Shown: positions 1 through 64,000 of the stretch, piece after piece | Layout: each line of letters opens with the position of its first letter | How positions within the stretch are numbered: position 1 is the stretch's first letter | NCBI GenBank assembly: GCA_963727445.1 | Contig: CAVSGI010000006.1 | Span: 224,001 to 288,000, forward strand | Reading direction: 5' to 3' | DNA: 64,000 nucleotides | Origin: an uncultured delta proteobacterium | GTDB taxonomy: Bacteria > Myxococcota_A > Polyangia > Polyangiales > B10-G4 | The notes under the pieces: generated by a model | Told to the model about the DNA's origin: nothing | What the model saw: the letters and a program-made list of their open reading frames with translations, nothing else | Database searches by the model: none | Position numbers and translations under genes: made by a program

Positions 1-314
1 ACGTAGGGGTTCGAATCGGTGGAGCCGTCGCTCCCCGGCGTCACCAGGCAGTGCCCGTCCGCCGTGCAGTATTGCCCGACCGGGCAGCGGTTCTCCGCGC
101 CCGGAGCGCAGTCGGCCTGACACTGCCCGCCGGAGCCGCAATAGAGCCCGACCGGACACGTGTCCCCTCCGGCGCGCGAGCAGTCGAGGCCGCAGCCCGC
201 AGGAGCATCCGGCCCATCGCATGGTCCCCCCTCGGTCTTGGCCGTTCCCGAGCAGCTACACGCCGGCAGGACCAGGCCCGCGAGGAGGATCACCGCTCGC
301 GTCGCTCGAAACAT
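1..314 (-). CDS. Cys-rich lipoprotein, N-terminal part (runs off the window edge)
   Basis: Manual translation from ATG at 314: MFRATRAVILLAGLVLPACSCSG...CPVGLYC...CPVGQYC; lipobox-like LPAC; GGAGG upstream; absent from the ORF track because the stop lies outside the window. Confidence 0.75.
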   Translation of the reverse strand, partial: MFRATRAVILLAGLVLPACSCSGTAKTEGGPCDGPDAPAGCGLDCSRAGGDTCPVGLYCGSGGQCQADCAPGAENRCPVGQYCTADGHCLVTPGSDGSTDSNPY

Positions 315-409
315 CGCGCACCTCCCGATTCCCTTCACCAAGGGTTTCCCCTGATGAAGGATAGGGTATGGGAGGGGAGGAGCCAGCGAAAGGCGGGATT
401 TCCCCGACG

Positions 410-1789
410 TCAGAGGCGCGAGAGCTCCTCGTAGAGGTACACCGCCGCGCGGGTTCCCTTCTTCCAGTCGCCGAGATGGAGCGACTCGTTCTCCCCGTGG
501 GCGTTGCAGATGGGATCCTCGACCCCCATCAACAAGGCGGGGATGCCGCCCAGCACCTTGGCGAAGGGCTCGACGAAGGGGATCGAGCCGCCACAGCCGA
601 TGTGCTCCGCCTGCCGCTCGTACCCCTTCTCGAGCGCACGCGCGGCCGCGTCGAAGGCCGGCCCCTGCGCCTCGGTCATCCACCAGCTGGCCGTCGCCTC
701 GCGGTCGACGTGGAGCTCGAGCCCCCACGGAGTGTTCTCTTCGAAGTAGCGCACCAGCGCGTCCTGCGTCTTCTTCGGGTCCATGTCGGCGACGGTGCGG
801 ATGCTGATGCGCGCCTGCGCGCTCTCGATGATCTGATTGGTCGAGCCCGCGATGGGGCGCGCTTCGAAGGCGATGACCGTCACCGAGGGCTGGCGGAAGA
901 TGCGTCCCCAGACGGGCATGTCGGGATCGCCCACCAGCTCGGTGCCGGGCTGCATCCCGACCTGCTCGCGGAAGGCCGCCTCTTCGAAAGGAAGGCGGTC
1001 GAGCGCTTCGCGCTCGGCGGGGGAGGGCGCGCGCACGCCGGCCGCGATGTCCTCGCGAAGTCGACCGCGCTCGTCCGTCAGGCCAGCGATGACCCTGCAC
1101 AGACCCATCACCGGATCCGGCACGGGGCCGCCCCACATGCCGCTGTGGACCGGATGGTCCAGGGAGCGAAGCTCCACGCCCAGGCCGCAGAGCCCGCGCA
1201 GACTCACCGTGAGCGAGGGGATGCCGATGTCGAGGTTGGCGGTGTCGGTGAGGACCAGGATGTTCGCGGAGAGCTTGTCGCGATACTTCTCGAGGAAGGC
1301 TTCGAGGGATCCCGAGCCCACCTCTTCTTCTCCTTCGACGATGAACTTCACGTTGAGCGGCAGCCCGCCCGCATCGAGCCACGCCTTGCACGCGGCGACG
1401 TGCATCATCACGCCGGCCTTGTCGTCGACCGCGCCGCGCCCATAGAGGCGTCCGTCCCGCACCTCCGGCTCGAAGGGCGGGCTCTTCCATTTCTCGGGGC
1501 GGCCTGGCGGCATCACGTCGTGATGGCCGTAGAGGAGCACCGTGGGCTTGTCGTCGCCGGCGTGGAGCCAGTCGCCGTACACGTAGGGATGGCCACCCGG
1601 GAAGTCGATCACCTCGGTGTTCTCGAAGCCCGTGTCCCTGAGAAGCTTCTCCACCGCCCGCGCGCTCTCGTTCACCTTCTCGTCGGGTGGCGGGTTCGCG
1701 GACACCCCTCCGATCCGGACCAGGGACTTGAGCGTTTCGAGGTGAGCATCGAGCTCCCCCTCGAGCTTGTTCAGCGCGTCGTCGAGCAT
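410..1789 (-). CDS. M20 family metallo-dipeptidase
   Basis: Motifs YGHHDV, GRGAVDDK, EGEEEVGS, HSG, AHGENE; start taken at MLDDAL. Confidence 0.9.
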   Translation of the reverse strand: MLDDALNKLEGELDAHLETLKSLVRIGGVSANPPPDEKVNESARAVEKLLRDTGFENTEVIDFPGGHPYVYGDWLHAGDDKPTVLLYGHHDVMPPGRPEKWKSPPFEPEVRDGRLYGRGAVDDKAGVMMHVAACKAWLDAGGLPLNVKFIVEGEEEVGSGSLEAFLEKYRDKLSANILVLTDTANLDIGIPSLTVSLRGLCGLGVELRSLDHPVHSGMWGGPVPDPVMGLCRVIAGLTDERGRLREDIAAGVRAPSPAEREALDRLPFEEAAFREQVGMQPGTELVGDPDMPVWGRIFRQPSVTVIAFEARPIAGSTNQIIESAQARISIRTVADMDPKKTQDALVRYFEENTPWGLELHVDREATASWWMTEAQGPAFDAAARALEKGYERQAEHIGCGGSIPFVEPFAKVLGGIPALLMGVEDPICNAHGENESLHLGDWKKGTRAAVYLYEELSRL

Positions 1790-1821
1790 GGGCGCCGGGA
1801 TAACGGACCCGTGCGCGCGGG

Positions 1822-3585
1822 TCAACGGAGGCGGAATTGGACTTCGCGCATCCGGCCGTTGGTGACGCGCACTCGGCGCTCTTCTTCGGCGCCGGTCGGG
1901 CCGACGACGCGAACCAGGTGTGTGCCCGGACGGAGCTCGACGTCCACCGGTGCATTGCCGCGCGAGCGTCCATCGACGAAGACCTCGCCCCAGGGAAGGA
2001 CGCCGACCTTGACGCCGGTGGGTCCGGTGGGTGCCATGGGGTGCGCCGCGGCGACGTGGGTCGGCGTCCCGGCTTCGGGGGCATCGGTCTCGGGAGCACC
2101 TTCTTCCGGCGCACTCCCCTCCATCGTCGCTTCCTGTCCGAGCTCCGAGCCTTCCAAGGAAGGCGTCTCGACGCCGGTGGGCAGCCCTGCGCCCGGCTCG
2201 TTCGTCGCCATCGCGCTGCTGGGCGGCGTCATCGCGCTGCTGGTCGTGGCCGTGGTGACGGTCGGCCCGGTCGGCTGACCCTCGTCGTCGCTCCCGAACG
2301 CCAGGGCGACGACGGCGGCGACGGTGATCAGTCCACCCGCGAGGAGGGCCACGGCGCCGATGCGCAGGCCGAGGCCGCTGCCGAGCGCGGGCGCGTCCGC
2401 GGTGTCGACCGCCCGAGACGGTGATGGCTCGAGTGCGCGCGTATCCGCGTCGGCCACGCGCTGCGCTTCGGCGGCGTCGGCGTCCATCACCGTCTCGCCC
2501 TCTTCTTCGGAGCGATACGCGGTGCGCGTCTCGGCGTCGGCGCTCGCCGGCACCACCCGGCCGTCGCTGCTCGTCTCGGTTGCGAGCACCATGGTGCCGG
2601 CGCCTTCGGGCGTCGCCGCCTGGGTGTCGGCGTACGCCACGTCCCCGCTTTGCCGGCCGACCTCGTCCAGGTGCGTGCGCTGGGCGCTGCGCACCAGCTC
2701 GCCGAGGATCCGCCGCGCCGTGGGTGGCGGCGCGACGTCGATCAACGCGTCCTGCAGCGCGGCGGCGTTCGGGAAGCGGTCGTCGGGTGCGGAAGCGATG
2801 AGCTTCTCGACCGCGTCGACGAGCGCCTTCGGCGCCGTCGGCAGAAGCTTCGAGAGAGGCTCGTGCTCACCCTCCTGGATGCGCCTGAGGGTGTCCAGCT
2901 CGGTCGCGCCGTCGAAGGGACGCTTGCCCGCGAGACATTCGTAGAGGGTCACGCCGAGCGAAAAGAGGTCGGAGCGCGCGTCGTACTCCGCGGTCAGCGC
3001 GTACTCGGGCGCCATGTAGGGGACCTTCCCCTTGGTGTTGCCGCTGCGCGTGACCTGGGTCTTGTCCATCGCCTTGGCGATGCCGAAGTCGGCGAGCTTC
3101 ACCTCGCCGGCGGTGGACACCAGCACGTTCGAAGGCGAGATGTCGCGGTGCACGACGCCGCTGACCTTGCCGGCGGTGTCGGCGCGATGCGCGTAGTCGA
3201 GGGCGTTGCTGATCTCGTAGGCGAGATAGGACGCCAGCCCGCTGGTCAGCGACTCGTCGTCCTTCCACAGGGTGCGCAAGAGGATGCGAAGGTCGACCCC
3301 GTCGATGAGCTCGAGCGCCATGAAATGGCTGCCTTCGACCACGCCGAAGTCGAGCACCTGAACGATGTTGGCGTGGCGCAGGGTCGCTGCGATCCGCGCC
3401 TCCTCGAGGAACATCCGCACGAAGTCCTGGTCCGCTTCGAAGGCGGGCAGGATGCGCTTGAGACAGACCCTCTGCTCGAAGGAGCCCGGACCCCGGCGGA
3501 CCGCGACGAAAGTCTCCGCCATGCCACCCGCGCCGAGTCGGGACACGAGCTCGTACGGCCCGAACCGAGAAAGCTCCGTGCTCAT
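1822..3585 (-). CDS. Membrane Ser/Thr protein kinase with C-terminal PEGA-like domain
   Basis: GAGGMA, HRDISPSN, DFG, YMAPE; TM segment; PWGEVFVDG tail; start at MSTELS. Confidence 0.9.
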   Translation of the reverse strand: MSTELSRFGPYELVSRLGAGGMAETFVAVRRGPGSFEQRVCLKRILPAFEADQDFVRMFLEEARIAATLRHANIVQVLDFGVVEGSHFMALELIDGVDLRILLRTLWKDDESLTSGLASYLAYEISNALDYAHRADTAGKVSGVVHRDISPSNVLVSTAGEVKLADFGIAKAMDKTQVTRSGNTKGKVPYMAPEYALTAEYDARSDLFSLGVTLYECLAGKRPFDGATELDTLRRIQEGEHEPLSKLLPTAPKALVDAVEKLIASAPDDRFPNAAALQDALIDVAPPPTARRILGELVRSAQRTHLDEVGRQSGDVAYADTQAATPEGAGTMVLATETSSDGRVVPASADAETRTAYRSEEEGETVMDADAAEAQRVADADTRALEPSPSRAVDTADAPALGSGLGLRIGAVALLAGGLITVAAVVALAFGSDDEGQPTGPTVTTATTSSAMTPPSSAMATNEPGAGLPTGVETPSLEGSELGQEATMEGSAPEEGAPETDAPEAGTPTHVAAAHPMAPTGPTGVKVGVLPWGEVFVDGRSRGNAPVDVELRPGTHLVRVVGPTGAEEERRVRVTNGRMREVQFRLR

Positions 3586-3699
3586 ATCGCGCCGGGGCGA
3601 AGGTAGCACACCCGCGCCTCGGCACCCGGAGAGCCCTCGTCGTGCGTCCACGGGTTTCTGGGGCTTTCTCGCCCCCCATTTCGCCTTATGCTCCCGCCG

Positions 3700-4893
3700 A
3701 TGAACGAGCGGCGACCCGGGCCCGGGCCCTCCACCACGGCGGTGCATGGCGGCGACGCGGTGGACGAGGCAACCTCCGCCCTCGACGGGCCGCTCGTCAT
3801 GTCGAGCGCTTTCGCCTTCCGCGACGCGGCCGATGCCGCGGCGCGCTTCGAGGAGAGCGGCTCCGGTCTCATCTACGGACGCTGGGACAACCCCACCGTC
3901 GCGCGTTTCGAAGCGAAGCTGGCGGCCCTCGAAGAGGCAGAGGACGCAGCGGCCTTCGCCAGCGGGATGGGCGCCATCGTCGGCGCGCTCTCGGCCTTCG
4001 TGGAAGAGGGAGCGCACGTGATCGCTCCCCAGGGCGTCTACGCCGAGACGGCGCGCGTCCTGACGAAGCACTTCGCGCGCTTCGGTGTCGAGACGACCTT
4101 CGTCGACGCACCCGAGGCGAGTGCCATCGCCTCGGCCATGCGTACCAACACGCGCGTCGTGTGGATCGAGACGCCGGCCAACCCGACCCTCGCCGTGACC
4201 GACATCCAGCGGGCCCGCGCCGAGGCCGAGGGCGCGGTCTTGCTCGTCGACAGCACCTTCGCCACTCCGTTTCACCAGACGCCCCTCGCGCATGGCGCGG
4301 ACATGGTCGTCCACTCCGCCACCAAGGCGATCGGCGGGCACGGCGACGTCATCGGAGGCGTGGTCGCGGGGAGCGCCGAGCGGGTGGCGCGCGTGCGGGA
4401 CGTCGGAGGACGCATGGCCGGGGCGACGCTCTCGCCCATGAGCGCGTGGCTCCTCTCACGCGGCGCGCGGACGCTCGCCCTCCGTCAGGCGCGCGCTAGC
4501 GAGACCGCCCAGCTCCTCGCCGAGCGACTCGAGAGCGACCCGCGCATCTCGGTGGTTCACTACCCTGGCCTCGAGAGCCACCCGCAGCACGACGTCGCCC
4601 GCCGGCAGATGCGCCGCGGCTACGGCTCGCTCCTGGCTTTCGAGATCGCCGGCGGCGCAGAGGCGGGCCGGCGCGCCTACGACGCGGTGGAGCTCGTGAC
4701 GCGCGCGGTGAGCCTGGGCGACGTGCGCACGCTCCTGACCCATCCAGCCTCCACCACCCACAGCTCCATGCCGCGGCAGCGGCGTCTCGAAGCGGGAATC
4801 GGCGACGGACTGATGCGGCTCTCGGTGGGCATCGAAGACGCCGAAGACCTGTGGTCGGACCTCGACCGCGCGCTCGCCCGGAGCGCTGGATGA
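3700..4893 (+). CDS. PLP-dependent trans-sulfuration enzyme (Cys/Met metabolism family)
   Basis: YGRWDNPT, FASGM, ETPANP, HSATKAIGGHGD (PLP Lys), AVSLG, RLSVGIE. Confidence 0.9.
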   Translation: MNERRPGPGPSTTAVHGGDAVDEATSALDGPLVMSSAFAFRDAADAAARFEESGSGLIYGRWDNPTVARFEAKLAALEEAEDAAAFASGMGAIVGALSAFVEEGAHVIAPQGVYAETARVLTKHFARFGVETTFVDAPEASAIASAMRTNTRVVWIETPANPTLAVTDIQRARAEAEGAVLLVDSTFATPFHQTPLAHGADMVVHSATKAIGGHGDVIGGVVAGSAERVARVRDVGGRMAGATLSPMSAWLLSRGARTLALRQARASETAQLLAERLESDPRISVVHYPGLESHPQHDVARRQMRRGYGSLLAFEIAGGAEAGRRAYDAVELVTRAVSLGDVRTLLTHPASTTHSSMPRQRRLEAGIGDGLMRLSVGIEDAEDLWSDLDRALARSAG

Positions 4894-5771
4894 GCGAGCC
4901 CCCGAAGAGCGAGTCCTCGACTTTCATGCGCTCCGACGGCTCGGTGACGCTCGAGCGGGTCGGCCTGTCGCGGCCGATGTTGCGCGACGCCTATCACTGG
5001 CTTCGCACCGCCAGCTGGCCGCGCACCTTCGCGACGATCACCGCCGCGTGGGTCGGCTCCAACGTGATCTTCGCGTTCCTGTTCCTCTTGGGCGGCGACT
5101 GCATCGCGAACGCGCGCCCGGGACACTTCGGCGACGCCTTCTTCTTCAGCGTCCAGACGCTATCCACCATCGGCTACGGCACGATGTCGCCGTCCACCGA
5201 TTACGCCAACGTCGTCGTCGTGACGGAGGCGTTCTACGGACTGCTCTTCGTCGCCATCACCACCGGGATCCTGTTTTCGAAGTTCTCCACACCCACGGCG
5301 CGGCTCCTCTTCTCTCGCGAGGCGTTGGTGGCCGACATGGAAGGAAAGCGGACGCTCAACTTCCGCCTCGCCAACGCGCGCACCAGCCACATCGTCGAGG
5401 CGGTGATCCGGGTCACCGTCGCGCGCGACGAGTACGACGCGAGTGGGCGCCTCATGCGCCGCCTCTACAATCTGCCTCTCGTTCGCGACATCTCGCCGCT
5501 CCTGGCCCTCACCTGGACGGTGATGCACGTGATCGACGAGGACAGCCCGCTCTACGGTCTCGGTCCCGAGGACATCGAGAAGCAGCGGCTGGTGCTCCTG
5601 GTGACGGTTCGGGGAACCGAGGACCAACTCTCCACGACGGTTCACGCCCGCTACGCCTATCTGTCGGAGTACATCCTCTTCGACCGGCGCCACGTCGACA
5701 TCCTCCTTCGCAACCCCGAGGGCGAGCGCTACGTCGACTACCGCGTCTTTCACGACCACGAGGCCGCGTGA
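4890..5771 (+). CDS. Inward-rectifier potassium channel (KirBac-like)
   Basis: FFFSVQTLSTIGYG filter; FRLANAR and WTVMHVIDEDSPLYG cytoplasmic motifs; ATGA overlap with upstream gene. Confidence 0.92.
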   Translation: MSEPPKSESSTFMRSDGSVTLERVGLSRPMLRDAYHWLRTASWPRTFATITAAWVGSNVIFAFLFLLGGDCIANARPGHFGDAFFFSVQTLSTIGYGTMSPSTDYANVVVVTEAFYGLLFVAITTGILFSKFSTPTARLLFSREALVADMEGKRTLNFRLANARTSHIVEAVIRVTVARDEYDASGRLMRRLYNLPLVRDISPLLALTWTVMHVIDEDSPLYGLGPEDIEKQRLVLLVTVRGTEDQLSTTVHARYAYLSEYILFDRRHVDILLRNPEGERYVDYRVFHDHEAA

Positions 5772-6511
5772 TCCAGCCGGAGGTGTTGCTTCCGTTTGGC
5801 GGGATCATTCTCGCCAGCTACCTCGTGCAGACCGCGACGGGGTTCGGCGCCATGGTCTGCGCGGTGACCTTCGGCGCGCTGGTGCTGCCCATCGAGACCA
5901 TCGTCGCCATCGCGGTCCCTCTCTCCCTCTCGCAGAACCTGTGGATCGCGGTGCGCCATCGCGACGGCATCGACAAGAAGCTCCTGTTGGTGACGATCCT
6001 TCCGGTGATGGGCGCTGGCATGGTCGTCGGCTTCGCGGTGTCGGAGCTCGTCGCCGGCGACGCGCTCCGGATCGCCTTTGGCGTGCTGGTGCTCCTGCTC
6101 GCGAGCCGAGAGCTCTACGGGAGCTTTCGGGGCGACGGAAAGCGGCCGGAGCCGCTCGGGAAGGTGGCCACCGCCATCACCGTCCTCGGCGCCGGAATGC
6201 TGCACGGCATCTACGCCACAGGCGGGCCGCTCCTCGTTTACGCCGTCGGTCGCCTCGAGCTGGGCAAGCACGTCTTCCGCAGCACCGTCACCACCGTCTG
6301 GCTCGTCCTCAACATGGTCCTGACCGGCATGCTGGTCTTCTCCCATCGGATCACCGCCGAGACCATCACCGCCACCGGGCTCCTGCTTCCCGCGATCCCG
6401 GTGGGGCTGGTGATCGGCCAATTCATCCACGACCGGGTGGACGAAGCGCGCTTCCGCCGCCTGCTCTTCGCCCTGTTGGCGATCGCGGCGATCCCGCTGA
6501 TCGTGCGTTGA
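5768..6511 (+). CDS. TauE/SafE family sulfite-exporter-type membrane protein
   Basis: GFG and GGP motifs in two homologous halves, about 8 TM segments; GTGA overlap with the channel gene. Confidence 0.8.
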   Translation: MIQPEVLLPFGGIILASYLVQTATGFGAMVCAVTFGALVLPIETIVAIAVPLSLSQNLWIAVRHRDGIDKKLLLVTILPVMGAGMVVGFAVSELVAGDALRIAFGVLVLLLASRELYGSFRGDGKRPEPLGKVATAITVLGAGMLHGIYATGGPLLVYAVGRLELGKHVFRSTVTTVWLVLNMVLTGMLVFSHRITAETITATGLLLPAIPVGLVIGQFIHDRVDEARFRRLLFALLAIAAIPLIVR

Positions 6512-6558
6512 GCGTGGATTTGAAGAAGCAGGGACGCTATTCCGTCCTGACTCGACCC

Positions 6559-7797
6559 ATGAAGCACCTCCTCGTCACAGCGGTGGTCCTATGCGTCGCG
6601 GCTCCGGCGAGCGCCCAGGAGAGCGAAGGGATGGTAGAGGCCCGCCTGGTCGTCGACGTCAGCTCCACCGGAGAGACGGACGGCGCGGAGCGGTTGGGCC
6701 CGATGCACACCGGCCGCCTCGGCGCAGGGCAGTCGCGGCGCTTCGGCCTCCGGCTTCCGCCCGGCAAGTGCTTCGCTGCGGTGGGCCGCGGTGGGCCCGG
6801 TGTGTCGAACCTCGACGTCTCTCTGTCGGCGGGGCGCTCGGTGCTCGCGCGAGATACGGACACCAGCCCGGGCGCGGTCGCGCGGTGGTGCAACGGCAGC
6901 GCGCGCGCGATGCAAGCGCATCTCACTGTGACCGCCTTCCGCGGCCGCGGGCAGTTCGCCGCTGCGGTCTACGCCATGACGCCCGAGACCGCGCAGGCTC
7001 GACGCGCCGAGCTCACCGGCGAGTCCGCGCTCACCCGTCTCGCCTCGCTGGTGGAGCGACACGGCCAGAACATGCGCCCCGTCACGGTCGCGGCGCGCGA
7101 ATCGCTCACCGAGGGTCAGCAGCTCGACCGCGAGGTGCAGCTCCGGCCGGGGCGGTGCTATCGCGTCCTGGCCGCCGGGGAAGACGGCGTGCGCGATCTC
7201 GACCTCGCGCTCCTCGATCCTCACGGCGCGCCTCTTCAGCGCGACGCCTCCGATGACGCCTCGCCCACGCTCGGGGTGGTGTCGCCGCTCTGTCCGGCCA
7301 CGGCGGGCACCTACCGCGTTTCGCTTCGCCTCGAAGGCGGAGAAGGCGCGTTCGCCTGGCAGGTCCTGGGCAGTGTTCCCCGCGGTGCTTCTGCGAGCGA
7401 GGGTGGGGAGGAGCGAGCCAGCTATCGCGTCGGGGGTCAGGGCTCGAGCTACGTCGCGGGGCGGATTCGGCAGGCGCACGATCGCTACGGCGAAGGCCGA
7501 AGGCCCATCACCGATCTCCTCGGAGGGCGGCTCGCCGTCGGCGAGCGCAGTGAGCACCGCTTCCGCGTGACCGGCGGCCAGTGCTACGTCGTGGTGGCCG
7601 CCGCCGTGCCGTCGGCGCGCGATCTCGACCTCGAGATCCGCGACCCCTACGGCAATCGCCGCGCCGCGGATGAAGGGGAGGGTGCCACCCCCCACGCCAA
7701 GGTCTGTCCCGACGTGGCCGGGAGCTACTCCGTGCGAGTCTACATGTTCCAGGGATACGGCGACTACGGCGTCCAGGTCTTCGTCGGGCCTCGCTAG
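6559..7797 (+). CDS. Secreted protein with three repeated ~120 aa Cys-containing beta-domains
   Basis: Signal peptide MKHLLV...ASAQ; three G-x-C-[FY]...[DN]LD[LV]...D...C units. Confidence 0.75.
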   Translation: MKHLLVTAVVLCVAAPASAQESEGMVEARLVVDVSSTGETDGAERLGPMHTGRLGAGQSRRFGLRLPPGKCFAAVGRGGPGVSNLDVSLSAGRSVLARDTDTSPGAVARWCNGSARAMQAHLTVTAFRGRGQFAAAVYAMTPETAQARRAELTGESALTRLASLVERHGQNMRPVTVAARESLTEGQQLDREVQLRPGRCYRVLAAGEDGVRDLDLALLDPHGAPLQRDASDDASPTLGVVSPLCPATAGTYRVSLRLEGGEGAFAWQVLGSVPRGASASEGGEERASYRVGGQGSSYVAGRIRQAHDRYGEGRRPITDLLGGRLAVGERSEHRFRVTGGQCYVVVAAAVPSARDLDLEIRDPYGNRRAADEGEGATPHAKVCPDVAGSYSVRVYMFQGYGDYGVQVFVGPR

Positions 7798-7955
7798 TGC
7801 CTGGTCCAATGACGTAGAAGGGTTCTCGCTCGTTCGTCGGCCGCCTCGCGGCGTCGACAAACCTCGAATGTGCGCTGCACGTCCTTCGGTTTCCCTCCTT
7901 GTGACGCGACCGACGCCCGTCGCGATCTCCCCTTCCACGTCATTGGACCAGGCAT
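7797..7955. mobile_element. MITE-like non-autonomous element with long terminal inverted repeats
   Basis: Left CTAGTGCCTGGTCCAATGACGTAGAAGGG vs reverse complement of right end CTAATGCCTGGTCCAATGACGTGGAAGGG (27/29); TA on both flanks (7795-96, 7956-57); no convincing internal gene. Confidence 0.75.
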
Positions 7956-8039
7956 TAGTTTCGCTCGCGGCGCTTCACCCTGCGCCGCGAAAGGCTTCGG
8001 CTTTTTCAGTTGGAGCCGGATCGTCTATTCTCCGGCCCG

Positions 8040-8876
8040 ATGCTTTCGCACTTTCCTCGCCCCTCCGCCTTCTGGGCGAAGGTCCTGCTCGCTCCTCTGG
8101 CGCTCGCCGGCTGCGGCGGAGCGTCGAGCGCCGGTGGCGGCGTGGAGGAGCCCGAGGACGACCGAGTCGTCGAGCTCACCGACGATCCCGAGCGTGCGCG
8201 CGCGTTTCAGGCGCCCCTCGACATCTTCGTCCGCCCCCTCGACTCGGCGCTCGCGGACCTCGCCGCTGGCGCAACCCCGGAAGAGGCCTTCGGCGACGAG
8301 CTCACAATCCTCGAGCCCGAGTCCTTCTCCGCGATCGAGGTCGGCTCGGGAGAGCGCCTCGAGATCGGCAGCGTGGAGTTGGTGATCACCACGGTCAAGG
8401 ATCGTGGCCCGCCCGACAGCGAACGGTGGCACCAGGGCATCCTCGAGGTCACCGGCGTTCGCGCCGGCGGCGTGTTCCGACTCACCGCGCTTCACACCGA
8501 GCTCCGCACCCTCGCGAGCGCGCCCGACGAGATGGCCGAGGTGCCGACCGCGTGGTCCGAGCTCCGCGACGCCTATGTCGACGACTTCGCCGGACCGAAC
8601 TGTCGCTTCCTTCCGCGCCTGCGCGAGGCGGACTTGAGAGGCGTCTATCCCGAGAGCATCGCGAGCGCGATGCGAGAAGGAATGCCGGATCAGGAGCGCA
8701 TCGACCACACCTGCGCGGACTTCTGGGATCGGGCGCCACCCTGGCGAAAGCTCGAGGTGCGACACGTCGCGATCGTTCGCGTCGATTCGGACCGCCGCGT
8801 CGTCCAGCGCTACGACGCGACGCTGACCGTGATCGACGGCGAGCTGGCCTTCGGCGCCGTACGCGCGGAGAGCTGA
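8040..8876 (+). CDS. Hypothetical lipoprotein
   Basis: Lipobox LALAGC; 6 nt upstream of the symporter. Confidence 0.7.
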   Translation: MLSHFPRPSAFWAKVLLAPLALAGCGGASSAGGGVEEPEDDRVVELTDDPERARAFQAPLDIFVRPLDSALADLAAGATPEEAFGDELTILEPESFSAIEVGSGERLEIGSVELVITTVKDRGPPDSERWHQGILEVTGVRAGGVFRLTALHTELRTLASAPDEMAEVPTAWSELRDAYVDDFAGPNCRFLPRLREADLRGVYPESIASAMREGMPDQERIDHTCADFWDRAPPWRKLEVRHVAIVRVDSDRRVVQRYDATLTVIDGELAFGAVRAES

Positions 8877-8882
8877 GAGCCG

Positions 8883-10577
8883 ATGCAGATCTACACGAAA
8901 GTCCTGATCGGCATGGCGGTGGGCGCGGCGGTGGGCATCGGGCTCGGCCCCAAGTCCGAGCTCCTCACCAAGGACACCTACAAGGTCAACGACGTGGGCT
9001 CGGTCGACATCTTTCTCGACCGCGAAGATCCGGCGTCGGAGGTCTCGCTCCCCTCGGGCGTGACCATGAGCTTCCAAGCGCTCGAGATCGTGCGCGGGGA
9101 GCTCGAGGACGAACGAGGGCAGACGCAGACGGTGCCCACCTGGGCACAGGTCCGTTTCCGCTTCACCCAGGAGCTCGCGCTTCACGACACCGAGGGCACG
9201 CTGCGCGAGCAGGTCGGCAACCCCCGGCCCCAGTCCTGGGTCACGGTGTGGCTGAAGATCGAGAATATCCCCCTCCCGTCCGGCGGCTTCACCTCCGTCC
9301 CCGAGCCGATCAGCGGGCTCGGCGACAAGATCGTCACCTTCGTCCGGCCCATCGGCACCGCCTTCATGCGCTTGATCAAGATGGTGATCGTTCCGTTGGT
9401 CTTCTCTTCGCTCCTGGTGGGCGTCGCCAGCCTGGGTGACGTACGCAAGCTCGGCCGCCTCGGGGGCAAGACCATCGGCCTCTACCTCCTGACCACCGCC
9501 GTCGCCGTCACCATCGGCCTGGTCTGCGCCCACGTCATCAAGCCGGGGAATTTCGTGGGAGAGGCGGACAGAGCATCGCTCCAGGCGCAGTTCTCGGGCG
9601 ACGCGTCGAGCCGCGCCGAGGACGCAGCCAACGCGCCGAGCACCATCGACAACATCCTCAACATCATCCCCGACAACCCCATGGAGTCGCTCTCCAGTGG
9701 GAACATGCTGCAGATCATCTTCTTCGCGGTGGTCTTCGGCGTGGCGCTCACCCTCCTCGACGACAAGAAGGGCACCCCGGTGGTGAACTTCTTCGATCGC
9801 GTGAACCAAGCGATGGTCGTGGTGATCCACATCGTGATGGCGCTCGCGCCCTATGGGGTCGCGGCCCTGGTCGCCGACGTCGTCGGTCAGAGCGGCGTGA
9901 GCGTGCTCTCCGCGCTCCTGGTCTATGCGGTCACCGTGCTCGTCGGCCTGCTGCTCCAGGCGACGCTCGTCTACGGCGGGATCGTCAGGTTCCTCGGTCG
10001 CCTGCCGCTGATGTCCTTCCTGAAAGCCATCCGCCCCGCACAGCTGATCGCCTTCTCGACCTCCTCGTCATCCGCGACGCTCCCGGTGAGCATGGAGTGC
10101 GCGGAGGAGAACCTCGGCATCTCGAACGCCGTGAGCAGCTTCGTCCTGCCCCTCGGCTCCACCGTCAACATGGACGGCACCGCCCTCTATCAGGGTGTGG
10201 CGGCGATCTTCATCGCCCAGGTCTTCCAGGTCGATCTCACGCTGACCGACCAGCTCGCGATCGTCGCGAGCGCGACCATGGCCTCGGTGGGGGCGGCCGG
10301 CGTCCCCGGGGCCGGCATCGTCACCCTCGCCATGGTGCTCACGGCTACAGGCATCCCGGCGGTCGGGATCGCCCTGATCCTGGGGATGGACCGCCTCCTG
10401 GACATGTTCCGGACGGCCGTGAACGTCACCGGTGACCTGGCTGTCACCGCGGCCATGGCCGCCGCGGAGGGCGAGGACCTCCACGTTCTGTCGACGGAAG
10501 AGGACAAGGCGGACCCCGATCGGGGCTTCGAGCGCCGTCTCGAGCGGGAAGAGCACCCCGTTCCGCCCGAAGACTGA
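8883..10577 (+). CDS. Dicarboxylate/amino acid:cation symporter (DAACS, GltP-like) with large loop insertion
   Basis: LIKMVIVPLVF, FSTSSSSATLP, NMDGT, GVPGAG, DRLLDMFRTAVNVTGD. Confidence 0.92.
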   Translation: MQIYTKVLIGMAVGAAVGIGLGPKSELLTKDTYKVNDVGSVDIFLDREDPASEVSLPSGVTMSFQALEIVRGELEDERGQTQTVPTWAQVRFRFTQELALHDTEGTLREQVGNPRPQSWVTVWLKIENIPLPSGGFTSVPEPISGLGDKIVTFVRPIGTAFMRLIKMVIVPLVFSSLLVGVASLGDVRKLGRLGGKTIGLYLLTTAVAVTIGLVCAHVIKPGNFVGEADRASLQAQFSGDASSRAEDAANAPSTIDNILNIIPDNPMESLSSGNMLQIIFFAVVFGVALTLLDDKKGTPVVNFFDRVNQAMVVVIHIVMALAPYGVAALVADVVGQSGVSVLSALLVYAVTVLVGLLLQATLVYGGIVRFLGRLPLMSFLKAIRPAQLIAFSTSSSSATLPVSMECAEENLGISNAVSSFVLPLGSTVNMDGTALYQGVAAIFIAQVFQVDLTLTDQLAIVASATMASVGAAGVPGAGIVTLAMVLTATGIPAVGIALILGMDRLLDMFRTAVNVTGDLAVTAAMAAAEGEDLHVLSTEEDKADPDRGFERRLEREEHPVPPED

Positions 10578-10604
10578 GGGGCCTGGTAAGCTCGGGGCGT
10601 TCGG

Positions 10605-12296
10605 ATGTTCATCTGTCCCAGCTGTAAGTCGGGTTACGACTCGGGGGAGGCGTTCTGCCCCGAAGACGGTACGCGTCTGGTCTCTCAATCGCAGATCGCG
10701 ACGCACCCGATCACCAACGACCCGCTGGTGGGTGCCGTCCTCGCCGATCGGTGGAAGCTGGTTCGTCCCATCGGCGCGGGCGGCATGGGCGTGGTCTACG
10801 AAGCGCTTCACACCACGCTCGGCAAGCGCTGCGCCGTCAAGGTCCTGAGGGAGCAGGTCTCGCGTGACGCCGACGTGGTCCAACGCTTCCAGCGCGAAGC
10901 ACAGAGCGCGTCGCGCATCGGGCACGAGAACATCATCGAGATCATCGACTTCGGACTCACCCCCGGTGGCGCGAGCTACATGGTCATGGAGCTCCTCGAG
11001 GGACAAGACCTCGCGGACGTGCTCCTGCAGACCGGAGCGATGAAGCTGGAGCGCGCGATCCACATCCTGCTCCAGTGCTGCCGGGCGCTCGGCGCCGCAC
11101 ACGAAAAGGGCATCGTTCACCGCGACATCAAGCCGGAGAACGTCTTTTTGGTGGAACGGGACGAAGAGAAGGACTTCGTCAAGATCGTCGACTTCGGCAT
11201 CGCCAAGATCAACGACCTCGAGACCCCCGGCGCGCCCGGGCGAAAGCTGACCAAGACGGGGATGATCTTCGGCACCCCCGAATACATGTCGACCGAGCAG
11301 GCTTACGGTCGTCCCACCGACGAGCGCTCCGACGTCTACGGGCTGGGCGTGATCGCCTACGAGATGTTCACCGGCCGCGTCCCCTTCGAGGGGGAGACCT
11401 TCATGGCGGTGATCTCCCAGCACATGCTCGATCCGCCGCCGCCCTTCGCCCAGAAGAACCCCAGGGCGAAGGCGCCCCCGGAGCTCGAGGCCATCGTCCT
11501 CGCCACCATGGCCAAGGATCCTGCCGATCGGCCGCAGTCGATGTCGGAGCTGCACGACCAGCTGCTGACCTTCGCGACCGAGGCGGGGATCACCGACGCG
11601 CTCCCCGAGCGCCTCACCAACGTGTCCTTCTCCCACATGCCGCCGCCGATGGTGCGCACGGAGGCGGAGGCTTCTCCGGTCCAGGCGCGACCCACGCCGC
11701 GGCGCAGGGATCTGACGCCGGGGATCCTCACCCTCGAGGACGAGCCCGAGCGTCCGCCCAGCGTGGCCGCGGGTCCCCCCTGGGGCGCCATCGTCGCGGT
11801 GGCCGTCGTGCTCTTCGGCGGCTTCGGCGCGCTGGCGATGACGCGCCCCGACATCCTCGGGATGGGGGAGGAGGGGGCACGAGACGCAGCGGTCGGGAGC
11901 GTGCCACCCGTGGCGCCCGTGAGCGACACGGCCCAGGTCGACGACGCGCCGCAGATTCCGTCCACCGCCAATCCCGCCACCGTGCGGATCCGCGTGAGCT
12001 CCGAGCCCGAGGGCGCGACGTTGCGGGTCGAAGGGCGAGAGCCGTGCGAGACGCCCTGTGACGTCGACCTCGTCCCGGGCGAACAGGTCACCTTCGCGTT
12101 CGAGCACGAGGGCCACATCACGACGCGCGACGACTACACCGTTCCAGATGAAGACGATGAGCTGACGGTGCCGCTCGAGGAGCCGCCGCCTTCTTCACAT
12201 CCGCGTCGCGGGCGGGGCTCGATGGGCTCTCGTATGCACGGCGTCGATCGCCTGCCCACGGAAAACACCAACCCGTCCACCGGCGATCTGCACTGA
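10605..12296 (+). CDS. Membrane Ser/Thr kinase with N-terminal Cys ribbon and PEGA-like domain
   Basis: CPSC...CPEDG, GAGGMG, HRDIKPEN, DFG; TM segment; SEPEGA...ETPC. Confidence 0.92.
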   Translation: MFICPSCKSGYDSGEAFCPEDGTRLVSQSQIATHPITNDPLVGAVLADRWKLVRPIGAGGMGVVYEALHTTLGKRCAVKVLREQVSRDADVVQRFQREAQSASRIGHENIIEIIDFGLTPGGASYMVMELLEGQDLADVLLQTGAMKLERAIHILLQCCRALGAAHEKGIVHRDIKPENVFLVERDEEKDFVKIVDFGIAKINDLETPGAPGRKLTKTGMIFGTPEYMSTEQAYGRPTDERSDVYGLGVIAYEMFTGRVPFEGETFMAVISQHMLDPPPPFAQKNPRAKAPPELEAIVLATMAKDPADRPQSMSELHDQLLTFATEAGITDALPERLTNVSFSHMPPPMVRTEAEASPVQARPTPRRRDLTPGILTLEDEPERPPSVAAGPPWGAIVAVAVVLFGGFGALAMTRPDILGMGEEGARDAAVGSVPPVAPVSDTAQVDDAPQIPSTANPATVRIRVSSEPEGATLRVEGREPCETPCDVDLVPGEQVTFAFEHEGHITTRDDYTVPDEDDELTVPLEEPPPSSHPRRGRGSMGSRMHGVDRLPTENTNPSTGDLH

Positions 12297-12298
12297 GC

Positions 12299-13261
12299 TC
12301 AACGCAGTTGGCGAATCGTGCGCGAGAGCGCGGCGAAGCGCGGCTCCCACTCCTCGGCCCGCTCGGGCGCCACCATCGCCGTCAGGAGCACCGGGCCGAC
12401 ATCCAGAAACGTCACGGCCGCGTGTGCGAAGAGCACCCCGCCGTCGGGCATGTGGTGCTCACCGGCGCGCTCGCATCCCCACCCACTGTCGAGGTCGAGC
12501 ATCTGTGGCTCCTCCATCGCCCCAGAGAGCACGCCCGCTCGTTCGATCACCGCCGCGCACGCATCGAGCGATGGCTCGGCGGGCGCCTCTTCCGTGAGCG
12601 GCAACAAGAACGCCATCGGGACGCCAGCGGGCGGCGGGAAGCTCACGCCTCCTTCGGTGAGGGCGACCGCACCGAGGCTCTGTCAATCAGGGGCCATCCC
12701 CTCCGCGGGACCGAAGCCGAGGCCGATCGCCTCGCTCGGAGAGAGCGGGGTGCTCGCGTCCCAGTGCACGCTCATCAGGCTCGCGGTGGCGAGGCGCTCC
12801 AGCGACTCGTCGTCGGCGTCGCGGTAGGTGCACAACAGCGCGAGGGCGCGGGTGCCGCGTTCGGTCAGGAGCCACACGCGCGCCATGGCACCGGCCGGGC
12901 CCGGCAGGACGTCGCGACCCAGGGTGGCTGGGAGCGCGCCGTCGAGGACGACCTGACGACGCCGGCCTTCGCTCCCGCCGGGGAAGATCCCTTCACGAAA
13001 CGCGCGTCGCGCCGCGGCGTCGCCGTCGGCGATCGCGACCACGAAGGTCATGTCGCGCGCCGGCACGTCCACTCCGGGACCGAGAGGGAGCAGCGACGCG
13101 CCTTCGGGAGGCTCGAAGCTCACGCCGGAGCCGGGGATGGTCATCCTCGAACCGAGGGCGCTCCCGGTCGCTTCTTCTTCCCTCGCGCTTCGGCGCGGGC
13201 GCGGTCCCCCACAGGCGATGACGAAGAGGAGCGACGTCGCGATGAGGGTCCAGGGTCTCAT
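12299..13261 (-). CDS. Hypothetical lipoprotein with in-frame TGA at 12683-12685 (probably one ~320 aa gene)
   Basis: Lipobox VIAC; ORFs 12683..13261 and 12299..12646 are in the same frame, joined by GAT TGA CAG. Confidence 0.65.
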
Positions 13262-13267
13262 GTGCGC

Positions 13268-13663
13268 CTATTCATGCGGCAGGAGCTGGGGCGCGACGCT
13301 CAAGCGGGCGGCGCAGCGTCCCTCGTGGCACAGGCAGCCGCCGCCGCAGTCGAGGGTGCCATACCGGCACTCCTGGGTGCACATGGTGTCCTCGCAGCTC
13401 GGCGCATCGTCGGCGGCGACGCAGCTGGCGGCGTGGCAGCAGCCGGAGGGCACACAGTCTTCGTCGGTTTCGCAGGCGTCCTCCGACAGCACGAGCTCGC
13501 CCTCACGAGGCTCGGCGGCGGGAGGCTCCTCGGCCGGGTCGGGCTCCTCCGGAGGTGCAGACGCTTCGACGACCACCGGCTGGCCGGGATCGGTGTCCTG
13601 GGTGGCCCCGCACCCGGGGGTGAGGGCGACGATCAGGGCTGCGAGGAGAAGCAGAGGCGCCAT
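13268..13663 (-). CDS. Small lipoprotein with Cys-rich C-terminal domain
   Basis: Lipobox TPGC; CETDEDCVPSGCCHAASC...CTQEC...CGGGCLCHEGRC. Confidence 0.75.
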   Translation of the reverse strand: MAPLLLLAALIVALTPGCGATQDTDPGQPVVVEASAPPEEPDPAEEPPAAEPREGELVLSEDACETDEDCVPSGCCHAASCVAADDAPSCEDTMCTQECRYGTLDCGGGCLCHEGRCAARLSVAPQLLPHE

Positions 13664-13736
13664 GGCGTGCTTCAATAAGTGGTTATGTGAGCGATCGCAA
13701 GAGCGGGCGGGCGGAGGTAGATCCCTTCCGTCGACG

Positions 13737-15362
13737 ATGCGTCACGTGAGGTCCACGGTGGTTCTTCGCATGTTCAGGGTCACGATGACGGCGGTCGCCC
13801 TCGCGGGACTGACGTCGTCGAGCGCCAGCGCGTTCTCCGGCTTCTACGTGAGTGAGGCCGAGGCGCCGCTCTTCAGTGACGCCAGCGTCGTGGTCCTGAT
13901 GCGGGACGGGACACGGACGGTCCTGTCGATGCAGAACCACTACGACGGCCCCCCGGAGGACTTCGCCATGGTGGTCCCGGTGCCGGCCGTCCTCGAGGAA
14001 GACGACGTGAGGGTCCTCGGCAGGGAGGTCTTCGCGCGGGTGGACGGCCTCTCCGCCCCGCGGCTGGTCGAGTACTGGGAACAGGATCCTTGTCCCCTCG
14101 CGCTCGACGAAGAAGAAGACTCGGAGCCGTCGCCCGTCGCCGCTGGCGCGGTCGATTGAACAGAGATGGCTGCGGACGAGGACTACGACGAACCGACCGG
14201 CGTCCGGGTCGAGGCGCGCTTCGCGGTGGGCGAGTATGACGTCGTCGTCCTCGGCGCCGAGGAATCGATGGGACTCGACCGCTGGTTGCGGACCCGCGGT
14301 TACCACATCCCCGACGGCGCGGAGGGCGTGCTCAGGCCCTACCTCCAGGCAGGGATGAAGTTCCTGGTCGCCAAGGTCGACGTGCGGCGGGTGCGGCGCT
14401 CCGGGGGACGGGTCGTCCTGTCGCCGCTGCGCTTCCACTACGACAGCGACGAGGTGGCGCTGCCTCTGCGCCTGGGGCTGTTGAGCTCCCGCGAGGTGCA
14501 GGATCTGATCGTCGTCGTGGCGGCCCGGGGCGTTCGCTACGAAGCCGCCAACTACGACAACTACGCCATCCCCACCAACCTCGACGTGACCGCCGCGACC
14601 AGCGAGAGCTTCGGTGCGTTCTACGCATCGCTCTTCGACCGAATGCTCGCGCTCCATCCGCGCTCGGTGATCACCGAGTATGCGTGGGCCGCCGGGAGCT
14701 GCGATCCGTGCCCGACGCCACCACTCACCGAGGACGAGTTGGTGGCGCTCGGTGGCGACGTCATTCCGAGTTACGCGGATGACGTGGAAGCCGGAGAGGT
14801 TCCCTTCTCCTTCGTGAACGACTTCGTGCTCACGCGTCTTCACTTTCGCTACTCCTTTGACACCCTCCGCGAGGATCTCGTGTTGCGTCCGGCACCACCC
14901 ATTCACGGCGGAACCGGGATGCCGGGGCGCGCGGGCGAGCTGGACAAGGGCGTGGGCGTCAGCAGTCGCAACGCCTACCAGGGTCGCTACGTCATCCGTC
15001 ATCCATGGGAGGGCGCGACCCCGTGCGAGGCGCCGCGGCGCGGTGTCTGGGGTGGCCCGCCGGGGAGCGGCCACTACGCGAGCCTCGGTCCGATCCAATC
15101 GGCTACCGACGCCGCCTTCGCGCCGCGGGGCGCGGTCGAGCTCTTCGCCCACCTGTCTCGGGACGTGCCCGCCCTCTCGTCGACGGCCGCAGCGAGCACG
15201 CTTCCGAGTGGGCCGGTCGCGCTCCCCCCGGTGCGTCGCACGTCGCGTGGCGGTTGCGCGAGCTGCTCGTCGACGGACGCCGGCGGTGAGCTCGCGCTCC
15301 TGTCGTTGCTCATGGGCGGCGTCGTTTTCGCGCGCCGGTCGCGTCGAAACGCGCGCCGGTGA
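13737..15362 (+). CDS. DUF2330-type secreted protein with MYXO-CTERM-like tail; in-frame TGA at 14157-14159
   Basis: FSGFYV, SMQNHYDGPPEDFAMVVPVP, PRLVEYWEQDPC, VITEYAW, LTRLH; tail GGCASC-TM-RRSRR; both halves in frame. Confidence 0.8.
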
Positions 15363-15674
15363 GGACGAAGATCGGCGCCGCGATCTCTTTCTCCGTCCCC
15401 GACGTCGCACGGGTCTTGCTTGCGGAAGCTCTGCGAAACGTGAGGCGGTGACGTGCGCTTGCGGAGGAGGCAAGAACCGATCCCGAAAAAGCGCTTTGAC
15501 GTTCAGAGCAGGCCCGGTGTCGCGCATGCGGGCAGGTGTTCGGGTGAAAGAGAAGCGAGCACATCTTCGAACACTGTGCGGCGCCGGATGGCGATGTGAT
15601 CGAGTTGCGCACATCCGCGCACCGAACTTCGTGGGGCGTCTCCCGGTAGTCATCAACGCGTGTATTCTGATGAC

Positions 15675-17066
15675 ATGAGGCTGATCCCCGTTTCCCTCCT
15701 GGCCGTGTCTTTGGCGCTCCTCGCTGGTTGTAGCGGCGACGGATCCGTCGGGAGCGCCGAAGAGCTCACAGCGGCTCTCGGTTCTGCGAGCGCAGGCGAC
15801 ACCATTCGTCTGACGGCGGGCGAATTTCGCGGCTCCTTCGACGTTCCCGCGGGCGTGACTCTCAGTGGCGAAGGCGTGGGTGCGACGCGGATCATCGGTC
15901 CGTCGGACATGCACGCGCTCAGCCTCGCACCGGGTGCCACCGTCGCGACGCGCGTGGAAAACCTCTCGGTCGATGCGTCGGGCGAGTTCGGTGTGGTCGC
16001 GATCGGCTCGGGCGAAGTCGCCATCGAGAACGCCGAAGTGCGCGTTCCCACGAATGGCGCTGGCATCGGCGTCGAGTCGCTCAGCGCGCTCCGCTTGAGC
16101 AACGTTCAGGTCACGGGTCCGGTGACGGAGGCGAACGCCGACGGCATGCCTCTCGAGCCCACCATCGCCGACTCGGCTACCTACGGCGTGGTCGCGGTGT
16201 CGGTCATGACCTTCGAGGCGAACGACGTCACCGTCGGCGGCTTCGCCTACGTCGGCGTGCTCACGGTGAGCACCAACGTCACCTGGAACGACGGTAGCGT
16301 GATGAGCAATCTCGGCACGGGCCTGCTCATCCATGGCGGCACGGCCGAGCTCAACAACGCGCAGATCGACACGGCTCTGCAGGGAACTCGCCTCATCCCC
16401 GCTTACAACGCGGTCTTCGCGGGCAACGCGGACGTGACCACCAACGGTATCGAGCTGTCCAACGGTGGCGGCTACGGCATCCTGCAGTCCGAGGCGACGG
16501 CGACCCACAACGACCTGGTCGCTCTCGACAACTCGAACGCGGCCCTCTGGGTTCAGAACAGCACCGGCTTCTCGCTCACCAACGGCATGCTCAGCGGCAA
16601 CGGGATGGCTGGTGTGGTCGCCCTGGAGTCGAGCGAGATCTCGGTCAGTCAGTCCGACATCGACAGCACGCAGCTGATGACCCGTATCGTGGGCACCATG
16701 CCGGTCATGGTGGGTGACGGCGTCCATCTGCTTGGCTCGACCACCAACATCACCCTCGACCAGCTCGGCCTGACCGACAACAGTCGCGTCGGTGTCCTCT
16801 TCGATCTGGAGGGGGCGGACTTCAGCGGCATCGACGTGGTGTCGGTAGACGTGAGCGGTGGCGGCGAGTACGGCGCCATCGCGCAGGACGGAACGATTCC
16901 GGCGGATTGGGACGCGAACGTGACCCGAGATGCCGTGCTCGAGGCCAGTGACTCGGCCTTCAGCGGCACCCTTCAGACCGTTGGCATCGTGGGTCCGAGT
17001 GACATGCCGGCCGTCAACGCGGTGCTCGCCAGCGGGATCGCCGGCATCGTGGGTCCGAGCGACTGA
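15675..17066 (+). CDS. Right-handed beta-helix repeat lipoprotein
   Basis: Lipobox LLAGC; GDTIRLTAGEF start typical of pectin-lyase-like folds; repeated N-x-x-x-G turns. Confidence 0.8.
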   Translation: MRLIPVSLLAVSLALLAGCSGDGSVGSAEELTAALGSASAGDTIRLTAGEFRGSFDVPAGVTLSGEGVGATRIIGPSDMHALSLAPGATVATRVENLSVDASGEFGVVAIGSGEVAIENAEVRVPTNGAGIGVESLSALRLSNVQVTGPVTEANADGMPLEPTIADSATYGVVAVSVMTFEANDVTVGGFAYVGVLTVSTNVTWNDGSVMSNLGTGLLIHGGTAELNNAQIDTALQGTRLIPAYNAVFAGNADVTTNGIELSNGGGYGILQSEATATHNDLVALDNSNAALWVQNSTGFSLTNGMLSGNGMAGVVALESSEISVSQSDIDSTQLMTRIVGTMPVMVGDGVHLLGSTTNITLDQLGLTDNSRVGVLFDLEGADFSGIDVVSVDVSGGGEYGAIAQDGTIPADWDANVTRDAVLEASDSAFSGTLQTVGIVGPSDMPAVNAVLASGIAGIVGPSD

Positions 17067-17091
17067 GTCGCCATCGGGCGGGGAGCGGGGC

Positions 17092-17130
17092 AAGGCCCGG
17101 TCTGGTGAGGCAGACCGGGCCTTCTTTTCT
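17092..17130 (+). terminator. Rho-independent terminator
   Basis: 13 bp perfect stem AAGGCCCGGTCTG / CAGACCGGGCCTT, 6 nt loop, then CTTTTCT; between convergent genes. Confidence 0.85.
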
Positions 17131-17136
17131 CGTCCG

Positions 17137-20100
17137 CTATCCGAGGTCGCCGGTCAAGAGCGCCTTGTGCGCGGGCACGTCGTTCATGAAGCGGGCGCGG
17201 ACCTTCTCGTCACCGATGCGCTGGCCGATGTACTGCAAGCGCTCGAGGCCCCGCTCGACGACCCGCTTGGACTCTTCGTCCCGGCCTGCCGCGGCGAGCG
17301 CCTTCGCGTGTGCGAGGAAGACCTCCGCCTCGTCCTCTTCGATGCTGCTGAGCTCGTCGCGGCCCGTCATGGCCTGGGTCGAGGCCGCGAGCGCCATCTC
17401 GATATCGCCCTCGTGGAGTCGCACCAGCGCCGCGATGGCCAGCGCCGTGACACGAAGGGCCGCCATCCCGGCCTTGCCCGCTTCGTGAGCGAGCCGGCTG
17501 GCCTCCTCGGCCAGGCCGGCAGAGCGCTCCGGGTCCGCCACCGCCTGCAAGAGGATGCGCGCCCGATAGAGGCGCAGCGTGAGCATGAGCCGCGGGTCCT
17601 CCTGGACGTGGGGCAGGGCACGGGCCTCCTCGATGGTCCGGAGGGCCTGGTCGATGCGCCCCAGCATGCCGAGGGCGTAGGCGAGGTTGAGCAGGGCGTA
17701 GCTCTCACCCAGGCGGTTGCCGACCTGGCGGCAGCCGTCGAGGGCGTCGCGCAGAGCGCGCTCCGCCTCGTCGTAGGCGCCGACGCGGTTGTAGGTGTCG
17801 GCCAGGTTCGACTCGTTGGCGGCGGCGCGACGCACGTCGCCCGTCTTGCGGAAGAGCTCCGCGGCTTGGGCGAAGGCGTGCTCGCGCTGCCCCAGGTCGC
17901 CCAGGGCGGCCGCGAGGTGTGCCTGCGCCTCGACCACGAAGGCGCGTGTGTGGGGGCTGAGGTCGTCGAGAAGGGGCTCGGTCTGGTTGAGGACGATCTG
18001 GGCGCCATCGAGCTTGCCCGTGTAGACCAGGGCCTGGACCTGGCGAACCCGGGCGAAGGCGCGAAGCTCGGGGTCGCCCACCCGATCGGCGTTCTCCACG
18101 CCCTCGGCCGCGACCTCCGCCGCGTCGTCGAGGCGACTGGTGCGCATGAGCCAGGTGGCCTGCGCGATCATCACGCGCGCGCGCTCCCGGTCTCCGGGCG
18201 CGGCGTGGAGCGCCTCCGCCAACTCGAGCCCCTGCTCGTCGCGGCGTCCGAGGAACCCGAGCGCCTCGGCCTTCGCCATGTGCAGCGGGAAGATCTGCTC
18301 CGGCGGCGGGCCCAGCGCCTCGGCGCGCTGACCGCAGCGAAGCACCGTCGCGTTGTCGCCGCGTCGCGCAGCATCGAGGGCCGCGTTCACGTAATGGCGC
18401 GCAGCGAGCTCGGGCTCGTGGCCACGCTCGTAGTGGATGGCGATCTCCTCGGCCGGGCTGCCTTCGGTGTTGCCGAGGAAGCGCGCAGCGCGGCGGTGGA
18501 GCTCGCGCCGCAGCTCGTCCGAGAGCATGCGGTAGGCGACGTCGGCGACGAGCGTGCTGCGGAAACGGTGCTCGCGCGGGGTTCCGTCCGGCGGGCGGGG
18601 GCCCGCCACCATCAGACCGCGGCGCCGGAGGGAGCCGAGGAGGCGGTCGGCGCCGGCGCTGCCGAGGGCCTCGACCTCGGGGCCGACGAAGGGGCGTCCG
18701 AAGAGCGAGGCGCGCTTGCAGAGGTCCTTTTCGGGCCCCGGGAGATGGTCGAGGCGCGACTGCACGGCGGCCTCGACGCTCCGCGGCAGCGGGAGGCGGT
18801 CGGGGGTGTTGTCGAGGAGCCCGTCCTCGGCGAGCACGCGGATGATCTGCTCGACGAAGAGCGGGTTGCCGCCGGACCGCTCCGCCACCGCTTCCACCAC
18901 CTCGCGGGAGATGGCGCGACCGACCAGGGTTTCGGCGAGCTGCGCCACGTCCTTCACGGACAGACGCGGCAGGTCCAGACGCACCGCGTCGTGCCGCGAG
19001 AACAGGCGCGGGCGGGTGTCGGCGATCTCCGGGCGCGCAGTGAGGAGGATGAGCAGCGGATACTCGGCGGCGCGATCCGTCAGGCCTTCGAGGATCTCCA
19101 TCGAGGCGGGGTCGGACCACTGCAGATCTTCGAAGATGAGGACAAGGGGGCCCTTGGCTGCGAGGGAGGTGAAGAACTCGAAGATGGCGGCTTGCAACTG
19201 ATCCGCCATCAGTCGCGCGTCGCTGAGCGCGGCGCTCAGCTCCTCGTTCTGCTCCATCGCGACACCGAGGAGCGAGCCCAGGAACGTCGCGCAGCGCGCC
19301 GCGTCGGTCTCGTCGGTGATGGCGTGCTTCACCAGGTTGAGCACCGCCCGTTGGCGCTCCTCCACGGGAGCGGCGGGATCCACCGACGGCCACCCGCGTG
19401 AGAGAGTTCCGGCGCGCGCGTAGGAGGTCAGGACGTTGGCGATGAGCGACAGGCTCGTCTCGCGCATCAGCGGCGCACCTCGACCGAGGAGCACCTCTGC
19501 GCCCTCGTCGAAGTCGTCGACCATGCGCTCGAGCTCGTAGCGCATGCGGCTCTTGCCGGAGCCGGGAGGGCCGACGATGACCATCATCGAGCCGCGCTCC
19601 TCCTCGAGGCATTGCACGACGCTGCGCTTGAGCTGCGCGATCTCGACCTCGCGGCCGATGGTGGGCGTGGGCGGTGCTCCCTCGGGATCGAAGTCCGACT
19701 TCTCGGAGCCGAGGGTGAAGACGCCGGACTCCACCTCGTTCACCTCGAAGGTGCTCGAGAGCTGTCGCGCCGTCTCGCCCAGGACGACCACCCCGTCGAG
19801 GCGCCTGGCCGACGCGGCCTCCGCCTCGCGCACCGCCTCGCCCGACACGCCCCGCCCATCGCGCGTCGATGCGCGGCCCGAGGAGACGCTGATCCGTCCC
19901 GCGGTGCCGTGGCACATCAGCGCGGCGCGGGCTGCGCGCTCGACCTCGTCGCCCTCCCACGACTCGCCACCGAAGACGCCGATGGCTTTCTTTCCGAGGA
20001 GGGGGACGAAGACGCCGCCCTGGCCGAGCACCGCCTTCTCGATCGAACCGGCGTCGAGCACGTTCGCGGCGTAGAGCATCGCCACCACGCGCTTCTCGTC

Positions 20101-21027
20101 GACCGCGATGCCCGTGCTGGCGCGGGAGGGACGGCTCGGCAGGTCGGCGCGCGTGAGCAGGTCCGCGTCTCCGCCCCCGGGGATCTGGACCTCGAGCTCG
20201 CCGGTGGCCGCCGAAAGGTCGAGCTTCTCGAGGGCTTCGACCAGGGCGTTCATCGATGCCCAGCGTCCCTCGCGCGTCTTGCGCATCGCGCGGCTGACGA
20301 CCTCGATCAGTCGACGCGGCACGTGAGGCGCGATCGAGCGGATCGGACGCGGCTCGTCGAGGACCAAGGCCAGCATGGTGGCGACCGGGGAGTCGCGCTT
20401 GAAAGGCCGCCGGCCGGTGAGGCACTCGTAGAGGACGACGCCGAGCGCCCACACGTCGGCGCGCTCGTCGACATCCGGCTCCGCGCGCGCCTGCTCGGGC
20501 GCGAGGTACGCCGGAGTGCCCAGCACCTCCTTGTCGATCGTCAGCTCGGGCTCGACCTCTGCCCAACGCGCGATCCCGAAGTCCAGCACCTTCACCGAAC
20601 CGTCGTCGCAGATGTAGATGTTCGCGGGCTTGAGATCGCGATGGACGATGTCCATCTCATGCGCGGCGGCGACGCCATTGGCGGCGGCGATGATGACGTC
20701 CGCCGCCTCCGCCGGCTGCAACGGCCCGCGGCGCAAGCGCTCCTGGAGGCTTTCGCCCTCGAGGAGCTCGAAGGCGATCCACGGAGTCCCGTCGGCGTCG
20801 GTTCCGGTGTCTTTGACCTGGACGACGTTGGGGTGGTTGATCTGGATCGCCGCCTCGCGGGCAAAGCGGCGCAACATGTCGGGTCGGGTACGGGCCGGCA
20901 GCAGGACCTTCACCGCGGCCTCGTCACCCGATTCGGTGACGCAGTGATAGACGCACCCCATGCCGCCGCGGCCGATGACCTCTTTGACCGTATAGGGCCC
21001 GATGGACTGTCGTTCCTCTTCGTTCAA
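17137..21027 (-). CDS. Ser/Thr kinase - degenerate cyclase-like - AAA/STAND ATPase - TPR protein (start approximate)
   Basis: GRGGMG, HRDLKPAN, DFG; Walker A GPPGSGKS; Walker B LIFEDLQW; SGGNPLF; helical repeats at the C-terminus. Confidence 0.88.
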   Translation of the reverse strand: MNEEERQSIGPYTVKEVIGRGGMGCVYHCVTESGDEAAVKVLLPARTRPDMLRRFAREAAIQINHPNVVQVKDTGTDADGTPWIAFELLEGESLQERLRRGPLQPAEAADVIIAAANGVAAAHEMDIVHRDLKPANIYICDDGSVKVLDFGIARWAEVEPELTIDKEVLGTPAYLAPEQARAEPDVDERADVWALGVVLYECLTGRRPFKRDSPVATMLALVLDEPRPIRSIAPHVPRRLIEVVSRAMRKTREGRWASMNALVEALEKLDLSAATGELEVQIPGGGDADLLTRADLPSRPSRASTGIAVDEKRVVAMLYAANVLDAGSIEKAVLGQGGVFVPLLGKKAIGVFGGESWEGDEVERAARAALMCHGTAGRISVSSGRASTRDGRGVSGEAVREAEAASARRLDGVVVLGETARQLSSTFEVNEVESGVFTLGSEKSDFDPEGAPPTPTIGREVEIAQLKRSVVQCLEEERGSMMVIVGPPGSGKSRMRYELERMVDDFDEGAEVLLGRGAPLMRETSLSLIANVLTSYARAGTLSRGWPSVDPAAPVEERQRAVLNLVKHAITDETDAARCATFLGSLLGVAMEQNEELSAALSDARLMADQLQAAIFEFFTSLAAKGPLVLIFEDLQWSDPASMEILEGLTDRAAEYPLLILLTARPEIADTRPRLFSRHDAVRLDLPRLSVKDVAQLAETLVGRAISREVVEAVAERSGGNPLFVEQIIRVLAEDGLLDNTPDRLPLPRSVEAAVQSRLDHLPGPEKDLCKRASLFGRPFVGPEVEALGSAGADRLLGSLRRRGLMVAGPRPPDGTPREHRFRSTLVADVAYRMLSDELRRELHRRAARFLGNTEGSPAEEIAIHYERGHEPELAARHYVNAALDAARRGDNATVLRCGQRAEALGPPPEQIFPLHMAKAEALGFLGRRDEQGLELAEALHAAPGDRERARVMIAQATWLMRTSRLDDAAEVAAEGVENADRVGDPELRAFARVRQVQALVYTGKLDGAQIVLNQTEPLLDDLSPHTRAFVVEAQAHLAAALGDLGQREHAFAQAAELFRKTGDVRRAAANESNLADTYNRVGAYDEAERALRDALDGCRQVGNRLGESYALLNLAYALGMLGRIDQALRTIEEARALPHVQEDPRLMLTLRLYRARILLQAVADPERSAGLAEEASRLAHEAGKAGMAALRVTALAIAALVRLHEGDIEMALAASTQAMTGRDELSSIEEDEAEVFLAHAKALAAAGRDEESKRVVERGLERLQYIGQRIGDEKVRARFMNDVPAHKALLTGDLG

Positions 21028-21212
21028 AGCGCGTACAGCCCCGAGAAGATTAGGAAGGATACGACCCCGAGCGGTGGCGGGGAAGGGTGATTGCCTATGA
21101 ATTTGCTCGGGTTCCGTCCAGGCTCGGGCTCGGGCGGACGGGGTGGGCAAAGGAGGTCCAAAGGTCGCTTCGCCTTCTCAAGGAGGGGCCTCCGTAGCAA
21201 CATGGCCGCCGA

Positions 21213-23084
21213 ATGCGCGACGAGAGCACGGTTCACATCCCGGACGAGTGGCTTGTGCCCACGGTGCCGACGGGCAAGGAGACCGCCGACGTGGCCGGGC
21301 GCTACCGGCTCTGCTTCGAGGTCGCCTCTGGCGGGATGGCGACGGTCTACCTGGCGCTCTACCAGGGACTGATGGGCTTCGAGAAGGTGGTGGCCCTCAA
21401 GACCATCCACAAGCACCTCGCCAAGGAACAGCAGTTCGTCGACATGTTCTTCGACGAGGCGCGCATCGCGGCGCACATCGACCATCCCTTCGTGTGCCGG
21501 GTCATCGACTTCGGGCAGGCACAGAAGACCTATTACATCGCCATGGAGTACCTGCTCGGCGAGCCGCTTTCGGCGATCTGGGAGGAGCTTCACGAAAAGC
21601 CGGCGCTCGCGGCTTCCCCCGACCGGCCCTTTCTGCTCGCTCGGGCCGTCGCCGACATCTGCGAAGGGTTGCACGCTGCGCACGACCTCTCGAGCGGAGG
21701 GCGCTCGATGAACGTCGTCCATCGCGACGTCACGCCGGCGAACCTCTTCGTGCTCTACGACGGCACGGTGCGGGTGGTGGACTTCGGCATCGCGACCGCA
21801 CGGGACAAGCTGCACCAGACCGAGCTCGGCACCGTGAAGGGGAAGTACGCCTACGTCTCCCCGGAGCAGCTGGAGATGAAGCGCCTCGACCGGCGGAGCG
21901 ACGTGTGGTCTCTGGGGGTCGTCTTCTGGGAGCTGTTGACCGGCAAGCGCCTCTTCAAGCGCGAGACGCACATGGAGACCATGCGAGCGGTGGGCGCCGC
22001 CGCGGTGCCTCCCCCCTCGAGCGTACGACGCGACATTCCCGCAGACCTCGATGCCATCGTGCTGCAAGCCCTCGAGCGCAACCGCGGCCAGCGTTACCCC
22101 GATGCCCGCGCCATGGCGCTCGACCTCGAGCGTTTCCTGGCCAATCACCGCCGTGCCGTGTCGCGTGGCGAGCTCGGCGGGTGGCTCGATGCGATCTTCC
22201 CGGGCGCGGCGGCGAAGAAGCGGCAGCTGATCGAGCTCACGCGCAAGAACGACGCCGCGGTCCCCCTCGACGACGGTGGCGACATATCGGTGACCACCGC
22301 CTTCCGCCCTCCCGAGCCGACGACGGTGCGAAGCATCGAAGAGCCGACGACGGTGGATCGCGCCGAAGAGGTGGGGGACGAAGAGCTCACCGACATGGAC
22401 GAGGTCGCCGCGCGGGTGACCGCGCCCGACGCGCCCCCGACGGTCCTGACCGAAGAGAAGCAGAAGAAGCCCGAGGTCAGCCCCAGCCAGAAGAAGAAGC
22501 TCGCCCAGGAGAAGACGGAGAAGATCGTCGAGAAGGACCGTCCCGCGCTCGCGATCCGGCCTTCGGATCGCGCGCCACCCCGCAGCGACGATCGCGCGCG
22601 CAGCGAAAAGACGGGCGGGATGCCGTCCTGGGTGGTGCCCGCAGCGATCCTCGCCGTCGCCGGCGGGGCCACGCTCGCGTACTACCAGCCTTGGGCGACC
22701 AACGGTCCGGAGATCGTGGACGAGGTCGAGCCTGCCTCCGGGGCCGTCCATTCGCCAGCCGCCCACGCGGGAGCCGTCGACGCTGCCGCGGCCGACACCG
22801 GCGCCGCGCAGGCCTCTGACGGGATCGACCGCTCCGATTGGCCGCCCTTCGAGGAGGTCGTCGAGGAGGGGCCGCCCGGGACCCTGCACGTGACCGCGAG
22901 AAGCGGCGTCGCGGAGATCCGCCGCGGCGAGGAGGTGCTCGGTCAGACGCCTCTCGAGGTCGAGCTGCCCCCCGGTCGCCATCGTCTGATCCTCTTTCCC
23001 GAAGGGGGAGGGGCGCCGCGGCCGCTCGACGTGGAGATCCGTTCCGAGCGCAACACCTACATGACGGTCAGCCTGACCGACTGA
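21213..23084 (+). CDS. Membrane Ser/Thr kinase with PEGA-like domain
   Basis: SGGMATVY, HRDVTPAN, DFG, KGKYAYVSPE; TM segment; LGQTPL. Confidence 0.9.
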   Translation: MRDESTVHIPDEWLVPTVPTGKETADVAGRYRLCFEVASGGMATVYLALYQGLMGFEKVVALKTIHKHLAKEQQFVDMFFDEARIAAHIDHPFVCRVIDFGQAQKTYYIAMEYLLGEPLSAIWEELHEKPALAASPDRPFLLARAVADICEGLHAAHDLSSGGRSMNVVHRDVTPANLFVLYDGTVRVVDFGIATARDKLHQTELGTVKGKYAYVSPEQLEMKRLDRRSDVWSLGVVFWELLTGKRLFKRETHMETMRAVGAAAVPPPSSVRRDIPADLDAIVLQALERNRGQRYPDARAMALDLERFLANHRRAVSRGELGGWLDAIFPGAAAKKRQLIELTRKNDAAVPLDDGGDISVTTAFRPPEPTTVRSIEEPTTVDRAEEVGDEELTDMDEVAARVTAPDAPPTVLTEEKQKKPEVSPSQKKKLAQEKTEKIVEKDRPALAIRPSDRAPPRSDDRARSEKTGGMPSWVVPAAILAVAGGATLAYYQPWATNGPEIVDEVEPASGAVHSPAAHAGAVDAAAADTGAAQASDGIDRSDWPPFEEVVEEGPPGTLHVTARSGVAEIRRGEEVLGQTPLEVELPPGRHRLILFPEGGGAPRPLDVEIRSERNTYMTVSLTD

Positions 23085-23102
23085 AGCGTGTAGACTGCTT
23101 TG

Positions 23103-23831
23103 GTGGCCGGAGGCGACAGAACGGGCAATCGGACCAGCGAGGTCTCCACTGGCCGGCACTATCTGGAAGATACCCAGACCGAACGGCTGAGCGTCCTCGA
23201 GCCCATCTGGTCACGGCTGCGCCGCGAAGCCGAGCGGCACGTGACCACCCAGCCCACGCTCGGCGCCTTCTTCACCGCCAACGTCCTGCGCTTCCACTCC
23301 TTCGATCACGCCGTGAGCGAGCACCTCGGCGCGGCGCTGGGCGAGCCCACCTACCGGGCGAAGGACATGCAGGCGCTCATCGCCGACGCCTTCAATCGCT
23401 CCCTCGCGCTCTGCACCGAGGTCGCGGAGGATTTCGAGGCGACGATGGAGGAGCGGCACCTCCCCGGCTGGTCGATCATGCTGCAGGACGACGGATTTCG
23501 CGGCCTGGTCGCCCATCGGATCGCGGGCTGGCTCGCGCACACCGAGCAGCCGGTGCTCGCCGCCTACCTCGCGGGTCGCGCCTCCCACGTCTTCGGCGTT
23601 CGAGTCGAGGTCGGCGCGATGCTCGCCGGCGGACTGGTGGTGCATCCGGGCGTGTCGGTTCTTCGCGACTCGGTGATCGGGCAGGGGGTGGTCCTGGGGA
23701 CGCGTGCGGTCGTCCAGGGCGTGGCGATCGGGCGCGATGCACGCGTCCTTCCGAACTCGGTCGTCACCTCCACCGTCCCTACCGGTGCGGTCGTCGCCGG
23801 AGTGCCGGCGCGCCGGATCGACGACCCGTGA
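23103..23831 (+). CDS. Serine O-acetyltransferase-like (CysE-like) protein, divergent
   Basis: N-terminal helices IWSRLRREAE...PTLGAFFTANVL; GFRGLVAHRIAGWL; hexapeptide repeats ending VAGVPAR. Confidence 0.7.
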   Translation: MAGGDRTGNRTSEVSTGRHYLEDTQTERLSVLEPIWSRLRREAERHVTTQPTLGAFFTANVLRFHSFDHAVSEHLGAALGEPTYRAKDMQALIADAFNRSLALCTEVAEDFEATMEERHLPGWSIMLQDDGFRGLVAHRIAGWLAHTEQPVLAAYLAGRASHVFGVRVEVGAMLAGGLVVHPGVSVLRDSVIGQGVVLGTRAVVQGVAIGRDARVLPNSVVTSTVPTGAVVAGVPARRIDDP

Positions 23832-24298
23832 GCGGCCCGGTCCACGAGTTCGAGGCGCGCTTGTTCTGGACCGGGGCATCCGAAGGGCCGACCACGGGGT
23901 ACGCGGACTACTCCCGGAGCTATCGCATCGAGGTCGACGGCAAGCCGCATTTCGAAGGCAGCGCGGCGCCGCCTTTCCGGGGGGACGGCTCCCTCTACAA
24001 CCCCGAAGATCTGTTGGTCGCTTCCCTCAGCGCGTGCCATTGCCTGAGCTACCTCGCGCTCGCGGCGCGGAGCGGGATCCTGGTGACGGCGTACGAGGAT
24101 CAGGCCCGCGGAAAGATGACCCTGCAGGGCGGTGGACTCTCCTTCGAGCGCGTGGTGCTTCGGCCACGGGTGACCATCGACGCTTCCTCGGATCGAGACA
24201 AGGCGCGACGACTTCACTCCGAGGCTCACCGGACCTGCTTCATCGCGCGCTCGGTGGCGTTCCCCGTGGAGAACGTGCCCACCATCGTCGTGGGCTGA
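23828..24298 (+). CDS. OsmC/Ohr family protein
   Basis: NPEDLLVASLSACH and AHRTCFIARSV two-Cys motifs; GTGA overlap. Confidence 0.9.
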   Translation: MSGPVHEFEARLFWTGASEGPTTGYADYSRSYRIEVDGKPHFEGSAAPPFRGDGSLYNPEDLLVASLSACHCLSYLALAARSGILVTAYEDQARGKMTLQGGGLSFERVVLRPRVTIDASSDRDKARRLHSEAHRTCFIARSVAFPVENVPTIVVG

Positions 24299-24313
24299 TC
24301 TACCATCCCGCGC

Positions 24314-25466
24314 ATGGTCAGCACCCGAGGCCTCGTCGGTCTACGCCCCGCGCCCGCGCACGTGGCGCGCGTCACCACGCCCCCCTACGACGTCATCAAG
24401 AAGGGCACGCCCCTGGAGGCGCGCCTGAAAGACGAGCCGGCCTCGTTCTTCCACGTCATTCTCGGCGACGCTCCGGCCGACGCGCTCGCGCGCGCCCAGA
24501 GCGAAGGGTGGCTGGTGCCCGATGACGAGCCGGCGTACTACGTCTACGAGCAGCGCTGGGGCGATCGAGATCCGCACCGGCGTCCTGCATGCGGCCGAGG
24601 TGACCCCCTACGAGGCGCGTCAGGTCATCCGCCACGAGAAGACCTTCGACGACAAGGTGAAGGGGCGCATCGCGCTCACCAACGACATCGCGCATACGGT
24701 GGGGCCGGTGTTCGTCCTGACGCGGGCGTCGCTCTCGGCGCTCTTCGACGAGGCGAAAGCGGCCGAGCCGCTCTACGACTTCGAGAGCGACTTCGGCGCC
24801 GACTCCCTGTCAGGCGTTCACAGCCGGGTCTTCCGCGTCGCCGCCGCGAGCGATCTCGGCGGGCGCATCGCTCGGGCGCTCGGCTCGGAGCCCTACTACA
24901 TCGCCGACGGGCACCACCGCTACCACGCTGCGCTGAAGAACGGTCAGACCCACTTCCTCTGCTATGCGACCGAAGAGGCGAAGATCCTCGCTTACAACCG
25001 CGTGGTAAACGGCGTGAGGCGCTTCGACGAGGTGCGCGGCGAGCTGGCCCTCGAAGAGGCGCCGAGCTTCACCACGCCCGACAAGCACGCCTTCCGCATC
25101 TACCAAGGCGGCAAGAGCTACACCCTCGCGGCGAAGAAGGTCCCCACCGACGTCGTCGGCCGCCTCGACTGCGCCATCCTCGAGCGGGAGCTCTACCCGC
25201 TGCTCGGACTGAGCCACGACATGATCGCGGACGCCGCGCACTTCGACTACTACCCCGAGTCCGCGCTCTCGGAGATGAAGGCGCGTGTGGATGCGGGTGA
25301 CTACGACCTCGCCATCGCGCTCCATCCGGTGAGTCTGGAGGAGCTGATGGCGGTGGCTGACGCCGGGCTCGAGGACCCCGAGATCGTCATGCCCGAGAAG
25401 AGCACCTACTTCGCGCCGAAGATCCTGACGGGGCTCTTCGCCTATCGGCACCAGCGCGCCGACTAG
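24314..25466 (+). CDS. DUF1015 family protein (one extra base near 24563-24572)
   Basis: PPYDVI, YYVYEQ in frame 1; HEKT, IADGHHRY, MPEKSTYFAPKILTGL in frame 2. Confidence 0.85.
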
Positions 25467-26122
25467 GCCTTCAGGCGCCGGTAGACGCCCACGACCACGC
25501 CGAGGATCTGGGTGCTGCGCCAGTCGTTCTTGGGAATCAGGATCGGGGCCATGGCGCTGTTCGCCGGCTGCAGGCGCACGTGCTCGCGCTCCGGGTAGTA
25601 GTCCTTGCAGGTCGCTTCGTCGCCGACGAGGGCGATGATCGTCTCGCCGCGGCGCGCAGTGAGCTGCTTCTTGACGAAGACGTAGTCGCCGTCGTGGATG
25701 CCGGCCTCGATCATCGAGTCGCCCACGATGCGCAGGCCGAAGACGTCGCGGGTGCCGCCCACCAGCATCCGGTCGATGTAGACCTTGTCCTCCGGCTCCT
25801 CGATCGCCTCCTGCAGGGCGCCGGCCGCGACGCGACCGACGATGGGGATGGCGACCAGGTCGGCTTCCGTGTCGTTTGCCGGCGCGCGATGACCAATCTC
25901 GTCGTAGGCGAGGTCGGTGGGGCGCAGGGTGCGCGACTTCATGTCCTCGCGGGTCAGGTAGCCCTTCCGCTCGAGCGCGCGGAGGTGGTCGTTCACCCCG
26001 TTGGTGCTGCGGATCCCGAGGTGGTTGCCGATCTCCCGAAGGGTGGGCGGATAGCCCCGATCATCGATCGAAGTGGTGATGTAATCGAGGACGGCGCGCT
26101 GGCGATCGGTCAACTTTTGCAT
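25463..26122 (-). CDS. lexA: SOS transcriptional repressor LexA
   Basis: LTDRQ, GYPPTLREIG, HLRALERKG; GRVAAG cleavage site; GDSM Ser; ATCK Lys; LQPANS. Confidence 0.95.
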   Translation of the reverse strand: MQKLTDRQRAVLDYITTSIDDRGYPPTLREIGNHLGIRSTNGVNDHLRALERKGYLTREDMKSRTLRPTDLAYDEIGHRAPANDTEADLVAIPIVGRVAAGALQEAIEEPEDKVYIDRMLVGGTRDVFGLRIVGDSMIEAGIHDGDYVFVKKQLTARRGETIIALVGDEATCKDYYPEREHVRLQPANSAMAPILIPKNDWRSTQILGVVVGVYRRLKA

Positions 26123-26175
26123 ATTGATTTCCAGTGGTTGTGGGCTTCCGCGGGAATCAGTGCCCGGCTGGATCA

Positions 26176-26191
26176 CTGAAGAGCCGAGCAG
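26176..26191 (-). promoter_or_regulatory. Candidate LexA operator
   Basis: CTGCTCGGCTCTTCAG matches 13/16 of the Myxococcus xanthus box as I recall it (CTRHAMRYBYGTTCAG); lies between the promoter and lexA. Confidence 0.55.
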
Positions 26192-26199
26192 GTATTACG

Positions 26200-26230
26200 A
26201 ACGATTACGTATCAAACACCCACTTGTCAA
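26200..26230 (-). promoter_or_regulatory. Sigma70-type lexA promoter
   Basis: Perfect TTGACA (26230-26225) in an AT-rich patch; -10 ambiguous (CGTAAT or TAATCG). Confidence 0.55.
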
Positions 26231-26320
26231 ATTTTCAGGTGTGGACAACGCGCGGCCCCAGGGGGAAATCGATGATCGAGAGATCCTTCGGCCCCTCCGC
26301 GCGTCTGTGGCGGGACCGCG

Positions 26321-28693
26321 ATGCGCGCCCGGACCCTCGTCTTCGTTCTTCAATCGCTCTTCGTCCTCGCGGCGAGCTTCGCCTGCACCTCCGAAGCGCA
26401 CGCCATCGGCTTCATGATTCCGCGCGACGGGTCGCTTCCGCCGCTCGCGATCCGCTATCACCGCGTCTCCACCACCATCCGCGAACGCGTGGCCGAGACC
26501 CGGGTCGAGCAGGTCTTCCGCAATCACACCGGCCAGGTCCTCGAAGCGACCTACGTCTTTCCGGTTCCCGAGGGCGCGTCGGTCAGCGGATTCACCATGT
26601 GGATCGACGGGCGGCGTCAGGAGGGCGAGCTCCTCGAATCGGGCAGAGCCCGTCGCATCTACGAAGAGATCGTGGCGCGTCTGCGCGACCCCGGTCTGGT
26701 CGAGCACATGGGCGGAAGCCTCTTCCGCGCGCGCGTCTTCCCGATCCAGCCGGGCGCCGAGGAACGCGTGGAGATCCGCTTCACGCAGACGCTCGAGTAC
26801 CACAGCGGCGTCATCCACTACCGCTACCCGCTGCGCACCGGTGGCGGCGCGGCGCAGACCCTCGAGGACATGACGGTCTCCGCGCAGATCGTCTCGCGCA
26901 CGCCGATTCGCGCCGTCTACTCGCCGAGCCATCCGATCAGCGTCAGCCGACCCGACGAGCACCACGCGACGGCCGGCTACGAGGGGACGGCCGTCACCCT
27001 CGACGAGGACTTCGACCTCTACTACGCGGTGCAGGATCGCGAGGTCGGGCTCAGTCTCCTGACCCATCGTGACCCGGGTGAAGACGGCTACTTCCTCGCG
27101 ATGATCGCGCCGCGCACCGAGATCACCCAACAGGAGATCGCGCACAAGGAGGTCCTCTTCGTCTTCGATACGTCGGGCTCGATGGCGGGCGAGAAGCTCG
27201 AACGCGCCAAGGCCGCCCTCGACTACATGCTGGCGCGTCTGAGACCCGAGGACCGCTTTCAGGTGGTGCGCTTCTCCACCGATGTGTCTGCGCTCTTCGG
27301 AGGAAACGCCTCCGTACCGGCGACGCCCGACAACGTCGCGCGCGCCCGGAATTTCGCCGCGCATTTCGTCGCCGCCGGGGGGACCGCGATCCACGGAGCC
27401 CTCCTCGAGGCCTACCGCACGCAGCGTCCCGAGGGCGACCCCCCGCGCATGGTCGTCTTCCTGACCGACGGCATGCCCACCATCGGCGAGACGCGCCCGC
27501 GGCAGATCGTCGACGAGGTCGGGCGACTCGGTGAGGAGTCGCGCCTCTTCGTCTTCGGCGTCGGCGACGACGTGAACACGACCTTCCTCGATCAGATCGC
27601 CCGGCGCGGTCGCGGGGTGGGGGACTATTTCCAGGACGGCCGCGAGATGGAGCGCCGGCTCTCCGCCTTCTACGACCGCATCGCCTATCCGCTGATCACC
27701 GATCTGTCGCTCTCCTTCCCCGGTCTCGAGGTCAGCGACGTCTATCCGCGCGACCTCGGCCACCTCTACCGTGGTGGCCAGCTCTTCGTCGTGGGCCGCT
27801 ATCACGGCGACGGCGAGCATCCGGTGCGCCTCTCGGGGCGCGCGAGCCACGAGCGGTCGGCGCGCACCTTCTCCTTCGACGTGGCCTTCCCGGCAGAGAG
27901 CCTGGACAACGACTGGCTTCCGCGCCTGTGGGCCACGCGCAAGATCGGTTTCCTTCTCGACGAGATCCGCCTGCGCGGCGAGCAGCCCGAGCTCCGGGCG
28001 TCCGTCGTCGACCTCGCGCGGACCTTCGGTGTGGTCACGCCTTATACGAGCTATCTGGTGGTCCCCGACGAAGCGATCCCACCGGGCCTCGCCGAGGATC
28101 GGGGCGCGCTCGGCCCGGTGGCCGGCGGCCGGCCCATCCTTCCGAACGATCCATCTCCCGACGCCGAGCCGGTGCAGGCGCAGCGAAACTTCGAGGGCTT
28201 CGACGGGGCGACCAGCCAATACGATTTCGAGGACGACCTCTACACCGGTGACTTGATGCGCCCGGACGGTGAGCACCTGAGGGGGCATTCGGCGACGACG
28301 GCGACCTCGGCGACGAGCGCCCCGTCGGGCGGCGCGGGTGCGCAGGGCCGGGCCATCTCGCGCCAGCTCCGCGCCATGCGCGAGGCGGAGCAGTCGCGCG
28401 CCGCGACCGCACGGGGCACCCGCTTCGTCGCCGGACGGACGTTCCGCGAGGTGCGCGGGATGTGGGTCGATACCGCGTATCGCCGGGGGATGCCCTCGCT
28501 CCGCGTGCGCTACGCGAGCCCCGCGTACTTCGCGCTCTTGCGCCAGCGGCCTTCGCTCCGCGCCTTCTTGTCGCTCGGGCGGCGGGTGACGGTGGTCCTT
28601 TCCGGGGGGCGCGCCGTCATCGTCGACGAAAACGCGCCCGCGGGTGTAAGCGACGCCGACGTCGCGCGATTCCTTTCCAGCGGCCCAGGATGA
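26321..28693 (+). CDS. Secreted VIT + VWA domain protein
   Basis: EQVFRN...LEATYVFPVP, A...YEEIV...RDPGL (VIT); MIDAS DTSGSM, GGT, LTDG; LWATRKI. Confidence 0.9.
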   Translation: MRARTLVFVLQSLFVLAASFACTSEAHAIGFMIPRDGSLPPLAIRYHRVSTTIRERVAETRVEQVFRNHTGQVLEATYVFPVPEGASVSGFTMWIDGRRQEGELLESGRARRIYEEIVARLRDPGLVEHMGGSLFRARVFPIQPGAEERVEIRFTQTLEYHSGVIHYRYPLRTGGGAAQTLEDMTVSAQIVSRTPIRAVYSPSHPISVSRPDEHHATAGYEGTAVTLDEDFDLYYAVQDREVGLSLLTHRDPGEDGYFLAMIAPRTEITQQEIAHKEVLFVFDTSGSMAGEKLERAKAALDYMLARLRPEDRFQVVRFSTDVSALFGGNASVPATPDNVARARNFAAHFVAAGGTAIHGALLEAYRTQRPEGDPPRMVVFLTDGMPTIGETRPRQIVDEVGRLGEESRLFVFGVGDDVNTTFLDQIARRGRGVGDYFQDGREMERRLSAFYDRIAYPLITDLSLSFPGLEVSDVYPRDLGHLYRGGQLFVVGRYHGDGEHPVRLSGRASHERSARTFSFDVAFPAESLDNDWLPRLWATRKIGFLLDEIRLRGEQPELRASVVDLARTFGVVTPYTSYLVVPDEAIPPGLAEDRGALGPVAGGRPILPNDPSPDAEPVQAQRNFEGFDGATSQYDFEDDLYTGDLMRPDGEHLRGHSATTATSATSAPSGGAGAQGRAISRQLRAMREAEQSRAATARGTRFVAGRTFREVRGMWVDTAYRRGMPSLRVRYASPAYFALLRQRPSLRAFLSLGRRVTVVLSGGRAVIVDENAPAGVSDADVARFLSSGPG

Positions 28694-28745
28694 CCTGCCT
28701 GCCGCGAAATCGTTCGAGACCGGAACGCCGGTTGGAGGGACCTCG

Positions 28746-29537
28746 ATGAAACGCGCCATCTTCGCTCTCACGCTCGCCGCCGCGGCCTTCGCCTGTGCCC
28801 TGACCGCCGCGCCCCAAAAGGCCTTCGCGGTGGAGCTGCACTGGGATCCGGTGACCAATCGCTGGGTGCGCACGCCGACCGTGGTGGTGCAGAGCCCGGT
28901 GCGAAACCCCTACCACTACTACGTGAACGTCCAACCGCCGCCGCCCCAGCGGGTCACGGTGCACGTGCAGCAGAGGCGTCCGACGCCTCCCCCCGCGAAC
29001 GTGGTGATCGATCCCGGCCCCGCCCCGTCCGTGCGTGATCCCTACGACACCGACGGACTGGTGGTCGCCGGCGCCGGTGCGGGCGGCATCTTTCTCTTCG
29101 GCGACGGGATCACCCACGCCGCCATGGCCTACAAGCTCCACCTCGGCCTCGCCATCGGCCAGTCGGAGTTCGCCCTTCGCGCGAACCTGGTCCCCGACGC
29201 CGGAGACGTCGCCAGCCCCACCGGCGGCACCACACCCGCGGCCCTCTACACCGTCGGCGCCACCTTCAACTATCGCTTCATCCCGAGCGCGATCGTCCAT
29301 CCCGTGACCGGCGCGGGGATCGAGACCTTGATCCTCGATCCGCACGAGGGCGACACCGGCACGGCGTTCGCTGTCACGGCGCGCGCAGGGCTCGAGTACG
29401 CCTATCCCATCGCCGACGGTGCGCTCGCGCTCGGCATCGACGTGACGGGTCACCTGCCTTTCGGCGTGACCAATCAGTACGCGGCGAGCGCCGTGGCGAT
29501 GCTCGATTTCGGCGCGTACCTCGACTACCGATTCTGA
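28746..29537 (+). CDS. Secreted protein with Pro-rich linker and probable small outer-membrane beta-barrel
   Basis: Signal peptide ending AFA; amphipathic strands; C-terminal YLDYRF. Confidence 0.65.
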   Translation: MKRAIFALTLAAAAFACALTAAPQKAFAVELHWDPVTNRWVRTPTVVVQSPVRNPYHYYVNVQPPPPQRVTVHVQQRRPTPPPANVVIDPGPAPSVRDPYDTDGLVVAGAGAGGIFLFGDGITHAAMAYKLHLGLAIGQSEFALRANLVPDAGDVASPTGGTTPAALYTVGATFNYRFIPSAIVHPVTGAGIETLILDPHEGDTGTAFAVTARAGLEYAYPIADGALALGIDVTGHLPFGVTNQYAASAVAMLDFGAYLDYRF

Positions 29538-30157
29538 GCGCCTCGCGGGGTCGGGGCCGAGAGCCCGGCGGCGCGCTCGCGGCCGGGCGGGCGCACGCGG
29601 GCGGAGTCCTCGCCGCGCGCCGGCCAGGGCAGCAGTGACTGGTCGTCGACGCGTGAAAAGCCGGGCGCAGCCTCGGTGTCGGCGGCGTAGGCGCGCAGGC
29701 CCTCGTCCTCCCAGGGGATGAGCCCATGCCGCGCGACGCTCCCGATGGGCGGGTCGGCTTCGGCGGCCCCGAGGAGCTCGCCAATCCGTTGCGCGATGGC
29801 CATCGCGGGTGCGAGGTCGCGCTCGGAGTCGACGTGAGCCGTGCTCTCGTTTCCGTTCTGCGAGACGACGCGCAGGTCGGCTGTCCCACCGCGATGGACC
29901 GACACCACCACCCACGCGCGGACCGGACCTTCGCGCGCGCTCAGCCCGCGTACCGCCGCCCCGTCGAGCCGTTCGGTGAGGGCGTTGCGAATCACCGCGG
30001 GACCCACGCCCCGAAGAGCGCTCTCCACCACCACCACCACGGCGCCTTCGGGCGTCTCCGCCTCCGGCTCCGCATCTTCTGCGTCCCCGGCCTCTTGCGC
30101 GCGCGCTGGCAATCCGCCCAGCGCCAGCGCTCCGGCAATCACCAGCCACCGCAGCAT
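29525..30157 (-). CDS. Hypothetical secreted protein
   Basis: Signal peptide MLRWLVIAG...ARAQ; follows two same-strand genes. Confidence 0.55.
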   Translation of the reverse strand: MLRWLVIAGALALGGLPARAQEAGDAEDAEPEAETPEGAVVVVVESALRGVGPAVIRNALTERLDGAAVRGLSAREGPVRAWVVVSVHRGGTADLRVVSQNGNESTAHVDSERDLAPAMAIAQRIGELLGAAEADPPIGSVARHGLIPWEDEGLRAYAADTEAAPGFSRVDDQSLLPWPARGEDSARVRPPGRERAAGLSAPTPRGAQNR

Positions 30158-30189
30158 GCATCCATCTTGCGGGGCGCCGGCGAGAGCTG

Positions 30190-31293
30190 TCAAAGGTCGC
30201 GTCGGCGTTCCTGCTCGTCGGCCTCCCCGGGCTCCGTCCCGTCGTCGCGCCGGAGCCACGCCGACAGCGCGCTCAGGGGGTCGAATCCGAGGGTCTGGCT
30301 CACGCTCGCGACCTCGGAGACGCGCTCCGCCACGCGGCTGCGCACGATATCGGTCAGGGGCGTGACGGCGGCGAGGAAGTCAATCCCTCCGAGGAAGCGC
30401 CGGGTGACGTCGGCGACGCCGCGGACCGCGTCTGCACCGAGCGCGATGGCGAGATAGGGCGGCGTCGGATAGACGATGACGTCGCGCACGGCGGTGGCCT
30501 GCGCCCATACGCCGGGCTCCGCGGAGCGCAGGAGCTCCTCGAGGGTGCGTCGCTGCGAGAAGATGCCCACGTGGACCGGCGCGAGCGCGTGGGAGACCGC
30601 TTCCACGATGACCCGGTGGTCCCGGCGGAAGTCTCCCCCGAGGGGGCCGACCCAGCGGGTGATGAGGTCGGGGCCCACCACCCGATCGATCGAACCGCGG
30701 CGGCGGCGCAATGCCACGGTGGTGTAGGGCGTTTCGCCAGACCACACGGTGAGCACCACCGAGTGATCGTCGGGCAAGAGGATGTCGAGGGCGCGGCGCA
30801 ACGTGCCCGGGGTGGGCACCGGGACGTTGCCGAGGGGATTCGGGTGGACGTGAACCTGTCCCGCTTCCTGCATCTCGCGGAAGATTCGTGCGAAGGCCAG
30901 CCACTGGGTGGCGTAGTCGTCGCCGCGCTGCAGGCGAAGAGCGAGGCGCTCGGCAATCTCGTCGGCTGCGCCTTCGGCGACCACAAACGCACGCAACGCA
31001 CCGTATTGTCGCGTGAGCTCGGGGAGCGCTTCGGGGCCCGACCACTGTTCGTTGGCGAGGTCGGCGATGCGCCCGCGCGAGGTGTGGAAGGCTTTGAGTA
31101 TGCGACCGCCCCGATCGACCACCATCACCAGCGCCCCACGGCCGCGATCGGTTTCGCCGCGCGCGACCTGCGGCGCGTCGCTGGTGGCGGGCTGATTGTC
31201 CATGCGCTCCACGACGCCCGGCGAGAAGATGCCGACGAGGTTGGTCCAGCTCTCGACGTCGAAACCTTCGAATCTGAGCTCGGGGCTGATCAT
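30190..31293 (-). CDS. Hypothetical cytoplasmic protein
   Basis: 367 aa globular-looking ORF, GGAGG RBS, ATGA overlap with the glycosidase. Confidence 0.75.
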   Translation of the reverse strand: MISPELRFEGFDVESWTNLVGIFSPGVVERMDNQPATSDAPQVARGETDRGRGALVMVVDRGGRILKAFHTSRGRIADLANEQWSGPEALPELTRQYGALRAFVVAEGAADEIAERLALRLQRGDDYATQWLAFARIFREMQEAGQVHVHPNPLGNVPVPTPGTLRRALDILLPDDHSVVLTVWSGETPYTTVALRRRRGSIDRVVGPDLITRWVGPLGGDFRRDHRVIVEAVSHALAPVHVGIFSQRRTLEELLRSAEPGVWAQATAVRDVIVYPTPPYLAIALGADAVRGVADVTRRFLGGIDFLAAVTPLTDIVRSRVAERVSEVASVSQTLGFDPLSALSAWLRRDDGTEPGEADEQERRRDL

Positions 31294-33407
31294 CGGCTCC
31301 TCCTCCGAGCGCGAGGCGGTTTCGGCGGGTCGCTGGCGGCGGCCTGCGACTCGATGACGAAGACGCGCACCGTGAGCCCGGGGATGGGCACGCTGATCGC
31401 CGTCTCTCCCTCGAACCGCTCCCCGCTGCGGATGTCGAGCAGGCCCATGGGCTCGGGGATCGACACCTCGGCGTGGGCCGCGAAGCGGTCGGGGTTGAGC
31501 AGGAAGAGCACCCGCGGGCCCTGCGCGTCACCGTGCACCGTCGTCTCGAGGGGCCGCGGCTCCACCGGAAAGGGACGGGCGAGTGAGAGGTCCTCGGCGA
31601 GCTGGTCGACCAGCGCGCGCGCCTCTTCCGCTTCGTCGAGGGAGGCGCGGATGCCGCCCGCGGGTGCTTCGAAGTGGTGGAAGCGCATCTGCTCGTCGAG
31701 CTCCGGCATGGCCGGCCCGTACACCACGGTCTTGCCCGCCGCCGCCAGCTCGCCGAGTCGCTCGAAGCGCCCGCGCGACGCGAACTCGTAGCTGGGCCAG
31801 ACGACCACCTTGACGCCGTCGAAGCGTGCGAGGGGCGCGTCGCCGTCGATCCATAGATAGGGGATCTGCGCCTCGGTGAGGGCGTCGCTCATGTTGGCGA
31901 GCATGCGCCACCACAGCACCTGGATCGGTCCGGAGAAGCCGAGGTCGTCCTCACGACAGCCGTCCACGGGCGTGCCGCCGAGCGCCTCGAGCGCCGACGG
32001 GCTGGCGATGCCGCCGAAGAGATGGGTCACGCGCGACAGACGCCGGTACTCCGGCGGCAGCACCAGCGCGACCTCAGCCGCGCGGTCGAGCTCGTGGAAG
32101 CTGAGCTCGGTCAGGCGGGTGAAGACCTCGCGCCATGCCGCGGCCTCGGCGCGCGGCTCGCCGCGGGCGTCGATGGGAGAGCCGTACCAGCGATCGCGAT
32201 CGACGGCCATGTAGAGGTTCAGCCCACGCAGGCCGTAGGCGAAGCTGGCCATCGTGCAGTAGAGCGAGTCGCCATGGGTGAGCGGTGTGAACCAGGGGGG
32301 CGCGCCGACGCCCATCTCCGGCGCGTAGGGGAGCTCTACCGTGCCGGTGAGCAGGAGCGTGCGCCGCTTGATCGTCCGATGCTCCCGGGCCGGGTGGTAG
32401 TAGTCGAGGCCGACCAGGTCGACCACGTCGTCGATGCCCGGGATGCTGATGGGCAGGCCCGCTTCGCCCAGCGCGATGTTGTGCGTGATGGGGACGCCCT
32501 CGAGCCCGGCTTTCGCCATCCGCTTGCGCATGCGCGCGAGGGAGTCGGAGATGAGCCGTTCCCGGAACTCGGCCCAGTCGAGGTAGCGGGTGAGATCTTC
32601 CGGGCGCTCGGCTTCGAAGCGCGTCGGGGGATCCACCTCGTCCCAGCGCGCGTAGCGCTGCCGGTGCGCCTCGGCCGCGCGCTTGACGCTGCCGTAGCGC
32701 GACTCGAGGAAGCGCTGGTAGAGCGCGATGGCGTCCGGGTGGTAGTCCTGATCGAAAGGACCGGTACGGAAGTAATACGACGCTTCGTTGTCGACCTGGA
32801 GCAGCACGACCGGGCCGTCCGGATAGATGCGCGGCACCACGACCTCGGCGACCGCGTCGTACCATCGCCCCGTCTCTTCGTGGAAACGCTCGCTCGCGTA
32901 GCTCGGCACCGGGAACATCTGCGGCGGGAAGGGGAGGATCACCGGGTTCTGGCGAGGCGAGCGCGCCTGGCAGGCCTTGTCGTAGACGATGCGCTCGGGC
33001 AGCCCGAAGTTCGTCATCTCCGCGTTGATGTGCGGGCCGGGACGGATGAACACCCACAGGCCCTCTTCGGCAGCCATGTCGATGAAGCGTCCGAGGTCAC
33101 GTTTGGGATCGGTCTCGCCGAAATCGAAGGCGCCGGGTCCCGTCTCGTGCACGCCCCACGGCGTGTAGGTCTCGACCATGGGCAGCCCCATGCGCTTCAG
33201 CGCCTCGAGGCCCGGCTTCCAGGCCGAAGGGTCCAGCCGGTAGTAGTGCATCGCGCCCGAGAGCAGGGGGATGCGCACGTCGCCGATCTTCAGCGTGCGG
33301 CCGGCGAGGCGCACGCGCTTCGGCCCCTTGGACCTCTGCGCACCGCTCTTGCGCCTGGCAGCGGTCTTCGCCTTCGACGCAGCCTTCTTTTTCTTCTCCT
33401 TCCCCAT
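31290..33407 (-). CDS. Beta-galactosidase-like glycoside hydrolase (GH35/GH42-like)
   Basis: SGAMHYYR, ETYTPWGVHE, IRPGPHINAE, QVDNE acid/base, APEMG nucleophile, NLYM. Confidence 0.88.
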   Translation of the reverse strand: MGKEKKKKAASKAKTAARRKSGAQRSKGPKRVRLAGRTLKIGDVRIPLLSGAMHYYRLDPSAWKPGLEALKRMGLPMVETYTPWGVHETGPGAFDFGETDPKRDLGRFIDMAAEEGLWVFIRPGPHINAEMTNFGLPERIVYDKACQARSPRQNPVILPFPPQMFPVPSYASERFHEETGRWYDAVAEVVVPRIYPDGPVVLLQVDNEASYYFRTGPFDQDYHPDAIALYQRFLESRYGSVKRAAEAHRQRYARWDEVDPPTRFEAERPEDLTRYLDWAEFRERLISDSLARMRKRMAKAGLEGVPITHNIALGEAGLPISIPGIDDVVDLVGLDYYHPAREHRTIKRRTLLLTGTVELPYAPEMGVGAPPWFTPLTHGDSLYCTMASFAYGLRGLNLYMAVDRDRWYGSPIDARGEPRAEAAAWREVFTRLTELSFHELDRAAEVALVLPPEYRRLSRVTHLFGGIASPSALEALGGTPVDGCREDDLGFSGPIQVLWWRMLANMSDALTEAQIPYLWIDGDAPLARFDGVKVVVWPSYEFASRGRFERLGELAAAGKTVVYGPAMPELDEQMRFHHFEAPAGGIRASLDEAEEARALVDQLAEDLSLARPFPVEPRPLETTVHGDAQGPRVLFLLNPDRFAAHAEVSIPEPMGLLDIRSGERFEGETAISVPIPGLTVRVFVIESQAAASDPPKPPRARRRSR

Positions 33408-33488
33408 CTCGTGGCGTTTCCGAGGCGGGAGATTAGCAGGGTTTGACGGCGGCCGAGTGCGGACCGCCATTCGTGGTAGAAGGCCACC

Positions 33489-33872
33489 GTGACCTATCTC
33501 CTGGTCGGTCTCGGCGGCGCGCTCGGCGCGACCCTCCGCTATGCGCTCAACGTGTGGTCGGGTCAGCTCTTCGGTCCGGGCTGGCCGTGGGGGACGATGC
33601 TCGCCAACGTGGTGGGCTCCTTCGCGCTCGGCGTGGTGATGGAGCTCGGCGTCGGTCGAACAATCTACGGCGTGGACGCGCGCATCCCGTTGGGGGTCGG
33701 GGTGATGGGCGGCTTCACGACCTATTCGAGCTTCAACCTCGAGGTGCTCAAGTTCTGGGAGCAGGGGCAGCTCGGTCGCGCCGCCGCCTACGCCAGCGTC
33801 ACCTTCGTGGTCTGCCTCCTCGCCGGCGTGGCGGGGCTCACCCTGGCGCGGGCGGTCAAGAGCGGCGGATGA
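33489..33872 (+). CDS. crcB: Fluoride channel Fluc/CrcB
   Basis: GGALGATLRY, PWGTMLANVVG, GGFTTYSSF. Confidence 0.93.
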   Translation: MTYLLVGLGGALGATLRYALNVWSGQLFGPGWPWGTMLANVVGSFALGVVMELGVGRTIYGVDARIPLGVGVMGGFTTYSSFNLEVLKFWEQGQLGRAAAYASVTFVVCLLAGVAGLTLARAVKSGG

Positions 33873-35941
33873 GGCCCCTCGTCCTCGTCGCGATGGTCTG
33901 TCAGCTGACGGCGGGTTGCGGCAGCGTCGAGCGTCGCCGTCCCTCGCCGCGCCCTCGACAAGTCGCCGAGGGGGTGCAGGAGGTACAGGAGCGCTCGCTC
34001 CGGGTCGCGGCGGGGAGCGGCATCAGCTGCGCGCTCGATGCCGAGGGCGTCGGGTGCTGGGGCGCCGGGAGCGCCTCCTTCGTGCGGATCGACGAGACCG
34101 CGCACGCCCTCGACGTGGCGGCCGCTGGGCGAAACGTCGCGGTGCTCCGCGAGAGCGGTGAGGTGCTCTCGGGCACCTTTCCCGGCGCCTTCACGCCGGT
34201 CGCGAGCATCGGCGCGACGCGGAGCCTCGCCGTGGGGCCGGCGCACGGCTGTGCCGCAGACGAAGAGGGGCACGTGCGCTGTTGGGGGGAGGCGAGCTTC
34301 GGGCGTCTCGGCAGGGCCGCAGAGGGCCCGGCCGCAGCGCCGCTCCCGGGCCTCGAGGACGTCGTCGAGCTCGCCCTGGGCGCGGCGCACTCCTGTGCGC
34401 TGACGCGCCAGGGCGAGGTGTACTGCTGGGGCCTGGGGGGCGACCCGGCCAGCCGCTGCCGCATGGATGACGACGGGATCGTCACCTGCGAGGGCGGCTC
34501 CGAAGGGGCCGCCCGGATCCCGCGGAGGGTGGAGCGCCTCGGCGGCGCGACGCACATCGCCGCCGCGGGACACCGCACCTGCGCTCTCACGTACGAGGGG
34601 CTCGTTCAGTGCTTCGACGTGCTTCGCCGCGACACCGAAGGACATTTCGTCCCACGACGGATCGCCGCGGTGGGCGGGGGCGAGGCGATCACCCTCGGCG
34701 AGGACTTCGGATGCGTGGTCGCGGACGGGGAGGCCCTGTGCTGGGGCTCCGACGAGCGGGGCCAGCGGGGAGACGGCGATCCCGTGATGGGGCGGCACGA
34801 GATCTCGGCGGCGGTCGGGCTGTCGGAGATCGTCGACGTGGACGCGGGGGGCAGTCATGCGTGCGCGGTACGGCGGGGTGGCGAGGTGCGCTGCTGGGGC
34901 GCGGACGACGCGTATCAGCTCGGCGACGGGTACGCGGGCTTCGACGGATCACCCACCGCGCTCGCCATCCCCGGGCTCCGGGATCTCCAGGGTGATTCAT
35001 CGCTCCTCTGCGCTCTCGGCAACGACGCCGCCGTGCAGTGTCTCGGCCACAACGACCACGGTCAGCTCGGTGATACCACGCTGGTGAGCCGCTGGGATTT
35101 CGCGCCGGTGGTGGATCTCAGCCACACCGTCCAGCTGGACGTGGCGCACGATCACGCCTGCGCTGTCGACCAGCGCGGCGACCTCAGGTGTTGGGGCAAC
35201 AACCGCCGCCTCTTCCTCGGCCCGTCGCATCGCCCGGACCCACCGACGCTGAGCGCGCCCGTTCGCGCCACCTGGCTGCGCGGCGTAGCCGAGGTTGCGA
35301 CCAGCGCGGACGGCACCTGCGTGCGACTGCGCAGCGGGCGGGTGTCGTGTTTTGGCCGCTCGTCGCGCGGAGGCGAAGCGCAAATGGGACCGATCGCGGG
35401 CATCGCGCATGCGACCGACATCGACGGAAGGGCGTCGCGCTTCGGTGCGACCGCCGCGGGGCGGGTTCATCGCTGGGGCAGCGACACCGAAGGCGCCACC
35501 TCGAGGATCGTCGAAGGGGCCACCGACGCCCAGCGCGTCGCCGTCGGCTGCACCTTCGGATGCGCCCGCTTGCGCGGCGGAGAAGTCTCCTGTTGGGGCA
35601 CGCTGCCTGGATGGCCGCCGAGCGACGCGGCCTTCGCGATCGAAGGCGTGAGCGAGGCGGAGACGCTCGAGGCAGGCTGCGATCACGCGTGCGCTTCGCG
35701 ACGCGGTGGCGAAATCCTGTGTTGGGGGGGAAACGGGCGGGGACAGCTCGGGATCGGACGCATTTCCAGCGCGGAACGCCCCAGCCCATTCCCGGTGCAG
35801 GGCACACTGCATGTTCTCGACCGCGCGACCTGCGTCGATCAGGGGGGTGGGGCGCTCACCTGTTTCGGCGAGCTTCCGGGCGTTGGTGAGCGAGCAGACC
35901 AACCGGCGCCGGTGATCGTATCGTTTTCGAGAGCCCCCTGA
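33869..35941 (+). CDS. RCC1/BLIP-II-like repeat lipoprotein
   Basis: Lipobox LTAGC; many G-x-x-H-x-CA...G-x-V-x-CWG repeats; ATGA overlap. Confidence 0.88.
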   Translation: MRPLVLVAMVCQLTAGCGSVERRRPSPRPRQVAEGVQEVQERSLRVAAGSGISCALDAEGVGCWGAGSASFVRIDETAHALDVAAAGRNVAVLRESGEVLSGTFPGAFTPVASIGATRSLAVGPAHGCAADEEGHVRCWGEASFGRLGRAAEGPAAAPLPGLEDVVELALGAAHSCALTRQGEVYCWGLGGDPASRCRMDDDGIVTCEGGSEGAARIPRRVERLGGATHIAAAGHRTCALTYEGLVQCFDVLRRDTEGHFVPRRIAAVGGGEAITLGEDFGCVVADGEALCWGSDERGQRGDGDPVMGRHEISAAVGLSEIVDVDAGGSHACAVRRGGEVRCWGADDAYQLGDGYAGFDGSPTALAIPGLRDLQGDSSLLCALGNDAAVQCLGHNDHGQLGDTTLVSRWDFAPVVDLSHTVQLDVAHDHACAVDQRGDLRCWGNNRRLFLGPSHRPDPPTLSAPVRATWLRGVAEVATSADGTCVRLRSGRVSCFGRSSRGGEAQMGPIAGIAHATDIDGRASRFGATAAGRVHRWGSDTEGATSRIVEGATDAQRVAVGCTFGCARLRGGEVSCWGTLPGWPPSDAAFAIEGVSEAETLEAGCDHACASRRGGEILCWGGNGRGQLGIGRISSAERPSPFPVQGTLHVLDRATCVDQGGGALTCFGELPGVGERADQPAPVIVSFSRAP

Positions 35942-36013
35942 TCGAATTCATCGGCGGGCTTCCCTTCTCATCGCGCGGCGACCGGCCTACCATCTCTCGC
36001 TCCGGAGGCTGAC

Positions 36014-37279
36014 ATGAAGGCGATCGTCGTCGTAGGCGCACAATGGGGAGACGAGGGAAAGGGGAAGCTCGCCGATGTTCTGGCGCCTCGGGCGAAGCTT
36101 CTCGTCCAATACGCCGGCGGCGGAAACCCGGGGCAGACGATCGCGGTCGCGGGCAACCGCCTGGTCTTCGACATCCTTCCTCCCGGACCGATGCGCAAGG
36201 GCATGGGGTGCCTCCTCGCGCAGGGGATGGCCCTCGATCCCAAGCTGCTCGTCGAGGAGCTCGACCTGCTCGCGGAGCACGACATCTCGGAGGGTGAGGT
36301 CTTCGTGTCGCGGCGCGCCCACGCCATCCTCCCGCATCACATCCTGGTCGATGAGCTGCGCCAGGAAGAGGAGGGGGCCTCCGGCGTACGGCGCCGCGGG
36401 ATCGGCCCCGCCTACGCCGACAAGCTCGCGCGTCGCGGCGTGCAGATCGGCGATCTGACGAGCGACAAGCTCGAGGACAAGCTCGCGCAGAGCATCGAAG
36501 GCTGGCGCTCCGTGATCGAGGGGCTGGGCGGCACGGTTCCGGAGGCGCGCGAGGTGGCCGACGGCTACCGTTCGCTCGGCGAGCGACTCGCCAAGCACTT
36601 CGTCGACGGCTCGAAGCTGGTGGGCGACGCCATCGCCAGGGGCGACAAGGTCGTGCTCGAGGCGCCCCTCGGGACGATGGTCGACCTCGACATGGGCGCG
36701 TATCCCTTCGTCGTCGCGGCCTCGACCATCGCCGCGGGCGCCGCGCCTGGGGTGGGCCTCGCGCCGGACGCCATCGGCACGGTGATCGGCGTCGCCAAGG
36801 CATACTCCACACGACCCGGCCGCGGCCCGATCGGCGCCGAGGTGACCGGCGACCTCGCCAAGCACCTCATCGACCAGGGCCAGGAGTACGGACAGGACGG
36901 GCGGCCGCGTCGCGTAGGCATGCTCGACATCGCGGCGTTGCGTTTCGCCAAGCGCGTCAACGGCATGGCGCAGCTCTTCCTCACCAAGCTCGACGTGCTC
37001 GCGGGTCTCGACGAGATCCCTGTCTGCGTGGGTTACGAGCTCGACGGTGAGGAGCTGTCGGAGCCTCCCTTCGAAGGGCTGTCGCGGGCGACGCCCAAGG
37101 TCGAGATGCGACCGGGATGGAAGGAGAGCCTCGAGGGGTGTCGCAGCTTCGAGGAGCTCCCCGAGGCGGCCCAGGGCTACGTGCGCTTCATCGAGGAGCA
37201 GGTGGGCGTGCCCGTCACGATGATCGGCGTGGGGCCGGACCGCGCCGCCACCATCGTCCAGAAGTCGCCCTTCGACTGA
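36014..37279 (+). CDS. Adenylosuccinate synthetase-like protein, active site degenerate (PurA paralog)
   Basis: GAQWGDEGKGK, GIGPAYADK, KAYSTR, TKLDVL, PGW and GVGP present; NAGHT>NPGQT, GTTGRG>GVRRRG, EGAQG>EAPLG, GATTGR>GQDGR. Confidence 0.85.
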   Translation: MKAIVVVGAQWGDEGKGKLADVLAPRAKLLVQYAGGGNPGQTIAVAGNRLVFDILPPGPMRKGMGCLLAQGMALDPKLLVEELDLLAEHDISEGEVFVSRRAHAILPHHILVDELRQEEEGASGVRRRGIGPAYADKLARRGVQIGDLTSDKLEDKLAQSIEGWRSVIEGLGGTVPEAREVADGYRSLGERLAKHFVDGSKLVGDAIARGDKVVLEAPLGTMVDLDMGAYPFVVAASTIAAGAAPGVGLAPDAIGTVIGVAKAYSTRPGRGPIGAEVTGDLAKHLIDQGQEYGQDGRPRRVGMLDIAALRFAKRVNGMAQLFLTKLDVLAGLDEIPVCVGYELDGEELSEPPFEGLSRATPKVEMRPGWKESLEGCRSFEELPEAAQGYVRFIEEQVGVPVTMIGVGPDRAATIVQKSPFD

Positions 37280-37282
37280 TCG

Positions 37283-38327
37283 TCAGCCGCTCGCGGCTTC
37301 GACGAGCGCGTCGACCACGGGCGTCACGTCCTTGAATCCCTCGACGACGCGGTTCTGGCCGTCCCAGGCGGCGTCCACCGCGGCGGCGAAGAGCTCGCGG
37401 CTCGGGGCCTCGTCCACCACCTTCTTCGTGAGCACGTCCGCCGCGTCTTCGTCCTGGTAGAAGTCGCCGGCGACGGCCGCGCCCCGAACGAGCCCTTCGT
37501 CGTCCAGGGCGACGCCCGCGGAGATGAAACCGATGGGCACCTCGCGGATGGAAGACCAGTCGAGGCTGTCCCATGCGTCGTCGAAGCCCACCGTGGCGCG
37601 CGTCTGGTTCGCGTCCGCCGCCTCGCGCTCGGCGTCGCTCAGAGACGAGTGGTCGAGCTCGAGCTCCTTGTCCGGGTAGCGATCGACGTGTCCCTCGGCG
37701 AGGGTGCGCACCAGGTCTTCGGCCGAGCGGGGAGCCTCCCAGAATCTCGCTCATCAGGATCGGATCCTTCGCCTCGAGCGTCATCTCCTCGCGCATCGGA
37801 TAGCCGCTGAGCTCGTCGGGGAGCCAGTAGGGGCGGTCGACCGAGAGGAACGCCTCGACGAGCACACCACCATCCGGAAGACGCGACCAACCGATGAGCG
37901 CCGCCGGACGCTTGTCCACCGAGATCCATTCGCGGCCGAAGTACTGCGCGCGTGCCCCGGTGAGCGCGAGGCCGCCCATGAGGCCGCGGACGTTGCGGTT
38001 GAGCACGCGATCGCGGGGGCACTCCATCAGGACCGAGGAATGGCGCAGGCCCAGGGCCACGTAGAAGATGCCGCGACCCCCGACGCAGGTCGGCCCGCCG
38101 GTGGCTCGGCGGACCACCTCGATGCCGCGCGCACCGACCTCCTTGATGGCGAGCGCGTCGAGAGCCCGCTGATTTCTTCCGAGCACCACAGCGTCGCCGG
38201 AGAGGCTCGCGCCGTAGATGAAGGCGGGCGGCGCGTCGGCTCCCTCGAGCCCGCGGTAGAGCGCGTTCCCGATGGACAGGGCCCTGAGGGGAGTCACGTC
38301 CGTCTCGGCGATCCAACGTAGCCGCAT
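37283..38327 (-). CDS. Lipoate-protein ligase A-like protein, divergent (one extra base at ~37743)
   Basis: VVLGRNQ, VVRRATGG; LplA C-terminal-like G...AGDFY in the second frame; removing one base of GAATC fuses the ORFs. Confidence 0.7.
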
Positions 38328-38401
38328 CGCCCCAATCGTCCCTCCTCCGGCACGAACACTTCAAGGTTGATTATTTCGAAACTGCTCTTCGCGCGGCGCG
38401 G

Positions 38402-40069
38402 TCAGCGCCCCTTTTGCTTCTTCTTGCGACGGCGGTTGATCCAGGCGACGACAGCGCTGTGGCTCATGGTCCAGGTCACGGCGCCCGCGAGGAAGAGCAG
38501 GCCGAAGAGGTAGCTGTCGCCCATGAAGAGCACCGCGGCCGAGAGGATCAGCGCCCCCACCACCATCCCGCTGAACATGCGACGGCCGAGTTGGTCCGCC
38601 GCTCCGCCGAGGCTCGGCTCGTTCACTTCGACGCTGAGCGCACCCTTGCGGAGATCGTCGAGGATCTCCTGGAGCTGGACCGGCATCTCGGAAGCGGCGC
38701 CCGACAGGCGCATCGCGGTGCTGAGCAGGTCCTGGCTCACGCGCTCGGGCGAGTAGCGCTGCTTGAGCAGGTCGAGGAAGTACGGCTTGACCTCTTCGAA
38801 GACGTCGAGGTCCGGATTGATCTCCTTGCCGACGCCCTCGATCGTCATCAGCGCCTTGCCGACCATCAGGAAGTCCGGCGGGATCTCGAGACCGTACTTG
38901 TTGGCTCCGTAGACGAGGTCTCGAATCATCGCTGACAGCTGGATGTCTCCGAGCTTCTTGCCCAGGTACTTGTCGCTGAGGACGGCGACCTCGGCCTCGA
39001 ACGCCTCGCGGTCGATCTTCTTGGTGGGCCGCCCGATGGCGTAGAGCGCATCGGCGATCCCGCGATAGTCGCGGCGCACGGCGGCCACCATCAGATCGAT
39101 GGTGCGGTCCCGAATGCGCGGGGTGAGGCGACCGACGAGCCCCAGGTCGATGAGCGCCAGGATCGGCGCGCTCGGCTCGCCCAGGATCAGCACGTTGCCC
39201 GGGTGAGGGTCGGCGTGAAAGAAGCCGTCTTCGAAGATCTGTTTGATGACGACGTGCACCGCGGTCTTGGAGATGTGATCGGCGCTCGCACCGGTCTCGA
39301 TCGCGTCGTAGACCTTGCGCCCCGGCAGGAACTCCATGGTGAGCACCCGCTTGCTGCTCGCCTCGCGGTAGACGTGGGGAAAGCGCACCCGGGCGTCGCC
39401 TTCGAAGTTGTCGGCGAAGCGAAGGGCGTTGTCGGCTTCGAGGCCGTAGTCGAGCTCGGCGCTGATCGCTCGGTCGAACTCCTCGACCATCTTCACCGGC
39501 GAGTAGATGCGCGACTCGGGGACCGAACGCTCGAGGGCGCGCGCGATGAAGTAGAGCAGGTCCAGGTCGCGGTCGATGGTCTTCTTGATGCCCGGCCGCT
39601 GGATCTTCACGACCACGTCTTCGAGACCGCCGGGCGTCTTGAGGCGCGCGCGATGCACCTGTCCGATGGAGGCCGACGCTAGAGGCGTTTCGTCGAGGTG
39701 GTCGAAGACCGTCTCGATCGGCGCGCCGAGCTCGGACTCGACCTGATCCTTGAGGTCGGCGAAGGGGACTGGCGGGACGTCGTCCTGGAGCTTCTTGAGC
39801 TCGGCGATGATGTCGGCGGGGATGACGTCGGGGCGGGTCGAGATGATCTGGCCGAGCTTGATGAAGCTCGGCCCGAGGTCGGTCACGACGAGGCGCAGCC
39901 GCTGACCGATGGGGACCTTCTTCTGCTTTTCGTCGTCGACCGTCTTGCCGGCGACGAGCGACATGAACCCGAGCCGCTGGACCACCTCGCCGAAGCCGTG
40001 CCGGACGAGCACCAGGACGATCTGCCTGAGGCGCTCGAGGTCACGGACGGTGTTCAGGATGGACGCCAT
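38402..40069 (-). CDS. ABC1/UbiB (AarF) family atypical kinase
   Basis: LGPSFIKLGQ, ASASIGQVH, VVKIQRP, FFHADPHPGN, IDLG; C-terminal TMs. Confidence 0.93.
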   Translation of the reverse strand: MASILNTVRDLERLRQIVLVLVRHGFGEVVQRLGFMSLVAGKTVDDEKQKKVPIGQRLRLVVTDLGPSFIKLGQIISTRPDVIPADIIAELKKLQDDVPPVPFADLKDQVESELGAPIETVFDHLDETPLASASIGQVHRARLKTPGGLEDVVVKIQRPGIKKTIDRDLDLLYFIARALERSVPESRIYSPVKMVEEFDRAISAELDYGLEADNALRFADNFEGDARVRFPHVYREASSKRVLTMEFLPGRKVYDAIETGASADHISKTAVHVVIKQIFEDGFFHADPHPGNVLILGEPSAPILALIDLGLVGRLTPRIRDRTIDLMVAAVRRDYRGIADALYAIGRPTKKIDREAFEAEVAVLSDKYLGKKLGDIQLSAMIRDLVYGANKYGLEIPPDFLMVGKALMTIEGVGKEINPDLDVFEEVKPYFLDLLKQRYSPERVSQDLLSTAMRLSGAASEMPVQLQEILDDLRKGALSVEVNEPSLGGAADQLGRRMFSGMVVGALILSAAVLFMGDSYLFGLLFLAGAVTWTMSHSAVVAWINRRRKKKQKGR

Positions 40070-40115
40070 CGACCGATGTGGGTGAGGGGGGCCGGCCCCT
40101 CACCCCGGGCCCACG

Positions 40116-41037
40116 TTAACCTCCATCGGCCTCTTCGCCACCTTCTTCGCTCTCCTCCTGCTCTTCGGGCGCGGCGGGCGCGGCGGGCTCGCAGCTCTCT
40201 GCCACGCTGAACGTACGGGTGGTGTCGTTGAACAGCCCGGGCACGGGCTCGCCGTCGGGGCCGATGAGGGTCAGACGGATCTGGTGCTCACCCACGGGAA
40301 GGTTCTCGATGTAGTGCGGGGTCCAGCTGGTGATCTCGCCGCTGACGTCATCGATGGTGTAGCGGACCTTGTGTCCGTCGGGGGCGAGGTCGACGTTGTC
40401 GAGGTAGAAGTCGAGCAGCACGCGGCTCCCCGCGACGTTGCAGCCCTTGGGTCGGCTGTAGACGAGGTGCGGCGCATCCGGAATCCCATGAGAAGTCCTC
40501 GGTGCGTTCCTCGAACGAGAACACCAGCGACGCGAAAGCGCCTTCGCTCTTCACCGACTCGTGATGGCTGCGGCTGGGGAAGGCGCGGAGCACGTGCGTG
40601 CCTGCGGCGAGCTCGTGCCCGAGGTTTTCCTGCACCAGCGCGTTCAGGTCGAGGTTCCCCGACACGTCGCGCAGCGCCATGTACGGCTCGTCGTCCAAAA
40701 TCAGGTGCACGTGCTTGCCGGGCGCCGCCCCGAGCTCCCAGTGCGAAAGGGCGATGCGCACGTTGACCGGCGCCCGACGGATCAGCTGGCCGTTGCGGGG
40801 CCGACGAAAGCGAAGCGTGGGGGTGTCCCCTTCAATCGGCGTCCGCTCGCCGGCCACCACCTGCACCGGCGGCGGGGCAGGGGCCTCGGGCTCCGCGTCC
40901 GTCTCTTCGACGGTGGTGGTCGTCGTCGCTTCCGGCTCGTCCATGGGCGGGTATTCCGGGGGCGGCTCGGTCGAGCTCCCGCAGCCCGAGAAGACGAGCG
41001 CGACGAGCGCGAGCATGATGTTCGAGGTCGTGTTCAT
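40116..41037 (-). CDS. Lipoprotein with two His-bearing beta-domains (one extra base at ~40482)
   Basis: Lipobox FSGC; HVHLILDDEPY, RAFPSRSHHESVK; corrected join WDPDAPHLVYSRPKG then LLDFYL. Confidence 0.75.
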
Positions 41038-41118
41038 GACCAGGCGTTGTAGAACATGGGCTGTGCCCGGCCAAGGGCCTCGCGAGCACGCCTTGGAGCG
41101 CTGCCGTATGCTTCGAGG

Positions 41119-42627
41119 GTGCATGCGCTCTCGCTCCTGACGATCGTTCTAGCGACAGCGGCCGGTTGTGGTGGTGCTGCGAAGCCGAGCGGCCACACCG
41201 ATACGGCCGAGGGGCCGGCGATCCATCGCGAGGGCCAGGAGGCGTCCTTCGATTGGAAGGAAGCGGCGGTGACGCCCGGCGCGCTGCGCGTCGTTCATCG
41301 CGTCGGGAATCTGCGCACTCTCGAGGTCCTCGCGGACGGCACGGCGCGGATGAGCCTCACCTTCTCCCACGTGACGGGGGAGGTGAACGGGCGGCCCGTC
41401 GTGCTCTCGGGCGAGCCCGCCGAGCTGCGCTTCATGAGCGGCCGGAGCGGTGGAGTCTCGGGCGCGATGTCGGTGATCGGGGAAGCGACGATGGACGAGC
41501 CCTTCGTCGCCTCGGTCCTGCCGCTCGCGTGGCCGCCAGCCCTCGCGTGGCCCGCGGCGACCGAGAGCGGCGCCACGGTCGCCGTCACCATCGCGGGCAA
41601 CGAGAGCTCCATGGCGTACAGGCGCTGGCCCGGGGCGCCGGAAGGCCTCGACTGGATCGGGCTCTCGGGAGAGATCACGGTACAGAGGAGCCCCACCGGG
41701 GCGGCGCGCGCGCGCGTCGGAGCGCTCCTCGCCACCACCGAATCCCTCGACACCCGCGCGCGTGTCGCCCTCGGCTCCGCGGAGGAAGAGGGCGCCGGCG
41801 TCGAGATCGAGATGCGCATCGGTCAGGACGTGCCCCTGCCCGAGCCCGAGCCTGGCGGGCTCCTCGCGTGCGCCGACGATGTGCGGGCGCTGCGAACGCG
41901 CTTCGACGAGGTGATGCTCCCGCCCTTCGTGCTCAACCGACCCATCGAAGACGCGATGCTCACGGGGGACTCGGCCGAGGGCGTCGGCCCGGGTCTGCTC
42001 CTCGACCTGCGCCCGACCGATGGGAGGGCCGGCGTGGAGGGGCTCTTCGAGGGGCTCGACCCCGCGATGCCGCCGGCCGCGCGCGCGAGCCTCGCCGCGC
42101 GCCTGCGCGACGCAATCGACGGCATCGTGCAGAGCATGGAGGTGGTCGCCGTGCTCACCGGCCTTCCCACGGAGACCCTCGCGGGCGCTCCAGTCTATGT
42201 GCTGGTTCCTGCCGACACGCCGGCGCGACGGGTTCACGCGGTGGCTGGCGCGCTCGCGGAGCAAGGCCGAGAGGCGCGTCTGGTCGTTCGCCGTCCGAGC
42301 TCCGGCCCACGCGAGGGCATGTTGCGCGGATCGCTCTGGCCAATCGCGGAGCGCCTCGTCGAGCGCGCGACCGAGTGCCCTTTCGTCGCCCGCGCCGTCG
42401 CCGAGCTCCCGACCCGCGACGTGATGCCCTCTCCGGGCTGGGTCCGGGCGGTGGTGGCGGGCGGCATCGGCACCTGTGGCTGCAACCACGTGATGGCGGA
42501 GGAGCTCGCGCGCGAGGTGCTGCGGTGGTCGGACGTGGCGTTGCAGTCGTGGGGCTACAAAGCGATCGGCGACGAGGCGGCGACCGACGCGCCGGTGGCG
42601 GAGGTCTACGGCGCCGGCGCGAGCTGA
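41119..42627 (+). CDS. Hypothetical lipoprotein
   Basis: GTG start 6 nt after TATGCT; lipobox AAGC. Confidence 0.65.
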   Translation: MHALSLLTIVLATAAGCGGAAKPSGHTDTAEGPAIHREGQEASFDWKEAAVTPGALRVVHRVGNLRTLEVLADGTARMSLTFSHVTGEVNGRPVVLSGEPAELRFMSGRSGGVSGAMSVIGEATMDEPFVASVLPLAWPPALAWPAATESGATVAVTIAGNESSMAYRRWPGAPEGLDWIGLSGEITVQRSPTGAARARVGALLATTESLDTRARVALGSAEEEGAGVEIEMRIGQDVPLPEPEPGGLLACADDVRALRTRFDEVMLPPFVLNRPIEDAMLTGDSAEGVGPGLLLDLRPTDGRAGVEGLFEGLDPAMPPAARASLAARLRDAIDGIVQSMEVVAVLTGLPTETLAGAPVYVLVPADTPARRVHAVAGALAEQGREARLVVRRPSSGPREGMLRGSLWPIAERLVERATECPFVARAVAELPTRDVMPSPGWVRAVVAGGIGTCGCNHVMAEELAREVLRWSDVALQSWGYKAIGDEAATDAPVAEVYGAGAS

Positions 42628-42631
42628 GCGC

Positions 42632-43861
42632 TCAGGCCTTCACGTCCTCGTCGAGGCAATCGGCGTTGCGCAGGTCGGGGAAGAACGCCGCCCACAGCCC
42701 CGTCACCAGCAGCGTTCCGATGCCGCCGAGCACCACCGCACGCACGGTGCCGAGCCAGGCCGCGGTGATCCCCGACTCGAACTCGCCCAGCTCGTTGCTC
42801 GCGCCGATGAAGATGTAGTTCACCGACGTGACACGGCCGCGCATGTCGTCCGGTGTACGGAGCTGAATCAGGGATTGGCGAACGACGACGCTCATCATGT
42901 CGGCGCCGCCGAGGATCGCGAGGGCGACGATGCTGAGGGTGAAGCTCTCGCTCAGGCCGAAGACGACGGTCGCCAGCCCGAAGATGGCCACACCGCCGAA
43001 CATGTAGGCGCCCGCGCGCCGTCGCATCGGGTGGATGGCGAAGAGGATGGCGATGACCGCGGCGCCAATCGACGGAGCGCTTCGGAGGATCCCGAGACCC
43101 ACCTCGCCCACGTGCAGGATGTCCCGGGCGAAGATCGGCATCAGCGCGACGGCGCCGCCCAGCAGCACTGCGAACAGATCGAGCGAGATCGCCCCGAGAA
43201 GGACACGCTCCCGAAAGACGTAGCGAAGGCCCGCGGCGACGCGCGCGGTGGCGCGCTCGGTGGTCGGGGGCCTCGGCGGGAGTCGGGTGCCGAAGGCGCT
43301 GACGCAGACGGCGGAGCAGAGCGCGCAACACGCGGCCGTGAGATAGGCGGCTTGGGGACCGCCCACCGCGTAGATCAGGCCGCCGAGGGCCGGGCCGCCG
43401 ATGGTGGAGATCTGAAAGGCGCTCGAGCTCAGCGCGATGGCGCGGGGGAGTCGGTCGATGCCCACCAGCGCCGGCAGGAGCGCCGCCTGCGCCGGCGAGG
43501 CGAAGGCGCGGGTCGCGCCCAGAAACGCGAGGATGGCGAAGATCGGCAGGAGCGAGTCGCTCTGTCCGAGCGTCGAGCCGGCGAGCGCGAACGCGCCGGC
43601 GCTGAAGCTGAGCCAGCAGGCGATGAGGATGCGACGCCGGTCCACGCGGTCAGCGAAGGCGCCGGCGGGAAGCGACAGGAGCATCATCGGCAGGAACTGG
43701 GAGAGGCCGACCCAGCCGAGGTCGAGCGCTTCGCCGGTCGTCGCGTAGACTTGCCAGCCGATCGCCACCGACTGGATCTGAAAGCCGACGGTGCCGAAGA
43801 CGCGGGAGACGAGGTAGAGGGGCAGGTCGCGGCGGTGCCGCACCACCTGATCAGATCCCAC
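42632..43861 (-). CDS. MFS transporter (EntS/DHA3-like)
   Basis: GAFADRVDRR motif A; DLFAVLLGG; RGRV; about 12 TMs. Confidence 0.9.
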   Translation of the reverse strand: MGSDQVVRHRRDLPLYLVSRVFGTVGFQIQSVAIGWQVYATTGEALDLGWVGLSQFLPMMLLSLPAGAFADRVDRRRILIACWLSFSAGAFALAGSTLGQSDSLLPIFAILAFLGATRAFASPAQAALLPALVGIDRLPRAIALSSSAFQISTIGGPALGGLIYAVGGPQAAYLTAACCALCSAVCVSAFGTRLPPRPPTTERATARVAAGLRYVFRERVLLGAISLDLFAVLLGGAVALMPIFARDILHVGEVGLGILRSAPSIGAAVIAILFAIHPMRRRAGAYMFGGVAIFGLATVVFGLSESFTLSIVALAILGGADMMSVVVRQSLIQLRTPDDMRGRVTSVNYIFIGASNELGEFESGITAAWLGTVRAVVLGGIGTLLVTGLWAAFFPDLRNADCLDEDVKA

Positions 43862-44738
43862 TGACGACGTCCTCGCCCTCGCGCGCGATCGCGTGACTCA
43901 TCGTTCGCGTGTTGGTCTTCACGAAGTAACGGCCGCTGGGGTCGACGGCGATGAGCCCGCCCGAGCCGCCCAGCTCGCCGAAGGTCCGCATCGCAGCGAG
44001 GACCGCTTCTTCGAGGCTCGCCCCGCTCTCGACCGCGAGGAAGACGCGGCTGGCGAGGGCGGCGCGGATGATCCCTTCGCCGACGCCGGTCGCGCTGATC
44101 GCGCACGAGTCGTTCGAGGCGTAGGTGCCAGCGCCGAAGATCGGCGTATCGCCGACGCGCCCGCGCGCCTTGCCGACCGTCCCGCCGGTGCTGGTCGCCG
44201 CCGCCACGTGGCCGGCGCCGTCCGAGACCACGGCGCCCACGGTCCCGCCGGCCCACGCTTCGCCCGCCTGGCCCGCGAGCCGCTCCTCGAGGCGCCGCCG
44301 CGCGCGCTCGGTGATCAGCGTGCTGGCGGAGAGCCGCGAGAAGCCCGAGCGTTCGGCGAAGGCCGCCGCTCCCTCGCCGACGTAGAGCACGTGCCGGCCG
44401 AACTCGAGGGCGGCCTGGGCGACGCGGATCGGATTCTCGAAGGGAGGCAAGCATCCCACGGCGCCCGCACGCCGGTCACCGTCCATCACCGCCGCGTCGA
44501 GCTCCACCTCGCCCTTGTCGTTGAGGGAGCTGCCGAGGCCCGCGTTGTAGTTGGGATCGTTCTCCATCACCTCGACCGCGCGGACCGCGGCTTCGAGCGG
44601 CGACGCGCCGGCGGTCAGAGCCGCCAGGCCCACCCGCGCCGCACGCACGGTGCCTGCGACGTGCTCCTCGCGCCGGCTCTCGGGGACGAAGCCGGCGCCT
44701 CCGTGGACGACGACGATGGGCCTCTCGCCCTCGCTCAC
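43851..44738 (-). CDS. iaaA: Isoaspartyl peptidase / type 2 L-asparaginase
   Basis: VHGGAG, NAGLGS, GTVGAV (Thr nucleophile), ATSTGG, GRVGDTP, TGVGE. Confidence 0.92.
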   Translation of the reverse strand: MSEGERPIVVVHGGAGFVPESRREEHVAGTVRAARVGLAALTAGASPLEAAVRAVEVMENDPNYNAGLGSSLNDKGEVELDAAVMDGDRRAGAVGCLPPFENPIRVAQAALEFGRHVLYVGEGAAAFAERSGFSRLSASTLITERARRRLEERLAGQAGEAWAGGTVGAVVSDGAGHVAAATSTGGTVGKARGRVGDTPIFGAGTYASNDSCAISATGVGEGIIRAALASRVFLAVESGASLEEAVLAAMRTFGELGGSGGLIAVDPSGRYFVKTNTRTMSHAIAREGEDVVSGI

Positions 44739-45175
44739 GAGGGCTTGAAGCTCCGGAGGAGCTTCAACAGGTCCTCCCGAATGTCGAAGCGCAGGACGGC
44801 GCGCGCGTGCTCTTCGTCCTGGACGTAGATGGAGCCGGGCAGGGTGGTCGCGGCTTGCACGGGTCTGAGCAGGCTCAGGTCCTGCTCACCGTGAAAGCGA
44901 CACTCGCGACCGTCGTTGTCCGGAAAGGAGAAGTCGTAGATGATCTTCTGCCGGAGCAGCGGGTTGATCTCGAGGGTCCCCGTCAGGGCGCGGTGGTCGG
45001 CGAAGCCCTCGGCGTCGATCTCTCCCTCGATGCGCGCCGTCGGGTCGAGCGCGAAGCTCTTCATGTCGTGCACCTGCGCCTTGACCGTGATGCTGATCGG
45101 GTGCTCGTCGCCCGGGGCCTCGAGGGTGTGATAGGTGCCAGCCAGCGTCTGGGCGAACTCGAAGCCGACGCTCAT
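44735..45175 (-). CDS. Hypothetical protein
   Basis: 146 aa beta-rich ORF; GTGA overlap with iaaA. Confidence 0.75.
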   Translation of the reverse strand: MSVGFEFAQTLAGTYHTLEAPGDEHPISITVKAQVHDMKSFALDPTARIEGEIDAEGFADHRALTGTLEINPLLRQKIIYDFSFPDNDGRECRFHGEQDLSLLRPVQAATTLPGSIYVQDEEHARAVLRFDIREDLLKLLRSFKPS

Positions 45176-45178
45176 CGC

Positions 45179-45517
45179 CTATTTCCCCTTCGGGTCGTCG
45201 AAGAGCTCGTCCGGCACGACCAGCCGCTCGACGATGGTTCCGTTCTCGAGGCTGTCGAGGATCTCGTCCACGTCCTCGACCTTCACGTTCCCGTAGAACA
45301 CGTTGTCGGGCATCACGGCGATCGTCGGTCCGACCCAGCAGAGGTCCATGCAGCTGCCCTCCATCACCCGGATCTGCTTCCGCAAACCACGCTTGACCGT
45401 CCCGACCTTGAGCCGGTCGCGGATGGCCTTGGAGTTCTTGCGGGCGCAAGACCCCTTGGGGTTGTCGGGGGCGCGCTCGTTCTGACACACCCACAGGTAT
45501 CGTTCCCGCTTCGGCAT
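45179..45517 (-). CDS. Thioredoxin-like [2Fe-2S] ferredoxin
   Basis: C-x12-C...CMDLC-x-x-GP; PDNVFY. Confidence 0.88.
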   Translation of the reverse strand: MPKRERYLWVCQNERAPDNPKGSCARKNSKAIRDRLKVGTVKRGLRKQIRVMEGSCMDLCWVGPTIAVMPDNVFYGNVKVEDVDEILDSLENGTIVERLVVPDELFDDPKGK

Positions 45518-45583
45518 CGCGCCGCAGCGTAGCACCGTTGCGAAAGGTGGAGCGAGCCAGGAATGTGGGCCCCAGGCGCCCTT

Positions 45584-45973
<390 letters not shown>

Positions 45974-46123
45974 CGCCATGCCGCTCACTCACGCCATCCG
46001 CCGGCTTACCTCCTCGCCCCCTCCCTCGGAAATACCTCCGGTATTCCTCGGTCGGGGCCTCCGGGGGCGCTCGCCCGGCTGACGCGACTGGACGGCATCG
46101 AGAGCTATGAGGAGAAAAGGGCA

Positions 46124-47548
46124 ATGACCGAGATCCGAGATCCGAAAGACGTACTCGAGTTTGCGAAGTCGAAGGGCGCCGTCATGGTGGACCTCCGCTT
46201 CATCGACCTTCCGGGCGTCTGGCAGCACACCAGCGTGCCGATCCACCGCCTCGAGGTGGCTTCCTTCGAAGACGGTTTCGGCTTCGATGGCTCCTCGATC
46301 CGTGGCTACCAGCCGATCAACGCGTCGGACATGCTCATCGTCCCCGACGCGACGACGGCGAAGATGGATCCCTTCACCAAGCACCCGACGCTGGTGTTGA
46401 TCTGCAACATCGTCGACCCGATCACCAAAGAGCCCTACGCCCGCGACCCGCGCTACATCGCGACCAAGGCCGAGGCCTACCTCAAGCAGACCGGGCTCGC
46501 GGACACGACCTATTTCGGCCCCGAAGCCGAGTTCTTCATCTTCGACGACGTGAAGTACCACTCGAGCCCCGAGGGCTCGTTCTACGCGGTCGATTCCGTC
46601 GAAGGCATCTGGAACTCCGGCTCCGATGAAGGCCCGAACCTCGGCTACAAGGTGAAGCACAAAGGCGGCTACTTCCCCGTGATGCCCACCGACACGCTGA
46701 TGGACCTGCGCACCGACATCAGCGAGATCCTGATGGAGCTCGGCTACGAGGTCGAGGTCAGCCACCACGAGGTCGCGACCGCCGGGCAGTGCGAGATCGA
46801 CATGAAGTACAACACGCTGACCGCGTGTGCCGATCAGCTGATGTGGTTCAAGTACGTCGTGCGCAACGTCGCGTACAAGTACGGCAAGACGGCGACCTTC
46901 ATGCCGAAGCCCATCTACGGCGACAACGGCAGCGGCATGCACTGTCACCAGTCGCTGTGGAAGGAAGGCAAGCCTCTCTTCGCTGGTGACGGCTACGCCG
47001 GGATGAGCGACATGGCGCTCAACTACATCGGCGGCCTGTTGCAGCACGCGCCGGCGATCTGCGCGCTCACCAACCCGACGATCAACAGCTACCGTCGCCT
47101 GGTCCCGGGCTACGAGGCGCCGGTGAACCTCGCCTACAGCTCCCGCAACCGCTCGGCGGCCATCCGCATCCCGATGTATTCGCCCTCGCCGAAGGCGCGG
47201 CGCATCGAGGCGCGCTTCCCCGACTCCTCGGGCAACCCCTACCTGGCCTTCTCCTCCATGCTCCTGGCGGGCATCGAGGGCATCCAGAAGAAGACCTCCG
47301 CGGGCGACCCCCTCGACAAGGACATCTACTCCCTCAGCCCCGAAGAGCTGAAGGACGTCCCCACCGTCCCCCACACCCTCGAAGGCTCGGTCGACGCCCT
47401 CGAACGCGACCACGAGTTCCTCCTGGTGGGCGACGTCTTCACCAAGGACATCGTCAGCGAGTGGATCGGCTGGAAGCGCGACAACGAGATCGCGCCCATG
47501 CGCCTGCGCCCGACCCCCCTCGAGTACGAGCTCTACTACGATCTGTGA
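46124..47548 (+). CDS. glnA: Glutamine synthetase type I
   Basis: [39 protein letters not shown], adenylylation-site-like DIYSL. Confidence 0.97.
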
Positions 47549-47678
47549 GGGGGCCTCGCGGGCCTTCGGACCCGCGCTCCCCTCTCCTCAGCGGCCTCGC
47601 ATCTGCGGGGCCGCTCCGTTCGGCCCCTCTGGCGGGCGCCGAGTCGGGCCTTGCCCCCGTGGGTTTTCGCCATGGGGC
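47547..47678 (+). repeat. Three consecutive GC-rich hairpins downstream of glnA
   Basis: Imperfect stem with C-TTCG-G loop (47547-47585); AGCGGCCTCGCA/TGCGGGGCCGCT (47590-47615); GCCCC..GGGGC (47653-47678). Confidence 0.5.
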
Positions 47679-47724
47679 GGGTCGGGCGTCCTCGCGCGCG
47701 CACAACCCTCCGAAAATACTTTGA

Positions 47725-47754
47725 TTGACCAGGGTGGTGGGGGTCGGATAGCAT
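47725..47754 (+). promoter_or_regulatory. Sigma70-type promoter for psd
   Basis: TTGACC-N18-TAGCAT about 50 nt upstream of the start. Confidence 0.6.
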
Positions 47755-47804
47755 TCCGCGACTCCCGCCAAGTGTGCGGGTTTATGGTCTAATCCGGCTA
47801 AACC

Positions 47805-48662
47805 GTGGTCGTGAACGCTTCCAGGCTCGCCGCCGAATCGCTCCGGGTGCTTCCTCGCAAGCGCTTGAGCCGGATGATGGGTCGTCTTTCGGACCTCGAT
47901 GGGCCACCTGCATTGGTGCAACGAGCAGTCGATACCTTCGTACGTGTCTATGACGTGGACATGTCGGAAGCGGTGATCCCCGACGGCGGCTTCCCGACCT
48001 TCGACGCATTTTTCACGCGCGCGCTGCGTGACGGCGCGCGACCCGTCGATCCCGATCCCGCGTCCTTCGTCTGTCCTGCCGACGGTCGGCTCCTGGACGC
48101 GGGGCCGATCGACGAGCGCGCCATCTTCTCGGTGAAGGGACGGCTCTACGAAGCGGGCGAGCTCCTCGGCGATCGGGAGGCGGCGAGCCGCTACGAGGGC
48201 GGCACCTTCGCCGTCATCTATCTCGCGCCCCCCGACTACCATCGGGTCCACGCACCCGCCGAGGGGCGCGTGACCGCCGTCCGTCACGTGACCGGGACAC
48301 TCTACCCGGTGAACGCCATCGGGATGGAGCACATCGAGGGGCTCTTCACGGAAAACGAGAGGGTGGTGGTCCACCAGGAAGGCGATGAGCACGACGTCGC
48401 CACCATCCTGGTCGGCGCCATCGGCGTGGGGCGCATCGGGATCAGCTTCGACGACGTGTTGACCAACGTCGGGCGCGACGAGGGGCTTCGCGAGTATCGC
48501 GACGAAGGCCCGCTCCTGCGTCGCGGCGACGAGGTCGGCATGTTCCACCTCGGCTCGACCGCCATCGTGCTCGTCGGTCCTCCAGGCCCCCTCCGCTGCG
48601 AAAAGCGCCGCGGAGAGCGGACGAAAATGGGAGAAGCTCTCTTCCGTCGAGGAGACGCGTGA
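47805..48662 (+). CDS. psd: Phosphatidylserine decarboxylase proenzyme
   Basis: FFTRAL, CPADG, YLAPPDYHRVH, ENER, FHLGST self-cleavage motif. Confidence 0.95.
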   Translation: MVVNASRLAAESLRVLPRKRLSRMMGRLSDLDGPPALVQRAVDTFVRVYDVDMSEAVIPDGGFPTFDAFFTRALRDGARPVDPDPASFVCPADGRLLDAGPIDERAIFSVKGRLYEAGELLGDREAASRYEGGTFAVIYLAPPDYHRVHAPAEGRVTAVRHVTGTLYPVNAIGMEHIEGLFTENERVVVHQEGDEHDVATILVGAIGVGRIGISFDDVLTNVGRDEGLREYRDEGPLLRRGDEVGMFHLGSTAIVLVGPPGPLRCEKRRGERTKMGEALFRRGDA

Positions 48663-50885
48663 GCGAGGACGGGACCAAGGACGAGGAAGGCGGCGTCCGC
48701 TCGTTCCGAGCGAGGCGACGGACGCGGCGCGCGAAGCGAAGGCCGCTGCGCGTTCCCGTCGACGAGGTGCCGCGTCGCAGCGTGGTGGAGATGGCCGTCT
48801 CCGAGGAGGCGCCGCCCCGCAAGTCGTCCTTCCCGCCCCCCCGCAATGCGAACGTGGAGCTCGACGTCGATCTGGATGACGACGAGGAAGACGAGCAGCC
48901 AGCAGCGGCTGGAGCCGCCGCCGAAGAGTCGAAGCGCGATAGCGTCGTCGTGCGTGGCGCGGTTCGCATCACCGACATGCCGGCCGCGTCGTCGGCGAGC
49001 GCGGTGGAGATCCCCAAGGCGCCGCGCGTCCCTTCGACGGCTCCCGAGGCCTCCGAGGACGAGCCCGCCTCCGATCGTCCCCTCGCCGCGACCATCGAAG
49101 AGACGGCGCCCGTCGAATCCCTCGATGCCTGCAGATGCGGACGATGGATGGCTCGAGGAGTCGTCCACGGAGATCACCATCGAGGCGGCTGACCCGGAGG
49201 AAGCCGCGGAGCTCGCGGAGGTCGAGGTAGAGCTCGACGAGGCGGAAGAAGAAGAAGAGCTCGACGACGCGGAAGACGAGCTGCTGGGCGAAGCCGAAGA
49301 AGAGGCCGAAGAAGAGGCCGAAGAAGAAGAGGCCGAAGCGGAAGGTGACGAAGAGGAGGAGGCGCCGGAGGCGGCGGTCTCGTCCGAGCGTGCCCCGGCG
49401 CGCGGGATCTCCGAGGTCACCGAGGAGCTCGACATCTCGGCGATCTCCGAGGTGGCTGAAGAGGCGGAAGATCTCGACATCGAGGAGGAGATCGCCGCCG
49501 ACGAGATCGAGGAGGCGAGCCCGCCGCCGAAGGACAAGGGCAACTCCGCTCCTCCGCCCCCACCCGCCAAGGCCGAAAAGGGTCCGCCCCCCGCGCCCCC
49601 GACGAAGAAGAAGGACAAGGCCGCAGCCGAGGGCAAGGCCCCCCCGCCGCCGCCCGACGAAAAGGCCGCCGCTGCAGCCGTCGCCGCCTCGCAGAAGCGA
49701 CGCCGTCCGTGGTTCGAGACCTTCTTCAACGACGACTACCTGCGCACCGTTCCTTCCAACACCTATCGTCACGTCTCGCGTCAGTGCGACTTCATGCAGG
49801 AGATGCTGAAGCTGCCTCCGGGGTCGACGATCCTCGACGTGGGCTGCGGTCTCGGTCTGCACGCCCTCGAGCTGCGCTCGCGTGGATACCTGGTGGTCGG
49901 TCTCGACCTGTCGCTGCCGATGCTGTCCCGCGCGGCGGACGAGGCACAGGACCGCGGGGTGAAGATCAACTTCCTCCACTCCGACATGCGGGAGATGACT
50001 TTCGAAGGAGCCTTCGACGCCATCCTCTGTTGGGGAACGACATTCGGCTACTTCGACGACGAGTCGAACAAGAAGGTCCTCGAGCGCCTGTATCAGGCGC
50101 TCAAGCCGCGGGGCCTGTTGCTCCTCGACGTCGTCAACCGCGACTTCGTCGTGCGCCAGCAGCCCAACCTCGTCTGGTTCGAGGGCGACGGATGCGTTTG
50201 CATGGAGGAGACGCAGTTCAACTTCATCAAGGACCGCCTCGAGGTGAAGCGGACGGTGATCCTGGACGACGGCCGGCAGCGCGAGACCTACTACTCGGTG
50301 CGCCTCTACACGCTGCACGAGATCGGTCAGCTGATGCACCACCAGGGCTTCCGGGTGGCGTCGGTGTCGGGCCAGGAGGCGACGCCCAACGTCTTCTTCG
50401 GGGCGGACTCCCCGCGGCTGATCATCCTGGCGGAGCGCCGGGCCAAGAAGGGTGAAGCGAAGGCCAAGGGCGACAAGGCGAAGCCGCCGCCCGCGCCCCC
50501 CTCTCAGCCGCCCGCCGCAGCCGAGGAGCCGGAGGAGCTGGGCCTCGAGGACGTGGAGGTCGAGGAGGAGGAGGAGGCCGTCGCGGCCGCTCCCAAGGCC
50601 GAGGAGACCACCAAGCCCGAGGCCAAGGCGCTGCGCGAGGCCGAAGCCTCGGCGCCGTCGGAATCCACCCGGCCCGACGCCCAGGCGCTGCGCGACGAGG
50701 ACGAAGGCATAGCCGCGGCCCCGCAGATGCCGCCCGTGAGCGAGGACGACTACGTCGACGAGAGCGACACGGTGGTCGGCGGCGAGTTCCCCATCGACGA
50801 GGAGGCGGACATCGTCGTCGAGGAAGACGAGGACGAGGACGAGGACGGCGGCGTCACCAATCCCGAAGGTGAAGAGGTCGACTGA
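48659..50885 (+). CDS. Class I SAM methyltransferase flanked by long acidic low-complexity regions (one extra base at ~49116)
   Basis: LDVGCGLG, GLDLS, DMR, FGYF, LKPRG; GTGA overlap with psd; removing one A of GAATC joins the two ORFs. Confidence 0.8.
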
Positions 50886-52040
50886 CCGCGGCCTCCGCCA
50901 ACGAGGAGCGCCAGGGCTGCCGAGCCCGCGAATCCGGCGCCCGTGAGAAACGTCGCGTCGGGGCCCAGCCGCTGCCAGAGCACGCCGGCCAGCAGGCTCG
51001 CCAGCAGCAATGCGCCACCGGTGAGGAGGTTGAAGAGGCCGAACGCGGTTCCTCGACGGTCCGCGGGCGCGGCATCGGAGACCAGGGCTGAGAGCAGCCC
51101 CTGACTCGACGCCAGGTGCACACCCCACAGACCCACTCCGACGACGACGCCCCACAGGCCGGGGAGCAGCACGAGGCAGAGGTCTGCGCCGACGAGCACC
51201 AGGAGCCCGAGGAAGAGCAGACGGTGGCGACCGAGTCGAATCCGAGAGCGCACCCAGTGGTGCCGCGAGCGCGGCGTAGATGACGTTCATCCACACCATG
51301 ACGAGAGGCAGGTGGGTCTCGGACACGCCGGTATCACTGGCCTTCAGGACCAGGAATGCCTCGGAGAAACGCGCGAGGGTGAACACGACGCCGATGACGA
51401 CGACGCGCCAGAACTCGCGAGACAAGCCGAGGAGATCCGCCGACGCGAAAACGGGAGGGGGCGGGGCCCGGTGATCGCTGGTGGGTGGCTCGCGAACGGC
51501 GAAGACGATGAGCAGCACGGCGAGCGCGGCGGGGAGCGACGCCCACCAGAACACGGAGCGAAGATCGTCTCCGTGGAGGATCATGAGGGCCATCGCCAAC
51601 AGCGGTCCGAGAAAGGCTCCGACGGAGTCGAGCGCTTGCCGGATCCCATAGGCCGCTCCCCGCTGCCGTGTCTCGGTCAGGTCGGCGATGAGCGCGTCGC
51701 GCGGGGCGCCCCGGATGCCCTTGCCGACGCGATCGACGAAACGGGCGAGGAACACCCACCCGGCCGTGCTCGCGAGTGGGAAGAGCGGCTTGCTCAGCGC
51801 GGCGAGCCCATATCCGGCGGCCGTGATCCACTTTCGTTTGCGGAACCGGTCCGACAGAGCGCCGGAGAGCACCTTGCTCACCGAGGCGGTGGCCTGGCCG
51901 ACCCCTTCGATGAGCCCGACGGTGACGGTGGAAGCGCCGAGCGTGCTCACCAGGAACACGGGCAGGAGGCTGTTGATCAGCTCCGACGAGGTGTCCATGG
52001 AGAGCGACACCAGCCCGAGGACGATGACGTCGCGCGGCAT
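50750..52040 (-). CDS. MFS transporter (one extra base at ~51239)
   Basis: DTSSEL, GALSDRFRKRK, DRVGKGIRGAPRDALIAD, RFSEAFL; corrected SDRLGR; RGTAFG. Confidence 0.85.
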
Positions 52041-52128
52041 CGTCCGCCGCGGGCCTTCACCTTCCCCGGTAGTGGTAGACGTTCTTTGCCGGCCTGAGCC
52101 GTCCAGCGGCCCCTGCGGGTTCATTCGG

Positions 52129-52398
52129 TCAGTTCTTGGTGGCTGCTTCCAGCTCGTTTCGGATGTGCGTCAGGGAGCGCTTGAGCTGCTCCCAGGTCGT
52201 GATGAGCTCATCGTCCACCACTTCCGTGACCCGCTCCGCTCGATGCTCGAACTTCTTGATTTGAGGGTCGAGCTCCTCGAGGCGCTCCGTGAGGTCCATG
52301 TTCCCGAGGTGGGCTTTGACGCGGATGGTGTCGCGGAGCCGCTGCAGGTCTTCGTTCATCTGCCGCAACTGCTTCTTAGCCAGTTCACGTGTTGTCAT
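52129..52398 (-). CDS. Small helical hypothetical protein
   Basis: 89 aa amphipathic helices (LRDTIRVKAHLG); AAGGA RBS. Confidence 0.7.
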   Translation of the reverse strand: MTTRELAKKQLRQMNEDLQRLRDTIRVKAHLGNMDLTERLEELDPQIKKFEHRAERVTEVVDDELITTWEQLKRSLTHIRNELEAATKN

Positions 52399-52479
52399 CG
52401 GCTCGTCCTTTCGCGCTTTCAGCTATGAACGAAACCGCGTTTGTCCAGTCCTGGCCCCCACGGCGGGCCCTGGCCCGGC

Positions 52480-53100
52480 TCAAGGCTCGGTGGTCGTCGT
52501 GTCCGCGGAGGGTCCGGTACCGGTGCCGAAGAGGCTGTAGCTGATGGTGCAGGGCAGGGCGGCCCAGGGGCCGCCGTTCTGCACCGGGAGGGGCGAGCAG
52601 TCGCTGTCGATCGTCGGCGTGAACTGGATCTCGTTCACCCCTCGGATCTCGAGCGCCGCCGCGCTGCCCGCATCGCCCGCGTCGGCGATCGACGCGTCGG
52701 CGACTCCGGCGTCGGCGTCAGCCGAGGTGACCTGCACCTCCACCAGCTCCACTTGCTGCAGGCTGCAACCCCGATAGTCCGGTCCGGGGGCGAGCACCGG
52801 CACCGTGGTGCCGCTCCGAAAGCGCATGGTGCCGTCGGGCATCCGGATCCCCTCCTGCACCGGCTGATCGTCCATGAGCCAGAGCGCGCGGCCCGACTGA
52901 TCACGGATCTCCACCCCGAAGGCGATCGGATCGAGCGCGGGGACGGCGGCGCCGCAGCCGTTGGCGTCGAGGGAGCCGCTGATCTGGAAGGTGCCCACGC
53001 TTGCGCCGGGCTGGGTCGGCGGCTCACAGCCGAGCGTCACGAGGGCCAAGAGGAGACTCGACAGAGCGAGGGGCAGGACGGAAGTGAGACTTCGGCGCAT
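52480..53100 (-). CDS. Hypothetical Cys-containing lipoprotein
   Basis: Lipobox TLGC; further Cys; DAG-rich spacer. Confidence 0.7.
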   Translation of the reverse strand: MRRSLTSVLPLALSSLLLALVTLGCEPPTQPGASVGTFQISGSLDANGCGAAVPALDPIAFGVEIRDQSGRALWLMDDQPVQEGIRMPDGTMRFRSGTTVPVLAPGPDYRGCSLQQVELVEVQVTSADADAGVADASIADAGDAGSAAALEIRGVNEIQFTPTIDSDCSPLPVQNGGPWAALPCTISYSLFGTGTGPSADTTTTEP

Positions 53101-53182
53101 GTGACGGGGATAGCCCCGCCGCCCAGCGGCGCGAAATTAACGGCAAGAAGGGGAGGCGGGCGCACGGCCCCACGAGCCGAGC

Positions 53183-55186
53183 TCACTCGGCCGATTCGGG
53201 AGCCGGCTCGGCCTCGGCGCCTTCCGGCACTTCGCCCGAAGCATCGGCGTCCACCTGGTGGGTGCTCCCCGGGGCAACGGGCTCGATGTGGAACTCGACG
53301 CGACGGTTCTCCGCGCGTCCCTCGCTGGTCTCGTTGTCGCCGATGGGGCGGTCGGGGCCGAAGCCCTGGGCGTAGAGCCGCTCGGGCGCGATGCCCTTTT
53401 CCACGAGGTAGGTGACGCAGGCCTGGGCGCGGTCCATGGAGAGGGTGCGGTTGCGGTCCGCGTTGCCGCGGTCGTCGGTGTGACCCTCGACGCGCACTCG
53501 GCGGTAGTTCGGGTTGCGCTCGAGGATGGTGGCCACCGCGTCGAGGATCTGCCGCGAGCGGCGCCCGCGGATCGTCGCGCGGTTGGTGGCGAACTGCACC
53601 TGCTGAAGGAGCCGGATGGTCTGTCCCTCGACCACGACCAGGGCGTCGCCGTCGGGGCAGCCGTCGTCGTCGGCGCGGCCGTTCATCGTCTCGGGTTCCT
53701 GCGGACAGCGGTCGGCCGAGTCGGGGATCCCGTCGCCGTCGCTGTCCTCTTCGGGACAACCGTCGTCGTCCTCGACGCCGTTCATGATCTCCGGCTGGTC
53801 GGGACAGACGTCGTTGTCGTCCGGGATGCCGTCGCCGTCGAAGTCTTCCTCCGGGCAGCCGTCCTCGTCCCCGTAGCCGTCGGTGTCTTCCGGATCGTTC
53901 GGACACTGATCGTCCGCGTCGGGGATGCCGTCGCGGTCGGTGTCGTCGTCGGGGCAGCCGTCCTCGTCCCGGTCGCCGTCCATGTCCTCCGGCTCTTCGG
54001 GGCAGGAGTCGTAGCCGTCGTTGATCCCGTCGCCGTCGTTGTCGAGATCGGGGCAGCCGTCCTCGTCTTCGTGCTCGTCGCGATCCTCGGCTTCGTTGGG
54101 GCAGCTATCATCCGCGTCGAGGAAGCCGTCGTTGTCGTTGTCGGGCTCTGGACAGCCATCGTCGTCGATGTAGCCGTCCATGTCCTCCATCTCGGCGGGA
54201 CACGCGTCGTCGCCGTCGAGGATGCCGTCGCCGTCGGTGTCGTAGCGGAGGGGCGCCCACGCCGCGCCGGCATAGACGCGGGCGACGGGCACGCCCACGC
54301 CGCTGATGAAGCCGGTCCCCGCGCCGAGGGTGAAGGTGAAGTCGCCCTGCTTGAGCTGGCCGGTGATGCGTCCTTCGAGGGGGTTCTCGTCGACCTGCGA
54401 ATCGAAGGTGCTCGCGCCGTCGAGCTCGGCGAAGACGGTGATCAGGGGTGTGATGTCGTAGCCCGCAGCGATGCGGTAGGTGAACTGGCTGCCGGCGACG
54501 GTCGAGAAGACCTGTTGCTTGTCGCGCCAATAACCGCCGACGTTCACCGCTGCGTGGAAGCCCTCGATCGAGTATTCGCCGATGACCTCACCGCCGGTCG
54601 TGACGGTGGGATCGCCCATGAAGGAGCCGGCGGCGACGTTCTGGGCGATGGGAAAGGTGACCCAGTAGCGCGCGGCGAGGCCGAAGCCGTTCCGGCCGTC
54701 GCCGTAGATGCGGCCCTTCACCGAGAGCTGGGGATCGCCGAGGGTGTACTGGTCGACGCCGCCGACCGTGCGCCGCATCCCCATGATGTCGACGTCGATC
54801 CCTTGTCCGGCCGTGTAGCCCAGGGGAAGCACCAGGCCGACCTGCAAGCAATCGAAGAGCGCGATGCTCCCGTAGATGTGCTGCTGGAACATGTGCTCGA
54901 CGAGACGGCGATTGACGCCGGTGGTCTCGCAGTTGGTTCCGTCTGGCGCGCAGGTCGCGTTGTAGAGCGTCAGCGGGGCATACGCGTAGTCGAGGAGCAG
55001 ACCAACCGTCGGGGTCAGGTGACCGCCGATGGTCGTCCCATCGGTCCCCAGATAGTTGAGGGGACCGGGGGCCGGTCTGAACCGCGTAGCCGAAAAGTTC
55101 CCCAGGACCCCGTCTTGGGCCTGGGCGATGGGTGACGCTGTGATGAGCGATGCAAGACAGACAGCGAGCCAGAGACTGGGGCGCAT
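53183..55186 (-). CDS. Outer-membrane beta-barrel + thrombospondin type 3 repeats + OmpA domain protein (TraB-like architecture)
   Basis: Signal peptide; DxDGDG..D.CP..ED.DG..D.DGCP repeats; EGHTD...N..LS..RA; NRRVEF. Confidence 0.9.
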   Translation of the reverse strand: MRPSLWLAVCLASLITASPIAQAQDGVLGNFSATRFRPAPGPLNYLGTDGTTIGGHLTPTVGLLLDYAYAPLTLYNATCAPDGTNCETTGVNRRLVEHMFQQHIYGSIALFDCLQVGLVLPLGYTAGQGIDVDIMGMRRTVGGVDQYTLGDPQLSVKGRIYGDGRNGFGLAARYWVTFPIAQNVAAGSFMGDPTVTTGGEVIGEYSIEGFHAAVNVGGYWRDKQQVFSTVAGSQFTYRIAAGYDITPLITVFAELDGASTFDSQVDENPLEGRITGQLKQGDFTFTLGAGTGFISGVGVPVARVYAGAAWAPLRYDTDGDGILDGDDACPAEMEDMDGYIDDDGCPEPDNDNDGFLDADDSCPNEAEDRDEHEDEDGCPDLDNDGDGINDGYDSCPEEPEDMDGDRDEDGCPDDDTDRDGIPDADDQCPNDPEDTDGYGDEDGCPEEDFDGDGIPDDNDVCPDQPEIMNGVEDDDGCPEEDSDGDGIPDSADRCPQEPETMNGRADDDGCPDGDALVVVEGQTIRLLQQVQFATNRATIRGRRSRQILDAVATILERNPNYRRVRVEGHTDDRGNADRNRTLSMDRAQACVTYLVEKGIAPERLYAQGFGPDRPIGDNETSEGRAENRRVEFHIEPVAPGSTHQVDADASGEVPEGAEAEPAPESAE

Positions 55187-55312
55187 TCAACCCTCCCGCG
55201 GCCCGTACTATCACAGAGATTCTCTGCGAATTTCAACGAAACTCGGTGCTGGGGTCGGAAAATTCCAGATCGGCCCAGAAACCGGGACAACCAGCGCTCA
55301 GCGGGGCGATCG

Positions 55313-56119
55313 TCAGTAGTTGACGGTGAAGTCGCAGCTGAAGTTGGTGACGGTGGCCGCAGGCTCACCGTCCCGACCAATTCCCGGACGCCAGCGCGTC
55401 TGACGCAGCATCCGCGCGCAAGCCTGGGCGAATTCCTGGTCGGTGGAGGCGAGGGTGCGGACCACGTGGATGCTGCCGTCCGTGTTGATGCGGATCCGGA
55501 TCTGCGATCGCCCCTCGACGCCCTGGCTCCGTGCTTCGCGGGGATAATAGCGCTGGAGCAGGGTGTCGAGGTTCCCGGGGGCCTCGGGACGCTGCGCCAA
55601 GGAGGACATGGGGACGATCGCCGGCCCGGATCCCTCGCCCGTTCCCCCGGGTGTGCCGTCCCCACTTCCCTCGCGGCTGCGCCCCGTGACCTGAGCACCC
55701 GGTCGGCCGACCGGCCCTTCGCGATCGACGCCGCTTCCCTGCTGCATCGCCCAACCGCTCTCGCCGCTCTCGTTGGTGAGGACGAGGTTGTCGAAGGAAA
55801 CGGGCGTCTCCTCCGCGGGCGGGGGCGGCTCGGGGTCGGCCTCGGGCTCGGGCTCCGGCTCGCGCCTCCGGGGCGGTGGCTCGGGCTCGGGCTCTGGTTC
55901 CGGCTCCGGCTCTTCGGCTTCGGGCTCTTCCGGAAGCTCCTCGAGCTCGGGGAGTGGCTCGGGCTGTTCGTCGACCATCGTGATCTCGACCTCCGAGATC
56001 AGCCGCGTGAAGTGCTCCACGTCGACCATGCTCAGGCCGGCGAAGGTGGACACGTGGACGAGGAGGCTGAGGAGCAGCGCTCCGATCAGCAGGGTGTTGC
56101 CTTCAAACAGCTTTCCCAC
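55313..56119 (-). CDS. tonB: TonB family energy transducer
   Basis: TM with S-x3-H; (EP)n linker; YPREARSQGVEG. Confidence 0.85.
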   Translation of the reverse strand: MGKLFEGNTLLIGALLLSLLVHVSTFAGLSMVDVEHFTRLISEVEITMVDEQPEPLPELEELPEEPEAEEPEPEPEPEPEPPPRRREPEPEPEADPEPPPPAEETPVSFDNLVLTNESGESGWAMQQGSGVDREGPVGRPGAQVTGRSREGSGDGTPGGTGEGSGPAIVPMSSLAQRPEAPGNLDTLLQRYYPREARSQGVEGRSQIRIRINTDGSIHVVRTLASTDQEFAQACARMLRQTRWRPGIGRDGEPAATVTNFSCDFTVNY

Positions 56120-56128
56120 GTCCAGACT

Positions 56129-56548
56129 TCAATGTTGCAGATCCGAGGGCCTCACGTTGATGGCGAACTTGGTGACGCGTTCCTGCCGAAGCAAGTCTAT
56201 GATTTGAACGACGCGGGCGTGGTTGATGCGCCCGTCCGCGGCGATGACGGCCCGAAGATCCTCGTCATTCTCGCGCGCTGCGCGAATTCTGCGCCGAAGT
56301 CCTTCCTCATCGATGGGCTGCGCATCGAGGAAAAGCGCGCCCTCGGCGTCGATCGAGACGGCGAGGGTGGTGGGAACGGCGTCGGTGGGCCCAGCCGCTT
56401 CCGGCAGCTCCACCGGGATGGTCTTCGACACGATCGCCGTCGCCGTGACCATGAGGATGATCAGCAGCACGAGCACCACGTCGACCAGAGGGGTGACGTT
56501 GATCGCGAAGATGATCTCGTCGTCGTCGCCGCCGCTGCCGCCGCCCAT
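56129..56548 (-). CDS. exbD: ExbD/TolR family protein
   Basis: INVTPLVDVVLVLLIILMVT; IAADG. Confidence 0.92.
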   Translation of the reverse strand: MGGGSGGDDDEIIFAINVTPLVDVVLVLLIILMVTATAIVSKTIPVELPEAAGPTDAVPTTLAVSIDAEGALFLDAQPIDEEGLRRRIRAARENDEDLRAVIAADGRINHARVVQIIDLLRQERVTKFAINVRPSDLQH

Positions 56549-56550
56549 CG

Positions 56551-57207
56551 CTACTCCGCCGCCTCTGCTTCGGGCTCGCCCGCGCCCTTGGCCTTGAGGT
56601 GGGCGAGGAGGTCCTTGCCCATGGCGTCGGCCCGTCCGAGGCGCGCCTTGATGACGCGCGTGAAGAGGTTGAAGAAGGCGACCGCGGGGATCGCGACCAG
56701 CAGGCCGATGCAGGTGGCGACGAGGGCTTCACCGATCTCGCGCATCACGCCGCTCGACGCCTGACCTCCGCTCTCGTCGAGCGCCGCGAACGCGCGGATG
56801 ACGCCGATGACGGTGCCGAGCAGCCCGACGAAGGGGGCGTTGTTGCCGACGGTGCCGAGGAAGGCGAGGTTCTTCTCCATGGCGAGGCGCGCGAGCGACG
56901 CTTCGCCGGCCATCCGATCCTCGGCGGCCGCCGCTCCGTCCTCCGCAGCCTCGAGCCCAGCCGCCACGATGCGCGCTTCGAAGCTGCGCGAGGAGCCCAA
57001 GCGCTTCTTGGCGCCGGCGAAGTCCTTCTTGCCGAGGAGCTTCAGCAGGTCGCCTTTGAGGGTGGCGAAGTCGTCGCGAGACGAGACGAGGTAGTAGATG
57101 CGCTCGAGGATGATGGCGAGGCCGATCACCGAGAGCACGACCAAGAGCCACATCACCCAGCCGGCGCCCAACATGGCGAACGCCGTCAGTCTTTCCTGGA
57201 TATTCAT
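56551..57207 (-). CDS. exbB: MotA/TolQ/ExbB proton channel
   Basis: APFVGLLGTVIGVIRAF; EALVATCIGLLVAIPA. Confidence 0.92.
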   Translation of the reverse strand: MNIQERLTAFAMLGAGWVMWLLVVLSVIGLAIILERIYYLVSSRDDFATLKGDLLKLLGKKDFAGAKKRLGSSRSFEARIVAAGLEAAEDGAAAAEDRMAGEASLARLAMEKNLAFLGTVGNNAPFVGLLGTVIGVIRAFAALDESGGQASSGVMREIGEALVATCIGLLVAIPAVAFFNLFTRVIKARLGRADAMGKDLLAHLKAKGAGEPEAEAAE

Positions 57208-57311
57208 CTGATCCTTTGCCGTTCCCTCGGAGCGGGAGGGAAACCTAGGAGACCCGAGCCCTTCCGACAAGCGGCACTTGGAGGCTCTTCCCGGCGCGGG
57301 GACGAAGGGGT

Positions 57312-58340
57312 TCAGGCCTTGGTGATTTCACGGGTGATTACCGTCGCGTAGGCGCCCTTTTTCAGGGTGAGCGCGAGGACGAGCGCGCCGTCTTCCTCGA
57401 GCGAGGCCGTCGCCTCCTCCGGACGCACGCGCAGGACCCGCCGCGTGCCTTCACCCGCCTTTCGAAAGCGTGCGAGATGCGCGCGGGTCAGGCCGGCGCC
57501 CTCGAGCACCGCCTCCTCTCGCGCGAGGGTCTCGCCCTCGGGCCAGCGCATCTTGGCGCCGAACATCGGCCCCGTGGGGCTGACCTCGAAGCGATCGAGG
57601 CGCCCCTGCTCCTCCTCGCGATCACTCGCGACGAAGAGCCCACCCGTGTCCTCCTTCTTCAGCAGGTCGCCTGCGGTCCAGGTGGCGAGGCGCCCCTCTT
57701 CCACCCGCTTGCCGAGGACGGTGTTGAAGAGCGCCGCCTGGAGCGCGGAGACCAGGAGCTTCTTTTCGAAGCGCTTGCGAGGCGGCCGACCCGCGTCGGC
57801 GATCCACGAAAGCGCACGCGCCACGTTCTTTCCCTCGTGTCCGAAGCGCTGCGCGCCGAAGTAGTTGGGGCAGCCGACGGACGCGAGGCGTGCGAGGACC
57901 GCGCGGACGGCTTCGAGGTCGGGGCGCGCGTCCCGGATGCGAAGCACGAAACGGTTGCCGCGGAGGTGCCCGGTGCGGAGCTTGTGCGGGTGACGTGCGG
58001 CCTCGAGGATCTGGATGCCATCGAGGGACAGTGCGAGGGCGCTTTCGGGATTGCCCCCCTCGATGCTCGCCCATTGGGTGGTGATGGCGCGGCGGTCCTT
58101 CATCCCCGCGTAGCCGGCGCCCCGAGGATCGCAGCCGAGGGCCTGGGCGATGGCCCGCACCGCGCGTTCGGTGTCGAGGTCCCGCTTCCGAAAGCGGACG
58201 AAGAGGTGGGTGCCTTCGCCGGCTGGTGGGTAGGCGGGGATCTCATCGACCCTGAAGTCTTCGGGCTCGCTCTTGAGGCGACCACCGACGCCGGGAAGGT
58301 CTGCCGTGAGAAAAGGAGGGTTGGAGTAGGGGTAGTCCAT
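57312..58340 (-). CDS. truD: tRNA pseudouridine(13) synthase
   Basis: PEDFRVDE, YAGMKDRRA.T.Q, GHLRGNRF, PNYFGAQRFG, GAYAT. Confidence 0.95.
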   Translation of the reverse strand: MDYPYSNPPFLTADLPGVGGRLKSEPEDFRVDEIPAYPPAGEGTHLFVRFRKRDLDTERAVRAIAQALGCDPRGAGYAGMKDRRAITTQWASIEGGNPESALALSLDGIQILEAARHPHKLRTGHLRGNRFVLRIRDARPDLEAVRAVLARLASVGCPNYFGAQRFGHEGKNVARALSWIADAGRPPRKRFEKKLLVSALQAALFNTVLGKRVEEGRLATWTAGDLLKKEDTGGLFVASDREEEQGRLDRFEVSPTGPMFGAKMRWPEGETLAREEAVLEGAGLTRAHLARFRKAGEGTRRVLRVRPEEATASLEEDGALVLALTLKKGAYATVITREITKA

Positions 58341-58420
58341 ATCTGGGGAGGGGTTGACGAATGCGTCCTTGCCGTTCTTTCTGATAGACCGCGATGCGCG
58401 GCTCCGGTACCTGTTAATGG

Positions 58421-59536
58421 GTGGGGCGCAGCCGGAAGGACCGCATCCGGGCCGAGGCGAGACGCCTGCTGGAGGCGGGCGTTGCGGGGCAGGTTTTCCC
58501 CGGCGGAGCTTCTTGCGTCGCTTACCGCGAAGCGGGTGAGGTCGTCTACGCCCTCGCCGCGGGCGGTCGCCTGAAACACGGCGGTGCGGCGGTCCGCGAG
58601 GACACGCCCTACGATCTCGCCTCGCTCACCAAGCCCTTCGTGGCGGTGACCGCGCTCCGCTTGATGGAGCATGGGGTGGTGGATCTCACGGCGCGCGCGG
58701 ACGGCATGCTGGCCGACGTGCGGGGAGGACAGGGTGGCTCGGCGAGTCTCGAGCAGCTGCTCTCGCATCGCTCCGGGCTCGCGGCCTGGGGCGGGCTGTA
58801 TCTCGACGTTCCACACGAGCCGGGATCGCTCGCCGCGCGGCGTTGGATCCTGAGTGAGGCGTCGCGACGCGGCGAGCGCGAGCCCGATACCAAGACGGAG
58901 TACAGCGACCTCGGCTACATCATCGCCGGCGACACCATCGCGCGCGCGGCGGGGATGACCCTCGACAAGCTCGTCGAGCGCGAGGTGACGGTGCCCCTCG
59001 GGATCGATCGCGAGGTGTATTACGCGGGAGCCTTGCCTGCGGAGCGAAAGGCCGCGCTGATCCGCACGGCTGCGCCGACGGAGCGTTGCGATTGGCGCGG
59101 GCGGATCGTCACGGGCGAGGTCCACGACGAGAACTGCTCGGCGCTGGGTGGGGTCGCCGGTCACGCGGGCCTCTTCGGCACGGCCCACGGCGTCGCCGTC
59201 TTCGGGCGCGAGATGCTGGCGGTCCTCGCCGGCACGTCGGAGATCCTGAAGAAGGAGACGCTCGAGTACGCGCTGAAGCAGCGCGACGAGGAAGGGCGCT
59301 ACCGGCTCGGCTGGGACACCAAGAGCGGCAGCCCGTCCTCCGCGGGCCGTCACCTCGGCCCGAAGTCATTCGGTCATCTGGGCTTCACGGGCACGAGCAT
59401 CTGGATCGATCCCGACCAGGACATCGTCGTCGTCCTGCTCACCAACCGGGTCCACCCGAGCCGCGCCAACGAAAAGATCCGCGGCTTCCGCCCCGCCTTC
59501 CACGACGGGGTGATGAGCGCGTTCAAGTCCTCTTGA
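58421..59536 (+). CDS. Serine hydrolase, beta-lactamase-related family
   Basis: DLASLTK, LLSHRSGL, YSDLG, GHAGLF, GHLGFTGTS, LTNRVH. Confidence 0.9.
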   Translation: MGRSRKDRIRAEARRLLEAGVAGQVFPGGASCVAYREAGEVVYALAAGGRLKHGGAAVREDTPYDLASLTKPFVAVTALRLMEHGVVDLTARADGMLADVRGGQGGSASLEQLLSHRSGLAAWGGLYLDVPHEPGSLAARRWILSEASRRGEREPDTKTEYSDLGYIIAGDTIARAAGMTLDKLVEREVTVPLGIDREVYYAGALPAERKAALIRTAAPTERCDWRGRIVTGEVHDENCSALGGVAGHAGLFGTAHGVAVFGREMLAVLAGTSEILKKETLEYALKQRDEEGRYRLGWDTKSGSPSSAGRHLGPKSFGHLGFTGTSIWIDPDQDIVVVLLTNRVHPSRANEKIRGFRPAFHDGVMSAFKSS

Positions 59537-59570
59537 GGGCGGCTGCGAGCGTTGAGGGCGGCTGCGAGCG
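59533..59570 (+). repeat. Perfect 19 bp tandem duplication spanning a stop codon
   Basis: TTGAGGGCGGCTGCGAGCG twice (59533-59551, 59552-59570). Confidence 0.9.
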
Positions 59571-59602
59571 GCGGCTCGCCAGGACCCGCGCGAGCACCGA
59601 GC

Positions 59603-61720
59603 CTATCGCCTCAGCCTCTCCGCGAGCTTCGACCGCGACGCGTACGCTTCGGCGTTGCCCACGGCGCGGCGCAGGGCGCGGTCGTCGCCGATGATCATCA
59701 CCAGCTTCTTGGCGCGGGTGATGGCCGTGTAGACCAGGGCGCGGGACAAAAGGACGTGGTGACCGGCGTGGAGCACCACGACGATGGCGGGGAACTCGCT
59801 TCCCTGGACCTTGTGGACCGTCGAGGCGTAGGCGAGGGTGAGATCGTCGAGCTGGTCGACCTTGTACTGCACTTCGCGGCTGTCGACGTCGACGTAGGTG
59901 ATCCCGCCCTCGAAACGTCGGACCTCGCCCAGGTCTCCGTTGAAGACGTCGCGGTCGTAATCGTTGCGGAGCTGCATCACCTTGTCGCCCACGCGAAAGA
60001 CCGCGGGCGTCGCTCCGCGCGCCGGGTTGAGCTCGTTCTGAAGGAGCGCGTTGAGCCGCTCGGTGCCGGTCGAGCCGCGTCGCATGGGCGACAGCACCAT
60101 CACGTCGCGCTTGGGATCGAGGCCGTACACCCGCTTCATGCGCTCGAGCGCTGCGAGGAGGCGTTCGGCGATCCGGTCGGGATCGCGCGTGCGCACGATG
60201 AAGAGGTCGCCGTCGCCGCGCTCGCCCCGCGGCGTGGGCTCGGGCACCTGCCCGTGGAGGATGGCGTGGGCGCCCCGGACGATCGCGCTGCGTTGGGCCT
60301 GACGGAAGACCACCTCGAGGCGGATGGTGGGGGCGATCTCGGAGCGGATCAGCTCGCGCAGCACCTGGCCAGGCCCCACCGGCGGCAGCTGATCGACGTC
60401 GCCGACCAACACGAGCGTCGCCCCGTTCGGCACGGCCGAGACCAGGCTCTCCGCCAGACGCACGTCGAGCATCGACGCCTCGTCCACCAGGATCAGCTCC
60501 GCGTCGAGGGGGCTCGCCTCTCCGCGCCGAAAACGTGCGGTCGCGGGATTCCACTCGAGGAGGCGGTGGATGGTCCGCGCTTCGCGGCCGGTCGCTTCAC
60601 TGAGGCGCTTCGCTGCGCGGCCGGTGGGCGCGCACAGGAGCGCGCGCCGACCGAGGATCTCCTGCGCGCGCACGATGGCGCGCACCGTGGTGGTCTTCCC
60701 CGTCCCGGGTCCGCCGGTCAGCACCACCAGCCCCCTTTCGAGCGCGAAGCGCGCGGCGCTCCGCTGCGACTCGGTGAGCTCGGCCGCTGCCGCTTCCCCC
60801 ACCGCGCGCAGGTGCTCGTCTCTCTTCGGTCGTTCGATCGCCGCGAGGCGCTTCAGGTGATGCGCCACCGCGCGCTCGGCGCGATGCAGCGGCGGCGCGT
60901 AGACCGCATCGTCGTCGAGGATCAGCATCCCGCGCCCGGCGAGGAGATCGACCGCCTCGTCGGCGCGATCTCCCGGCACCGAGAGCGCCGTCGCCGCGTC
61001 GACGAGCTCGGCGCGTGACGTGAAGACGTGTCCGTCGTCGGCGGCCTTGCCCACCAGGTGCAGAACGGCGCCGGCGGCGCGGCGTGGGTCGTCGTCGGCG
61101 ATGCCCGCCTCCCGCCCCACGCGGTCCGCGGTGCGAAAGCCGATCCCCCGCACCTGCTCAGCGACCAGGTAGGGATCCTCGCGGACCACCCGCACGGCGT
61201 CGTCGCCGTACTTCCGGATGATCTTGCGCGCGAGGGCCGGGCCCAGTCCCACGGAGTGAAGAAAGGACACCGTCTCGGCTTCGGCGCGCCGGCTGCGCAC
61301 GGCCTCGGCGATGGACGCCGCCCGCTTCTTGCCGATGCCCTCGACCTCGGTGAGGCGGCCCGACTGACCCGCGATGACGTCGAGGGTGCGCTCGCCGAAC
61401 TTGTCGACCAGGCGCTCCGCCAGGGCGGGCCCGATCCCCTCGATCAAACCCGAGCCGAGGTACTTCACGACGCCGGCGCGGCTCTTGGGCATCACCGGTG
61501 TGTAGCCCACGGCCTTGAAACGATCGCCGTAGGTCGGGTGCGTGGTGTGCTTGCCGCGCACCCTCAGCGCCTCACCCACGGCGACGCCCCCGAGGTCGCC
61601 GACGATGGTGATCTCCCCGTCGCGATCGTCACGCGTGGCCTTGACCACGGCGTAGCGTCCATCCTCCGAGCGGAACACCACGTCGGTCACGGTGACGCGC
61701 AGCACGTCCTCCGCGTTCAC
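59603..61720 (-). CDS. recD2: RecD2-type SF1B DNA helicase
   Basis: HhH GIGP/GIGK; TGGPGTGKTT, APTGRAAKR, VDEASM, GDVDQLP, NDY, YASTVHKVQGSE, YTAITRA; GTG with GGAGG. Confidence 0.93.
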   Translation of the reverse strand: MNAEDVLRVTVTDVVFRSEDGRYAVVKATRDDRDGEITIVGDLGGVAVGEALRVRGKHTTHPTYGDRFKAVGYTPVMPKSRAGVVKYLGSGLIEGIGPALAERLVDKFGERTLDVIAGQSGRLTEVEGIGKKRAASIAEAVRSRRAEAETVSFLHSVGLGPALARKIIRKYGDDAVRVVREDPYLVAEQVRGIGFRTADRVGREAGIADDDPRRAAGAVLHLVGKAADDGHVFTSRAELVDAATALSVPGDRADEAVDLLAGRGMLILDDDAVYAPPLHRAERAVAHHLKRLAAIERPKRDEHLRAVGEAAAAELTESQRSAARFALERGLVVLTGGPGTGKTTTVRAIVRAQEILGRRALLCAPTGRAAKRLSEATGREARTIHRLLEWNPATARFRRGEASPLDAELILVDEASMLDVRLAESLVSAVPNGATLVLVGDVDQLPPVGPGQVLRELIRSEIAPTIRLEVVFRQAQRSAIVRGAHAILHGQVPEPTPRGERGDGDLFIVRTRDPDRIAERLLAALERMKRVYGLDPKRDVMVLSPMRRGSTGTERLNALLQNELNPARGATPAVFRVGDKVMQLRNDYDRDVFNGDLGEVRRFEGGITYVDVDSREVQYKVDQLDDLTLAYASTVHKVQGSEFPAIVVVLHAGHHVLLSRALVYTAITRAKKLVMIIGDDRALRRAVGNAEAYASRSKLAERLRR

Positions 61721-63286
61721 GGTGGCCTCCCCGGAGTGCATTCGCCGACGAGGAAATCGATCGCCTCCCCGCTCCGCGACGTCCCCCGCTTTCGCGCGAG
61801 GCATCGCCCGGCGCCGGTCGCCACGGCAGGCGCGGCGCTCACACGCTGGCCCTCCGGATCGCGGAGGAAGAGCGGCTCGCCCGCGTTCGAAAGCCCGCCC
61901 GAGCCGAGGGAGGTGCCGAGGCGCACGAGCGGCACGCCCCCGGGCACGGGGCCGTCCAGCGGGTCCAGCGGATCGAAGGCGTCGCTCACCAGGAGCACGC
62001 GACCCCCAGCCGGCACCACGACCGCGCGGGTGATCACGTCGCCCTCGCGGTCTTCGCGATCCGCCAGCGCGTAGCCGGCGAGGTCGATCGGCATGGCGCC
62101 GGAGTTTAGCAGCTCCACGTACTCCTGCGCGGGCTCGGCGCCCAAGGGGTCGCTCCGCACCTCGGTGATGTCGATCGCCGGTAGCGTTGGTGCGGTTCGG
62201 ATCCGGACGATCCGCGCCTCCAGATGGTCCTCGAGGTCGCGGAGCGAGACCCCCGCCGCCACCTCGGTGTCGGCCGGAAGTCCGTCGAAGGCGAAGCTCG
62301 CCTCGCCCCGAGAGGCGACGCGCCGGAGCTCCTCGTCTCCGACGCGGGCGAAGAGGCGCGCCGGCCCATTCGCCGTCACCCGCAACGTGGCGTGGCTGTC
62401 GTCGACGAAGACGCAGAAGGGTCCCACCGCCTCCTCGTCGGGGGTGCAGGGCGTTTCGACGAAGGTCACGGGCGCGACCTCCGCGGCGGCCGTGAAGATC
62501 TCGGCGGTGAGGGGACCGACCGGCGCGCCCGTGAGGTCGGCCAGGCCCGCGGCGAGGTCGAAGCGGTAGCGCGCGCCGCGGGCGAGCGGGTAGGCCGGCT
62601 CGAAGCGCACGCACGTGCTGCCGTCGGGCCAGCCGATGCGCCCGCAGTCCGCGACCCGGCTCGTTCCCGCGACGCGCCCCTCGAAGCCTTCGAGGTAGAC
62701 GTCGTCCGCGCTCACTTCGAGCAGCCCGTCGAAGCGCACGGCGACGAAGGGCAGATCGATGGGGACGGCGTGGGTCGAGTCGGCAGGCCAGGTCGCGGCT
62801 GCCCAGGCGCCTGCGCGCGGGTGCGTGTCCACCACCACCTCGTGCAGCTGTGGGGCGAGCGCCTCGTCGCTCGACACGGCCCACGGCGCGATCGCGACCC
62901 ACAGGCGCTCGCCGCGTGCGAGATGGCCCGAGGGCTCGACGACCACCGTGGCTTCGTCCTCCGCGCGGCCCGTGGCGACGATGGCGTCCCGCGTCGCGGC
63001 CCGGAGCGGCGCCGCCGACAGATCGTCCGATGAGCACCGCGGGGTCGAGGCCGCGGCTCACGAAGATCGCGTCCGGCTCCGAGATGGGGACGGTGCTCCG
63101 CACGCGAATCATGGGCCAGGTCGGCGCCGCTTCTTCGTAGAGGTGGCCGAAGCGATCGACGACTTCGACCGTGAATCGTGGGGCGATGGCGGCGCCTGCG
63201 TCCGCTGGCAACGAAGACGGTTTCGGCGGAGGCGCGTCCAGACAAGCGGACAGGGCGAGGGTGAGCACGGCGGCGAGGAAGCGCAT
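61717..63286 (-). CDS. Lipoprotein with Ig-like and lamin-tail domains (one extra base near 63025-63040)
   Basis: Lipobox LSAC; ITEVRSDP...EYVELLN...IDLAGYALAD...GLSNAGE (LTD); GTGA overlap with recD2. Confidence 0.75.
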
Positions 63287-63336
63287 TCTCCCTCTTCGGC
63301 ACGAGCGCGCGCCGGTTGCGTCGTATCATCGAGACA

Positions 63337-64000
63337 GTGGAAGAGGTCGGAGGTTTCTCCATCGAGGACGTCCTCGGTCGCGGCGGCACCGCCGTCGTCT
63401 ATCGCGCCCGCGACGCGGACGGATTGCCGGTGGCGCTCAAGCTCCTCCACCCCGAGCTCGCGATGGACGAGGACATGCGCCGACGCGCGCGGCGCGAAGC
63501 GAACGCCCTCGCCCGCGTGGTGAGCCCGCACGTGGTGCGCATCATCGCCACCGGCGAGGACGACGTGCGGGGACCGTGGATCGCCACCGAGCTGAGCGCG
63601 GCGCCGCGCCTGAGCGACCTGCTCGCGCTCAGTCCGGCCGGGCTGAGGCCGAGGCGCGCCGCCGTCATCGTCGCCCAGGTGCTCGACGGGCTCGCCGAGC
63701 TCCACTGTGTCGGGGTGCTGCACCGCGATCTGAAGCCGGACAACGTCTTCGTCTCGAAGCGGGGCGGCGTCGATCACGCGTTCCTCTTCGATCTTTCCGT
63801 CGCCTCCCTCGACGGCGCCTCTCACCTCACGCCGCCGGGTACGGTGATGGGCCATCCGTCGTACGCGAGCCCCGAGCGGATCGAAGGCCGCGAGGGCGAT
63901 CCACGATCGGACGTGTGGGCGGCTGGCGTCTTGCTCTACGAATGCCTCTCGGGTCGCCAACCTTTCGAGGCGCGGGATCTGAGAGGCCTGATCGCCGAGA
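63337..64000 (+). CDS. Ser/Thr protein kinase, truncated by the window end
   Basis: Manual translation VEEVGGFSIEDVLGRGGTAVVY...VALK...HRDLKPDN...DLS...YASPE...SDVW. Confidence 0.88.
   Translation, partial: MEEVGGFSIEDVLGRGGTAVVYRARDADGLPVALKLLHPELAMDEDMRRRARREANALARVVSPHVVRIIATGEDDVRGPWIATELSAAPRLSDLLALSPAGLRPRRAAVIVAQVLDGLAELHCVGVLHRDLKPDNVFVSKRGGVDHAFLFDLSVASLDGASHLTPPGTVMGHPSYASPERIEGREGDPRSDVWAAGVLLYECLSGRQPFEARDLRGLIAE

What the first reader, a model, noticed from the sequence alone, without database searches (positions are those of the whole stretch)
36014..37279. PurA paralog with intact GTP site but rebuilt catalytic, IMP and aspartate sites
Seen: a full-length (421 aa) uninterrupted gene with its own TACCAT and GGAGG signals. 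Aligned by eye to E. coli PurA, it keeps D13/K16/K18, N38, R143, K331/D333 and the C-terminal GP. His41 (catalytic acid) is Q, the T128-T129-G130 IMP-phosphate loop is V-R-R, Q224 is L, T239 is V, and the aspartate loop GATTGR is shortened to GQDGR. Known: these residues are needed for adenylosuccinate synthesis, and PurZ instead changes D13, so this is neither. Inference: a repurposed GTP-binding pseudoenzyme/nucleotide sensor, or a ligase for a new substrate; the added arginines could bind a more phosphorylated nucleotide. None of the substitutions lies at a GATC error site.
Basis: partly seen in the sequence, partly recalled or inferred. Interest (0 to 1): 0.8.

Follow-up and report, generated by a model that had tools for sequence, protein, structure and literature searches.

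The report
Conserved catalytically dead PurA paralog
Some uncultured myxobacteria keep, beside their normal AMP-making enzyme PurA, a second copy that has lost the parts needed for the reaction but is conserved as strongly as the working enzyme, so it most likely acts as a guanine-nucleotide-binding regulator and not as an enzyme.

Summary
Window 36014-37279 is an intact PurA paralog, and the genome also has a canonical hisZ-purA. The gene belongs to a clade of 49 relatives, found in 11 of 401 genomes of the order. All 49 lack His41, Thr129, Gln224 and Thr239; all keep Asp13, Glu14, Lys16, Arg305, Lys331, Asp333 and the trans-acting Arg143. It is not decaying: amino-acid rates are close to those of canonical PurA in the same genomes (dN ratio 0.71-1.64). 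The pockets look relaxed, not rebuilt: on trees of equal length, IMP/phosphotransfer sites change 93 times against 1, the aspartate loop 44 against 3. The 'added arginines' are not clade-wide, so a new-substrate ligase is less likely than a pseudoenzyme. Best mechanism (about 0.4): a GTP/GDP/ppGpp-binding dead subunit that pairs with canonical PurA and lends it Arg143. A heterodimer model passes (0.90 against control 0.00), but likeness to solved homodimers would give that anyway. No conserved gene context. My paper searches found no description of it.

The parts
36014..37279 (+). PurA paralog gene (421 aa, P0001), predicted pseudo-adenylosuccinate synthetase
   Evidence: model pLDDT 94.7, Z 52.7 and rmsd 1.8 A over 417 residues to PurA 4m9d
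35988..35993 (+). TACCAT, -10-like hexamer (inferred; strict sigma-70 scan negative)
36004..36008 (+). GGAGG ribosome-binding site
36047..36067 (+). P-loop G12-D13-E14-G15-K16-G17-K18, intact; G12-K16 invariant in the clade
36134..36136 (+). His41 replaced by Gln; His in 0 of 49 clade members
36365..36397 (+). IMP loop, clade motif E-x-E-G-A-S-G-x-(P)-R-R; T128 and T129 lost
36431..36433 (+). Arg143 equivalent (residue 140), which binds IMP of the partner subunit in PurA; 49 of 49
   Evidence: contact role from PMC11571797 and PMC11276676 passages
36668..36670 (+). Gln224 replaced by Leu (F/L/Y in the clade; Gln in 0 of 49)
36713..36715 (+). Thr239 replaced by Val (V in 51 of 52 rows)
36815..36817 (+). 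Val273 replaced by Pro (P/S/A in the clade)
36884..36913 (+). Aspartate loop EYG-QDGRPRR, degenerate and one residue short; R305 and R306 kept
36986..36994 (+). K331-x-D333 guanine-recognition motif, intact; both 49 of 49
   Evidence: contact role from PMC11276676 passages

Best explanation
A catalytically dead PurA paralog that arose by an old duplication inside this myxobacterial order and serves as an optional regulatory subunit of the canonical enzyme. Shown by sequence: it folds like PurA, keeps the GDP/Mg contacts and the dimer surface, has lost its own IMP, phosphotransfer and aspartate contacts, and is under purifying selection. Inferred: (1) it binds GTP, GDP or (p)ppGpp without turning them over; (2) it forms a mixed dimer with canonical PurA, in which its invariant Arg143 completes the IMP site of the active subunit while its own site stays empty; (3) the nucleotide in its pocket sets the stability or activity of that dimer and so tunes flux from IMP to AMP to the guanine-nucleotide pool. 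Keeping Arg143 fits a stabiliser or activator better than a poison subunit. That the protein is no longer an adenylosuccinate synthetase I put at about 0.93, that it is non-catalytic at about 0.72, and this partner and mechanism at about 0.4.
For: GDP/Mg contacts listed for H. pylori AdSS (PMC11276676 passages; mapped to E. coli numbers by constant offsets with matching residues): D13, E14, G15, K16, K331, D333, G416 and R305 are each 49 of 49. Same-subunit IMP side-chain contacts (PMC11571797 Table 3): T129 0 of 49, T239 0 of 49, N38 28 of 49; the one contact given in trans, R143, is 49 of 49. Parsimony changes on trees of length 11.77 (49 paralogs) and 11.73 (72 canonical): IMP/phosphotransfer sites 93 against 1, aspartate loop 44 against 3, R143 0 against 0, whole protein 3460 against 3271. 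A canonical purA locus is present in 11 of 11 paralog-bearing genomes, and the two gene trees run broadly in parallel (distance r = 0.94 over 9 genomes). Heterodimer model: score 0.90, best of 3 controls 0.00, runs share at least 97% of contacts, partner pLDDT at least 88; the mark was reached by 116 of 157 solved complexes and 2 of 215 mismatched pairs, and these counts hold only roughly here. At the 59 modelled interface positions the paralog consensus equals the canonical consensus at 43, against 183 of 336 elsewhere. E. coli PurA is an inactive-monomer/active-dimer equilibrium (Kd 10 uM, about 1 uM in vivo; PMC6136348 passages), and GDP and ppGpp inhibit PurA (PMC10912719 passages), so both the lever and the ligand site exist in the family.
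Against: The heterodimer pass is expected from likeness to the many solved PurA homodimers and does not show that these two bind; a homodimer was not modelled for comparison. R143 invariance is weak evidence alone: 40 of 70 other canonical-invariant sites outside pockets and interface are also kept. The interface is somewhat relaxed: 6.7 changes per site in paralogs against 5.2 in canonical PurA, not clearly below the rest of the paralog (8.7; p = 0.13); K140 is 29, R147 25 and D231 42 of 49. Canonical PurA keeps its own R143 in 9 of 9 paralog-bearing genomes checked, so the partnership cannot be obligatory, and the paralog is patchy (8 of 32 genomes of one family; not found in the same-genus genome G013, 86% complete). 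It is never next to purA or other purine genes in the 11 loci read. GDP-contact positions G17, G40, T42 and S414 are also relaxed (22 changes against 2 over the 13 positions). Parallel trees are what vertical descent gives and do not show co-evolution.
Confidence: 0.4

Rival explanations
1. A pseudoenzyme that binds guanine nucleotides as a homodimer or monomer and signals to a partner other than PurA, for example a regulator or another enzyme. The clade-fixed loop E-x-E-G-A-S-G and the conserved C-terminal surface would be the new binding face.
For: New clade-fixed positions (E118, E120, G121, S123, R127, V223, M303 in query numbers) change 3 times in paralogs against 50 in canonical PurA. 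Each 20-residue block from 321 to 420 is more conserved among paralogs than among canonical PurAs of the same 9 genomes. The dimer surface is only moderately kept. Stand-alone gene with its own -10-like hexamer in 9 of 11 loci.
Against: No candidate partner: no neighbour is shared across families. R143 and R144 stay fixed with no ligand in the protein's own IMP site to explain it.
Confidence: 0.3
2. An active GTP-dependent enzyme with a new substrate: a ligase or kinase that keeps D13 as base and uses R130, R131 and R143 to hold another phosphorylated ligand.
For: D13, E14, K16 and R305 are invariant. T239V, K130R and W309M are fixed changes near the old sites. PurZ shows that this fold can be re-aimed (PMC12884076 passages).
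Against: The position of the catalytic His takes six different residues (Q 41, S 3, T 3, E 3, F 1 and one other of 52; 9 changes). The pocket linings at 38, 39, 128, 129, 224, 240, 273 and 298-303 each change 5-18 times, unlike a specific site. No conserved pathway neighbours.
Confidence: 0.2
3. Still a slow or condition-specific adenylosuccinate synthetase.
For: Passes the NCBIfam equivalog NF002223 (420.8 against cut-off 402); fold intact.
Against: Lacks H41 (146 of 146 broad canonical representatives), T129 (145), T239 (144), V273 (143) and Q224 (131); fails TIGR00184 (373.4 against 395.55).
Confidence: 0.05
4. A decaying duplicate or an assembly artefact.
For: Patchy presence; the window's own lineage runs somewhat fast (dN ratio 1.07-1.64 in the 8 pairs with G000).
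Against: 49 full-length relatives of 417-436 aa; no stop in 11 of 11 coding sequences; dN/dS about 0.10-0.30 in the four closest pairs, like canonical purA; 75 sites without any change over tree length 11.77; independent contigs carry the substitutions.
Confidence: 0.02

Closest known systems
Adenylosuccinate synthetase PurA (EC 6.3.4.4; PF00709; E. coli 1ADE, H. pylori 6ZXQ)
   Same: Full-length fold (Z 52.7, rmsd 1.8 A, 417 aligned), P-loop GDEGK, guanine motif K331/D333, R305, trans-acting R143, most of the dimer surface; 48% identical to the canonical copy in the same genome.
   Different: No H41, T128/T129, Q224, T239 or V273; drifting aspartate loop; stand-alone gene instead of the hisZ-purA locus; found in only 11 of 401 genomes of the order.
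PurZ / PurZ0 (succino-amino-deoxyadenylate synthases)
   Same: A PurA paralog that has left the IMP-to-AMP reaction.
   Different: PurZ replaces D13 by Ser in all 147 phage sequences (PMC12884076 passages) and stays an enzyme. This protein keeps D13, scores 62.8 against a cut-off of 300 on NF038379, nests among the order's PurAs, and has no phage or Z-pathway neighbours.
Trypanosomatid prozymes (dead paralogs of AdoMetDC and of deoxyhypusine synthase)
   Same: A dead paralog kept under selection beside the active gene; the proposed way of working, heteromer with the active enzyme, is the same (PMC3663545, PMC6221367, PMC5201418: search listing and start of abstracts only).
   Different: In those abstracts the active enzyme depends on the dead partner. 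Here canonical PurA keeps its own R143 and most relatives have no paralog, so any effect is optional; the dead subunit keeps a nucleotide pocket; heteromer formation is only modelled.
HisZ (recalled, no call on its function)
   Same: A bacterial enzyme paralog turned into a non-catalytic regulatory subunit in a biosynthetic pathway.
   Different: HisZ regulates an unrelated enzyme; unrelated fold. It happens to sit upstream of the canonical purA here (PF13393).

Membership tests
PurA (EC 6.3.4.4) | PurA fold, full length | tested here: met
PurA (EC 6.3.4.4) | P-loop with D13, E14, K16 and guanine motif K331/D333 | tested here: met
   49 of 49 each
PurA (EC 6.3.4.4) | Catalytic His41 (role as general acid recalled) | tested here: not met
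   Gln here; 0 of 49 against 146 of 146
PurA (EC 6.3.4.4) | IMP phosphate ligands T129 and T239; base ligand Q224 (role of Q224 recalled) | tested here: not met
   0 of 49 each; phosphate contacts from PMC11571797 Table 3
PurA (EC 6.3.4.4) | Aspartate site V273, T300, T301, R303 | tested here: not met
   P, Q, D, R here; clade 1, 22, 24 and 39 of 49
PurA (EC 6.3.4.4) | Trans-acting R143 | tested here: met
   49 of 49
PurA (EC 6.3.4.4) | Curated profile cut-offs | tested here: inconclusive
   NF002223 passed (420.8/402), TIGR00184 failed (373.4/395.55)
PurA (EC 6.3.4.4) | Forms adenylosuccinate; complements a purA mutant | not testable with these tools
   needs assay
PurZ / PurZ0 | D13 replaced by Ser | tested here: not met
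   D13 in 49 of 49; criterion from PMC12884076
PurZ / PurZ0 | NF038379 cut-off | tested here: not met
   62.8 against 300
PurZ / PurZ0 | Phage Z-pathway gene context | tested here: not met
   none among neighbours read in 11 loci (20 chosen proteins scanned, 9)
Prozyme-type pseudoenzyme | Paralog without catalytic residues, under selection, in genomes with the active gene | tested here: met
Prozyme-type pseudoenzyme | Forms a heteromer with the active paralog | tested here: inconclusive
   model 0.90 against control 0.00, but like complexes are solved; interface partly relaxed
Prozyme-type pseudoenzyme | Active paralog has lost the residue that the dead one supplies in trans | tested here: not met
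   canonical R143 in 9 of 9 paralog-bearing and 20 of 20 other genomes checked
Prozyme-type pseudoenzyme | Changes the activity of the active enzyme | not testable with these tools
   needs assay

The most novel reading that the evidence does not exclude
A pseudoenzyme subunit for adenylosuccinate synthetase: a dead PurA that senses GTP, GDP or (p)ppGpp in its retained pocket and controls the active PurA by lending Arg143 across a mixed dimer. That would be a protein-level switch at the IMP branch point, of the prozyme type, in bacteria.
Probability: 0.35. Interest if true: 0.8.

Novelty: new variant of a known kind. Interest (0 to 1): 0.6.

Why it matters
PurA sits at the branch between AMP and GMP synthesis and is known to be controlled by small-molecule inhibitors and by dimerisation. 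A dead paralog kept under selection as strong as the essential enzyme points to a further layer of control, and evolution has run a clean experiment on the fold: it dropped the IMP, phosphotransfer and aspartate contacts and kept the guanine-nucleotide contacts and the one residue that works across the dimer. The idea is testable with two recombinant proteins. It also shows an annotation trap: databases name these proteins adenylosuccinate synthase, and this one passes a curated cut-off. Limits: the clade is narrow, the named records that carry it are all metagenome-assembled, and no gene context points to a physiology.

Tried and rejected
Gene context: no neighbour is shared across families; tryptophan 2,3-dioxygenase and a glycerol-3-phosphate dehydrogenase-like gene lie near in 6 of 8 loci of one family, which I treat as inherited synteny. 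A possible fusion (P0282, 585 aa) reads as a frameshifted copy of P0039. First fold with the 49-row alignment left 225-227 and 231-245 under pLDDT 50; the 150-row alignment resolved this, so it was alignment depth. Strict sigma-70 and terminator scan: 0 sites. Expression: no RNA holder listed; the two DNA runs held only small shares and were used only for the two contigs named. Search for columns in canonical PurA that track paralog presence: the candidates follow the phylogeny; canonical K140R goes with paralog K140A/E in one sub-branch only, a single event, not counted. Support values printed after re-rooting can be shifted and are not relied on; the raw tree gives 1.000 for the paralog branch. 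Exact sister group of the clade is unresolved (differ). dS is compressed by GC3 of 0.86-0.98, so dN/dS values are rough. Phylum sample: no further paralog among 301 genomes (the second hit, G076, is canonical). Earlier findings by sequence, place and first word search: nothing. Paper searches for a description of this clade or of a dead PurA: 0 papers each; top listings unrelated; the classic E. coli mutagenesis papers did not turn up in these searches, so the roles of H41, Q224, K140, R147 and D231 are recalled. No supplements were read.

Full report
Observation. Window 36014-37279 (+) is one open frame of 421 aa with GGAGG at 36004-36008 and TACCAT at 35988-35993. The changes are real. Relatives 81-89% identical from other contigs share Q41, L224 and V239. 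A contig of run X2 over 36104-36474 shows no difference at codon 41, and a contig of run X1 over 36777-37011 is identical across the short aspartate loop. A model from a 150-row alignment has mean pLDDT 94.7 and matches PurA at Z 52.7, rmsd 1.8 A over 417 residues.

A canonical copy exists. The genome (9.47 Mb, 85.6% complete) has 2 matches: this gene and G000:C27:244838-246103, 48% identical. The second keeps H41, TTKRG, EGAQG, VTSS and GATTGR and follows a hisZ-like gene (PF13393). The first refutation condition, being the only purA, is not met.

The clade. Of the 120 best homologs listed, 49 form one group with a long stem (raw support 1.000 in the 18-sequence tree). It falls beside or among the canonical PurAs of the same order, so it arose by an old duplication there; the exact sister group is unresolved. 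It is narrow. Against 1.84 billion representatives the clade profile found one full-length representative and one fragment among the best 150. It was found in 11 of 401 genomes of the order (13 hits at E up to 1e-168, 2 of them canonical), in four families, including 8 of 32 genomes of one family (the unpublished G122 enters that count as a genome with only a canonical-range match and belongs to the family scored; no other claim rests on it). No further member appeared in a sample of 301 genomes of the phylum. A motif scan of the GTDB collection gave 9 named records, all metagenome-assembled: 4 Sandaracinaceae, 2 Polyangiales, 1 Myxococcota, 2 uncultured proteobacteria; all 9 carry the degenerate sites. 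They are not added to the counts. All 11 genomes hold a canonical purA locus; 9 are full-length and open, G150 has a 39-residue in-frame deletion, and G162 is in three frames. The same-genus genome G013 (86% complete, 590 contigs) gave no paralog.

Selection. In 36 genome pairs among 9 genomes, paralog dN over canonical dN is 0.71-1.64, about 1.1 at the middle. In the four closest pairs dN/dS is about 0.10-0.30 for the paralog and 0.11-0.24 for purA; dS is compressed by high GC3. No coding sequence has a stop (11 of 11). Pairs with the window's genome are the fastest (1.07-1.64). Distances of the two genes correlate at r = 0.94, as vertical descent gives. Neutral decay is refuted.

What was kept and what was lost. 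I took ligand contacts from H. pylori AdSS structures (passages of PMC11276676 and PMC11571797) and mapped them to E. coli numbers by constant offsets at which the residues match. GDP/Mg side: D13, E14, G15, K16, K331, D333 and G416 are 49 of 49, as is R305; G17 is 43, G40 42, T42 23 (mostly Ser otherwise) and S414 12 (mostly Gly, as in the genome's canonical copy). In the window's protein all 13 of these positions equal the canonical copy. IMP side, same subunit: T129 0, T239 0, V273 1, N38 28, R303 39 of 49. H41 and Q224 (roles recalled) are 0 of 49, against 146 and 131 of 146 broad canonical representatives; I left 3 of the 149 out of that reference (one clade fragment, two other degenerate PurAs). 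The IMP contact given by the neighbouring subunit, R143, is 49 of 49. On trees of equal length (11.77 and 11.73) with similar total change (3460 and 3271), the nine IMP/phosphotransfer sites change 93 times in paralogs and once in canonical PurA, the five aspartate-loop sites 44 and 3 times, the 13 GDP sites 22 and 2 times, R143 never. A pocket re-aimed at a new substrate should settle on new fixed residues. This one drifts, including the position of the catalytic His. A few changes are fixed (T239V, K130R, W309M, L228V and the loop E-x-E-G-A-S-G), which keeps a new ligand or a new partner open.

Context. No neighbour is shared across families in 11 loci. In the window the gene follows an RCC1-repeat protein and meets a lipoate-ligase-like gene tail to tail. 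A TANNNT hexamer stands upstream in 9 of 11 loci (1 of 2000 shuffles; kin not independent), which suggests a separately transcribed gene; the strict promoter scan was negative.

How it most likely works. PurA is active as a dimer in which an Arg from one subunit completes the other's IMP site (PMC11276676). E. coli PurA dimerises with Kd 10 uM against about 1 uM in the cell and may be switched on by ligand-driven dimerisation; the H. pylori enzyme was reported in that paper not to be regulated this way (PMC6136348 passages). GDP, GMP and ppGpp inhibit PurA, with conflicting reports on the ppGpp mechanism (PMC10912719 passages). I recall, without a call, that inactive E. coli mutants R143L and D13A restore activity when mixed. 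A subunit that has dropped every own IMP and aspartate contact but kept R143 and the guanine pocket is what a regulatory partner in a mixed dimer would look like: half-active, with the dead half reading the guanine-nucleotide pool. The heterodimer model passed: 0.90 against a best control of 0.00, at least 97% shared contacts, partner pLDDT at least 88; the mark was reached by 116 of 157 solved complexes and 2 of 215 mismatches, roughly applicable here. PurA homodimers are solved many times, so this shows likeness and not binding. At the 59 modelled interface positions the two consensus sequences agree at 43, against 183 of 336 elsewhere, so the paralog has not evolved a private surface. Against: the interface is looser than in canonical PurA (6.7 against 5.2 changes per site; p = 0.13 against the rest of the paralog); 40 of 70 other canonical-invariant sites are kept as well, so R143 alone proves little; canonical PurA keeps its own R143 (9 of 9); and most relatives live without the paralog. 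I give this mechanism 0.4, a sensor for another partner 0.3, a new enzyme 0.2, residual PurA activity 0.05 and decay 0.02.

Comparison with what is known. It is a member of the PurA structural family but fails the active-site tests for EC 6.3.4.4 and the D13S and profile tests for PurZ. It would work like the trypanosomatid prozymes (search listing and start of abstracts of PMC3663545, PMC6221367 and PMC5201418), but without dependence of the active enzyme, so I do not file it as one. Searches for a description found none; the library lacks most subscription papers, so this is not proof of absence. Unchecked notes of this scan report other remodelled PurA relatives in other lineages, several in fixed gene modules. 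Remodelling of PurA seems to recur, which lowers the surprise, but none matched this sequence.

Verdict. A real, selectively maintained, apparently undescribed pseudo-PurA of one myxobacterial order. New variant of a known kind; interest 0.6, and 0.8 if trans-complementation and nucleotide control are shown.

Noticed in passing
window 37283-38327 (-): A lipoate-protein-ligase-like gene (PF21948) directly downstream is split by one frame change near 37710; possibly an assembly error.
   Followed up: partly
L069, L072, L073, L075 (G013, G134, G035, G150), from about 1500: A third, distant PurA-like family (about 31% identical; motifs FGDxGKG, HGTTGVGVG or similar, HNxDxGWQG) in 4 of 5 genomes examined; not found in the window's genome.
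   Followed up: no
L067:680-1840 (G150) and L068:1113-2383 (G162): In two paralog-bearing genomes the canonical purA is damaged in the assembly: a 39-residue in-frame deletion in the helical domain, and a gene in three frames. Assembly error or real is open.
   Followed up: partly
P0264/P0270 (unnamed) and P0269/P0271 (named Oceanivirga salmonicida): Two other, independently degenerate PurAs among the 149 representatives: P0264 has D13E and H41S with R143 kept; P0269 has changes at T129 and T239 and around the aspartate loop. Loss of PurA chemistry may have happened more than once.
   Followed up: partly
L042, L045-L049: Tryptophan 2,3-dioxygenase and a glycerol-3-phosphate dehydrogenase-like gene lie near the paralog in 6 of 8 loci of one family.
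   Followed up: partly
L043:8583-8855 and L050:1258-1572: An IF-1-like gene lies next to or within about 5 kb of the paralog in 2 of 11 loci; probably chance.
   Followed up: no
window 45635-47548: PII-like and glutamine-synthetase-like genes (named by eye) lie about 8 kb downstream; not seen near the paralog in the other loci read.
   Followed up: no
L002:2776-3162: A 128-aa ORF after the canonical purA looks like RidA by eye (label recalled), but the Pfam scan gave no hit.
   Followed up: no
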